From: Candidatus Nomurabacteria bacterium
Lineage (GTDB): Bacteria; Patescibacteriota; Minisyncoccia; Phycocordibacterales; UBA9973
Length of the DNA stretch: 26,825 nt
Direction: 5' to 3'
Assembly: GCA_943356425.1 (NCBI GenBank)
Contig: CALRFE010000001.1
Location: 1 to 26,825, forward strand
In this document: positions 1 through 26,825 of the stretch, one piece after another
How positions within the stretch are numbered: position 1 is the stretch's first letter
Layout: every line of letters begins with the position of its first letter
The notes under the pieces: model-generated
The model's database searches: none
What the model was told of the DNA's origin: nothing
What the model saw: the letters and a program-made list of their open reading frames with translations, nothing else
Made by a program: the position numbers and the translations under genes

Positions 1-5
1 CTCCC

Positions 6-1481
6 GTGTCGAGCGCTCCCGCAGTCGTCCCTTCTCAGTCGGCTGTACAACCGCTCGCACAGCCGATGCAAAGTGCGGTCATTATGCCGGTGCATTTTGA
101 AACAGCTCCACATCACAAAAAGAGCAAAGCGCTCTTTGTTGCGATTGTCGCACTTCTCGTCCTTGTCGGCGGGGGAGCGGCATATGCGTATCAGTACTAT
201 TTTCATCCGACGCCAGAAAAATTATTGAGCGCTGTCTTTAATAATATTCAAAGTGTGAAAAGCTTTAATTATGATCTGACATCGACTGTTTCGATGTCGA
301 TGCCTTCTTTTGATCCTGCGCCAAAGGGAAATGCGCCAATAGTACCAGATGGAAACACCGTGCAACCACCTATTGTCGAGATGCCACAAAAGAAAGGACC
401 AGTACAGACGATGATCTTTGATATCAAAGGTACGACTGATGCGAGCGACGAGAACAATATCAAGACCGAGACCGCTTTTCATATGACAAGCACGATGTTG
501 CCAATAAAACTCGCACTTGATCTTAACGCAAAATATCTCAATCAGAAATTTTTTATACAGATTCCGGAACTCGGGTTGTTTGCCACAGGAATGAATCCTG
601 ACTTTAAGTCCGGTGATTGGCTCTATGCGACGACGGACGAAATTGCGAAGATGCTCTCCGATTTCGAACAAGATACGAGTGGAGCTCCCACACTTTCATC
701 AGAGGATATCAAGAACAAATTTAACAGTAAAAACAATCTCGCATTTCTAAAATTACTTCACGAGAATGATGTGATCGAGGTCACGGGCGAGATCGATCCA
801 ATGAAAGAAAATAACAGGACTTATCGTCGATTTGGATTTACTCTTGCCAATGACAAACTCGAGTCTGCACTTGAGCAACTGTACGGTCTAAAGACATTCT
901 CATCTTCATCTGAAAATGAGATAAAAAATGCGATCTCTGATTTAATACGATCATTTGCGCTTACGGACGGAGAACTTTGGATAGACTCGGCATCTCGCTT
1001 GCCGTATAAAATAGCATTTAAATTGGTTACCAAAACTCCCGAATCTTTAAAATTTGATCTTTCAATACAGGTAGCGATGACGTTTACTGATTATGGAAAT
1101 ATAACTTCAATTGTCGAACCGAAAGATCCAAAGTCACTTTATACGACGGTATACACAAGTTTACAAACAGCTCGACAAAAAGGAACCGATGCGAAAATAA
1201 AGTCGAATCTCTCAAGTATGCGTGCTGAAGCGGAAGTTTACTATTCAAACATGGTTCCAAATAATAGCTATAAAGGATTCTGTACTTCGACTAGGGCACA
1301 GGAACTTATCCATAGTACAGAAAATAGTATTGGCGTCGGCAAAGTGATCTGTACTGCTGGTAATTTCACATGGAAAACATATGCACCACTTATTACTGAT
1401 CCAGCAAAGTATTTCTGTGTCGATAGTACTGGAAATGCACTTGAAATTACAAAGACCCCGACCGGATTCGCGTGTAATTGA
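6..1481 (+). CDS. Membrane-anchored protein (probably 5'-truncated): Pro/Gln-rich N-terminus, one TM helix, LppX/LolA-like beta-rich middle, C-terminal type IV pilin-like globular domain
   Basis: The frame is open to the window edge, so the true start is probably upstream. TM segment ALFVAIVALLVLVGGGAAYAY. The C-terminus SLQTARQKGTDAKIKSNLSSMRAEAEVYY...C...C...YFCVDSTG...C resembles Parcubacteria pilins. The fold of the middle domain is a guess. Confidence 0.6.
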   Translation: MSSAPAVVPSQSAVQPLAQPMQSAVIMPVHFETAPHHKKSKALFVAIVALLVLVGGGAAYAYQYYFHPTPEKLLSAVFNNIQSVKSFNYDLTSTVSMSMPSFDPAPKGNAPIVPDGNTVQPPIVEMPQKKGPVQTMIFDIKGTTDASDENNIKTETAFHMTSTMLPIKLALDLNAKYLNQKFFIQIPELGLFATGMNPDFKSGDWLYATTDEIAKMLSDFEQDTSGAPTLSSEDIKNKFNSKNNLAFLKLLHENDVIEVTGEIDPMKENNRTYRRFGFTLANDKLESALEQLYGLKTFSSSSENEIKNAISDLIRSFALTDGELWIDSASRLPYKIAFKLVTKTPESLKFDLSIQVAMTFTDYGNITSIVEPKDPKSLYTTVYTSLQTARQKGTDAKIKSNLSSMRAEAEVYYSNMVPNNSYKGFCTSTRAQELIHSTENSIGVGKVICTAGNFTWKTYAPLITDPAKYFCVDSTGNALEITKTPTGFACN

Positions 1482-1483
1482 TC

Positions 1484-1825
1484 ATGGAGCTCCACAAGAA
1501 AAAATGCATACCGTGCGAGAAAAAAAATATCAAGCCCTTCGATCATGATACGGCTCATGTATATGCTCGTGAAATTCCATCATGGACGCTCGCCGAGAAT
1601 GGAAAATCAATTTCAAAAAAATATGCGTTCGCGGATTTTGGGGCATCGCTTCGTTTTGTGAATACAGTAGGGGATATCGCGGAAATGGAAGGGCATCATC
1701 CGGACATCACGATCAATTATAATAAAGTAGCACTTTCGCTTTCGACGCATTCGATCGGCGGACTAACAGAAAATGATTTTATTGTCGCCGCAAAAATAGA
1801 CGCGCTCGAAAAATTTCCACACTAA
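1484..1825 (+). CDS. phhB: Pterin-4-alpha-carbinolamine dehydratase
   Basis: Motifs FVNTVGDIAEMEGHHPDITINYNKV and LSTHSIGGLTENDFIVAAKID. ATG 1484 is preferred over TTG 1478. Confidence 0.92.
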   Translation: MELHKKKCIPCEKKNIKPFDHDTAHVYAREIPSWTLAENGKSISKKYAFADFGASLRFVNTVGDIAEMEGHHPDITINYNKVALSLSTHSIGGLTENDFIVAAKIDALEKFPH

Positions 1826-1830
1826 AATAT

Positions 1831-2832
1831 ATGGGATTTATTGCACTCCACATGAGCATACTCGGTCTTTCTTTACTCGGCTTTGTCGTCGCTTTTTATA
1901 TTGCGATGAAAAAATATACGAAGGCCCCGCTCATCTGTCCGATGAAATCAGATTGTAATACGGTCATTCAGAGTCACCATTCAGAATTTTTAGGGATGCG
2001 TGTCGAATATCTTGGCATGGCCTATTATCTTTTTGTGGCATTGATGCACGCTATTTTTGTCGTCTTTCCAGTTCTTTTTTCTCCCTTTGCGCAATTCGTC
2101 TCGTTCACAACAGCAGCGATCGCGGCACTCTTTTCCTTGTATCTGATCTCTATCCAAGGCCTGGTCATCAAACAATGGTGTGTGTGGTGTCTTACCTCGG
2201 CATTTGTTTCAGGAGCGATCATTTTTTTGACGCACACATCGATCGTGATGCCACTGCCAAAACTTTTTGGAATGTTCACAAAACTCGTCACCGTGCTCCA
2301 TCTTTTTGGTGTGACAATCGGCGTCGGCGCTGCGACGATCACCGATATTTTCTTTTTTAGATTCTTGAAGGATTACAAGATCTCAGAAGAAGAGGCGAGT
2401 CTGCTCAAAATACTTTCAAATGTCATTTGGGCAGCGCTCGGGATCCTCTTACTGACCGGTGTCCTCTTGTTCTTGCCGAAGTCTGAAACATTACTTGCTT
2501 CCGGAAAATTCCTGACCAAGATGACGGCCATTGCGGTCCTTATTGCGAATGGTTTTCTCTTAAATATCGTCATTCAACCACGATTGGCACGGATCTCTTT
2601 CAATGAGGAACACGACCATATGCCGGGAGAGTTGCATCACATCCGAAAGTTATCATTTGCCCTCGGCGCTATCTCATTGAGTTCATGGTATTTCATCTTT
2701 GTTTTAGGTGCACTGCGCGGAGTCGTCATACCATATATTCCATTGGTCGCTTCATATGGAGGGATCCTCATTGTCGCTGTTGTTGGTAGCCAGATCTTCG
2801 ATCGTTATTTTATCCGCAAAAAGATATTCTAA
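1831..2832 (+). CDS. Vitamin K epoxide reductase (VKOR) family protein fused to a second multi-TM domain
   Basis: Loop Cys pair CPMKSDC, then SHHSEFLG, and redox motif WCVWC. About 5 further hydrophobic helices follow. The start may be ATG 1852. Confidence 0.85.
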   Translation: MGFIALHMSILGLSLLGFVVAFYIAMKKYTKAPLICPMKSDCNTVIQSHHSEFLGMRVEYLGMAYYLFVALMHAIFVVFPVLFSPFAQFVSFTTAAIAALFSLYLISIQGLVIKQWCVWCLTSAFVSGAIIFLTHTSIVMPLPKLFGMFTKLVTVLHLFGVTIGVGAATITDIFFFRFLKDYKISEEEASLLKILSNVIWAALGILLLTGVLLFLPKSETLLASGKFLTKMTAIAVLIANGFLLNIVIQPRLARISFNEEHDHMPGELHHIRKLSFALGAISLSSWYFIFVLGALRGVVIPYIPLVASYGGILIVAVVGSQIFDRYFIRKKIF

Positions 2833-2876
2833 ATGGATCTCATTATCCTCTCTGGCTGGCAAAAAATGCAATAATT

Positions 2877-2885
2877 TGGTAGACT
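2877..2885 (+). promoter_or_regulatory. Extended -10 element for tRNA-His
   Basis: TGgTAGACT about 35 nt upstream of the tRNA. Confidence 0.4.
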
Positions 2886-2920
2886 CTTTTCACAAGATTG
2901 CTTGTGCAGTCTTTTTACAT

Positions 2921-2992
2921 GGTGCCCATGGTGTAGCGGTAACACAGAAGCTTGTGGAGCTTTTATCTCGGGTTCGACCCCCGATGGGCACC
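2921..2992 (+). tRNA. tRNA-His (GTG), genomically encoded G-1, CCA not fully encoded
   Basis: Cloverleaf: acceptor GGTGCCCA/TGGGCACC (8 bp with G-1:C73), D arm GTGT-AGCGGTA-ACAC, anticodon arm GAAGC-TTGTGGA-GCTTT (GTG at 2954-2956), T arm TCGGG-TTCGACC-CCCGA. It is followed by CAA, not CCA. Confidence 0.96.
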
Positions 2993-3065
2993 CAACTAAG
3001 AATTTATGGTTTTCTTTTTTTGGTTGATATATTTGCAGTATGTGGAATAATTTTGTATTTTGTCG

Positions 3066-3074
3066 TGGTATACT
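3066..3074 (+). promoter_or_regulatory. Extended -10 element for the 20-aa micro-ORF
   Basis: TGgTATACT 30 nt upstream of ATG 3105. Confidence 0.5.
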
Positions 3075-3104
3075 CAATGTATTATCATAATCAAAACTTA
3101 TTTT

Positions 3105-3167
3105 ATGGCAAAAGGAATGTCACATAAGAAGGAGGCGAAGAAGCCTAAAAAAGCTAAGAAGAAATAA
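3105..3167 (+). CDS. 20-aa Lys-rich micro-protein MAKGMSHKKEAKKPKKAKKK (not in ORF track)
   Basis: ATG to TAA translated by hand. It is bracketed by an extended -10 and a strong terminator, and 10 of 20 residues are Lys. Confidence 0.6.
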   Translation: MAKGMSHKKEAKKPKKAKKK

Positions 3168-3169
3168 AT

Positions 3170-3215
3170 AAAAAAAATCCCGGTATGATCCACTGATCAT
3201 GCCGGGATTTTTTTT
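3170..3215. terminator. Bidirectional intrinsic terminator
   Basis: A8-TCCCGGTATGATC-cact-GATCATGCCGGGA-T8 between convergent ORFs. Confidence 0.88.
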
Positions 3216-3699
3216 ATTTATTACGCAAGAGTTCTTCTCCGATTTCCTGCACGTTTGTTTTCTGTTTCATTTCTCGGAGTTCTGCATCATCCTCATGGTC
3301 TAATCCAAGATGGTCATGGATCTCGTCAAGCATATTTAAGATCCGCGTTATTTCATCTTCGGCACGGACATTGATCTCGAAATCCGTCTCTTCGCGTACG
3401 TCAGCCACATCACTCGCACGATTCTGACTGATGAGGACGATGATGGAAAGAAAAATTGCTTCGAGCGAGACGAGCATCGTCAAGAATTCGAACGGATATG
3501 GATCGAATGCTGGGAAGATCGGCAAGATGCCCAGATTAATAAGGATCCAAAAAAGAAAAAAAAGCGCATTGGCGGTCAAGAACCAGACCGTTCCGAAGAG
3601 GCGCGTCATAGTATCAGCAAGGGCGTCTGCCCAAGACATCTTGATCTTCATCCGTGCTCGAAAACCGGAAGTAATTTCTTTTTTATTTGGAATAGGCAT
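3214..3699 (-). CDS. DUF1003-family membrane protein
   Basis: ADALADTMTRLFGT, FDPYPFEFLTMLVSLEAIFLSIIVLISQNR and REETDFEINVRAEDEI are typical of DUF1003. The start is uncertain (GTG 3738 or ATG 3699). Confidence 0.85.
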   Translation of the reverse strand: MPIPNKKEITSGFRARMKIKMSWADALADTMTRLFGTVWFLTANALFFLFWILINLGILPIFPAFDPYPFEFLTMLVSLEAIFLSIIVLISQNRASDVADVREETDFEINVRAEDEITRILNMLDEIHDHLGLDHEDDAELREMKQKTNVQEIGEELLRNK

Positions 3700-3803
3700 A
3701 TTCGGTGTCGATCGTAATCGCTTTGTATAGCATATCACGGAAAAGAATCGTATGACACATGAGATGTCTTTCGTCGCAAGAACTGGTATACTATTGGTTC
3801 AGT

Positions 3804-4283
3804 ATGGTTGATGCATTATTTACAGCGTATGCGCTTCATCGGCAAGGTAAATTACACAAACGGCTCATCTTTCGACTTACATTTCTAACGACGCTTTCGC
3901 TCATATTCGGATATATTACGCTCCACGACATCATTTTGCGGGGCTTTCATTGGTATGTTTCAATGGGCGTATTTTGTGCGGGCTTTTTGATCGGACTCTT
4001 ATTTTTTTCGCACGTCTTTGTCATCAAGTGGGATGAAGAACGAGAAATTGTTGCAGTGGGGAGGCTCGATACCACAGGCATCGTCGTCCTTTTAGTGTAT
4101 CTCTCTGTCCGTCTTTGGGTAAAATTTTTTCTTGAAGAGCATTACCGCAATATTTTTGTTGTATCGGCGATCACGTTCGCGGCGCTCTTCGGGGTGATGA
4201 CTGGTCGATTGATCGGAGCGCTCATTGCGATCCATCGTGCACATCAGTTGCACGAGGAACAGCATACTCCGCCGAATACATAG
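3804..4283 (+). CDS. Multi-TM membrane protein, possibly CcdC/DUF1453-like
   Basis: Four hydrophobic helices. TGgTATACT at 3784-3792 favours ATG 3804 over 3759. The family call is weak. Confidence 0.6.
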   Translation: MVDALFTAYALHRQGKLHKRLIFRLTFLTTLSLIFGYITLHDIILRGFHWYVSMGVFCAGFLIGLLFFSHVFVIKWDEEREIVAVGRLDTTGIVVLLVYLSVRLWVKFFLEEHYRNIFVVSAITFAALFGVMTGRLIGALIAIHRAHQLHEEQHTPPNT

Positions 4284-4317
4284 CCAGAATTTCAGTAATT
4301 AGCTATACTTAGCTCAT

Positions 4318-4485
4318 ATGGCATTACTTACAATTTGGAACACACTAGTGCTCACGATCCAGACCATCGGATATGTACAGTTCGGGATCATTATTATCGT
4401 CGATATTTTACTCTGGCGCGTGCATCCGGTGCTCGGCATCATCGCTGCATTACTTACCTTTTCATTTTTAATGCATTGGATCTAA
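4318..4485 (+). CDS. 55-aa hydrophobic micro-protein (not in ORF track)
   Basis: MALLTIWNTLVLTIQTIGYVQFGIIIIVDILLWRVHPVLGIIAALLTFSFLMHWI. It fills the gap before mscL exactly, and TATACT (4304-4309) lies 8 nt upstream of the ATG. Confidence 0.7.
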   Translation: MALLTIWNTLVLTIQTIGYVQFGIIIIVDILLWRVHPVLGIIAALLTFSFLMHWI

Positions 4486-4497
4486 TACATATATAGT

Positions 4498-4896
4498 ATG
4501 AAAAATTTTCTCAAAGAATTCAAAGAGTTTGCAATGCGTGGCAATGTGATGGATCTCGCCGTCGGTGTGGTCATTGGTGGAGCATTCGGCAAGATCGTCT
4601 CCTCGCTCGTTTCTGATGTCATCATGCCGATCATCGGCGTGATCTTAGGTGGGGTAAATTTTACTGATATAAAGATCACACTCAAACATGCCACAGTATC
4701 TTCGCTTGCTGTTACGCTCAATATCGGAAATTTTCTCCAAGCGATCGTCGATTTTACCATCGTCGCGCTCGCGATCTTTGTTACGATCAAGCTCATCAAT
4801 CGATTGAAGCGCGAAAAGAGGAACACTGAAACAATAGATAGTGTGACGAAAGAACAGCAACTGTTGATCGAGATCAGAGATCTGCTCAAGAAATAA
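4498..4896 (+). CDS. mscL: Large-conductance mechanosensitive channel
   Basis: EFKEFAMRGNVMDLAVGVVIGGAFGKIVSSLVSDVIMP and C-terminal LLIEIRDLLKK. Confidence 0.97.
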   Translation: MKNFLKEFKEFAMRGNVMDLAVGVVIGGAFGKIVSSLVSDVIMPIIGVILGGVNFTDIKITLKHATVSSLAVTLNIGNFLQAIVDFTIVALAIFVTIKLINRLKREKRNTETIDSVTKEQQLLIEIRDLLKK

Positions 4897-4919
4897 TTTT
4901 TTAAAAACGACATATAAGC

Positions 4920-4956
4920 GCCCGGCAAGATCCAGTATAAGATTTTGCCGGGCTTT
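4920..4956 (+). terminator. Hairpin terminator after mscL
   Basis: GCCCGGCAAGATC...GATTTTGCCGGGC followed by TTT; the U-tract is short. Confidence 0.65.
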
Positions 4957-4971
4957 GCTATACTGTAATCT

Positions 4972-5730
4972 ATGTCAGACACAACAACACCCGGCATGGA
5001 TATGCCAAAAGGAACATTTCGAAAAACCCCGACACGCGGATTGACGACCGACGAGGTCCGCAAGATCTGCCGTGGACACGCGGGCAAGGATCGTGTCGAT
5101 CAATTGCTCTGTGTCATGGAGGAAGAATTGGAGCACGGATTTGAATTTCTGGAGAAACATCCGAAGATGATCACGTTCTTGGGTTCGGCGCGCACAGAGA
5201 AAGGTGACCCTTACTATGAGCATGCGCGTTCACTTGGATATCGTATCGTTGATGAACTTGGCGTACCGGTGGCGACCGGTGGCGGTCCTGGTATTATGGA
5301 AGCAGGGAACAAGGGTGCATTCGAAGCAGGCGGAGAATCTCTCGGTATGACTATTGAATTACCATTTGAGCAATCTACAAATCCTTTTGTTAATGAAGAA
5401 ATGGATTTTCACTTCTTTTTTACTCGTAAAGTCATCATGTTCTATGCTTCGTATGGTTTTGTCTTCTTCCCAGGAGGATTTGGTACGCTCAATGAGTTTT
5501 TTGAGACGGTAACGCTCATGCAGACGCACAAAATGCAACCAGTACCGCTCATCTTGTTCGGCAGTGAGTTCTGGAATCCTTTGCAAAAGGCTATCGTAGA
5601 GAGCGATCTCCTTAAGCACGAATATATTGATCCAGGAGACGCTAATCTCCTCTATGTGATCACTGATAGCGAAGATGAAGTCATTGAAATACTCTCGCGG
5701 TCATTTCCTAAGAAGCATAAAAACGGTTAA
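4972..5730 (+). CDS. LOG-family (TIGR00730-type) nucleotide phosphoribohydrolase / Rossmann-fold protein
   Basis: FLGSAR, TGGGPGIMEAGNKGA, FFTRK and PGGFGTLNE motifs. TGcTATACT at 4956-4964 lies 7 nt before the ATG. Confidence 0.92.
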   Translation: MSDTTTPGMDMPKGTFRKTPTRGLTTDEVRKICRGHAGKDRVDQLLCVMEEELEHGFEFLEKHPKMITFLGSARTEKGDPYYEHARSLGYRIVDELGVPVATGGGPGIMEAGNKGAFEAGGESLGMTIELPFEQSTNPFVNEEMDFHFFFTRKVIMFYASYGFVFFPGGFGTLNEFFETVTLMQTHKMQPVPLILFGSEFWNPLQKAIVESDLLKHEYIDPGDANLLYVITDSEDEVIEILSRSFPKKHKNG

Positions 5731-5900
5731 AAAAGTGCAACGGACAGTTTTTGGTGACATAAAAAACTCTTTTTTCTTTTTTTGATTTTTCCATTATTTT
5801 TGTTTAAAAAAACACCCGAAAAGTAAGGCTCATTTTAAGAAAAGAGCAGTTGCTTCTTGACCATGTTTCAGATAGTTGCTCTCATTGGTTTCTTGATGGG

Positions 5901-5909
5901 TTATCCACA
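5901..5909 (+). promoter_or_regulatory. Consensus DnaA box upstream of the nrdA promoter
   Basis: Exact TTATCCACA, 18 nt upstream of an extended -10 TGcTAAAAT (5928-5936). Confidence 0.45.
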
Positions 5910-6033
5910 AAATGAGTTTTGATGGCGTGCTAAAATGTACCAGCGATAGACGAAGAACCGTGCCTTTCCTCCTATTTTTTATCGGCGCATCCGCCACTAT
6001 ATCCATTATCAGTAATCATAATCAGAACCTGTT

Positions 6034-8574
6034 ATGAATATCACCATCACAAAACGCGACGGCACCCGAGAGCCATTCAATGCCGACCGAATCAATCGGG
6101 CGATTGAACGCGCGTGCTACGGACTTACTGATCCGATCGGTAAGGTCACACAAATTGCGAGCGAAACGAATCTCACGCTCTATGATGGTATTACGACTGA
6201 AGAAATGGACCAAGCTGCGATCAATGCAGCACTCCAGAACGCGCAATCTGATCTTGAATTTGATAAAATTGCGACTCGGCTCTTCCTAAAAACTATTTAT
6301 AAAAAAGTAGTTGGTGATTTTGATACTAAAGAAGAATTGGCGGCGATGCATAAGGGGCATTTTCCGCACTACATCCGTCTTGGCGTCGAGCTCGGATTGC
6401 TCGACCAACGGCTTGCAAAAGTTTTTGATCTTGATGAACTCGCAAAGGCGCTCAAGATCGAACGCGACGAGCTCTACAAATATTCCGGCATCTCGACGAT
6501 GCAAAATCGTTACCTTATCAAAGATGCAGAACAAAATGTGATCGAAACCCCGCAATATTTTTGGATGCGCGTCGCGATGGGTATGTCCATTCTTGAAAAA
6601 AATCCGACCGAATGGGCAAAGAAATTCTATGACAAGATGTCTAAGCTCGAATATCTCTCTGCGGGGTCAACTAACATCGGTGCGGGGACAACACGTCCTT
6701 CGCTCTCGAACTGTTTCTTGATGCAAGTTGAAGACGATATGGCGCACATCGGAAAAACTGCTTCTGACGTCTTAATGCTCTCAAAGGCGACCGGCGGTAT
6801 TGGACTTGCAGTCACAAAACTTCGTGCGAACGGATCAGTACTCAAATCGAACAACACAGTCTCTTCCGGCCCTGTTCCATTTTTACACATCATGGACTCT
6901 GCGGTCCGCGCAGTACAGCGCGGTGGCAAGAAAAAAGGCGCACTCTGTTTCTATATGGAGAACTGGCACATCGATTTCCAAGATTTTCTCGATCTCAAAC
7001 AGAATGCCGGTGATGATTATCGCCGTACGCGTACCGCAAACACCGCTGTCTATATGTCTGACGAATTCATGCAACGTGTTCGCGACGACAAAGACTGGTA
7101 TCTCTTCGATCCGAAAGAAGTCGCTGACCTGATCGAGCTCTATGGCACTGCGTTTTCAAAACGCTACGCAGAATATGCGCTCATGGCAGAACGAGGAGAG
7201 CTTAAAATGTGGCAAAAGTTACCTGCGCGTCAGCAGTACAAGAACATTCTTGTCTCGCTCCAGACGACGTCACATCCATGGCTCACCTGGAAAGATACGA
7301 TCAACGTTCGTGCGCTCAACAATAATACGGGAACCATCCACGCGTCGAATCTCTGTACCGAAGTGACGCTTCCACAGAACAAAGATAATGTTGCTGTCTG
7401 TAACTTGGTCTCCATCAATATTGCGCGCCATATCGTCGGCAAGCAGATCGACTGGATGCGTCTCGAAGAGTCCGCACGTCTCGCAACGCGCCAGCTCGAT
7501 AATTTGATCGATGTCAATAAACTTCCAATTCCAGAAGCGATAAAAGCAGACAAAGAAAATCGTGCAGTCGGTCTCGGACTCATGGGATTTGCCGATGCGA
7601 TCGAACAGCTCGGCTATTCATATGAAGACAAAGAGGCGCATGATATCGCAGACAAGATCTTCGAATTCATCAGTTATATGTCGATCGATGAGAGCGCGAT
7701 GCTCGCGAGCGAGCGCGGTAGTTACAAAAATTTTGAAGGCTCTGGCTGGTCCAAAGGAATGGTTCCGATCGACACGATCAAATTACTCGACGAAGGACGT
7801 GGAAAGAAGCTCGATATTCCTGAAGGCAGTCTCGACATGACGCCACCGCTCGATTGGACAGGACTCCGAAAGAAAGTGCGAAAGGGAATGCGTAATGCGA
7901 CAGTGCTCGCGATCGCGCCGAACGCAAACATCGGACTTGTCGCGGGTACATCACCCGGTATTGATCCACGCTTTGCGCAAATGTTCTCTCGAAATAAAAT
8001 TTCCGGAAAATATCTTGAAGTCAATCCGAACCTCGTTGCCGATCTCAAATCAGAAAATCTCTGGGAAAAACATCGCGAAGAAATATTGTCGAGCCATGGA
8101 GATCTCGAAGGCATCGCTGGTATTCCGGATCGCATCAAGGCGATCTACAAAACTTCTTTTTCAACATCACCGCATGCATTTATCGAAGTCGCCGCTCGCG
8201 CACAAAAATGGGTTGACCAAGCGATCTCTCGAAACATGTATCTTGATGTCCGCGATGTTGATGAGATCATGAAGATCTACTCAGCTGCATGGGAAAAAGG
8301 TTTGAAGACGACCTATTATCTCCACATGAAGCCGAAGCATACCGCAGAACAATCGACCGTACGCGTCAATAAATCAGAAAGTATGGGCAAGAAGGGATTC
8401 GCGTCAGTGTTTAATAAAGTTGAGACGAAGACCGAGGAAATTGTTTCTGCTCAAACAGATGGAACGACTGCAATACCGGATGTCCGACCGAGTCCATTGA
8501 AAGAAAAACCACAGTTGGTCGTCCATGGTCCTGAAGACCCGAATGATGCATTGTTGTGCGAAGGATGCCAGTAA
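6034..8574 (+). CDS. nrdA: Class I ribonucleoside-diphosphate reductase alpha subunit with N-terminal ATP cone
   Basis: ATP cone ITKRDGTREPF; LSNCFL; SNLCTE; AVCNL; TTYYL; C-terminal CEGCQ. No intein is seen. Confidence 0.97.
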   Translation: MNITITKRDGTREPFNADRINRAIERACYGLTDPIGKVTQIASETNLTLYDGITTEEMDQAAINAALQNAQSDLEFDKIATRLFLKTIYKKVVGDFDTKEELAAMHKGHFPHYIRLGVELGLLDQRLAKVFDLDELAKALKIERDELYKYSGISTMQNRYLIKDAEQNVIETPQYFWMRVAMGMSILEKNPTEWAKKFYDKMSKLEYLSAGSTNIGAGTTRPSLSNCFLMQVEDDMAHIGKTASDVLMLSKATGGIGLAVTKLRANGSVLKSNNTVSSGPVPFLHIMDSAVRAVQRGGKKKGALCFYMENWHIDFQDFLDLKQNAGDDYRRTRTANTAVYMSDEFMQRVRDDKDWYLFDPKEVADLIELYGTAFSKRYAEYALMAERGELKMWQKLPARQQYKNILVSLQTTSHPWLTWKDTINVRALNNNTGTIHASNLCTEVTLPQNKDNVAVCNLVSINIARHIVGKQIDWMRLEESARLATRQLDNLIDVNKLPIPEAIKADKENRAVGLGLMGFADAIEQLGYSYEDKEAHDIADKIFEFISYMSIDESAMLASERGSYKNFEGSGWSKGMVPIDTIKLLDEGRGKKLDIPEGSLDMTPPLDWTGLRKKVRKGMRNATVLAIAPNANIGLVAGTSPGIDPRFAQMFSRNKISGKYLEVNPNLVADLKSENLWEKHREEILSSHGDLEGIAGIPDRIKAIYKTSFSTSPHAFIEVAARAQKWVDQAISRNMYLDVRDVDEIMKIYSAAWEKGLKTTYYLHMKPKHTAEQSTVRVNKSESMGKKGFASVFNKVETKTEEIVSAQTDGTTAIPDVRPSPLKEKPQLVVHGPEDPNDALLCEGCQ

Positions 8575-8696
8575 AATTAGCTTATAGTTGTTAGGTTTTA
8601 GTTTTTAGCTTTAGAGACAAAGAAAATAAGAATTATCATTTATTGGTTATAGAATTCCAAGCTAAAAGCTAACACCTATAACCTAACCCCTAATCA
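8574..8696. repeat. Inverted pair of 7-nt-periodic arrays (NNNNTAG x5-6 ... CTANNNN x5) between nrdA and nrdB
   Basis: aaattag cttatag ttgttag gttttag tttttag ctttag (8574-8614) and ctaaaag ctaacac ctataac ctaaccc ctaatca (8662-8696). Confidence 0.8.
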
Positions 8697-8698
8697 TC

Positions 8699-9709
8699 AT
8701 GCTTATCGGAAAAGCCTCACCTGAAGATACCAGCCTCCATCCCATGCACTATAAATGGGCGTATGAACTGTACAACCAAGCAGTGCGTAACACATGGTTT
8801 CCGCACGAGATCCCGCTCGGCGAAGACCTCAAAGACTGGAAAGATATGACTGATGACGAACGTCATGCGGTGAAATTCCTGATGTCATTCTTTAATCCCG
8901 GAGAACTTATCGTCAATCGCTCTCTTGCACTCGGTGTGTATCCATATATCAAATCTCCTGAATGTCACTTGTATCTTGCAAAACAAATGTGGGAAGAAGC
9001 GAATCACTGTGTTGCGTTTGAATATGTACTTGAAACATTTCCAATGGATCGCGATACGATCTACAAGATCCACACGGAGACCGATTCGATGGTCAAGAAA
9101 GAAGGTTTCATCACAAAATATTTGAAACGCATGACTGAAGTGACACTCGATATTGATAGTTCAGAAGGCAAAAAAGAATTCATTAGAAACCTTGTCGCGA
9201 CCAACATCGTCATGGAAGGTATTTGGTTTTATTCGGGCTTCATGGTGGTGCTCTCATTCCGCCAGCGCAACAAACTCCGCAATTTCGCTTCGATGATCAA
9301 CTGGGTCATTCGTGACGAATCATTGCACTTGAAGTTCGGAATGAACCTCATTATGAATGTTTTAGAAGAAAATCCTGAGCTCCTCACGCCTGAATTTGCA
9401 GATGAAATTCGAGGTATTATCATCGAAGGTGTTGAACTTGAAGTCGCATATAATAAAGATCTTTTCCCAACAGGAATTCTTGGATTGAACGCCGACTACG
9501 TGAATCAATATGTGAAATATGTCGCTGATCGTCGTCTTGAAGAGCTCGGTATGCCGAAACATTACAACGCGACCAATCCCGCAAAATGGATGGCCGGCGC
9601 GACCGATGTGTATGAACTCGTGAACTTCTTCGAACAGCAGAACACTGCATACGAAGTTGACGCACACGGACATGCGAAGAAGTCAGAAAATGAAGGAGCT
9701 AAAGAATAG
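8699..9709 (+). CDS. nrdB: Ribonucleotide reductase beta subunit with class Ic (R2c, Mn/Fe) signature
   Basis: Ligands E69, E100, H103, E173, E207, H210. F107 occupies the radical-Tyr position. W33 and C-terminal Y318 (NFFEQQNTAY) are retained. Confidence 0.92.
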   Translation: MLIGKASPEDTSLHPMHYKWAYELYNQAVRNTWFPHEIPLGEDLKDWKDMTDDERHAVKFLMSFFNPGELIVNRSLALGVYPYIKSPECHLYLAKQMWEEANHCVAFEYVLETFPMDRDTIYKIHTETDSMVKKEGFITKYLKRMTEVTLDIDSSEGKKEFIRNLVATNIVMEGIWFYSGFMVVLSFRQRNKLRNFASMINWVIRDESLHLKFGMNLIMNVLEENPELLTPEFADEIRGIIIEGVELEVAYNKDLFPTGILGLNADYVNQYVKYVADRRLEELGMPKHYNATNPAKWMAGATDVYELVNFFEQQNTAYEVDAHGHAKKSENEGAKE

Positions 9710-9808
9710 CGACTATCATTTTCTAGATCCCGTACCAATTTTTTGATTAGTTTAGATTACATAAAAAATTTAGATGTAAAAATTTGGTGCTGGGGAAGAA
9801 TAGAAAAT

Positions 9809-9843
9809 CTAAAATCTAAAATCTAAATACTAAAATCTAAATC
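9809..9843 (+). repeat. Five CTA-heptamers
   Basis: ctaaaat ctaaaat ctaaata ctaaaat ctaaatc. Confidence 0.85.
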
Positions 9844-9877
9844 AATCAAAAACTCGCCCGAGGGCGAGTTTTTGATT
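9844..9877. terminator. Intrinsic terminator after nrdAB
   Basis: AATCAAAAACTCGCCC-ga-GGGCGAGTTTTTGATT perfect inverted repeat. Confidence 0.88.
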
Positions 9878-9903
9878 TGTTGTCTTTTTGCTATACTCAC
9901 CTC

Positions 9904-10788
9904 ATGCAAAACCCGCTTATTTTAATAACCGAACCGTCCAAAGACTACGAGTTGCTTGATTCGGGCAATGGAAAAAAGCTTGAACGCTATGGCAGTGTGG
10001 TTTTGGCACGGCCGGATCCGCAGGCGCTGTGGGAAATGAAGAAACCAGAGCTCTGGAAGACCGCCGATGCAGAATTTGTCCGCGACGGAAAAAAAGCTTC
10101 GTGGAAAGCAAAAAAAGAATTGCCGAAAGAATGGACGATCGAATTTGCCGATATGAAATTTATTATTCGTCCAACCAGTTTTAAACACACGGGACTTTTT
10201 CCTGAGCAATCTGAAAATTGGAAATGGATGGAAAAAAAGATTAAAGAGCAAAGAGAAGAGAGAAAAGAAAAAATTCGAGTTTTAAACTTATTCGGCTATA
10301 CGGGCGGAGCAACGCTTGCATGCGCGAAAGCCGGTGCTGAAGTCGTGCATCTTGACGGTTCAAAGGCGGCAATTGCATGGGCGAAGGAAAATAGAGATGC
10401 ATCAGGACTTACCGACACACCAATCCGCTTTATACTTGACGATGCGCGAGAATTTCTCAAACGCGAAGTGAAGCGCGGAAACAAATACGATGCGATCATT
10501 ATGGACCCGCCCGCATTCGGCTATGGACCAAATGACGAGCTTTGGAAAATCGAAGAGCATTTTACTGAACTTCTCGATTTGTGTAAAAAAGTGTTATCCA
10601 AAAATCCGCTTTTTGTAATCATCAATGGCTACGCGTCAGGATATTCGCCGATCGCATACCAAAATAATTTGCAGGATATGATGCGCGAGCACAAAGGCGA
10701 TATTGAAATAGGGGAACTTGCCATCGCCGAATCCGACAGCGACCGATTGCTTCCGTGCGGTATTTTTGCACGGTGGTATAAAAAATAA
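9904..10788 (+). CDS. Class I SAM-dependent methyltransferase, RlmI/RlmK-like
   Basis: FKHTGLFPEQ, VLNLFGYTGGAT, HLDGSK and IMDPPAFG motifs. TGcTATACT (9889-9897) favours ATG 9904. Confidence 0.88.
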   Translation: MQNPLILITEPSKDYELLDSGNGKKLERYGSVVLARPDPQALWEMKKPELWKTADAEFVRDGKKASWKAKKELPKEWTIEFADMKFIIRPTSFKHTGLFPEQSENWKWMEKKIKEQREERKEKIRVLNLFGYTGGATLACAKAGAEVVHLDGSKAAIAWAKENRDASGLTDTPIRFILDDAREFLKREVKRGNKYDAIIMDPPAFGYGPNDELWKIEEHFTELLDLCKKVLSKNPLFVIINGYASGYSPIAYQNNLQDMMREHKGDIEIGELAIAESDSDRLLPCGIFARWYKK

Positions 10789-10790
10789 AA

Positions 10791-10900
10791 TTCGAAGCAC
10801 GAAACCCTAAATACGAAACAATATCGAAACTCGAATTTTTCAAATCCAAAACAGGTTTTAAATTTAATACTTTTAATGTTTAGACTTTAATATTTTGTCT
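10791..10900. repeat. Degenerate 7-nt-periodic intergenic element (C[G/T]AA arm and TT[A/T][A/G] arm)
   Basis: CGAA/CTAA at 10793, 10800, 10807, 10814, then 10825, 10832. TTAA/TTAG/TTTG at 10873, 10880, 10887, 10894. Confidence 0.6.
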
Positions 10901-10916
10901 TGTTATAATTAATCAT

Positions 10917-11360
10917 ATGAAAATCAACGCTATTGATATCGAATTGATCCATTTTTTCCGTCGCATTTCCGTGCCGGTCGCGCGCGTCGGACTTTTTATC
11001 GTCTTCTTCTGGTTCGGTATTTTGAAAGTGCTCGACCTCTCTCCCGCAGGTCCGCTCGTCGAACGGCTATTTAACAATACTGTTCCGATCATGTCATTCC
11101 ATACGTTCATTATCTTGTTCGGAGTGTTTGAAATGTTGATCGGTATTTTGTTTCTCATCAAGGGTGCTGAGCGTATCGTCATCCCGCTCCTGTTTTTGCA
11201 CATGATTACGACGTTCATGCCACTTTTTGTATTACAAGAAGAGACATGGTCAGGGTTCATGGTGCCGACGCTTGAAGGCCAATACATCATCAAGAATTTC
11301 GTCATCATCGCCGCAGCGATCGGTATCGCGGCGCATCTGCATCCGATGCGGCAGAGATAA
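10917..11360 (+). CDS. DoxX / DUF417 (YkgB/RclC-like) membrane protein
   Basis: GLFIVFFWFGILK, FGVFEMLIG and EGQYIIKNFV motifs. TGtTATAAT lies 7 nt upstream. Confidence 0.8.
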   Translation: MKINAIDIELIHFFRRISVPVARVGLFIVFFWFGILKVLDLSPAGPLVERLFNNTVPIMSFHTFIILFGVFEMLIGILFLIKGAERIVIPLLFLHMITTFMPLFVLQEETWSGFMVPTLEGQYIIKNFVIIAAAIGIAAHLHPMRQR

Positions 11361-11374
11361 AATTTTGCGTGTAT

Positions 11375-11409
11375 AGTGGGGGCGCCGCGCGAAGCGCGGC
11401 GCCCCCACT
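11375..11409. other. Perfect 16-bp GC-rich hairpin without a U-tract
   Basis: AGTGGGGGCGCCGCGC-gaa-GCGCGGCGCCCCCACT. Confidence 0.8.
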
Positions 11410-11463
11410 TGCGATTTTATCCGAGTGCGTTACAATATCCCTATTATCACTAAATATATTCAT

Positions 11464-12009
11464 ATGCAAAAAGGTTCATCAATCGGAAGTGTGTTCACTT
11501 TTATCCTCGTGTGTCTCGTCATCGTAGCAGGCATCTATTTTGTTACTCACAAAAAAGAAACAGCGGTAACCGCAACCGATACTACGACGAGTGACGTTGC
11601 CACGTCTGAGGAAAACAAAACGGCTCCCGAAGAAAAGAAGAATACTGCATCTACTACAACTATGGAAGATACTACGAAGCTCGCGATTACTGTCACCAAA
11701 GAGGGAACCGGACCTGTCGTCACCAAAGGACAGCTTGTTACCGTCAATTACACGGGTTCACTTTTAAACGGCACTGTCTTTGATTCGAACGTTGACCCAA
11801 CATTCGGACATGTTGCACCATTTTCATTTACTGTCGGGGTCGGTCAGGTCATCAGAGGCTGGGACCAAGGGATTGTTGGCATGAAGATCGGAGAAAAGGC
11901 ACATTTAGTCATTCCAGCAGATCTCGCATACGGTGCACAGAGCCCAAGTCCGCTCATTCCAGCCAATTCCGTCCTGGTTTTCGATGTTGAAATAATTGCA
12001 GCGAAATAA
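11464..12009 (+). CDS. FKBP-type peptidyl-prolyl cis-trans isomerase with N-terminal TM anchor
   Basis: VNYTGSLLNGTVFDS, GVGQVIRGWDQG, IPADLAYG and LVFDVEI. ATG 11464 is preferred over GTG 11425. Confidence 0.95.
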   Translation: MQKGSSIGSVFTFILVCLVIVAGIYFVTHKKETAVTATDTTTSDVATSEENKTAPEEKKNTASTTTMEDTTKLAITVTKEGTGPVVTKGQLVTVNYTGSLLNGTVFDSNVDPTFGHVAPFSFTVGVGQVIRGWDQGIVGMKIGEKAHLVIPADLAYGAQSPSPLIPANSVLVFDVEIIAAK

Positions 12010-12035
12010 GGCTGGGTCTATTCCCGAAATACACA

Positions 12036-12070
12036 TTTAAAAAGCGCGTCCATAGGACGCGCTTTTTAAA
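12036..12070. terminator. Intrinsic terminator
   Basis: TTTAAAAAGCGCGTCC-ata-GGACGCGCTTTTTAAA, followed by TGcTATAAT at 12076-12084. Confidence 0.88.
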
Positions 12071-12112
12071 TGTGTGCTATAATTTACCTGCAATAACTAA
12101 CCTCAAAATCCC

Positions 12113-15100
12113 ATGGATCTTCTCTTTAAACATGTTTCAAAATTTACTGAGCGCATCTCGGATTCGCTCGTACTTTTCGTCGTTATCGTTTCAGGCGGTG
12201 TGATTCTTATGGCAAATGTAACGGCTGCCGGAGTCCCCACCGTTTCAAATTTGGGACCGACTGAATTTGTCGATGGCAGTACGACGGTAGATACGACGCC
12301 GACACTGACATTTGATGTCGATTATTCAGCTGGCCACGGCAATCAGATATATTATGAAGTCCAGATATTCGGTGCGACCGGTCACGGCGCTGCCGCGGTA
12401 GATTATATCTCAGATGCTACAGCTGACGGATCTTTTTCGTACACAGTCGGACAGTCCGGTGGAACGTATGTCACGGGATCTTCCTCGATGCAACTTACTG
12501 ACGACGACTACACTTGGCAGGTAAAAGCTTTTGATGCGGTAAGTGCGATCCTCTCATCTGGGTATGTGCAAGCAAATGGAGGTAGTACTGCATTTGTTGT
12601 AGAAACAGGACTTGCAATTTCTCATGTTCAAAATTCAGATCCTTTGCTCGGCCAGCCGATCACGATCACTTGGGAGACCAATCTTCAATCATCTAGTATT
12701 GTGGATTATGGTCCTGATAGTTCTTATGGCACTCAGACCGATGAGTCTGATACGCCTCACGGTGTGACATCGCACAGCGTTGAACTCCCTGTGCTTCCAG
12801 TCGGCACGTATCATTATAGTGTCACATCGAATGGTGCTGATCATAGTCTTGCCTCAAGTAGCGACGCGACATTCACGATTCCGAACACTGACCCGACGGT
12901 CACGAAATTTACACCGGAAGAATTTATAAGCGGTTGGACGATCGCGAATGCGAGTGATTATTCTTTTGGATTCGCCCTCGATGACGCTGATGCCGATCGT
13001 GTACAGTACCGGATCCTTATCGATGATGATAGCGATTTTTCTTCACCCGCAGTTGATTATATCGATCCTATCTCGGCAACTGGAACTGCTGGCCAAAAGA
13101 CTTTTACCGTCGGTCAACCAGAAGGTGACGGTTCGTATTCAATAGGTGAAGAAGATCAGGTGCTCGCCGATGGATCATACTATTGGGGAGTGCGTGCATT
13201 TGATCAGAATGGCGGAGATTCTGGAAGTTACGAAGGCCCGACAATTGATGGCCCCATGTTCATTGTTGATCATACCTATGTCAATGCGAATCCAGTCGTC
13301 ACATTCAGAGATGTCAATGTTGATGGAGCAAAAATACGGGAATCGTCCCCAACGCTATCAATGATGCTCACCGATGCAAATACTGATGATCTCGTTTCAT
13401 TCACGATCATTATTGATGACAGCAGTGATTTTTCTTCACCAGTTGTTTCGTATTCTGAACCGATGACGGTGGAGAGCACACTCTCGCAAGGCCGTCATGA
13501 TTTTATTGTTGGCCAGTCGGACTTCGGTATCGGCTTCTATTCCGTGGGGGAAGCAAGCCAGACGCTCGCTGATGGCACGTATTATGTTGAAGCACAAGTT
13601 TCTGATAATCGCGGAGGTAGTTCTCCACTCACTCCTGCAAATGGGGGTGCGAGTGCATTCACAATCGATACCGTTCTTCCAGAAATTTCTGCGATCGCAA
13701 CGAGTGGTGTCACTGGAAGTGCGGTCACCGTCACTTGGACGACCGATGAAGCATCTTCAACTGAAATAGAATATGGTACGACGGATAGTTATGGAGATTC
13801 ATCTGTCGATGGCACATTGACGACAAATCACTCGGTGACCATTACTGGGCTCTCCGAAGCGACGCTCTATCACTACCGCGTGACGTCCACCGACGAAGCA
13901 GGAAATGCAAGTACCTCGCTTGATGATGACGTGACGACGCTCGATGTCACCGCGCCGACCATCAGTTCAGTAAGCTCCGGTTCACTCACGGGTACTGGTG
14001 CAACGATCACTTGGACGACCGACGAAGCTTCCGATTCACAAGTCCAATACGGAACTACGACTTCGTATGGTGCATCGACGACACTCGATGCTACGATGCT
14101 CACATCGCACTCTGTTGATCTTACTGGCCTTCTTGAAAATAGGACGTACCATTATCGCGTCAAGTCTCGCGATGCTGCGGGCAATCTTCGCACGGGTTCT
14201 GACAACACATTCATTACACTCGACCAGACAGCGCCGGAGATCTCCAATATTGTCGCGACGCCGTCCGGCAGTTCAGTGACGATCACGTGGGACACCGACG
14301 AGGCGGGCTCTTCTCGCGTCGAATATGGCACAACGACGAGCTATGGATTTCTTACCTCACAAATTGATACGAGTCCGCGCGTGACGTCGCACTCAGTTAC
14401 TATTTCAGGATTTGGTACGAGTGGTACCCGACATTTCAGAGTTCTTTCGACTGATGATTCGAGTAATACTGGAACGAGCAGTGACGGCACATTTACGATC
14501 GATTTGAACGTCACACCGGATGTACCGACATCGCTCGGCGGTGATGCTGTGACCGGTGGTGGTTCGATGAGCGATACGACGCCTTCATTCACTTTCACGC
14601 TCGATGACAACGATGCGCTTGATGAAGTCAAATATCAGATCGAGATCGACGATTCAGAAGATTTCTCTTCACCTGTTGTTGACTACACTTCAGCGCTTGG
14701 CAACCAATCTTCAAAAACATTTACTGTAGGACAAGCGGTTGGTGGTGGTAGTTATGGAGCAGGAGAAGAAAGTCAGACACTCGCCGATGGATCATATTAT
14801 TGGCGTGTCCGCGCGATCGATGAGCACGCTGCCGCTTCTGCATATGTCGAGGCAAATGGTGGTGCTGTCGCATTCATTCTTTCAACAACGCCAACCGAAG
14901 GACCGACAATTTCTGATGTGTCTGTTTCTACAACGAGTACTTCTGCAACATTTACATGGACAACCGACCGCAACGCCTATCCCCAGATAGATTATGGAAT
15001 AACGAGCGATTATGAATTGTCGATCGATCTCCTTAGTCTTTTGCGAAATGGTCAGACATCGCATGAAATTACACTTACTGATCTTGTTGCCTGTACGAAA

Positions 15101-16111
15101 TACCATTATCGTCCGATTGCAACCGATGATTACAATAATGTGACGCATGGAGACGATGGTGTCTTTGCGACAACGGGCTGTCCAGGTGATGCGACTATCT
15201 CAGTTGAACACAGCCGACAAGTGACCGCTCTTGCTGGTGGTCGCGTGACGCTCTCTGATGATGGTAAACAAGTTGATCTTGATGTTCCTGTTTCATTTGC
15301 AAACGGTACGAATGCGGTGTTCCAGGTCAAAAAACTTTCTCGTACCGAAGTGCTCACGACTATCTCGCTCCCTACGGGTTATGAGGCCGTCGGTGATCAC
15401 ACGTATGATTTCAAAGCTTTCCAGGATCCACAAAACCTGATCAGTAGTTTTGATAATTCACTCACGATCATCATGCAATATACATCTGATGACATTATCG
15501 GTCTTGATGAAACGACGCTCACGATCTATCGTTTTGACGGATCGACACGAACACAGCTTTCGGATTGTATCGTCGATACTGAAAATAAGACCGTTACGTG
15601 CTCGACCGATGGATTCTCGACATTCGTGCTCTCTGGACAATCGTCCGGTGGAACTACCACCGGCGGATCGTCGACCAGCGGTTCCACTACTAGTGGAAGT
15701 ACCACTGGCGGAACTACCGGCGGTACGACCACGGGTGGTTCTACTGGAGAAGATTCGGTGGGAGCTCTGATCCTCTATCCGCCGGCTAAGAATGCAAAAC
15801 CGACAACTGTTGGTGGTGTCATTAAAGGCAAACCGTCACGCATCGTCTTTGGAAGAAATCTGAAAACAGGTAGCACGGGTGTCGATGTCAAAGCGTTGCA
15901 GATGTATTTGAACCAGCATGGATATACTATTTCAAAAACAGGATTAGGTGCATCAGGAAATGAGACGAGCTCATTCGGTGCAAAAACAAAAGCGGCGCTC
16001 ATCAAATTTCAACAAGCCGCAATGAAGGCGAAGATCAAATTGCGACTTACTGAAAAACTCGGCGAGTTCGGTGCATCGACACGTACGTATATCAATACGA
16101 TCCAGAAATAA
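12113..16111 (+). CDS. 1332-aa surface protein: repeated Ig/FN3-like modules, G/T/S-rich linker, C-terminal peptidoglycan-binding-like domain
   Basis: N-terminal hydrophobic segment. Five repeats like TITWxTDExSxSxVxYGxTxSYG...SHSVxLxGL...YHYRV. Four repeats like IxIDDxxDFSSPxVDY...TFTVGQ...LADGSYYW. C-terminal RNLKTGSTGVDVKALQMYLN...FGAKTKAALIKFQ. Confidence 0.88.
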   Translation: MDLLFKHVSKFTERISDSLVLFVVIVSGGVILMANVTAAGVPTVSNLGPTEFVDGSTTVDTTPTLTFDVDYSAGHGNQIYYEVQIFGATGHGAAAVDYISDATADGSFSYTVGQSGGTYVTGSSSMQLTDDDYTWQVKAFDAVSAILSSGYVQANGGSTAFVVETGLAISHVQNSDPLLGQPITITWETNLQSSSIVDYGPDSSYGTQTDESDTPHGVTSHSVELPVLPVGTYHYSVTSNGADHSLASSSDATFTIPNTDPTVTKFTPEEFISGWTIANASDYSFGFALDDADADRVQYRILIDDDSDFSSPAVDYIDPISATGTAGQKTFTVGQPEGDGSYSIGEEDQVLADGSYYWGVRAFDQNGGDSGSYEGPTIDGPMFIVDHTYVNANPVVTFRDVNVDGAKIRESSPTLSMMLTDANTDDLVSFTIIIDDSSDFSSPVVSYSEPMTVESTLSQGRHDFIVGQSDFGIGFYSVGEASQTLADGTYYVEAQVSDNRGGSSPLTPANGGASAFTIDTVLPEISAIATSGVTGSAVTVTWTTDEASSTEIEYGTTDSYGDSSVDGTLTTNHSVTITGLSEATLYHYRVTSTDEAGNASTSLDDDVTTLDVTAPTISSVSSGSLTGTGATITWTTDEASDSQVQYGTTTSYGASTTLDATMLTSHSVDLTGLLENRTYHYRVKSRDAAGNLRTGSDNTFITLDQTAPEISNIVATPSGSSVTITWDTDEAGSSRVEYGTTTSYGFLTSQIDTSPRVTSHSVTISGFGTSGTRHFRVLSTDDSSNTGTSSDGTFTIDLNVTPDVPTSLGGDAVTGGGSMSDTTPSFTFTLDDNDALDEVKYQIEIDDSEDFSSPVVDYTSALGNQSSKTFTVGQAVGGGSYGAGEESQTLADGSYYWRVRAIDEHAAASAYVEANGGAVAFILSTTPTEGPTISDVSVSTTSTSATFTWTTDRNAYPQIDYGITSDYELSIDLLSLLRNGQTSHEITLTDLVACTKYHYRPIATDDYNNVTHGDDGVFATTGCPGDATISVEHSRQVTALAGGRVTLSDDGKQVDLDVPVSFANGTNAVFQVKKLSRTEVLTTISLPTGYEAVGDHTYDFKAFQDPQNLISSFDNSLTIIMQYTSDDIIGLDETTLTIYRFDGSTRTQLSDCIVDTENKTVTCSTDGFSTFVLSGQSSGGTTTGGSSTSGSTTSGSTTGGTTGGTTTGGSTGEDSVGALILYPPAKNAKPTTVGGVIKGKPSRIVFGRNLKTGSTGVDVKALQMYLNQHGYTISKTGLGASGNETSSFGAKTKAALIKFQQAAMKAKIKLRLTEKLGEFGASTRTYINTIQK

Positions 16112-16114
16112 TTA

Positions 16115-16157
16115 CACAAGAGCAAAATCGCCCCGAAAGGGCGATTTTGCTCTTGTG
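16115..16157. terminator. 19-bp hairpin terminator
   Basis: CACAAGAGCAAAATCGCCC-cgaaa-GGGCGATTTTGCTCTTGTG. Confidence 0.8.
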
Positions 16158-16180
16158 GTCCAAATACGTTATGATACGTA

Positions 16181-17728
16181 ATGCATATGAAAAAAACAAA
16201 ACAGATATTCAATTGGTTCAAAGCAAAAAAACGTCGATGGCTCGGCGCTCTTCTCGTAGTTCTCATAATCTTTCTCATCGGTACTTCGGATGGCAAGAGC
16301 GGCAAAACCGATAGCATCTTAGATACTGTGGCACGCGGGGATCTCAAAAAAACAGTTCTTGCAACAGGGCAAGTCACGTCGACGACAGACGTCAGTCTTG
16401 GCTTCAACACCACTGATACGGTCGCGAGTGTGCGCGTAAAAGTCGGAGACAAGGTGACGGGAGGACAGATACTCGCTACACTCAATAATCAAGACGAGCT
16501 TGCAAGTCTTACGACTGCGCGCGGAGCATTATTGTCAGCGCAAGCACATTACAATAAAGTACTTGCTGGAGCTTCGGGAGAAGAGATCACGGTGGCTGAA
16601 GTTGCGAAAAAAAATGCAGAAACTGATCTTGCAAATACCGTGACGACACAAGACACGCTCGTGAAAAATGCACATCGAGCATTGCTCAATACCGGCCTTA
16701 CTGCCTCACCGAATCAAACAAGCACCGTGGCAGATCCTACGATCAGTGGTATCTACAACCAAGACAAAGAAGGAACGCTCATCATTACGGTCTATACTTC
16801 GGGCAGTACCGGCTATTTTGTAGCAAGCGGTATTGCTTCCGGTACAGGACCAACAGATGCAAGTAGTCCTGTGGCTATCGGAACGACTGGTTTGTTCATA
16901 GATTTTCCCGATAGTTTTGTCCCACCAAGTGGTGCTCTTTGGACGATCAATATTCCAAATACACAATCGTCTGGATATGTTGCCGCATATAATGCGTATG
17001 AATCAGCGAAAGAGACGAGAGGGAGCGCCGTTGCGAGCGCTCAATCACTCGTTGACGCCCGTAGTGCGGACCTAGCGCTTAAAAAAGCTGCAGCTCGTGC
17101 ACCAGATATCGAAGTAGCGCAAGCAGATGTGCTCTCAGCAGAAGGAAGAGTGCAAACAGCCCAAGTTGCATATGATAATACAATTTTGCGTGCACCAGGA
17201 GCAGGTACGATCACTACGGTCGATACAAAGATAGGTGAGCTCGTCAGCTTGCAAAAAGAAGTCATGGTCCTCCAAGATATTTCAAATCTCTATCTTGAAG
17301 CAAATATCAATGAAGCAAATATTTCTGAGATCAAGCTCGCACAGCCGGTCGAGATAACATTCGATGCTTTCGGACCTAACGAAAAATTTCAAGGATTAGT
17401 GACGCATATCGATCCATCGGCGACCATACAAGATGGGGTCGTCAATTATAAGATCAATGTTTCGATTCCCCAAGGGGAAGAACGGATCCGTCCTGGCATG
17501 AACGCGAATATGACGATCATCGCGGGGACATACCCGAATGTCCTTTATGTACCGCTCCTTGCAATATCACGTCATGACAACAAGACATTTCTCACCGTCC
17601 TTGTTGATCAAAAAGGCAAAAAGACCACTGAACACGAAGTAGTACTCGGCGCAATGGGCGATGGCAATCTCGTTGAGATCGCCTCAGGTGCGACAGAAGG
17701 GGAACGCATTAAAATCATCTCAAAATGA
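16181..17728 (+). CDS. HlyD/MacA-family membrane fusion (adaptor) protein
   Basis: N-terminal TM; lipoyl half-motifs VRVKVGDKVTGGQILATL and LRAPGAGTITTV; coiled coil; IRPGMNAN. The start is ATG 16181 or 16187. Confidence 0.92.
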   Translation: MHMKKTKQIFNWFKAKKRRWLGALLVVLIIFLIGTSDGKSGKTDSILDTVARGDLKKTVLATGQVTSTTDVSLGFNTTDTVASVRVKVGDKVTGGQILATLNNQDELASLTTARGALLSAQAHYNKVLAGASGEEITVAEVAKKNAETDLANTVTTQDTLVKNAHRALLNTGLTASPNQTSTVADPTISGIYNQDKEGTLIITVYTSGSTGYFVASGIASGTGPTDASSPVAIGTTGLFIDFPDSFVPPSGALWTINIPNTQSSGYVAAYNAYESAKETRGSAVASAQSLVDARSADLALKKAAARAPDIEVAQADVLSAEGRVQTAQVAYDNTILRAPGAGTITTVDTKIGELVSLQKEVMVLQDISNLYLEANINEANISEIKLAQPVEITFDAFGPNEKFQGLVTHIDPSATIQDGVVNYKINVSIPQGEERIRPGMNANMTIIAGTYPNVLYVPLLAISRHDNKTFLTVLVDQKGKKTTEHEVVLGAMGDGNLVEIASGATEGERIKIISK

Positions 17729-19005
17729 TGAAAGACCGCGCGCGGATAGAAAGTTCATTTTCTCAAAATCTCAAAGTCGGTTGGTTTTTGGCCAAGCGCG
17801 ACATTAAGCGCGCAAATATCTATACGACAACGCTGATTGTTTCAGTGATGATACTGACGTTTTTGAACTTGGTCGTGGTATCGGGTATTTTGGTCGGACT
17901 CATCCAGGGCTCGGAAGATGCGCAAAAAAAATATGCGATCGGTGACATTGTCATCTCGTCTTTTCTAAATAAACCGTCTATCGATCAGACGCCGGAAGTC
18001 ATAAATATTATAAAAACAATTCCCGGATATAAGAATCATTCAGTCCGTTACAGCGCATCTGCGCGTGTTGAAGCCGATTATCATAAGACGATAAAGCCTG
18101 GGGAGATCCGCGATGGTGCGGGAGCGATATTTATGGGCATTGATCCGATACAAGAAGAAAAATTTTCTGGTGTCTCAAAATTTGTCATTCGTGGATCGTA
18201 TCTGACGAGCGAGGATCAGGATCGCGTGCTCATTGGGAAAAATTTGCTCTATGAGTTCACGCCGATCGAGGCGCCAGGATTCCAAACACTCAAGAATATT
18301 ACAGTCGGTTCCCGCATCAAGATCACGGTCGCAGATGCGAGCAAGGAATATTTTGTGAAAGGCATCGTCTCTTCTAAGGTTGATGATTTCGATACGTCTA
18401 TTATCGCGCTCGATAGCGAAGTGCGAAAAATGAGCGGAAAGAACGATCTGAATGCAGGGAAGATCGCGATACAGCTCTTACCGGGAACTGATCCGGTACT
18501 TGCGCAACAATTTCTGTTGCAGAGCGGTGTTGACCGATTTGCGCGTGTGCAGACTGCCGAAGAAGCATTCCCAAAATTTTTGAAAGATATCAAAGCAACA
18601 TTCGGCATCTTAGGTTCTGCAATTTCTGGTATCGGTCTAGTTGTTGCGTCCATAACGATTTTTATTGTCATCTTTGTCAACGCCATTACCCGAAGGCGCT
18701 ACATCGGTATTTTAAAAGGGATCGGTATCCATAAGCGGGCGATCCTCTATTCATATATTCTTCAAGCGATCATCTACGCTGCGACAGGTACGTGTATCGG
18801 CATGTTCCTTTTGTTCGCGCTCATCAAGCCATATTTTGCAGCGCACCCGATCAATTTCCCGTTCTCCGATGGTATTCTTGTCGCTACAGTCTATGGTACA
18901 CTGCTCCGCGCGGGCATTTTGATGATCGCGACGCTTGTCGCAGGGTATATTCCGGCCCGGATGGTTATCAAGCAAAATACATTAGGCGCTATATTGGGAA
19001 GATAG
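17725..19005 (+). CDS. FtsX/MacB-like ABC transporter permease
   Basis: One TM, a large extracytoplasmic domain, then 3 TM; RRRYIGILKGIG motif. Overlaps the upstream stop. Confidence 0.9.
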   Translation: MMKDRARIESSFSQNLKVGWFLAKRDIKRANIYTTTLIVSVMILTFLNLVVVSGILVGLIQGSEDAQKKYAIGDIVISSFLNKPSIDQTPEVINIIKTIPGYKNHSVRYSASARVEADYHKTIKPGEIRDGAGAIFMGIDPIQEEKFSGVSKFVIRGSYLTSEDQDRVLIGKNLLYEFTPIEAPGFQTLKNITVGSRIKITVADASKEYFVKGIVSSKVDDFDTSIIALDSEVRKMSGKNDLNAGKIAIQLLPGTDPVLAQQFLLQSGVDRFARVQTAEEAFPKFLKDIKATFGILGSAISGIGLVVASITIFIVIFVNAITRRRYIGILKGIGIHKRAILYSYILQAIIYAATGTCIGMFLLFALIKPYFAAHPINFPFSDGILVATVYGTLLRAGILMIATLVAGYIPARMVIKQNTLGAILGR

Positions 19006-19044
19006 TATAAAGTTTGAATACTAAAGTCTAAAAATAACAAATAC

Positions 19045-19725
19045 ATGATAACTACAAAAGCATTAACAAAAACATTCCAAAGTGGTGATCAAAAGATCGT
19101 GGCACTTGATGCGCTTACATTTTCCGTTCCCGAAGGTCAATTTTTGACTATTACTGGAAAATCTGGATCAGGAAAATCGACACTGCTTTACCAGCTCGGA
19201 CTGCTTGATGAACCGACCTCAGGCGATGTCCTTATTGATGGAAATTCTGTCGTAAATATCAAGGAACAAGAACGTACCATGATCCGTTTGAATGATCTCG
19301 GGTATATTTTTCAAGACTATGCGATCTTGCCATCGCTCACTGCACTTGAAAATACATTGTTGCCACTCTTGATGCAAGGGCTATCACTTGCACAAGCAGA
19401 AAAAAAAGCTGCCCACGCGCTCGCGCGCGTGGGCCTAGGCGATCGTATGCACAATCTCCCGTCCGCACTTTCTGGTGGGCAACAACAGCGCGTCGCGATC
19501 GCGCGCGCGATCGGGCATGATCCAAAAATTATTTTTGCTGACGAACCGACTGCAAACCTTGATTCCGAAACATCCGAGCAGGTCATGCAGGTGTTCCTCG
19601 ATCTCAATAAAGAAGGACAGACCATTGTCATGGTCACCCACGAAGCCGACTATGCAAAGCTTGCGCATCGCACGATCACACTTGCCGATGGCAAGCTCGT
19701 GAGCGACGTGATGAATCAAAAATGA
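19045..19725 (+). CDS. ABC transporter ATP-binding protein (LolD/MacB-like)
   Basis: Walker A GKSGSGKST, signature LSGGQQQR, Walker B IIFADEPT, H-loop VTH. Confidence 0.96.
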   Translation: MITTKALTKTFQSGDQKIVALDALTFSVPEGQFLTITGKSGSGKSTLLYQLGLLDEPTSGDVLIDGNSVVNIKEQERTMIRLNDLGYIFQDYAILPSLTALENTLLPLLMQGLSLAQAEKKAAHALARVGLGDRMHNLPSALSGGQQQRVAIARAIGHDPKIIFADEPTANLDSETSEQVMQVFLDLNKEGQTIVMVTHEADYAKLAHRTITLADGKLVSDVMNQK

Positions 19726-19804
19726 TATACTAATATTTGTAAGAATTCAAACGAGTGCACGTCATAGTGTGCATGATTACAAGCTTAATAATTTTTTCTA
19801 TCAT

Positions 19805-20611
19805 ATGGAAACATCACTCTGGGGCGATCAAACAAAGAGGGTAGCGCGCATGGTCGCGATATTTCTCGGCGTCTTGTCAGTCTTTTTTATTGTAAAACTC
19901 GGTGCAGAATTGAAGGGGTATAAGCTTATCGGCTCAGGTACGACCGCAACCAACACTATTTCAGTATCCGGTTCAGGTGATGCATACGCAGTACCTGACG
20001 TCGCAACAGTATCATTTACTGTCGAGAATGAAGCAAAGACTGTTGCAGAAGCGCAGAAGACGGTGAACGATAAGATGCAAAAGGCGCTTGATTTTATAAA
20101 GAAAAACAATGTTGCAGAAAAAGATATCCAACTCACCGGTAACAGTTTTTACCCACAGTACGATTACCCGCAGATTCAATGTTTCGCGTATCCATGTCCA
20201 TCAGGTAAGCAAGTACTCCGTGGTTACCAAGTTTCGCGCTCAATTATGATCAAGATCCGTGCAATTGACGATGCGGGAAAAATTGTCGAAGGCTTGGGCA
20301 CGATCGGTGTAACGAACCTAAATGGTCCGACATTTACGCTCGATGATGAAGACGGTATCAAAGCAGAAGCACGTGGAAAGGCGATTGCTGACGCGAAAGC
20401 AAAAGCAGAAGAGCTCGCAAAAGAACTGGGCGTTCACCTTGTCCGTATTGTGAACTTCTCTGAGAACGGAAATAGTCCGTATCCATATTATGCAAAAGCC
20501 GACATGGCAATGGGTATGGGTGGAGGAACCGGTGGCGAGGTAGCCCCAGAACTTCCAAAAGGGGAGAACAAATATACTTCAAATGTTTCAGTTACCTACG
20601 AAATACGATAA
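19805..20611 (+). CDS. SIMPL (DUF541) domain protein
   Basis: TISVSGSGDAYAVPDVATVSF, ARGKAIADAKAKAEELAKELGV and C-terminal VSVTYEI. Confidence 0.92.
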   Translation: METSLWGDQTKRVARMVAIFLGVLSVFFIVKLGAELKGYKLIGSGTTATNTISVSGSGDAYAVPDVATVSFTVENEAKTVAEAQKTVNDKMQKALDFIKKNNVAEKDIQLTGNSFYPQYDYPQIQCFAYPCPSGKQVLRGYQVSRSIMIKIRAIDDAGKIVEGLGTIGVTNLNGPTFTLDDEDGIKAEARGKAIADAKAKAEELAKELGVHLVRIVNFSENGNSPYPYYAKADMAMGMGGGTGGEVAPELPKGENKYTSNVSVTYEIR

Positions 20612-20617
20612 TTGAAC

Positions 20618-20668
20618 TAGGAATAAAAAAAGACCGCTTGAGGAAGAGAGCGGTCTTTTTATTTCCTA
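20618..20668. terminator. Bidirectional intrinsic terminator
   Basis: AAAAAGACCGCT...AGCGGTCTTTTT between convergent ORFs. Confidence 0.85.
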
Positions 20669-20678
20669 AAATAAGGAT

Positions 20679-21038
20679 TTAGTTGTAACTGTGGTCCGTA
20701 ATGATGAGCGGTACCCACTCTAAATCCCGTAAATCACCGTTTAATTCGCCATGAATTTTCACGGTCTTCTTTTTGCATGGAATGCTGACGGTAATGTTCC
20801 GTTCGTCAAAAATTTTCTTGTGCGTCGGACTGTTCAATGATTGTCGGAATTTTTCTATTGAAATATGCAGTATTCCTTTTTCATCGATATGGTAGCTCGC
20901 CGGCGGAACTGCGCCAGCATAGTTCTTCTGCGAAGAAAATGTGCATTTTCGATTGATGTTCTCTTTTGATGTTAGAAGGGCAACTATGTCATTTGGAAGT
21001 TGCTTGCCAATTGTTGATGATGAACTTACGGATTCCAT
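20679..21038 (-). CDS. Hypothetical protein (about 119 aa from ATG 21038)
   Basis: The only long ORF filling the gap, and it ends at the terminator. No recognisable motif. Confidence 0.45.
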   Translation of the reverse strand: MESVSSSSTIGKQLPNDIVALLTSKENINRKCTFSSQKNYAGAVPPASYHIDEKGILHISIEKFRQSLNSPTHKKIFDERNITVSIPCKKKTVKIHGELNGDLRDLEWVPLIITDHSYN

Positions 21039-21146
21039 AACTGAAAGGTGGTTTTTGAATGTTGTAAAGAATGTTTTCCTCGGAGAGGATTGTACCACAC
21101 AGCATATCAGTGTCAATTTTCTTCCACAAGAAAACACACCACCCCG

Positions 21147-21175
21147 TTGACTTTTTTGCCCATACGGAGTACTAT
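21147..21175 (+). promoter_or_regulatory. Sigma-70 promoter of secE-nusG-rplK
   Basis: TTGACT (21147-21152), 17-nt spacer, TACTAT (21170-21175). Confidence 0.8.
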
Positions 21176-21246
21176 ATGAGTCATATAAACAGCCCCCCGA
21201 GGGCGGTTTTTAATAAGGGAGAAAATCCCAAAAACACAATAATCAT

Positions 21247-21429
21247 ATGAGTATAATCACATACATCAAAGAAACTCAATCAGAGATGAAACACGTCAAT
21301 TGGCCGACTCGTAAAGATGCGATCATGTTCACTGGTGCGGTCATCGCTATTTCAGCATTCATCGCATACTTCCTCGGAATGTTCGATACCTTGTTCTCGT
21401 TCGTATTACAAAAATTACTTTTGAAATAA
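21247..21429 (+). CDS. secE: Preprotein translocase subunit SecE
   Basis: YIKETQSEMKHVNWPTRK plus one TM helix, directly upstream of nusG. Confidence 0.96.
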   Translation: MSIITYIKETQSEMKHVNWPTRKDAIMFTGAVIAISAFIAYFLGMFDTLFSFVLQKLLLK

Positions 21430-21432
21430 TTT

Positions 21433-21981
21433 ATGTCAAAACAAGAACTACGACCGGAACGAAATTGGTATGCTATCCACACGTATGCAGGATATGAAAA
21501 CGCCGTCATGCGTAATTTGAAGCAGCGTATTGAATCACTCGGTATGCAAGAAAAAATTTTTAACGTGATCGTGCCGACCGAAAAGAAGATCAAGATCAAA
21601 GGCGGGAAGCGCGTCGAGAACGAAGAAAAAGTATATCCGGGTTATGTGCTCGTCGATATGATCGTAACTGATGACTCGTGGTATGTTGTTCGCAATACAC
21701 CGCGCGTGACCGGTTTCGTTGGAGCAGGAGTCAATCCAGTGCCACTTGAAAAATCTGAAGTTGATGCGCTCTTCAAGAATATGGACGATCAAAAAACAGC
21801 GAAGCATAACATTGATCTCATTATTGGAGAAATTGTCCGCATTGCTGATGGTCCATTTAAAGAACTTGAAGGTAAAGTTGAGACCGTTGATCAAGAGCGT
21901 GGTAAGGTCCGTGTCCTCGTTTCAATGTTCGGTCGCGAAACACCTGTCGAACTCGACTTCTTGCAAGTGAAGAAGATGTAG
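21433..21981 (+). CDS. nusG: Transcription termination/antitermination factor NusG
   Basis: WYAIHTYAGYE, YPGYVLV, VRNTPRVTGFVG and the KOW domain ending FGRETPVELDF. Confidence 0.98.
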   Translation: MSKQELRPERNWYAIHTYAGYENAVMRNLKQRIESLGMQEKIFNVIVPTEKKIKIKGGKRVENEEKVYPGYVLVDMIVTDDSWYVVRNTPRVTGFVGAGVNPVPLEKSEVDALFKNMDDQKTAKHNIDLIIGEIVRIADGPFKELEGKVETVDQERGKVRVLVSMFGRETPVELDFLQVKKM

Positions 21982-22053
21982 GGTAATATGCTCTCTGTTA
22001 CGCTATTCGCTTCAACTTCTACTTACTACTAACTATTGCTACTAACTATCCCT

Positions 22054-22479
22054 ATGGCTAAAAAAATAACCAAAAAAATCAAAGTACAAGTCCCAGCCGG
22101 AAAAGCAACTCCTGCGCCACCGCTCGGTCCTGCGCTCGGTCAGGCAGGTGTGAACATCGGTGATTTTGTCACCAAATTCAATGCTGCTACTCAAAAGATG
22201 ATCGGAGATATCGTAGGTGTCTCACTTACGGTTTACGAAGACCGCAGTTATGATTTCGTCATCAAGACTCCTCCCGTGCACGGACTCTTGCTCAAAGCAG
22301 CCGGAATTGAAAAAGGTTCAGGCAAGCCGAATACTTCAAAAGTAGGCAAGATCACCAAAGCACAGCTCAAAGAAATCGCAGAAAAGAAAATGCCTGACTT
22401 GAACGCAAAGGACATCGAAGGTGCGATGAAAATCGTCGCTGGAAGTGCCCGCCAAGCAGGAATTGAAATTAAAGACTAA
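22054..22479 (+). CDS. rplK: 50S ribosomal protein L11
   Basis: [25 protein letters not shown] and [11 protein letters not shown] 22054. Confidence 0.98.
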
Positions 22480-22482
22480 ATA

Positions 22483-22519
22483 CACAAATCCCGTTCGCCT
22501 TTGGCGAACGGGATTTGTG
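22483..22519. terminator. Hairpin terminator directly after rplK
   Basis: CACAAATCCCGTTCGCC-ttt-GGCGAACGGGATTTGTG. Confidence 0.8.
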
Positions 22520-22526
22520 GTATATA

Positions 22527-22561
22527 CTAAAAGCTATAAACTAAAACCTAATCACTAATCC
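22527..22561 (+). repeat. Five CTA-heptamers forming the leader of the MazG-like gene
   Basis: ctaaaag ctataaa ctaaaac ctaatca ctaatcc, overlapping TATACT at 22523-22528. Confidence 0.85.
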
Positions 22562-22562
22562 C

Positions 22563-22892
22563 ATGGTTGACCTCAAAAAACTCCAAGAAGAAGTCATGCG
22601 CAACAAGCTCGAAAAGGGCTTTAATACGACCGATGTCGCACTCGAATTTTGTCGTGCGCACGAGGAGCTTTCAGAAGCATTTTCAAAATTCAACAAGAAT
22701 CAAGACGGCGTTGCCGAAGAGTTCGCCGATGTCGCGATCTTTCTGCTCGGCATGTGCGAGATATTGGGGTATGACCTTGAAAAAGAATTAGTTGCAAAGA
22801 TTGAAACAAATAAGAATCGAAAATACAAAAAATCAAAATCACCAGACGGAAAAGATATTTTCATTCGAGAGCGGACGGCAATCGATCCGTAA
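22563..22892 (+). CDS. MazG-like all-alpha NTP pyrophosphohydrolase
   Basis: EELSEAF...EEFADVAIFLL acidic metal motif, followed by LEKELVAKIETNKNRKY. Confidence 0.85.
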   Translation: MVDLKKLQEEVMRNKLEKGFNTTDVALEFCRAHEELSEAFSKFNKNQDGVAEEFADVAIFLLGMCEILGYDLEKELVAKIETNKNRKYKKSKSPDGKDIFIRERTAIDP

Positions 22893-22903
22893 ACGATACA
22901 CGA

Positions 22904-22944
22904 AAAACAAAGGGATGCTTTCGCAGAAAGCATCCCTTTGTTTT
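22904..22944. terminator. Intrinsic terminator overlapping the -35 of the next promoter
   Basis: AAAACAAAGGGATGCTTTC-gca-GAAAGCATCCCTTTGTTTT. Confidence 0.85.
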
Positions 22945-22971
22945 GACTTTTGTTATAAATAAAGGTATGGT
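22943..22971 (+). promoter_or_regulatory. Sigma-70 promoter of the nucleotidase gene
   Basis: TTGACT (22943-22948), 17-nt spacer, TATGGT (22966-22971). Confidence 0.6.
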
Positions 22972-22991
22972 GAGAAAAAATTCTTATCATA

Positions 22992-23684
22992 ATGAAGTAC
23001 ATATACAAGAATACGCTTGCGGGCGTCGACATGGACATGGTCCTCACTAATTGGGATGATCCAAAAGGATCATTTATCAATCATTGGAAAACGCATTTCG
23101 GAGACCTAAAATACTTGGGTGTCAAGAAAAGCGCCGTTTGGGATATCGCACAATTGTTTCCGGGGCATGAAAAGAGGCTGGATGATTTTTTCATGAATCC
23201 GCCGCGCGGTTTTTATCTGAATTTACGACCGATGCCGGGAGCGATCGCTGCTGTGAAAAAAATGATGGAAACGATGGAAGTTGTTGCCGTCACTACTCCG
23301 GTCTATGAAGCTGATGATCATACGCTCTCGCTCAATGAGCTTGAGAGTCGTGATCGGCTCTGGTGCCAGGTCGTTGAAGAAAAAAAGGAATGGTTGCGAA
23401 AATATTTCGGCAAAGATGCACCGGTCTTAAATCCGCTCTCTGACAAGACGCTCGCGCATGTTGATTTTCTTATTGACGACAAACCATCTGCCGGACAGAT
23501 CAAACGCAATCATCCCAGTTGGATACATGTGCTCTATGATGATGATTTCTTGTTCAATAAAAATGCAAAGAACCGCTTCAGATTAAATTGGAGGACATGG
23601 GAAGATGTCATGCCTGGCATCTTGAAAGAAGTTGAACGAAGAAAAAAACTTCGCGCGTTCTTTGACCCGCTCGGTCATGCATAA
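22992..23684 (+). CDS. HAD-superfamily 5'(3')-deoxyribonucleotidase (NT5C-like)
   Basis: Motif I VDMDMVL; FYLNLRPMPGA; VTTP; DKT; motif IV LIDDKP; RLNWRTW. Confidence 0.85.
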   Translation: MKYIYKNTLAGVDMDMVLTNWDDPKGSFINHWKTHFGDLKYLGVKKSAVWDIAQLFPGHEKRLDDFFMNPPRGFYLNLRPMPGAIAAVKKMMETMEVVAVTTPVYEADDHTLSLNELESRDRLWCQVVEEKKEWLRKYFGKDAPVLNPLSDKTLAHVDFLIDDKPSAGQIKRNHPSWIHVLYDDDFLFNKNAKNRFRLNWRTWEDVMPGILKEVERRKKLRAFFDPLGHA

Positions 23685-23702
23685 AATAATTTTAGATCAA
23701 AG

Positions 23703-23734
23703 AAAAAGCTCTGAGAATATTCTCAGAGCTTTTT
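23703..23734. terminator. 32-bp perfect palindrome, bidirectional terminator overlapping the DHFR stop codon
   Basis: AAAAAGCTCTGAGAAT|ATTCTCAGAGCTTTTT. Confidence 0.8.
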
Positions 23735-24250
23735 TTCATACGTGACGAATGTGTATGGGTAAGGATTTTTTTCGTCACTCGGAAATTTTTCTTCATGTGA
23801 TTTTTCCCATTTGCGCAGATCGATCTCAGGGAAAAAGGTATCTGCGGGAAGTTTTGCGTCCACATGCGTGATGTAGAGCCGGTCGGCGTAGGGAAGTGCT
23901 TCTTCATAAACATGTCCGCCGCCGATAATGAAGATTTCTGATTCTGCAGAATCATGTCGCGCAATGTCCTTTGAAGCGCGACTTTTTGTGTATCGTTCAA
24001 TCGCTTCTTCAAGAGAATGCACAATAATGACACCTTCGCGGAAATACTGCGGATCGCGTGTGATGATAATATTTTCACGATTCGGAAGCGCTCGGCCGAT
24101 GGATTCGAACGTTTTTCGTCCCATGATCACTGGATGACCGCTCGTCGTCTCGCGAAAGTGCTTCATGTCCGCAGGCATCTGCCAGAGGAGCTGGTTATCC
24201 TTGCCGAGTTCGTTATTTTGTCCGATGGCTGCAATTATTGAGAGGATCAT
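23723..24250 (-). CDS. folA: Dihydrofolate reductase
   Basis: LGKDNQLLWQMPADMKHFRETT, VIMGRKTFESIGRALPNRENI, FIIGGG and ADTFFP. The start overlaps the stop of the TS-like gene (ATGA). Confidence 0.97.
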   Translation of the reverse strand: MILSIIAAIGQNNELGKDNQLLWQMPADMKHFRETTSGHPVIMGRKTFESIGRALPNRENIIITRDPQYFREGVIIVHSLEEAIERYTKSRASKDIARHDSAESEIFIIGGGHVYEEALPYADRLYITHVDAKLPADTFFPEIDLRKWEKSHEEKFPSDEKNPYPYTFVTYEKKL

Positions 24251-25083
24251 ACGGCGATACTTAAGCCTTCTATTTGTGGTAATGGATTATACTGCGCCAT
24301 AAGCGGTTCAAGAATTTCCGGCACTAAAGCTTCGTCCATGTTGCACGCGCGATCGTAAGCATTTTCGGGGAGTTTGAGCATGATATTTGTGTGATCATTA
24401 GTTCGACTGACGAGCTCTTTCGCGCCTTCGTAATGATTGTCATAAATATGCGCATTTGAAATTGAGTGCGTGTAAATACCGGGACGGACGCCGAGTTTCT
24501 GAGCGAGAATATTTGCAAGGAGTGAGAAGCCGAGCGTATCGAATGGACAGCCGAGCATCATGTCATTCGAACGGATGATGTTGTGCAGATGTAATCGTCC
24601 GCCAATAATATTTACCGTCCAAGTATATGGGCACGGAACATTTTTTTTAGGAATGCCGCCATAACCATCTTCGCGCGGGTCCCACGTGACGACGACGCCG
24701 TGACGAGATGACGGATCTGCAGTCAAAAGTTTTACCAGTGCATCGAGCTGATCTCTGCCAAATGCATGGCGCCAACGCCAGCCGTATGCCGCTGCAAGTG
24801 TGCCATCGGATTCGAGAAACGGGTCCCACATTTTTGTAAATTTACGCAAGAATTCGTCTGGCTTTTTTGAGCCGCTGATGAACCAGAGTGTTTCGGCAAT
24901 AGGGGACTTTAACGGATTTTTACGGAGCGTGAGGATCGGCAGACCATCTTTTTCAAGATCGATCGAAAAGGTTATCCCAGGAAGTGCCTTGGTTTTTTTA
25001 CCAGTGCGGACGTTCAACTCCTCAATGCCTTCATCAAGAATTTTCCGGATCAAGTCTTTGTACACCTGGTCAAACTTTGTCAT
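24247..25083 (-). CDS. Thymidylate-synthase-family protein with Asp at the Asn177-equivalent site (candidate dCMP methylase)
   Basis: RTG, ETLWF, YGWRWR, catalytic PC151, RSNDMMLGCPFD182 and NAHIY. The thyA symbol is withheld because the specificity residue is not the dUMP-type Asn. Confidence 0.9.
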   Translation of the reverse strand: MTKFDQVYKDLIRKILDEGIEELNVRTGKKTKALPGITFSIDLEKDGLPILTLRKNPLKSPIAETLWFISGSKKPDEFLRKFTKMWDPFLESDGTLAAAYGWRWRHAFGRDQLDALVKLLTADPSSRHGVVVTWDPREDGYGGIPKKNVPCPYTWTVNIIGGRLHLHNIIRSNDMMLGCPFDTLGFSLLANILAQKLGVRPGIYTHSISNAHIYDNHYEGAKELVSRTNDHTNIMLKLPENAYDRACNMDEALVPEILEPLMAQYNPLPQIEGLSIAV

Positions 25084-25090
25084 ATCCTGT

Positions 25091-25098
25091 AGTATACT
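25091..25098. promoter_or_regulatory. Palindromic AGTATACT giving a TATACT -10 on both strands
   Basis: Lies in the 29-nt gap between divergent ATGs, 7 nt from 25083 and 14 nt from 25113. Confidence 0.6.
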
Positions 25099-25112
25099 TA
25101 AAAAACGCCATT

Positions 25113-25643
25113 ATGGAAAACAACACAAAAAACACGATTTCATACCCGTTCTTGCCTCCTGGTAAGAAGATCGAGTATGTCGGGATCGATGATCCATACA
25201 TGCTTCACGCAAAAGAAGTTGCAAGAAAATCAACTGATCACGCTATGCCGACTGGAGCAGTCATTACTTGTGACGGGATCATCATTGCTGAGGCTTCAAA
25301 TAAAGCAGCATTGACCAATCCGACGCTCATTAAATTGCACAAGAAATATTGTATTCGCCGAATGTGTAATATCCCGACGGGTAAAAAATATTGGGCTTGT
25401 CCTGGCTGTGCGTCGCACGAAAATCATGGCGAGTACCGCGCCGTTCTTATGGCGCTCAAAAAATTACCGAAGGAATATGATGAACTCGATCTCTATTTAT
25501 GGGGGCACTGGTGGTGTTGCGAACCGTGCTGGAACAAGATGTTCTCGATCGGTATCAAACGCGTCTTTCTTTTAGAAAAGAGCGAAATATTGTTCAATAA
25601 TAAAGAACCAGGCAATATTATTGGCAAGCAATTGACGCAATAA
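25113..25643 (+). CDS. Zn-dependent cytidine/deoxycytidylate deaminase family protein
   Basis: PTGAVI...ASN, H105-G-E107, C136-E-P-C139, GIKRV, plus a Cys-rich insert. ATG 25113 is preferred because the longer ORF overlaps the TS-like gene. Confidence 0.88.
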   Translation: MENNTKNTISYPFLPPGKKIEYVGIDDPYMLHAKEVARKSTDHAMPTGAVITCDGIIIAEASNKAALTNPTLIKLHKKYCIRRMCNIPTGKKYWACPGCASHENHGEYRAVLMALKKLPKEYDELDLYLWGHWWCCEPCWNKMFSIGIKRVFLLEKSEILFNNKEPGNIIGKQLTQ

Positions 25644-25655
25644 AAACTGTTCTAC

Positions 25656-25695
25656 AAAGCCGATTTTGGTCTCTATAACCAAAATCGGCTTTTTT
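25656..25695 (+). terminator. Intrinsic terminator
   Basis: AAAGCCGATTTTGGT-ctctata-ACCAAAATCGGCTTT followed by further T. Confidence 0.85.
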
Positions 25696-25781
25696 ATTTC
25701 TCTATGGTAGGATATGGATATGATATAGCGAAGAACACCCCTATAATTACTCACTAATCCGGGATCTCCCGACTAAATCAA

Positions 25782-26825
25782 ATGAAAGACAAACAAGTAG
25801 AAAAACTCATCAAAGCAGAAATAAAACGTCAAAAGAGCGTTATCAACCTCATCGCTTCTGAAAATTATGTTTCAAAAGATGTTTTAACTGCGCTCGGTTC
25901 TGAGCTTACCAACAAATACGCTGAAGGATATCCAAACCGACGGTATTACGGCGGCAATCAAATTATCGACAAAGTAGAACAGCTCGCTATCGACCGTGCA
26001 CTCAAACTTTTTAAATTAAAACCGCTTGAATGGCATTGCAATGTCCAGCCGCTTTCAGGCTCGCCTGCAAACTTGGCGGTGTATTCTGCGCTTGTTCCGC
26101 TTGGTGGAAAAATTATGGGGATGAAGCTCTCGTCCGGAGGACATCTCACCCACGGACAATCTGTTTCGATGACGGGAAAAATTTGGAAACAAGTGCCGTA
26201 TGAAGTTGACCCACTTACTGAAATTTTAAATTACGATAAACTAATGGCGATCGCACTTGCCGAAAAACCAGACATTATTGTTTGTGGTTTTACTGCGTAT
26301 CCACGTTTTGTTGATTTCAAAAAATTCCGCGAAATCGCAGATGCATCAGGCGCAATTCTCATGGTGGATATGTCACACTTTGCCGGACTCGTTGCAGGTG
26401 GTGTGTATCCATCACCATTTGAATATGCAGATGTTGTAACGACAACCACACACAAGACGTTGCGCGCTGCGCGTTCAGCAATGATCTTCGTGCGCAAAGA
26501 CAAGCGCGAATTTGAAAAAAAGATCGACAAGACGATCATTCCAGGACTCCAAGGCGGTCCACATGAAAACCAGATCGCTGCAGTTGCGGTCGCACTCGGC
26601 GAAGCAATGACTCCGGTGTACAAAAAATATGCTGTACAAATTGTCAAAAATGCAAAAGCGCTCGCCGCCGAACTTCAAAAACTTGGCTGGCGCATTATTT
26701 CCGGCGGGACCGACTCGCATCTTTTACTCGTCGATACTTGGATGAGTGGAAAGTGTGTTGCTGGTAAAGAGGCAAGTGCTCGCCTTGAAAAAGCAGGCAT
26801 CATCGTCAATATGAACACGATCCCG
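25782..26825 (+). CDS. glyA: Serine hydroxymethyltransferase (3'-truncated by the window; not in ORF track)
   Basis: LIASENY, TNKYAEGYPNRRYYGG, QPLSGSPAN, GGHLTHG, DMSHFAGLVAG, TTTHKTLR (PLP Lys), GGTDSH. TATAAT at 25742-25747. Confidence 0.97.
   Translation, partial: MKDKQVEKLIKAEIKRQKSVINLIASENYVSKDVLTALGSELTNKYAEGYPNRRYYGGNQIIDKVEQLAIDRALKLFKLKPLEWHCNVQPLSGSPANLAVYSALVPLGGKIMGMKLSSGGHLTHGQSVSMTGKIWKQVPYEVDPLTEILNYDKLMAIALAEKPDIIVCGFTAYPRFVDFKKFREIADASGAILMVDMSHFAGLVAGGVYPSPFEYADVVTTTTHKTLRAARSAMIFVRKDKREFEKKIDKTIIPGLQGGPHENQIAAVAVALGEAMTPVYKKYAVQIVKNAKALAAELQKLGWRIISGGTDSHLLLVDTWMSGKCVAGKEASARLEKAGIIVNMNTIP

Follow-up and report, generated by a model that had tools for sequence, protein, structure and literature searches.

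Phages with fully 5-methylcytosine (5mC) DNA are the closest described systems. For Xp12-type phages and the metagenomic mSCD phage modules a route has been published in which T is derived from a deaminated 5-methylcytosine nucleotide and dUMP is bypassed, with deamination at the triphosphate level (bioRxiv 10.1101/2024.12.05.627091). The thymidylate synthase (TS) homolog of Xp12 has been demonstrated to make 5mdCMP, PRA-PH ranks high among the domains co-localised in such phages, and mSCD-B5, so far the one phage deaminase with an Asp-type TS partner that has been characterised, uses 5mdCTP and not 5mdCMP as substrate (bioRxiv 10.1101/2024.12.05.627091). The positions Asn177 and His147 separate canonical TS from cytosine-modifying TS homologs (PMC8670742). 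An Asn-to-Asp change switches TS to dCMP, and the natural Asp-type enzymes assayed so far yield 5mdCMP (PMC8670742; bioRxiv 10.1101/2024.12.05.627091); engineered dCMP methylases carry Asn229Asp or Asn177Asp (Liu and Santi 1992; Hardy and Nalivaika 1992; cited in PMC8670742). dCMP deaminases are known to take 5mdCMP, and in animals deamination of 5-methyl-dCMP by dCMP deaminase (DCTD) stops 5mC salvage (PMC12088426, PMC9594043). A literature search found no paper on a cytosine-first thymidylate route in cells or for CPR bacteria. An earlier reading of this locus made from the sequence alone (the sequence-only reading) had mentioned a proposed uracil-bypassing route for CPR bacteria, for which no such paper turned up; the precedent is the 5mC phages.

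Here we analysed a stretch of 26,825 nucleotides from a Candidatus Nomurabacteria bacterium (the window), which ends in a cluster of nucleotide and folate genes. Like the Xp12-type 5mC module and the mSCD modules, the CPR module combines an Asp177/Pro147 TS homolog, with indels in common, with an adjoining deaminase, a dihydrofolate reductase (DHFR) and a nearby all-alpha pyrophosphatase. Unlike them, it is located in a cellular core chromosome beside rplK and nusG and encodes the sole TS, and its deaminase belongs to a different, CPR-specific family. mSCD-B5 works on the triphosphate and the phage DNA is fully 5mC, whereas in CPR bacteria Tmk belongs to the operon, which suggests that the monophosphate is deaminated and that the DNA probably retains normal C.

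The T4 proteins gp42, gp56 and cd likewise include an Asp-type TS-fold enzyme acting on dCMP, which is supplied from dCTP by the dCTPase gp56. However, gp42 hydroxymethylates, needs no DHFR and lacks the C-terminal tail, and the phage keeps a separate canonical TS for dTMP. The engineered mutants share the single-residue specificity switch in an otherwise complete TS catalytic apparatus, but they are laboratory-made, whereas in CPR bacteria a natural cellular clade carries the residue invariably and has also lost His147. Animal DCTD is a biochemical precedent for a CDA-fold enzyme converting 5-methyl-dCMP to dTMP in cells, although this is a clean-up side activity and not the main source of dTMP. 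The canonical ThyA-FolA-GlyA set with Dcd/Dut or a ComEB-type dCMP deaminase has the same folds, folate cycle and end product dTMP, and Asn-type CPR operons are comparable (in genome G279 DCD, Dut, Tmk and ThyA lie within about 2.3 kb). The CPR module differs in that its TS homolog has neither His147 nor the Asn that reads uracil, its dCTP deaminase is without the catalytic Glu or substituted by a MazG-like protein, and a divergent deaminase confined to these genomes is present.

The best reading of the sequence data, which we consider reasonably probable, is that the cluster encodes a housekeeping thymidylate route leading from dCTP via dCMP and 5-methyl-dCMP to dTMP, the reverse of the textbook order. 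If true, this would be a cellular use of cytosine-first T synthesis, so far shown only in viruses.

Gene content of the cluster

A Pfam profile search identified six genes between positions 22563 and 26825 (Table 1). The six contiguous nucleotide and folate genes of the sequence-only reading are thus confirmed, each with a Pfam match, which for the MazG-like gene is borderline.

Table 1. Features of the cluster with their positions in the window.
Feature	Position	Strand	Evidence
MazG-like all-alpha NTP pyrophosphatase, 109 aa	22563..22892	+	PF12643, 26.9 bits
NT5C-family 5'(3')-deoxyribonucleotidase, 230 aa	22992..23684	+	PF06941, 37 bits
Dihydrofolate reductase (DHFR), 175 aa	23723..24250	-	PF00186, 207 bits
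Asp-type TS homolog, 278 aa	24247..25083	-	PF00303, 182 bits
Divergent intergenic region TS/deaminase, 29 nt	25084..25112		sequence reading
CDA-fold zinc deaminase, 176 aa, true start 25113	25113..25643	+	PF00383, 35 bits
SHMT, 3' part missing at contig end	25782..26825	+	PF00464, 482 bits; NF000586, 465 bits

The genes for the TS homolog and the deaminase are arranged head-to-head on opposite strands with their start codons 29 nt apart. A promoter-like site with the -10 hexamer TATACT is found on the minus strand at 25119-25091, and the intergenic region is probably a promoter region shared by both genes. The TS stop codon and the DHFR start codon overlap (ATGA); judged from the sequence, DHFR is translationally coupled to the TS homolog. 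The MazG-like gene comes with a separate promoter-like site and with a terminator (22904-22944); a further terminator is located 3' of the deaminase at 25656-25692. rplK and nusG adjoin the cluster in this window and in 33-36 of 80 related loci, and the window also contains class I ribonucleotide reductase, a core gene.

The source genome (Patescibacteria, 647 kb assembled, 89%-complete) has a single PF00303 match, the TS homolog, and a single PF00383 match, the deaminase. It encodes a UDG; ThyX was not found. Neither Tmk nor Dut nor a C5 DNA methyltransferase was found in this 89%-complete assembly, which for Tmk and the methyltransferase may be due to the incompleteness.

The best PDB relatives of the NT5C protein are the human mitochondrial and cytosolic deoxyribonucleotidases (mdN/cdN; E 3e-13), and the HAD motif DMDMV is present. 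The sequence-only reading had counted NT5C in the module, which was not borne out: it is found in only one of the 80 related loci and is therefore an insertion at this locus, outside the core of the module.

Active site and distribution of the TS homolog

At the sites at which canonical enzymes read PFN and PCH, the TS homolog has the motifs RSNDMMLGCPFD and PCP, respectively, as expected for the Asp type proposed from the sequence. D182 takes the place of Asn177 and P152 that of His147; C151 is retained, and the remaining catalytic residues and the C-terminal tail are intact. D182 is invariant in the 20 relatives aligned and, without exception, in the 19 members that the clade has in the phylum sample, and the Asp is conserved throughout the clade despite divergence to 47% identity. 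The Xp12 TS is 34% identical (E 2e-54); its PCP and P-Y-D signature is that of the CPR enzyme, and the two have indels in common. In the tree the CPR clade is separate from, and not nested within, the assayed Xp12 clade, and T4 gp42 stands much farther away than any other sequence. Outside CPR, the named proteins closest to the TS homolog come from phages. Of the 150 clusters (50% identity) nearest to it in a library of 1.84 billion proteins, about 123 are Asp-type. We thus predict that the TS homolog is a dCMP 5-methyltransferase. The database name of the gene is thymidylate synthase; the protein scores narrowly above the TIGR03284 cut-off (114.7 vs 108.35 bits).

DHFR adjoins TS in 61-63 of the 80 loci and is predicted to recycle the DHF expected from reductive methyl transfer; the coupled DHFR and the retained C-terminal tail would speak for methylation and against hydroxymethylation. 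SHMT is in the neighbourhood in 21-24 of the 80 loci, with regeneration of 5,10-methylene-THF as its predicted role. The folate-cycle chemistry of both families is established.

Among 401 genomes sampled across the phylum the Asp-type clade is present in 19, which span 12 families and have one TS match each; the other 382 served as comparison. The canonical enzymes are largely missing from the Asp-type genomes, as the reversed route would predict: Asn-type ThyA was found in none of the 19 and ThyX in one. The link between Asp-type TS and deaminase proposed from the single locus holds in this sample, with the deaminase family present in 17/19 Asp-type genomes vs 3/382 others (two of these three matches are weak and in long ORFs). 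In a second sample, 80 named CPR loci related to the cluster, the deaminase is located within 10 kb of TS in 75, mostly head-to-head, with a spacing of 16-84 nt in about 57. With 75 of 80 related loci sharing it, this arrangement is far beyond chance. The spread is patchy: two of 24 sampled genera of the same family carry the cluster. Tmk turned up in 13 of 18 Asp-type genomes, frequently as part of the operon, and the type II gene order is TS-DHFR-DCD-like-deaminase-Tmk; dTMP is favoured as product because Tmk shares the operon in many relatives. Three of 21 genomes yielded a thymidine kinase, and 7/20 Asp-type genomes a true separate dUTPase (Dut). Genes for site-specific C5 DNA methyltransferases occur in 6/20 Asp-type genomes vs 10/40 controls, in one case directly adjoining TS.

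Deaminase and pyrophosphatase

In the deaminase H105-G-E107 and C136-x-x-C139 are invariant among relatives, as is an extra His/Cys insert (H76, C80, C96, C99). The predicted structure (pLDDT 85) has a generic CDA fold (Z 9-11.5) and resembles TadA, guanine deaminase, CDA and dCMP deaminases to the same degree; a sequence search of solved structures gave no relative at E below 0.1. In place of the DCTD allosteric motif G(Y/W)N(A/G) the protein has ASNK, and the Xp12 deaminase is unrelated at the sequence level (E 0.03). A natural fusion of deaminase and Asp-type TS (P0260) adjoins a gene for a Glu-less DCD-like protein. From its context, the deaminase is predicted to convert 5-methyl-dCMP to dTMP.

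The PF12643 match of the MazG-like protein is borderline (cut-off 27 bits), but the metal motifs HEELSE (EExxE) and EEFADV (EExxD) are seen. The proposed substrates are dCTP, yielding dCMP, and/or 5-methyl-dCTP. The gene is present in the cluster of 48 of 80 related loci (62-94% identity). MazG-like and DCD-like genes are mutually exclusive: either one is present in 68 of the 80 loci, both in none. The catalytic Glu of dCTP deaminases is changed to Pro in all 20 cluster DCD-like proteins of the related loci; in six further Asp-type genomes of the phylum sample it is Pro in five and Ser in G026. In contrast, eight control CPR genomes with Asn-type ThyA or ThyX retain the Glu of canonical DCD, and Asp-type genomes are without a high-scoring DCD. 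The DCD-like proteins have a dUTPase-like G-x-x-D-x-x-Y-x-G motif, and the nearest phage or virus matches carry the names trimeric dUTPase or dCTP deaminase; the DCD-like proteins could be dUTPases. A natural fusion of PRA-PH and Asp-type TS also occurs (P0307).

Order of the reactions and alternatives

In the favoured route, the pyrophosphatase (MazG-like here, in other lineages a DCD-fold protein without the deaminase glutamate) would release dCMP from dCTP and may, in addition, convert stray 5-methyl-dCTP back to 5-methyl-dCMP. Active-site signature, Xp12 homology and DHFR coupling suggest that the TS homolog would then transfer and reduce the methylene-THF one-carbon unit onto C5 of dCMP, yielding 5-methyl-dCMP and DHF, and the divergent zinc deaminase, on the evidence of its context, would convert 5-methyl-dCMP to dTMP. 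Thymidylate kinase (Tmk), not found in this incomplete assembly, would pass dTMP on, and DHFR and SHMT would close the folate cycle, with NT5C as a local add-on. C is probably methylated first and deaminated afterwards, because the sole TS has a phage-type dCMP-methylating active site and deaminase, DHFR and pyrophosphatase are encoded alongside. With Tmk in the operon of relatives, the reversed order of the sequence-only reading may thus stand, without NT5C and without the expected benefit of less uracil misincorporation. The latter is unsupported: Asp-type genomes that retain Dut still make dUMP, and the source genome has a UDG.

An ordinary dCMP deaminase and a MazG- or DCD-like dUTPase might instead make dUMP, which the Asp-type enzyme would still methylate to dTMP. 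The families of the operon (TS, DHFR, dUTPase-like, dCMP-deaminase-like, Tmk and SHMT) are all members of the textbook pathway too, and the operon order, the dUTPase-like motif, the database name and the TIGR03284 score would fit if the enzyme still accepts dUMP. We consider this rather unlikely, given an Asp that is invariant in so diverged a clade and the dCMP specificity of the Asp-type enzymes assayed. Moreover, hardly any genome other than the Asp-type ones has the deaminase family, though genomes with Asn-type ThyA or ThyX need dUMP too; Glu-bearing DCD is replaced exactly where TS is Asp-type, and a second dUTPase would be redundant because of the separate Dut in 7/20 genomes. The sequence-only reading had offered bulk 5mC DNA as its alternative. 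In an Xp12-like scheme of this kind, 5-methyl-dCMP would be converted to 5-methyl-dCTP, dCTP removed by the pyrophosphatase, and part of the 5-methyl-dCTP deaminated to dTTP. Pyrophosphatase, Asp-type TS, in-cis deaminase and DHFR are the gene set of fully 5mC phages, the Xp12 locus has the order HAD, TS, deaminase, DHFR, and PRA-PH co-localisation and the 5mdCTP specificity of mSCD-B5 point the same way. The sequence gives no sign of the phosphorylation level used by the CPR deaminase, and the source genome lacks a detectable Tmk and C5 DNA methyltransferase. Against this, 13 of 18 Asp-type genomes have a canonical Tmk, for which there would be no need with T synthesis at the triphosphate level, C5 DNA methyltransferases are equally frequent there and in controls, and the two deaminases are unrelated. 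Bulk 5mC is therefore somewhat disfavoured and in our view improbable.

Asp at the Asn177 position is common to T4 gp42, so the TS homolog might be a hydroxymethylase producing 5-hydroxymethyl-dCMP as a precursor of modified DNA or of 5-hydroxymethyl-dUMP. The coupled DHFR, the active-site-closing tail, the tree and a cluster that shows neither a glucosyltransferase gene nor any other gene for hypermodification make this very unlikely. The least probable explanation is that the genes are left over from a prophage or mobile element and do not serve the cell itself, as their patchy distribution and the phage affinity of the TS might suggest. Against it, no phage genes are nearby, the enzyme is the sole TS of its genomes, rplK and nusG adjoin the cluster, and the window carries further core genes.

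Gene cluster and genome setting

As first described, positions 22563 to 26825 encode six proteins with Pfam and NCBIfam matches to nucleotide and folate enzymes. The start of the DHFR gene and the stop of the thymidylate synthase (TS) homolog overlap in the tetranucleotide ATGA, and the start codons of TS and deaminase lie head to head with 29 nt between them. Promoter-like and terminator-like sites suggest that MazG, NT5C, TS-DHFR, deaminase and SHMT form separate units.

Genes of the cluster with positions in the window, strand and supporting profile matches
Gene	Position	Strand	Basis and remarks
MazG-like pyrophosphatase	22563-22892	+	PF12643, 26.9 bits (cut-off 27)
NT5C-type 5'(3')-deoxyribonucleotidase	22992-23684	+	Pfam, NCBIfam
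DHFR	23723-24250	-	Pfam, NCBIfam
TS homolog	24247-25083	-	PF00303, 182 bits
CDA-fold zinc deaminase	25113-25643	+	PF00383, 35 bits (cut-off 25); ATG at 25113 taken as the true start
SHMT	25782-26825	+	Pfam, NCBIfam; truncated by the contig end

The window corresponds to contig C1 in an assembly of 647 kb and 71 contigs that is rated 89% complete; its nearest relatives carry the names Nomurabacteria or Paceibacterota. Among sequencing runs, the stretch was located in a single lake-water metagenome, which is stored as contigs. The window also encodes rplK, nusG and a class I ribonucleotide reductase (6034-9709; nrdA with ATP-cone, and nrdB). Since nrdA and nrdB are present on the same contig, the organism makes deoxynucleotides de novo. 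The genome contains one TS-family gene, one CDA-family deaminase, which is that of the cluster, and one UDG; ThyX, thymidine kinase, trimeric dUTPase, Tmk and C5 DNA methyltransferase were not found in the 89% recovered. In several relatives with the same gene arrangement Tmk lies just past SHMT, the point where the source contig stops.

Active site and relatives of the TS homolog

The TS homolog was aligned with E. coli ThyA, the T4 dCMP hydroxymethylase gp42 and the tested dCMP methyltransferase of Xanthomonas phage Xp12. The catalytic Cys146 and residues R21, E58, W80, Y94, R126, R166, S167, D169, H207 and Y209 (E. coli numbering) are all conserved; the position of R127 is occupied by a His. 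The phosphate- and folate-binding residues and the C-terminal tail, which gp42 lacks, are retained. The two residues that characterize ThyA, Asn177 and His147, are replaced by D182 and P152, respectively, and D182 is invariant across the clade. Asn177 reads the O4/N3-H of uracil, and positions 177 and 147 are, in metaviromes, the best discriminators between TS homologs that modify cytosine and canonical TS (PMC8670742). In NCBIfam the homolog scores far below all PRK01827 equivalogs (141 versus 327 bits, and similar); it passes TIGR03284 narrowly, with 114.7 bits against a cut-off of 108.35.

The Xp12 enzyme, which serves as positive control for 5-methyl-dCMP production (bioRxiv 10.1101/2024.12.05.627091), is 34% identical to the TS homolog (E 2e-54). 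Both have the Asp, the Pro and two indels in common, a shortened 96-107 loop and the insert EDG..KKNVPCP, as seen in pairwise and four-way alignments. The top phage matches all belong to Xp12-like phages, and about 123 of the best 150 clusters from a library of 1.84 billion proteins have Asp at the 177 position. The tree groups the canonical Asn-type enzymes in a clade with strong support, and the Xp12-type enzymes in a second one (96). The CPR (Patescibacteria) enzymes form their own Asp-type groups (CPR clade support 91) apart from the Xp12-type clade, with an unresolved backbone; they are thus related to the tested phage enzymes but lie outside the clade of the latter. gp42 is the most distant sequence in the tree (branch length 4.5). 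From its sequence, the Asp-type TS is predicted to be a dCMP 5-methyltransferase of the Xp12 kind, which would make 5-methyl-dCMP and DHF from dCMP and methylene-THF; the translational coupling to DHFR and the tail are indirect evidence for this activity.

We surveyed 401 genomes sampled evenly across the phylum; the unpublished genome G154 counts among them as one ordinary Asn-type row, and none of the specific claims depends on it. The Asp-type clade is present in 19 genomes from 12 families; in all 19, position 177 is Asp and position 147 is Pro, Val or Ile. A single TS match was obtained in every one of them, and ThyX was additionally found in only one, G370. Canonical ThyA with PCH/PFN motifs and ThyX are the norm in the remaining genomes. 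A common 320-aa TS was considered as a further Asp-type enzyme and rejected, as all eight sequences fetched from further genomes read PCH/CH and PFN. Thymidine kinase is present in 3/21 Asp-type genomes. Distribution is patchy: in the window's own family, two of the 24 sampled genera have the Asp type. For G370, where alone in the sample ThyX accompanies the Asp-type TS, two ThyX matches were reported; a 795-aa open frame with a Tmk and then a ThyX match lies about 100 nt downstream of its deaminase (G370:C1:201238-202716).

Deaminase and putative pyrophosphatase genes linked to the Asp-type TS

The deaminase family occurs in 17/19 Asp-type genomes versus 3/382 others; since the genomes are related, this contrast describes the sample and does not serve as a statistical test. 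One of the three is a strong match (G383), the other two are weak matches in long ORFs. For synteny, 80 Asp-type TS loci from named CPR genomes were analyzed with flanks of up to 10 kb. The deaminase lies in cis with the Asp-type TS in 75 of them; of the five loci without it, three are on truncated contigs. The core of the sequence-only reading, that dCMP is methylated first and deaminated second, is supported by comparative evidence: the proposed co-occurrence and synteny of both genes were found, as was the absence of canonical thyA and thyX from the 19 sampled Asp-type genomes, apart from the ThyX of G370.

DHFR is found in 61-63 of the 80 loci, the MazG-like gene in 48 and SHMT in 21-24; NT5C, which had been counted as a cluster member, occurs in just one and drops out. 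Two arrangements are seen. Type I, that of the window, has deaminase and TS head to head, DHFR and a convergent MazG-like gene, and adjoins rplK and nusG. In type II the genes nusG, rplK, TS, DHFR, DCD-like (a DCD-fold protein lacking the deaminase Glu), deaminase and Tmk lie on one strand; its hosts are Uhr-, Falkow-, Kuenen-, Kerfeldbacteria and others. Two natural fusions join further domains to the Asp-type TS, a dCMP-deaminase domain in P0260 (L169:6001-7302), which a DCD-like gene adjoins, and a PRA-PH pyrophosphatase in P0307. Sixteen type I loci (L106:9360-10082 and 15 others) carry a CofE/F420-0:gamma-glutamyl ligase family gene between the MazG-like gene and rplK, which is absent from the window; it could encode a FolC2-like folylpolyglutamate synthase, which would fit a folate-dependent cluster.

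The deaminase has the invariant motifs H-[AG]-E (H105, E107) and C-x-x-C (C136, C139), and an invariant His/Cys insert that could form a second zinc site. Its predicted structure (pLDDT 85) is equally near to TadA, guanine deaminase, CDA and dCMP deaminases (Z 9-11.5). Assignment to a subfamily was tried with PDB sequences, NCBIfam, Foldseek against PDB, VIA-align and AFDB Swiss-Prot and gave nothing beyond the generic CDA fold; there was no PDB sequence match under E 0.1 and no NCBIfam match. The DCTD allosteric motif G(Y/W)N(A/G) (defined in PMC12088426) is not kept and reads ASNK. No significant similarity was found to the Xp12 deaminase (BLASTP E 0.03 over 16 residues) or to the deaminase half of P0260; the coupling therefore appears to be one of context and not of common deaminase ancestry. 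With a generic fold, no significant solved relative by sequence, the motif not kept and no significant similarity to the Xp12 deaminase, the substrate is assigned from context only. Enzymes of the dCMP deaminase family are known to deaminate 5-methyl-dCMP (PMC12088426; PMC9594043).

G383, a closed-looking genome in one contig (99% complete), has a cluster-type deaminase (L152, G383:C1:157865-158347; E 1e-33) with neighbours lacking Pfam matches; an Asp-type TS was not found in it, and its ThyX match is marginal. Two tandem paralogues of the cluster deaminase adjoin the Asp-type TS at G223:C5:98799-99724 and G090:C6:23798-24742. In the Asp-type genome G274, no deaminase of the cluster family was found, and its slot after TS-DHFR-DCD-like is filled by a 351-aa protein (L151:2495-3550, G274:C3) with a weak TS-fold match (PF00303, 21.9 bits).

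MazG-like and DCD-like genes occur together in 0/80 loci, and one of them is present in 68/80. The MazG-like protein has the EExx(E/D) metal-binding motifs; its PDB matches are weak, with E 1e-3 for pyrophosphatase 4qgp and E 0.2 for DCTPP1 and MazZ. The DCD-like proteins, of about 215-240 aa, are encoded between DHFR and deaminase in type II loci (L104:5864-6511, L128:11370-12029 and others among L113-L136) and at L169:7335-7973. The catalytic Glu of dCTP deaminase (E. coli E138, in L-E-F-x-N) is replaced by Pro in 20/20 cluster DCD-like proteins of related loci and in P0394, the protein beside the fusion; six further Asp-type genomes have Pro (five) or Ser (one, G026) at this position. The DCD-like proteins also have a dUTPase-like Tyr instead of Phe. 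Control CPR genomes with Asn-type ThyA or ThyX have the canonical Glu in 8/8 cases, and a high-scoring canonical DCD was not found in Asp-type genomes. Because the catalytic residue is missing, the DCD-like proteins are not functionally dCTP deaminases; they may be uncharacterised dCTP or 5-methyl-dCTP pyrophosphatases. Viral relatives of the MazG-like and DCD-like proteins were found only in haloarchaeal, Sulfolobus and other viruses, with mixed dUTPase and dCTP deaminase labels. We infer that the slot holds a dNTP pyrophosphatase that feeds dCMP and perhaps hydrolyses 5-methyl-dCTP too; since the nearest viral relatives bear either label, it could instead be a plain dUTPase. Three changes therefore co-vary: Asn to Asp in TS, loss of the DCD Glu or replacement by the MazG-like protein, and the special CDA-fold deaminase.

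Proposed thymidylate route and alternatives

The thymidylate route that we regard as probable for these CPR bacteria, on the basis of gene content and sequence comparison, runs from dCTP via dCMP and 5-methyl-dCMP to dTMP and then to Tmk. The MazG-like protein would convert dCTP to dCMP, the Asp-type TS would methylate dCMP to 5-methyl-dCMP with DHFR and SHMT recycling the folate, the deaminase would release dTMP, and Tmk would act on the product.

To our knowledge, all cells are taken to make thymidylate from dUMP via ThyA or ThyX. Should our reading hold, some Patescibacteria lineages would make dTMP without dUMP as methyl acceptor. They represent about 5% of the genomes in the sample and at least 12 families, and Nomurabacteria, Paceibacterota, Uhr-, Falkow-, Kuenen- and Kaiserbacteria are among them. 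It would then be necessary to correct thousands of labels that read "thymidylate synthase", "dCMP deaminase" or "dCTP deaminase", and also genome-based metabolic models of CPR symbionts, in which dCMP and not dUMP would be the branch point. The phage 5mC module would have a counterpart in cells, which might be its source or sink, and the natural 5-methylcytosine-nucleotide deaminases and pyrophosphatases of the pathway might be useful in methylation-sequencing chemistry.

The concept is already published for 5mC phages, and no description for cellular organisms was found in the literature searched, which lay outside most subscription journals: on a 5-methyl-dCMP route in cells or a bypass of thymidylate synthesis in CPR, only phage work and an animal DCTD side activity came up. 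The one Patescibacteria paper found to mention thyA treats it as ordinary, and the proposal of a uracil-bypassing route in CPR mentioned in the sequence-only reading could not be traced to any paper in this literature. The idea that the route serves to avoid uracil is unsupported as well; a separate true Dut is present in 7/20 Asp-type genomes, including the nearest relative G410, and the source genome has a UDG.

It is unlikely that the cluster follows the canonical order with an unusual TS residue: the Asp at 177 is invariant across the clade and goes together with the deaminase and the altered pyrophosphatase slot. A hydroxymethylase is highly improbable. The T4 gp42-type enzyme, with an Asp-type TS fold, has no closing tail and does not produce DHF, whereas the TS homolog has kept the tail and is coupled to DHFR; by the established TS mechanism, both would favour reductive methylation over hydroxymethylation. 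That the cluster is a mobile remnant is hardly credible; with rplK, nusG and class I ribonucleotide reductase on the same contig, the window is cellular core DNA.

An Xp12-like scheme with bulk 5mC DNA is also quite unlikely. It draws on mSCD-B5, the one characterised phage enzyme of its kind, which deaminates 5-methyl-dCTP and not 5-methyl-dCMP, and on the authors' proposal that 5mC phages make dTTP via 5-methyl-dCTP deamination (bioRxiv 10.1101/2024.12.05.627091). Tmk is present in 13/18 Asp-type genomes, often in the operon, and scores high as a canonical Tmk in G026 and G020; the failure to find it in the source genome was for this reason rejected as a sign of deamination at the triphosphate level. 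Site-specific C5 DNA methyltransferases are equally frequent in Asp-type genomes (6/20) and controls (10/40), and the CPR deaminase family appears to differ from the phage ones. None of these three points is decisive; together they incline us to the view that the product is dTMP and that CPR DNA has ordinary C. The full form of the scheme, in which 5mC replaces C throughout the chromosomal DNA, the pyrophosphatase excludes dCTP and T comes from deaminated 5-methylcytosine nucleotides as in Xp12, is decidedly improbable; if true, these would be the first cellular organisms with wholesale genomic base replacement.

At one locus (L147/L154, G147:C14:34121-35107), a full-length C5 DNA methyltransferase is encoded directly downstream of the Asp-type TS.

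Follow-up and report, generated by a model that had tools for sequence, protein, structure and literature searches.

All cells, in the textbook account, make thymidylate by methylation of dUMP, via ThyA or ThyX. The locus described here raises the question of whether a bacterium could instead methylate dCMP and deaminate the product. This dCMP-first chemistry is so far reported only for phages with 5-methylcytosine in their DNA, and full-text searching of the literature turned up no description of such a thymidylate route in cells. The window (the whole 26,825-nt stretch of DNA that was analysed) comes from an ultra-small lake-water bacterium. It encodes a thymidylate synthase (TS) homologue of 278 amino acids (24247..25083, minus strand), recognised as an open reading frame and characterised by profile match, alignment and a structural model. 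We predict that this protein is a dCMP C5-methyltransferase (EC 2.1.1.54 type) in a reversed thymidylate pathway that runs from dCMP to a 5-methyl-dC nucleotide and then to a thymine nucleotide, a reading that we consider moderately probable.

Active site of the TS homologue

The protein is a full-length, confidently folded member of the TS / dCMP hydroxymethylase superfamily. In a Pfam profile search, PF00303 covers residues 7-239 (E 1.3e-53, 182.3 bits vs a cut-off of 24.3), and the best Foldseek matches of the AF2 model (pLDDT 96.9) are true TS structures, matched at full length (TMt up to 0.87). Of the eight NCBIfam TS equivalogs listed, seven fall short of their cut-offs (e.g., 141 vs 327 bits). 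The only one passed is TIGR03284, narrowly (114.7 vs 108.35 bits), and this match favours an alternative in which the enzyme is an ordinary TS that acts on dUMP despite its Asp. The neighbouring deaminase would then follow the textbook order and convert dCMP to dUMP, and lineage drift would account for the sequence differences described below.

TGC CCA (24628..24633, minus strand) encodes the catalytic Cys151 and, after it, Pro152, which correspond to Cys146 and His147 of E. coli ThyA; GAT (24538..24540, minus strand) encodes Asp182, the counterpart of E. coli Asn177. In context, the minus-strand codons are CCG TGC CCA TAT (P-C151-P152-Y) and CCA TTC GAT ACG (P-F-D182-T). The phmmer comparison with solved TS structures contains an ungapped block in which 'vpCPytw' lies on 'ppCHclf' and 'RSnDmmLGcPFD' on 'RSaDifLGvPFN', and both correspondences recur when the protein is aligned with E. 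coli ThyA by MAFFT. The spacing is 31 residues in each protein (C151-D182 and C146-N177). A first-pass annotation of this DNA had reported the Asp at the Asn177 position (codon 24540-24538), the replacement of His147 by Pro after the catalytic Cys, and the shared 31-residue spacing; all three are borne out by the codons and alignments.

Other catalytic residues resemble those of ThyA. Cys151, R171-S172-x-D174, E64 and Y100 align with E. coli C146, R166-S167-D169, E58 and Y94, and R21, W80, R126, H207 and Y209 (E. coli numbering) are also kept. The C-terminal tail (...GLSIAV) is like that of E. coli ThyA (...APVAI). Retention of these residues and of the tail would suit a dUMP-acting enzyme. 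In contrast, identity to E. coli ThyA is ~30%, and the changes relative to it are Asn177 to Asp182, His147 to Pro152, Trp83 to Phe, Arg127 to His, Leu143 to Asn and Gln165 to Ile. The protein departs from canonical ThyA (EC 2.1.1.45) in lacking both Asn177 and His147 and in lying outside the canonical clade, and it has the residues of the Xp12-type enzymes (EC 2.1.1.54), Asp at 177 and a residue other than His at 147.

These two positions would also fit an enzyme of the T4 gp42 kind, a dCMP hydroxymethylase whose product, 5-hydroxymethyl-dCMP, could be deaminated to 5-hmdUMP. Gp42 has the TS fold and no His after its catalytic Cys, and in alignment with E. coli ThyA and gp42, D182 falls at E. 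coli Asn177, the base-reading position, where gp42 has Asp too. However, the TS homologue is only 22% identical to gp42, which has no counterpart of the C-terminal segment that the homologue shares with ThyA. Hydroxymethylation yields THF and does not depend on DHFR, whereas here the TS stop codon overlaps the start of a dihydrofolate reductase gene (DHFR, folA, 175 amino acids; 23723..24250, minus strand; profile match) by 4 nt (ATGA, within GTATGATCC), and DHFR is linked to Asp-type TS in bacterial relatives too. The window shows neither a glucosyltransferase gene nor any other gene for downstream hypermodification, and with this product the cell would be left with no thymidylate source. We regard a hydroxymethylase as highly improbable. 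The first-pass annotation had already favoured a methylase, citing translational coupling to DHFR; the overlap confirms the coupling, and the preference is further supported by the ThyA-like tail and by the full-length fold matches to true TS structures.

Family conservation and phage relatives

Among the 120 closest homologues (65-100% identity), PCP is present in every one, and the motif ends in PFD in all 115 of those found by motif search. Across more diverse representatives, position 177 is Asp in 116/116 members of the Asp-type family and Asn in 24/24 canonical enzymes, 23 of which have His147. Because PFD and PCP are kept throughout the closest homologues and Asp in all 116 representatives, the Asp182/Pro152 signature, as judged from these alignments, is neither chance nor a sequencing error. 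One transition is enough to turn an Asp codon into an Asn codon, yet Asn occurs in none of the 116 and in all of the canonical enzymes, which argues for selection on Asp itself and against a dUMP-acting TS that has merely drifted. Positions 143, 147, 83, 48, 127, 176 and 165 co-vary with the Asp or Asn type (116 Asp-type vs 24 canonical sequences). In a tree with an unresolved backbone and an uncertain root, canonical ThyA, including that of E. coli, forms a separate clade (support 99), and the TS homologue lies outside it, in a small clade of Asp-type sequences distinct from the clade of 85 rows that contains Xp12. Asp-type TS are also found fused to dCMP deaminase and to PRA-PH pyrophosphatase.

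The top phage matches are Xp12-like (E 1e-44 to 1e-49, 33-41% identity), with weaker matches to the best solved bacterial ThyA (1e-36) and to T4-like td (~1e-30); repeating the phage search from the Xp12 enzyme yielded nothing more of use. Shared with the Xp12-type dCMP 5-methyltransferases (Xp12, Mallos, RcRudolph, A1432) are Asp177, Pro147 and the motifs FGRDQL and WDPxEDGxGxxxxxNVPCP. The TS homologue differs from those enzymes in its longer, ThyA-like C-terminus and, in the tree above, appears to belong to another Asp-type subclade.

Biochemical precedent comes largely from a preprint, in which 5-methyl-dCMP was made in E. coli by the Xp12 TS and by five of seven Asp-type metavirome TS, the other two of the seven phage enzymes tested giving no 5mdCMP (bioRxiv 10.1101/2024.12.05.627091). 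Deaminases encoded beside Asp-type TS prefer 5mC, and thymine nucleotides were proposed to come from 5-methyl-dC nucleotides in Xp12-type phages (Yang et al., bioRxiv 10.1101/2024.12.05.627091). In a metavirome study independent of the preprint, 177 and 147 are the top two positions separating cytosine-modified from unmodified contigs. According to reports cited in the literature, replacing Asn by Asp in the TS of E. coli and of L. casei switched the preference of these enzymes to dCMP. Both these mutants and the natural Asp-type enzymes that made 5mdCMP speak against an enzyme that acts on dUMP. The view of the first-pass annotation, that the substrate is dCMP and not dUMP, is supported as a prediction by the invariant Asp, the co-varying sites, the Xp12-type relatives, the preprint assays and the metavirome ranking.

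Gene neighbourhood and locus replacement

A 29-nt intergenic region (25084..25112) separates the TS gene from a divergently transcribed gene for a divergent CDA-fold zinc deaminase of 176 amino acids (25113..25643, plus strand), the neighbouring deaminase to which the first-pass annotation had correctly referred. A promoter-like sequence that could serve TS and DHFR (minus strand 25119..25091, -10 TATACT) was recognised by consensus match only, and terminator-like hairpins lie past DHFR (23734-23703) and after the deaminase gene (25656-25692). Residues H77, C81, R83, C97, C100 and H106-x-E108 and the motif ...LWGHWWCCxxCW are invariant in the deaminase family. Comparison with solved deaminases gave weak, mixed CDA-fold matches (TM 0.4-0.47), none of them close to dCMP deaminase, and placement in a specific subfamily by fold was dropped for this reason. 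Like the phage 5mC-selective deaminases (mSCD-B5 and others), the protein is a PF00383 member encoded beside an Asp-type TS. It differs from them in belonging to a distinct family, with the GHWWCC motif, seen in this analysis only in Patescibacteria-type genomes.

On the far side of DHFR are genes for a MazG-like all-alpha NTP pyrophosphatase (109 amino acids; 22563..22892, plus strand), for which we propose a role in converting dCTP to dCMP, and for an NT5C-type 5'(3')-deoxyribonucleotidase homologue (230 amino acids; 22992..23684, plus strand; profile match). Four relatives compared over the syntenic region, and the contig of the closest homologue, showed no counterpart of the latter. Beyond the deaminase is the gene for serine hydroxymethyltransferase (SHMT, glyA; 25782..26825, plus strand), which regenerates CH2-THF and is truncated by the contig end. 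The other flanking genes are secE, nusG, rplK and RNR. With such flanks, together with glyA and with synteny to relatives, we reject a prophage or a mis-binned phage contig.

Xp12-type phage modules likewise combine the Asp-type TS with a CDA-family deaminase, DHFR, and an NTP pyrophosphatase or HAD hydrolase, and DHFR adjoins TS in Xp12 and RcRudolph, as in bacterial relatives of the TS homologue. This parallel with a set of pyrophosphatase, HAD-family hydrolase, Asp-type TS, deaminase and DHFR favours another alternative, in which the enzyme is a dCMP methylase whose product goes mainly into DNA as in Xp12, 5-methylcytosine replaces part or all of the cytosine, and thymidylate is a side product or scavenged. 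The 177/147 signature that marks modified-cytosine contigs in metaviromes also points in this direction, as does the phage deaminase mSCD-B5, linked to an Asp-type TS, which requires triphosphates (5mdCTP), also acts on ssDNA, and so implies a 5mdCTP pool (bioRxiv 10.1101/2024.12.05.627091). On the other hand, BLASTP found no significant similarity of the deaminase, HAD-family and MazG partners to their Xp12/RcRudolph counterparts, and orthology of the partner proteins was dropped as a result. The MazG-like protein is 78% identical to its orthologue in a genome of the same family (G256), where it adjoins a canonical dCMP deaminase, which argues against a specialised device for dCTP exclusion, and no dedicated dNMP kinase is seen in the window. 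Unlike the Xp12 module, the bacterial gene belongs to a cell and not to a phage, and sits in the chromosome next to secE-nusG-rplK, in a housekeeping locus.

Comparison of this locus among relatives indicates that one module has taken the place of another. After secE-nusG-rplK, G256 has a ComEB-type dCMP deaminase, MazG and an Asn-type ThyA; a genome of the same order (G211) has Dcd, ThyA (Asn), Tmk and Dut; and the present genome has MazG, the Asp-type TS with DHFR, and the divergent deaminase. The chromosomal position is therefore that of thyA in relatives, and the operon partner, folA, is one that ThyA also has. Transfer as a cassette is one possible reason why the genes were replaced together. 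Since close relatives with ordinary modules at this locus have L11 and NusG 81-82% identical to those encoded here, wholesale substitution of a DNA base would be unparsimonious. In another genome (G026), tmk lies directly 3' of the deaminase gene. The lack of dut and tmk in the window was considered as a sign of dUMP bypass and dropped; the contig stops in glyA, and the tmk and dut of relatives lie just beyond.

Replacement of canonical thyA modules at the same position would be equally expected of a dUMP-acting enzyme, of which only dTMP output is needed. About 10 Asn-type ThyA genes of the same class also have a deaminase nearby, so linkage by itself fits the canonical order too, and deaminase adjacency was dropped as decisive proof of the reversed order.

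Distribution in the phylum and proposed pathway

The TS family, the deaminase family and ThyX were sought by protein search in 401 genomes of the phylum. An earlier DNA pattern, RSxD...GxP[FY]D, had given five matches over 301 genomes and was too strict, as relatives have P-H-D; the protein search was used instead. Asp-type TS occur in 19/401 genomes (~5%), scattered over at least 12 families. The deaminase family is present in 16 of the 401, and 15 of these 16 also carry an Asp-type TS, with the two genes at most 2.5 kb apart in 10 of the 15. In one closed genome (G486) the deaminase family is present with no TS, and in none of the 401 genomes was this family found with an Asn-type ThyA. Such near-confinement to Asp-type genomes would be unexpected of a mere dUMP maker. 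On these distributions, we propose that the deaminase is a dedicated partner of Asp-type TS and a candidate 5-methyl-dC nucleotide deaminase.

ThyX was identified in 1/19 genomes with an Asp-type TS vs 163/382 without. No second TS was found in the 19, each having a single PF00303 match above the cut-off (G274 has one more below it), and clear matches to thymidine kinase (TK1) were found in 3/18 Asp-type genomes. Given this pattern over the 401 genomes and the locus replacement, the module is very probably the cell's source of thymidylate. The anticorrelation with ThyX would hold for a dUMP-acting enzyme as well; weighing it with the residue, mutant and deaminase evidence above, we judge the textbook order to be rather unlikely here. 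With no other visible source of thymidylate in these genomes, a methylase that serves mainly to modify DNA appears very unlikely.

For the favoured reading, methylation of dCMP ahead of deamination, we infer substrate, product and step order as follows. The MazG-like pyrophosphatase would supply dCMP from dCTP. Cys151 would attack dCMP at C6, with Asp182 reading N3/N4 of cytosine where Asn in ThyA reads N3-H/O4 of uracil, and CH2-THF would donate both carbon and hydride to give 5-methyl-dCMP and dihydrofolate. Folate recycling would fall to SHMT, encoded nearby, and to DHFR, whose gene is translationally coupled to that of the TS. The divergently transcribed deaminase would then convert the 5-methyl-dC nucleotide to a thymine nucleotide, most likely at the monophosphate level, even though mSCD-B5 acts on triphosphates. 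Partial escape of the 5-methyl-dC nucleotide from deamination, followed by its phosphorylation and incorporation, so that these free-living cells have 5-methylcytosine built in before replication as in Xp12, is conceivable, and we think it quite unlikely.

If the predicted route operates, scattered Patescibacteria make thymine nucleotides with no dUMP intermediate, and annotations as 'thymidylate synthase' and 'dCMP deaminase', along with the metabolic models that use them, would need correction. It would be a clean natural case of two pathway steps swapped via a one-base specificity switch, given that a single transition separates Asn from Asp. The deaminases would constitute a new family of candidate 5mC-acting enzymes, of practical interest for methylome sequencing. 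The question would also arise of how, or whether, these cells exclude 5-methyl-dCTP from DNA; were 5-methyl-dC incorporated, the result would be a first among cellular genomes, substitution of a base by way of the nucleotide pool. The locus is also contained in contigs from one public lake-water DNA run.

Active site and family of the thymidylate synthase homologue

The window encodes, at 24247-25083 on the minus strand, a 278-aa open reading frame that matches Pfam PF00303 (E 1.3e-53) and that we refer to as an Asp-type thymidylate synthase (TS), as it has Asp at the position of Asn177 in E. coli ThyA (the canonical Asn type). The gene is intact, belongs to a conserved family and is coupled to DHFR. 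The first-pass annotation had claimed the Asn177 replacement, the loss of His147 and translational coupling to DHFR, and all three hold. The Asp is D182 in P-F-D182-T (codon GAT at 24540-24538), P152 of the motif P-C151-P152-Y aligns with His147, and ATGA is shared by the TS stop and the DHFR start. Alignment to E. coli ThyA, which had been suggested as a check, pairs C151 with Cys146, P152 with His147 and D182 with Asn177 in a conserved block without gaps, and solved TS structures give the same pairing, again in one ungapped conserved block. Retained are R21, E58, W80, Y94, R126, R166, S167, D169, H207 and Y209 (E. coli numbering), and the C-terminal tail is ThyA-like. The AlphaFold model (90 homologues, mean pLDDT 96.9) has genuine thymidylate synthases as its top PDB matches, at full length and with TM up to 0.87.

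We predict that the substrate is dCMP and the product 5-methyl-dCMP, and that deamination would come second, after methylation. This reversed order of thymidylate synthesis, methylation of dCMP and then deamination, is the reading we consider reasonably probable.

The best phage matches are Xp12-like (E 1e-44 to 1e-49), with T4-like td at ~1e-30. The Xp12 homologue is flanked by a HAD hydrolase and by dCMP deaminase plus DHFR, and that of phage RcRudolph comes after a MazG-like gene. According to Yang et al. (bioRxiv 10.1101/2024.12.05.627091), 5-methyl-dC was formed in E. coli with the Xp12 enzyme and with five of seven Asp-type metavirome enzymes. The deaminases encoded next to such enzymes prefer 5mC, and one of them, mSCD-B5, uses 5mdCTP and not monophosphates; the same authors proposed 5-methyl-dC nucleotides as the source of thymine nucleotides in such phages. 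TS genes on cytosine-modified contigs are best told apart from those on unmodified ones by two positions, 177 and 147 (Yang et al. 2021, PMC8670742, where the classical Asn-to-Asp TS mutant work is also cited). A full-text literature search found no paper on a cellular version of the reversed-order module.

The 120 closest homologues (65-100% identity) come from Nomurabacteria, Paceibacterota or Minisyncoccia wherever a source is named. All 120 have PCP, and PFD ends the motif in all 115 of them found by motif search. A wider search covered 1.84 billion cluster representatives; among its best full-length matches and the reference sequences, 144 in all, position 177 is Asp in 120 and Asn in 24. 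Without T4 gp42 and the three Asp variants that group with canonical ThyA, 116 Asp-type members remain, and in these the Asp is invariant. Relative to the Asn type, the family shifts systematically from Leu to Asn at 143, from His to mostly Pro at 147, from Trp to Phe at 83 and from Arg to Gln or His at 127, and it also differs at 48, 176 and 165 (E. coli positions). Asp and Asn codons are one transition apart. No such swap was seen across sequences less than 50% identical, which argues for a functional requirement for the Asp, as a selected trait of the family. That the window enzyme is a hydroxymethylase, as is T4 gp42 with its Asp, we regard as very improbable.

Canonical ThyA is a clade of its own (support 99) in a maximum-likelihood tree whose backbone is unresolved; there the window TS falls in a small Asp-type clade, apart from an 85-row Asp clade that includes the enzymes of Xp12 and RcRudolph. 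Natural fusions join Asp-type TS to dCMP deaminase or to PRA-PH pyrophosphatase. Asn-to-Asp changes also occur on canonical backbones: in the three representatives within the ThyA clade and, with His147 kept, in two genomes, G227 and G333. The ThyA sequences of these two (loci L011 on G227:C4 and L028 on G333:C5) are 42-48% identical to E. coli ThyA, keep Trp83 and Arg127 as well, and have Asp at 177 and Pro at Arg21; each gene has as neighbours DHFR and a deaminase of greater length, encoded in an open frame of 350-370 aa. From their sequences, they appear to be independent natural switches. A partial TS-like domain (profile positions ~90-235) with Asn at 177 and Phe after Cys was seen in ~470-560-aa frames at locus L040 (G363:C1:260822-263839) and in ~14 other genomes of the class, most of them 1-2 kb from a CDA-family deaminase.

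Distribution of the enzyme and its deaminase partner

One sample of 401 genomes of the phylum was surveyed. The window's TS family occurs in 19 of them, from 12 families, at 42-63% identity, and is the sole PF00303 match above the cut-off in all 19 (G274 has one more below it). ThyX-family matches were found in 164 of the 401 genomes and in one of the 19 (Fisher p 6e-4, with kin not independent). Of 18 Asp-type genomes, 3 have clear TK1 and 2 have dNK matches above the cut-off; several Asp-type genomes, such as G214, are closed or 99-100% complete. The Asp-type TS fills the thymidylate-synthase niche in these genomes. Since these cells must make dTTP, the TS-deaminase module is very probably their thymidylate source; a role mainly in the synthesis of 5mC-containing DNA is improbable. 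At E 1e-8 to 1e-20, many of the ThyX-family matches in the phylum are weak, and they come in pairs within single 450-800-aa open frames. These are tandem double-domain ThyX-like proteins, and their functionality bears on the ThyX census.

The window deaminase (25113-25643, plus strand) belongs to a family with 115 homologues in the protein collection, all given source names being of Patescibacteria type, and with H77, C81, R83, C97, C100, H106-x-E108 and GHWWCC invariant. Its model (pLDDT 87.8) has weak and mixed CDA-fold matches. Promoter- and terminator-like sites, as consensus matches only, agree with a TS-DHFR bicistron and a monocistronic deaminase. The family occurs in 16 of the 401 genomes, 15 of which have Asp-type TS, lies within 2.5 kb of the TS in 10, and was not found with Asn-type ThyA in this sample. 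The sole exception is the closed genome G486: it encodes a GHWWCC deaminase (G486:C1:157865-158347, 41% identical), lacks a PF00303 gene and has a ThyX match that is only marginal. Asp-type TS thus travels with a dedicated deaminase family. Cassette inheritance could likewise yield such exclusive pairing, and a deaminase adjoining TS is also common for Asn-type ThyA in the same class. An ordinary dUMP enzyme we consider unlikely. Because the TS and deaminase families pair near-exclusively, a private intermediate, as in methylation before deamination, is a better fit than a general supply of dUMP.

Thirteen of 18 Asp-type genomes have an atypical dUTPase-fold gene within the module or next to it, and in two of them it adjoins just one of TS and deaminase. 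Examples are G026:C1:60793-61080, G474:C1:198720-198986 and G214:C1:509470-509772; they match profile positions ~23-115 only, in open frames of 215-245 aa, and may encode the dCTP pyrophosphatase of the pathway. The window has a MazG-like gene as nucleotide pyrophosphatase in place of the dUTPase-fold gene. In G026 the deaminase is followed directly by tmk.

Alternative modules at one locus

The window is the entire contig 1 of an assembly of 647 kb and 89% completeness; the only public run in which the locus is present is a lake-water metagenome. The assembly has one PF00303 gene and one CDA-family deaminase; neither ThyX nor TK1 was found in it. The gene order is secE-nusG-rplK, MazG-like, NT5C-like, DHFR and TS (minus strand), deaminase and SHMT, with the contig ending (26825) inside glyA. 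In G211 tmk and dut directly follow glyA, so their absence from the window assembly may be a contig-end artefact and is not to be taken as real. Genes for the large and small subunits of class I ribonucleotide reductase lie at 6034-9709.

We compared window positions 21247-26825 with the corresponding loci of two 100% complete genomes, L066 (G256:C8:44000-63900) and L041 (G211:C5:8000-27900). In G256, of the same family as the window genome (NusG 82% and L11 81% identical), rplK is followed by a dCMP deaminase of ComEB type (E 2e-27 against the S. mutans enzyme, 2e-34 against TIGR02571), MazG (78% identical to the window's), folA and Asn-type thyA. In G211, of the same order, a gene for a long-form dCTP deaminase (E 5e-80) precedes folA-thyA, with thyA of the Asn type, and glyA, which shares 77% identity with the window copy; no CDA deaminase was found anywhere in this genome. 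At the same locus, the window has MazG, Asp-type TS with DHFR and the divergent deaminase. All three modules provide one C-to-U/T deamination, one methylation and folate recycling, and thus the Asp-type pair stands in for the thymidylate pathway. The locus after secE-nusG-rplK looks like a hotspot for pathway swapping.

The Asp-type homologues nearest to the window TS, at 82% and 69% identity, lie on other contigs in the same secE-nusG-rplK setting; one of these contigs is 198 kb and carries ribosomal protein genes. On L069, the contig of protein P0029, the interval from rplK to DHFR/Asp-type TS (7389-9594) encodes a Vut_1 transporter, a DHFR/RibD_C-like protein and an F420_ligase-family (CofE-like) protein, a set that hints at unusual folate salvage or polyglutamylation beside the module.

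What the first reader, a model, noticed from the sequence alone, without database searches (positions are those of the whole stretch)
25113..25643. Divergent Zn deaminase, candidate 5-methyl-dCMP-selective enzyme
Seen: catalytic HGE and CEPC motifs are intact, but the canonical HAE and P-C-x-x-C contexts are altered (NHGE, GHWWCCEPCW). There is an N-terminal YPFLPPGKKIEYV extension and an insert with C80, C85, C96, C99 and H102 that could bind a second Zn. Inference: if it deaminated dCMP freely it would drain the TS homolog's substrate into a dead-end dUMP, so selectivity for the 5-methylated nucleotide is predicted. The bulky WW near the Zn site may read the methyl group.
Basis: partly seen in the sequence, partly recalled or inferred. 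Interest (0 to 1): 0.75.

Follow-up and report, generated by a model that had tools for sequence, protein, structure and literature searches.

The report
Deaminase finishing a methylate-first thymidylate pathway
This small zinc deaminase of an ultra-small (Patescibacteria) bacterium almost always sits beside a thymidylate-synthase relative built to methylate dCMP instead of dUMP, so it most likely turns a 5-methyl-deoxycytidine nucleotide into thymidylate, the reverse of the textbook order, so far described only for phages.

Summary
The ORF (25113-25643, +, 176 aa) is real. It is a confidently folded CDA-fold zinc deaminase with H105-G-E107 and C136-x-x-C139.

It belongs to a distinct, almost purely Patescibacterial clade. 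That clade lies outside ComEB/T4-type dCMP deaminases, the deaminases of 5mC phages, and TadA or guanine deaminases.

- **Family hallmarks:** the N-terminal YP(Y/F)LP segment, G-H-W-W-C-C-x-P-C-W, and a conserved H76/C80/C96/C99 set. C85 and H102 are not conserved. HGE is only a minor variant of HAE/HSE.
- **Gene neighbourhood:** in 79 of the 80 closest species-level loci the gene lies within 6 kb of a thymidylate-synthase homologue (immediately adjacent in 73). That homologue has Asp at E. coli position 177 in 78 of 78 readable cases.
- **Partner enzyme:** this synthase class groups (100/100) with the dCMP methylases of 5mC phages such as Xp12.
- **Module:** it also holds DHFR, SHMT, often thymidylate kinase, and either a MazG-like or a Glu-less Dcd-like enzyme, never both.
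- **Own genome (89% complete):** no other thymidylate synthase, ThyX, dUTPase, Dcd or thymidine kinase was found.

Best reading: dCMP is methylated to 5-methyl-dCMP, and this enzyme deaminates it to dTMP. Selectivity against dCMP and the phosphate level are untested. An earlier follow-up in this scan reached the same pathway reading from the synthase gene.

The parts
25113..25643 (+). Deaminase gene (176 aa), founding member here of a Patescibacterial CDA-fold clade
   Evidence: ORF and translation. PF00383 scores 35.8 bits. More than 1000 homologues were found. AF2 mean pLDDT is 92.8. It forms a separate clade, SH-aLRT 94.
25143..25181 (+). Family-specific N-terminal segment YP(Y/F)LPxG(R/K)xIxYV, residues 11-23
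   Evidence: P12 is kept in 78 of 80 aligned loci. pLDDT is about 93 and residues 19-23 form a strand. It lies outside all structural alignments.
25338..25409 (+). Insert carrying the conserved H76, C80, C96 and C99: candidate second (structural) metal site
   Evidence: H76 is kept in 79 of 80; C80, C96 and C99 in 80 of 80. C85 is kept in 1 of 80 and H102 in 18 of 80. Metal binding is inferred, not shown.
25425..25433 (+). Catalytic H105-G106-E107 (Zn ligand and proton shuttle)
   Evidence: H and E are invariant. Position 106 is A in 52, G in 14 and S in 14 of 80.
25503..25532 (+). G131-H-W-W-C-C-E-P-C-W140: Zn ligands C136 and C139 preceded by the family hallmark GHWW. The loop is two residues longer than the canonical Y-V-T-x-x-P-C.
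   Evidence: G131, H132, W134, C136, C139 and W140 are kept in 80 of 80, and W133 in 78 of 80. Compared with the ComEB-type motifs.
25084..25112 (.). 29-nt divergent intergenic region shared with the TS homologue
   Evidence: Coordinates. The head-to-head adjacent arrangement is kept in 73 of 79 loci. One promoter-like site was found on the minus strand, which is no more than chance.
25656..25692 (+). Intrinsic terminator-like hairpin (15-bp stem followed by a T run), 13 nt after the stop codon
24247..25083 (-). Partner: Asp177/Pro147-type thymidylate-synthase homologue, predicted dCMP 5-methyltransferase
   Evidence: PF00303 scores 182 bits. The alignment reads lgcpfD here against lgvpfN in canonical enzymes. 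It is 34% identical over its full length to the Xp12 enzyme. Tree support is 100/100.
23723..24250 (-). Dihydrofolate reductase; its start overlaps the TS stop
   Evidence: PF00186 scores 207 bits. It is present in 62 of 80 related loci.
22992..23684 (+). NT5C-like HAD 5'(3')-deoxyribonucleotidase, a rare accessory
   Evidence: PF06941 scores 37 bits. It is found in only 1 of 80 related loci.
22563..22892 (+). MazG-like all-alpha NTP pyrophosphatase (109 aa), candidate (5m)dCTP diphosphatase
   Evidence: PF12643 scores 26.9 bits against a cut-off of 27. Weak PDB matches to 4qgp and 1vmg. Homologues occur in 26 of 80 loci and never together with the Dcd-like gene.
25782..26825 (+). Serine hydroxymethyltransferase (runs off the window)
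   Evidence: PF00464 scores 482 bits. It lies downstream in 49 of 80 loci.

Best explanation
The gene encodes a zinc-dependent hydrolytic deaminase of free deoxynucleotides. Its physiological substrate is a 5-methyl-deoxycytidine nucleotide, most likely 5-methyl-dCMP, and its product is dTMP.

It is the last chemical step of a methylate-first thymidylate pathway, which runs as follows.

1. A MazG-like pyrophosphatase (in relatives, a Glu-less Dcd-like protein) yields dCMP from dCTP.
2. The Asp177/Pro147 TS homologue reductively methylates dCMP with methylene-THF, giving 5-methyl-dCMP and DHF.
3. DHFR and SHMT recycle the folate.
4. This deaminase converts 5-methyl-dCMP to dTMP.
5. Thymidylate kinase, which is in the module in many relatives, takes dTMP onward.

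The following is shown: the fold and catalytic motifs, clade distinctness, near-obligate pairing with the TS(D) class, module composition, fusions, and the lack of other detectable dTMP routes. The following is inferred: substrate identity, the phosphate level, selectivity against dCMP, a second structural Zn at H76/C80/C96/C99, and any role of W133/W134 near C5.
For: **Fold and motifs**
- Pfam, AF2 model and structural matches.
- Catalytic residues H105, E107, C136 and C139 are invariant.

**Acts on free nucleotides in the thymidylate branch**
- Natural fusions join this family to thymidylate kinase (P0174), DHFR (P0163), a Dcd-like domain (P0161), a nucleoside deoxyribosyltransferase/DNPH1-like domain (P0141, P0145), a P-loop kinase (P0191), HAD (P0218) and HD (P0129).

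**Pairing with the Asp-type TS**
- In the 80 closest loci from different species genomes, 79 have a TS within 6 kb.
- Asp177 is present in 78 of 78 readable cases, with Pro (76) or Leu (3) at position 147.
- 73 of 79 are head-to-head neighbours.
- In an even sample of 401 genomes of the phylum, 19 carry this TS class. All 19 have Asp.
- 17 of those 19 have the deaminase by direct search, and one more has a divergent adjacent deaminase (L018).
- Among the other 382 genomes only one has a clear family member (G383).

**The partner is a dCMP methylase by homology**
- Its best phage matches are Xp12, Mallos, A1432 and RcRudolph. It is 34% identical over its full length to the Xp12 enzyme.
- It shares the VPCP and P-x-D signatures.
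- TS(D) plus the phage 5mC enzymes separate from all Asn-type TS at 100/100.
- Positions 177 and 147 are the two residues that discriminate dCMP-acting TS (PMC8670742).
- The Xp12 enzyme and 5 of 7 metagenomic TS(D) enzymes made 5mdCMP experimentally (bioRxiv 10.1101/2024.12.05.627091).

**Same module in 5mC phages**
- Their order is NTP pyrophosphatase, TS(D), deaminase, DHFR.
- In that preprint, 34 of 56 active deaminases found in cis with TS(D) preferred 5mC.

**No alternative dTMP route seen**
- The own genome has a single PF00303 hit and a single PF00383 hit.
- No ThyX, dUTPase, Dcd, TK or dNK was found.
- 18 of 19 TS(D) genomes lack ThyX.

**Contrast with Asn-type TS genomes of the same phylum**
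- They use a real Dcd (with the catalytic Glu) plus Dut, or ComEB-type deaminases.
- In TS(D) modules the Dcd-like protein has Pro at the catalytic Glu in 46 of 46 cases, and it is mutually exclusive with MazG-like: 46 against 26, with 0 having both.
Against: - There is no biochemical datum for any member of this clade.
- The only purified analogue (mSCD-B5) acts on 5mdCTP and not on 5mdCMP, so the phosphate level is open.
- Classical dCMP deaminases also accept 5-methyl-dCMP (recalled knowledge), so a special selectivity is not required for the pathway to run.
- The loci are phylogenetically related, so the counts overstate independence.
- Exceptions exist:
  - G383 has a family member (39% identity) but no PF00303 hit.
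  - Five distant viral-contig members (25-35% identity) have no TS within 5 kb.
  - G274 has TS(D) but only an unrelated deaminase elsewhere in the genome.
  - G370 has a Tmk-ThyX fusion next to the module.
  - G004 also has a ComEB-type deaminase on another contig.
- Several TS(D) genomes keep a true dUTPase, so dUMP is made there.
- The own genome is 89% complete, and its thymidylate kinase was not found.
- Structure search cannot tell this clade from TadA or guanine deaminase (Z 8-11 for all).
Confidence: 0.68

Rival explanations
1. The pathway is the same, but the deaminase works at the triphosphate level (5-methyl-dCTP to dTTP), like phage mSCD-B5. In that case 5mdCMP is first phosphorylated by the module's Tmk-like or P-loop kinases.
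For: - mSCD-B5 is encoded in cis with a TS(D). It deaminated 99% of 5mdCTP and showed no activity on 5mdCMP (bioRxiv 10.1101/2024.12.05.627091, read).
- Fusions of the family with kinases fit a kinase acting before the deaminase as well as one acting after it.
- CDA-fold enzymes that take dCTP exist among the structural neighbours (PBCV-1 bi-DCD, CDADC1).
Against: - This clade is unrelated in sequence to the Xp12-type deaminases.
- A standing 5mdCTP pool would be incorporated into a cellular chromosome.
- A MazG-like or Dcd-like pyrophosphatase in every complete module is more easily read as keeping cytosine nucleotides at the monophosphate level.
Confidence: 0.17
2. It is an ordinary dCMP deaminase (dCMP to dUMP) feeding a thymidylate synthase that still uses dUMP despite the Asp. 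The tight pairing would then reflect block inheritance of a module.
For: - PF00383 hit and the JGI name 'deoxycytidylate deaminase'.
- dCMP deaminase next to TS and DHFR is also the layout of Asn-type modules in this phylum and in T4-like phages.
- Some TS(D) genomes keep a dUTPase.
Against: - Asp177 and loss of His147 are the experimentally established dCMP signature (PMC8670742). The TS groups with the proven Xp12 methylase at 100/100.
- The family was never found next to an Asn-type TS in 79 loci.
- Asn-type genomes use other deaminases or Dcd plus Dut.
- The pair persists through gene-order changes and through MazG-like versus Dcd-like replacement.
- The Dcd-like partner has specifically lost its deaminating Glu.
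Confidence: 0.1
3. It has a non-thymidylate role: a tRNA adenosine deaminase (TadA), a guanine or riboflavin-pathway deaminase, or a 5-hydroxymethyl-dCMP deaminase for DNA hypermodification.
For: - It is the only PF00383 protein found in the own genome, so no TadA is seen.
- The best structural Z-scores are to guanine deaminase and TadA.
Against: - Z-scores are tied with those of dCMP deaminases.
- The TadA motif (TLEPCxMC, seen in L157) is absent.
- All fusions and neighbours are deoxynucleotide or folate enzymes.
- DHFR in the module argues for reductive methylation and against hydroxymethylation.
- 12 of 40 genomes of the phylum have no PF00383 protein at all, so TadA is often lacking there.
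Confidence: 0.04

Closest known systems
Methylation-selective cytidine deaminases (mSCD, e.g. mSCD-B5) and the 'dCMP deaminase' of 5mC phages Xp12, Mallos and RcRudolph
   Same: - CDA-fold Zn deaminase encoded next to an Asp177 TS homologue, a DHFR and an NTP pyrophosphatase.
- Proposed role: making thymidine nucleotides from 5-methyl-dC nucleotides (bioRxiv 10.1101/2024.12.05.627091).
   Different: - No detectable sequence similarity beyond the CxxC helix, and no hit in 50,697 phage records.
- The phage enzymes branch with ComEB-type deaminases, whereas this clade branches apart.
- The host here is a cell, and the module sits between nusG-rplK and glyA in about half of the loci.
- The phages use the pathway alongside full 5mC substitution of their DNA. 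That is not known here.
Canonical dCMP deaminases (ComEB, human DCTD, T4 Cd; PDB 2HVV, 2W4L, 1VQ2)
   Same: - Same fold (Z 8.4-9.6).
- H-x-E and C-x-x-C zinc site, a conserved Asn after strand 2 (N63), a Tyr before the Cys motif (Y128), and a Cys/His-rich insert before H-x-E. In T4 and S. mutans enzymes that insert holds a structural Zn (recalled knowledge, not tested here).
- Thymidylate-pathway context.
   Different: - Not nested in that clade, and no NCBIfam equivalog hit.
- No phmmer hit to any PDB chain below E = 0.27.
- A longer insert with different ligand spacing, GHWWCC instead of T-x-x-P-C, and an extra N-terminal segment.
- The partner TS is Asp-type.
Xp12-type deoxycytidylate 5-methyltransferase module (as a system)
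   Same: The four functions are the same: NTP pyrophosphatase, TS(D), deaminase and DHFR. The TS is homologous (34% identity; tree).
   Different: - This is a cellular housekeeping locus with SHMT and often Tmk.
- The pyrophosphatase slot is filled by either a MazG-like or a Glu-less Dcd-like protein.
- The deaminase is of a different clade.
CDA-fold dCTP deaminases (PBCV-1 bi-DCD, vertebrate CDADC1)
   Same: Structural neighbours (Z 9.5 and 7.2). They show that the fold can take triphosphates.
   Different: There is no specific sequence relationship. They act on unmethylated dC nucleotides.

Membership tests
CDA-fold zinc deaminase superfamily (Pfam PF00383) | H/C-x-E motif and (P)C-x-x-C motif supplying three Zn ligands and the catalytic Glu | tested here: met
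   H105, E107, C136 and C139 are invariant in 52 diverse and 80 close members.
CDA-fold zinc deaminase superfamily (Pfam PF00383) | Profile score above the curated cut-off, and the fold | tested here: met
   35.8 bits against a cut-off of 25. AF2 pLDDT is 92.8. Z is 8-11 to many CDA-fold structures.
Canonical dCMP deaminase (ComEB/DCTD/T4 Cd) | Branches within the ComEB/T4-type clade, or matches the NCBIfam equivalog | tested here: not met
   No NCBIfam hit. The family forms its own branch (SH-aLRT 94) outside the ComEB plus Xp12-type clade. The tree was a quick search on short, divergent sequences.
Canonical dCMP deaminase (ComEB/DCTD/T4 Cd) | G-Y-N-G and Y-V-T-x-x-P-C-x-x-C motifs | tested here: not met
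   Only N63 and Y128 are kept. The motif here is Y-L-W-G-H-W-W-C-C-x-P-C.
Canonical dCMP deaminase (ComEB/DCTD/T4 Cd) | Second, structural Zn in the insert before H-x-E | tested here: inconclusive
   H76, C80, C96 and C99 are conserved. However, the spacing differs from ComEB-type, no coordinates were available, and metal content is not testable here.
Canonical dCMP deaminase (ComEB/DCTD/T4 Cd) | Catalyses dCMP to dUMP, with dCTP/dTTP allostery | not testable with these tools
   Needs an enzyme assay.
5mC-selective deaminases of TS(D) modules (mSCD, functional class) | Encoded in cis with a TS homologue carrying Asp at E. coli position 177 | tested here: met
   79 of 80 loci have a TS, with Asp in 78 of 78 readable cases. 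The window has it itself.
5mC-selective deaminases of TS(D) modules (mSCD, functional class) | Sequence relatedness to mSCD-B5 or the Xp12-type deaminases | tested here: not met
   The preprint itself calls the trait polyphyletic. The mSCD-B5 sequence itself was not available, so the Xp12, Mallos and RcRudolph deaminases were used.
5mC-selective deaminases of TS(D) modules (mSCD, functional class) | Preference for 5-methyl (or 5-hydroxymethyl) cytosine substrates over cytosine | not testable with these tools
   Needs kinetics on dCMP, 5mdCMP, dCTP and 5mdCTP.
TadA / guanine deaminase | T/S-x-E-P-C-x-M-C motif and an RNA or purine context | tested here: not met
   The motif is absent. Compare L157 and L158 of the same phylum. 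The context and the fusions are all deoxynucleotide or folate enzymes.

The most novel reading that the evidence does not exclude
These Patescibacteria not only make thymidylate without dUMP, but also carry 5-methylcytosine in place of much or all cytosine in their chromosomes, as phage Xp12 does. The MazG-like or Glu-less Dcd-like enzyme would act as a dCTPase that excludes dCTP, and the deaminase would divert only part of the 5-methyl-dC pool to thymidine. This would be the first cellular genome with a wholesale base substitution.
Probability: 0.07. Interest if true: 0.95.

Novelty: new variant of a known kind. Interest (0 to 1): 0.72.

Why it matters
In textbook biochemistry every cell makes dTMP by methylating dUMP, with ThyA or ThyX. 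Here a whole set of Patescibacterial lineages appears to have only a dCMP-methylating synthase plus this dedicated deaminase. The set comprises 362 species-level genomes with a relative of this deaminase, and about 5% of a phylum-wide sample. In these lineages thymine would be made by methylating first and deaminating second, without dUMP as an intermediate.

That order is documented only for 5mC phages, in a 2024 preprint. I found no paper describing it in a cellular organism.

- **Metabolism.** It bears on how reduced genomes avoid uracil in DNA.
- **Evolution.** It bears on where phage 5mC modules come from, or go to.
- **Drug logic.** It bears on antifolate and fluoropyrimidine action.
- **Technology.** 5mC-selective deaminases are wanted for bisulfite-free methylome sequencing. 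This clade is a new, sequence-unrelated source of candidates.

Tried and rejected
- **Sequence search of the PDB** gave nothing below E = 0.27.
- **Fold searches.** Foldseek and VIA-align found only the generic CDA fold, with guanine deaminase, TadA and dCMP deaminases tied. Fold search therefore cannot assign the substrate.
- **'HGE' as a marker** was rejected. It is a minority state in the family, and it also occurs in ComEB-type enzymes.
- **C85 and H102 as metal ligands** were rejected on conservation.
- **A depleted-dUTPase signature** for TS(D) genomes was looked for and not found. Several of them have a true Dut. The dUTPase-family hits next to the module turned out to be the Glu-less Dcd-like protein.
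- **Phage origin of the deaminase** is not supported. There was no hit in INPHARED. There were only five distant hits in IMG/VR, none with a TS nearby.
- **The first genome-contig scan**, with the diverse alignment A1, failed for lack of a conserved stretch. It was redone with A2.
- **P0124**, a 962-aa 'homologue' with 17 repeats, is an assembly artefact.
- **Literature.** Searches for a cellular dCMP-methylase pathway, and for the structural Zn of dCMP deaminases, found nothing citable. The preprint's supplements are not held.
- **No T4 gp42-type hydroxymethylase** was included in the TS tree. Methylase versus hydroxymethylase therefore rests on the grouping with Xp12, on DHFR linkage and on the cell's need for dTMP.
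Full report
**What is there**

The window is contig 1 of a 647-kb, 71-contig genome that is 89% complete. The genes on it are those of an ultra-small Patescibacterium: nusG, rplK, class I ribonucleotide reductase and an ABC exporter.

The flagged ORF (25113-25643, +) gives 176 residues. It starts at the ATG that matches the N-termini of its homologues. It ends 13 nt before a 15-bp-stem terminator-like hairpin.

It scores 35.8 bits on PF00383. It matches no NCBIfam model and no PDB chain below E = 0.27. An AlphaFold2 model built on 52 homologues is confident, with mean pLDDT 92.8. The model is a CDA fold. Z-scores of 8-11 are tied among guanine deaminase, TadA and dCMP deaminases, so the fold alone does not give the substrate.

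**The observation**

Conservation refines them.

- H105, E107, C136 and C139 are invariant.
- Position 106 is Ala in 52, Gly in 14 and Ser in 14 of 80. HGE is therefore ordinary variation, and it also occurs in ComEB-type enzymes of the phylum.
- The block G131-H-W-W-C-C-x-P-C-W140 is a hallmark, as is the N-terminal YP(Y/F)LP segment. That segment lies outside every structural alignment.
- In the insert, H76, C80, C96 and C99 are conserved in 79-80 of 80. C85 (1 of 80) and H102 (18 of 80) are not. If there is a second metal site, its ligands are H76/C80/C96/C99. This is inference, because no coordinates or metal data were available.

**Which family**

More than 1000 homologues at 90% clustering are almost all from Patescibacteria. 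Only 230 clusters at 50% identity are reachable by phmmer in 1.8 billion representatives.

In a quick ML tree the family is one branch (SH-aLRT 94). It lies outside a clade that unites ComEB-type dCMP deaminases with the deaminases of 5mC phages, and outside TadA/guanine-deaminase-like and cytidine-deaminase-like proteins of the same phylum. It is therefore a new clade of the superfamily, not a member of the canonical dCMP deaminase family.

**It works on deoxynucleotides of the thymidylate branch**

Natural fusions join this domain to several enzymes:

- thymidylate kinase
- DHFR
- a Dcd-like domain
- a nucleoside-deoxyribosyltransferase/DNPH1-like domain
- a P-loop kinase
- HAD and HD hydrolases

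**The partner**

The divergently transcribed neighbour (24247-25083, -) is the only PF00303 protein of the genome.

- Against solved thymidylate synthases it reads l-g-c-p-f-D where they read l-g-v-p-f-N (E. coli N177). It has V-P-C-P where they have P-P-C-H (H147).
- These are the two positions that separate dCMP-acting from dUMP-acting enzymes (PMC8670742).
- Its best phage matches are Xp12, Mallos, A1432 and RcRudolph. It is 34% identical over its full length to the Xp12 enzyme.
- In an ML tree, 19 Patescibacterial Asp-type enzymes plus three 5mC-phage enzymes separate from 15 Asn-type enzymes with 100/100 support.
- The Xp12 enzyme and 5 of 7 metagenomic Asp-type enzymes produced 5mdCMP experimentally (bioRxiv 10.1101/2024.12.05.627091).

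**The pairing**

A scan of 185,579 species genomes found 362 with a relative of the deaminase. In the best 80 loci:

| Feature | Count |
|---|---|
| TS within 6 kb | 79 of 80 |
| Asp at position 177 | 78 of 78 readable |
| Position 147 | Pro 76, Leu 3 |
| Head-to-head neighbours | 73 of 79 |

In an even sample of 401 genomes of the phylum, 196 have a PF00303 hit. Genome G154, flagged as unpublished, enters only this tally.

- 19 genomes have the Asp class.
- 17 of these 19 have the deaminase by direct search. One more has a divergent adjacent deaminase (L018).
- Among the remaining 382, only G383 has a clear family member.
- Relatives are not independent. Even so, the pair persists through changes of gene order, separation onto other contigs and replacement of neighbouring genes.

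**The module**

| Gene near the pair | Loci of 80 |
|---|---|
| DHFR | 62 |
| SHMT | 49 |
| Thymidylate kinase | 15 |
| rplK / nusG upstream | 50 / 43 |

The rplK and nusG counts argue for a chromosomal, not prophage, location.

Every locus that is not truncated has exactly one of two candidate NTP pyrophosphatases. A MazG-like protein occurs in 26 loci. A Dcd-family protein occurs in 46 loci. No locus has both, and the 8 loci with neither are cut by contig ends.

The Dcd-like protein has Pro in place of the deaminating Glu in 46 of 46 cases. Asn-type-TS genomes of the phylum instead carry a normal Dcd with the Glu, plus a dUTPase, or ComEB-type deaminases next to ThyA.

The 5mC phages have the same four functions side by side: a PRA-PH/MazG pyrophosphatase, TS(D), a deaminase and DHFR.

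**No other route to dTMP was found**

The own genome shows no ThyX, dUTPase, Dcd, thymidine kinase or deoxynucleoside kinase. Thymidylate kinase was also not found. That is most simply explained by the missing 11% of the genome. Of the 19 Asp-type genomes, 18 lack ThyX.

**Mechanism proposed**

1. dCTP is cut to dCMP by the MazG-like or Dcd-like enzyme.
2. dCMP is reductively methylated by the Asp-type synthase, giving 5-methyl-dCMP and DHF.
3. DHF is recycled by DHFR and SHMT.
4. 5-methyl-dCMP is hydrolytically deaminated at C4 by this enzyme, giving dTMP. The chemistry uses a Zn-bound hydroxide held by H105, C136 and C139, with E107 as proton shuttle.
5. Tmk continues from dTMP.

The steps shown are the motifs, the fold, the pairing and the module content. 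The steps inferred are the substrate, its phosphate level and its selectivity.

Free deamination of dCMP would make dead-end dUMP in a cell without a dUMP-using synthase. However, several Asp-type genomes keep a dUTPase, so some dUMP is tolerated or disposed of. The rare NT5C-like nucleotidase in this window, and the DNPH1-like fusions, may serve that purpose; this is speculative.

Whether W133 and W134 contact the 5-methyl group could not be examined.

**Rivals**

- **Triphosphate-level deamination, as in mSCD-B5 (0.17).** This is a real alternative.
- **A plain dCMP deaminase (0.10).** This conflicts with the partner's signature and phylogeny, and with the absence of the family beside Asn-type synthases.
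- **TadA, guanine, riboflavin or 5hm roles (0.04).** These conflict with context and fusions.

**Exceptions**

These are recorded in the Against line and involve G383, G274, G370, G004 and the viral-contig members.

**Novelty**

5mC-selective deaminases in cis with Asp-type synthases were reported for phages in 2024, and the trait was called polyphyletic. This clade is sequence-unrelated to them and is cellular.

The module looks like the sole thymidylate route of its hosts. I found no paper describing that.

An earlier follow-up in this scan, on the synthase gene of this same window, reached the same pathway reading. My tests were made independently of its withheld report.

Noticed in passing
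L023:5583-6236 (-) and 45 other loci among L077-L156: A Dcd-family protein (PF22769, 123 bits) has Pro in place of the catalytic Glu of dCTP deaminase in 46 of 46 cases, plus a conserved C-terminal extension. It is strictly exclusive with the MazG-like gene in TS(D) modules. It is a candidate non-deaminating (5m)dCTP diphosphatase.
   Followed up: partly
window 22563-22892 (+): A 109-aa MazG-like all-alpha pyrophosphatase scores borderline on Pfam (26.9 bits against a cut-off of 27). Homologues sit in the same slot in 26 of 80 related loci.
   Followed up: partly
window 22992-23684 (+): An NT5C-like HAD deoxyribonucleotidase lies between the MazG-like gene and DHFR. It is present in only 1 of 80 related loci, so it is an accessory of this lineage. 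It may dispose of dUMP.
   Followed up: no
L023:8182-10542 (+) (genome G370): A 786-aa fusion of thymidylate kinase with two ThyX-like domains lies directly downstream of the deaminase. It is the only ThyX hit among the 19 TS(D) genomes, and its substrate is unknown.
   Followed up: no
L031:7995-9050 (+) (genome G274): In the one TS(D) module without a family deaminase, the slot after the Dcd-like gene holds a 351-aa protein with a faint PF00303 match (E = 1e-4). A different deaminase lies on another contig (L163).
   Followed up: partly
table (e.g. G001, G046, G051, G056, G076, G098): Many genomes of the phylum have only a very weak PF00303 match (E = 1e-13 to 1e-20). This is a third, highly divergent TS-like class that was not examined. 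A middle class (E = 1e-45 to 1e-68, L054-L065) keeps Asn177.
   Followed up: partly
own genome: The deaminase is the only PF00383 protein found in the own genome, and 12 of 40 genomes of the phylum have none. A TadA-type tRNA deaminase therefore seems to be commonly missing.
   Followed up: no
G004:C81:5395-5736 (L162): One TS(D) genome also has a ComEB-type dCMP deaminase and a dUTPase-family hit on another contig. This may be contamination, a mobile element or a true second route.
   Followed up: no
L053:3219-3992 (phage Xp12): The Xp12 gene annotated as 'hydrolase (HAD superfamily)' upstream of its TS scores as PRA-PH (an all-alpha NTP pyrophosphatase, 55.7 bits), not as HAD.
   Followed up: yes
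P0124: A 962-aa database 'protein' consists of 17 tandem copies of a fragment of this family. It is almost certainly an assembly artefact.
   Followed up: yes
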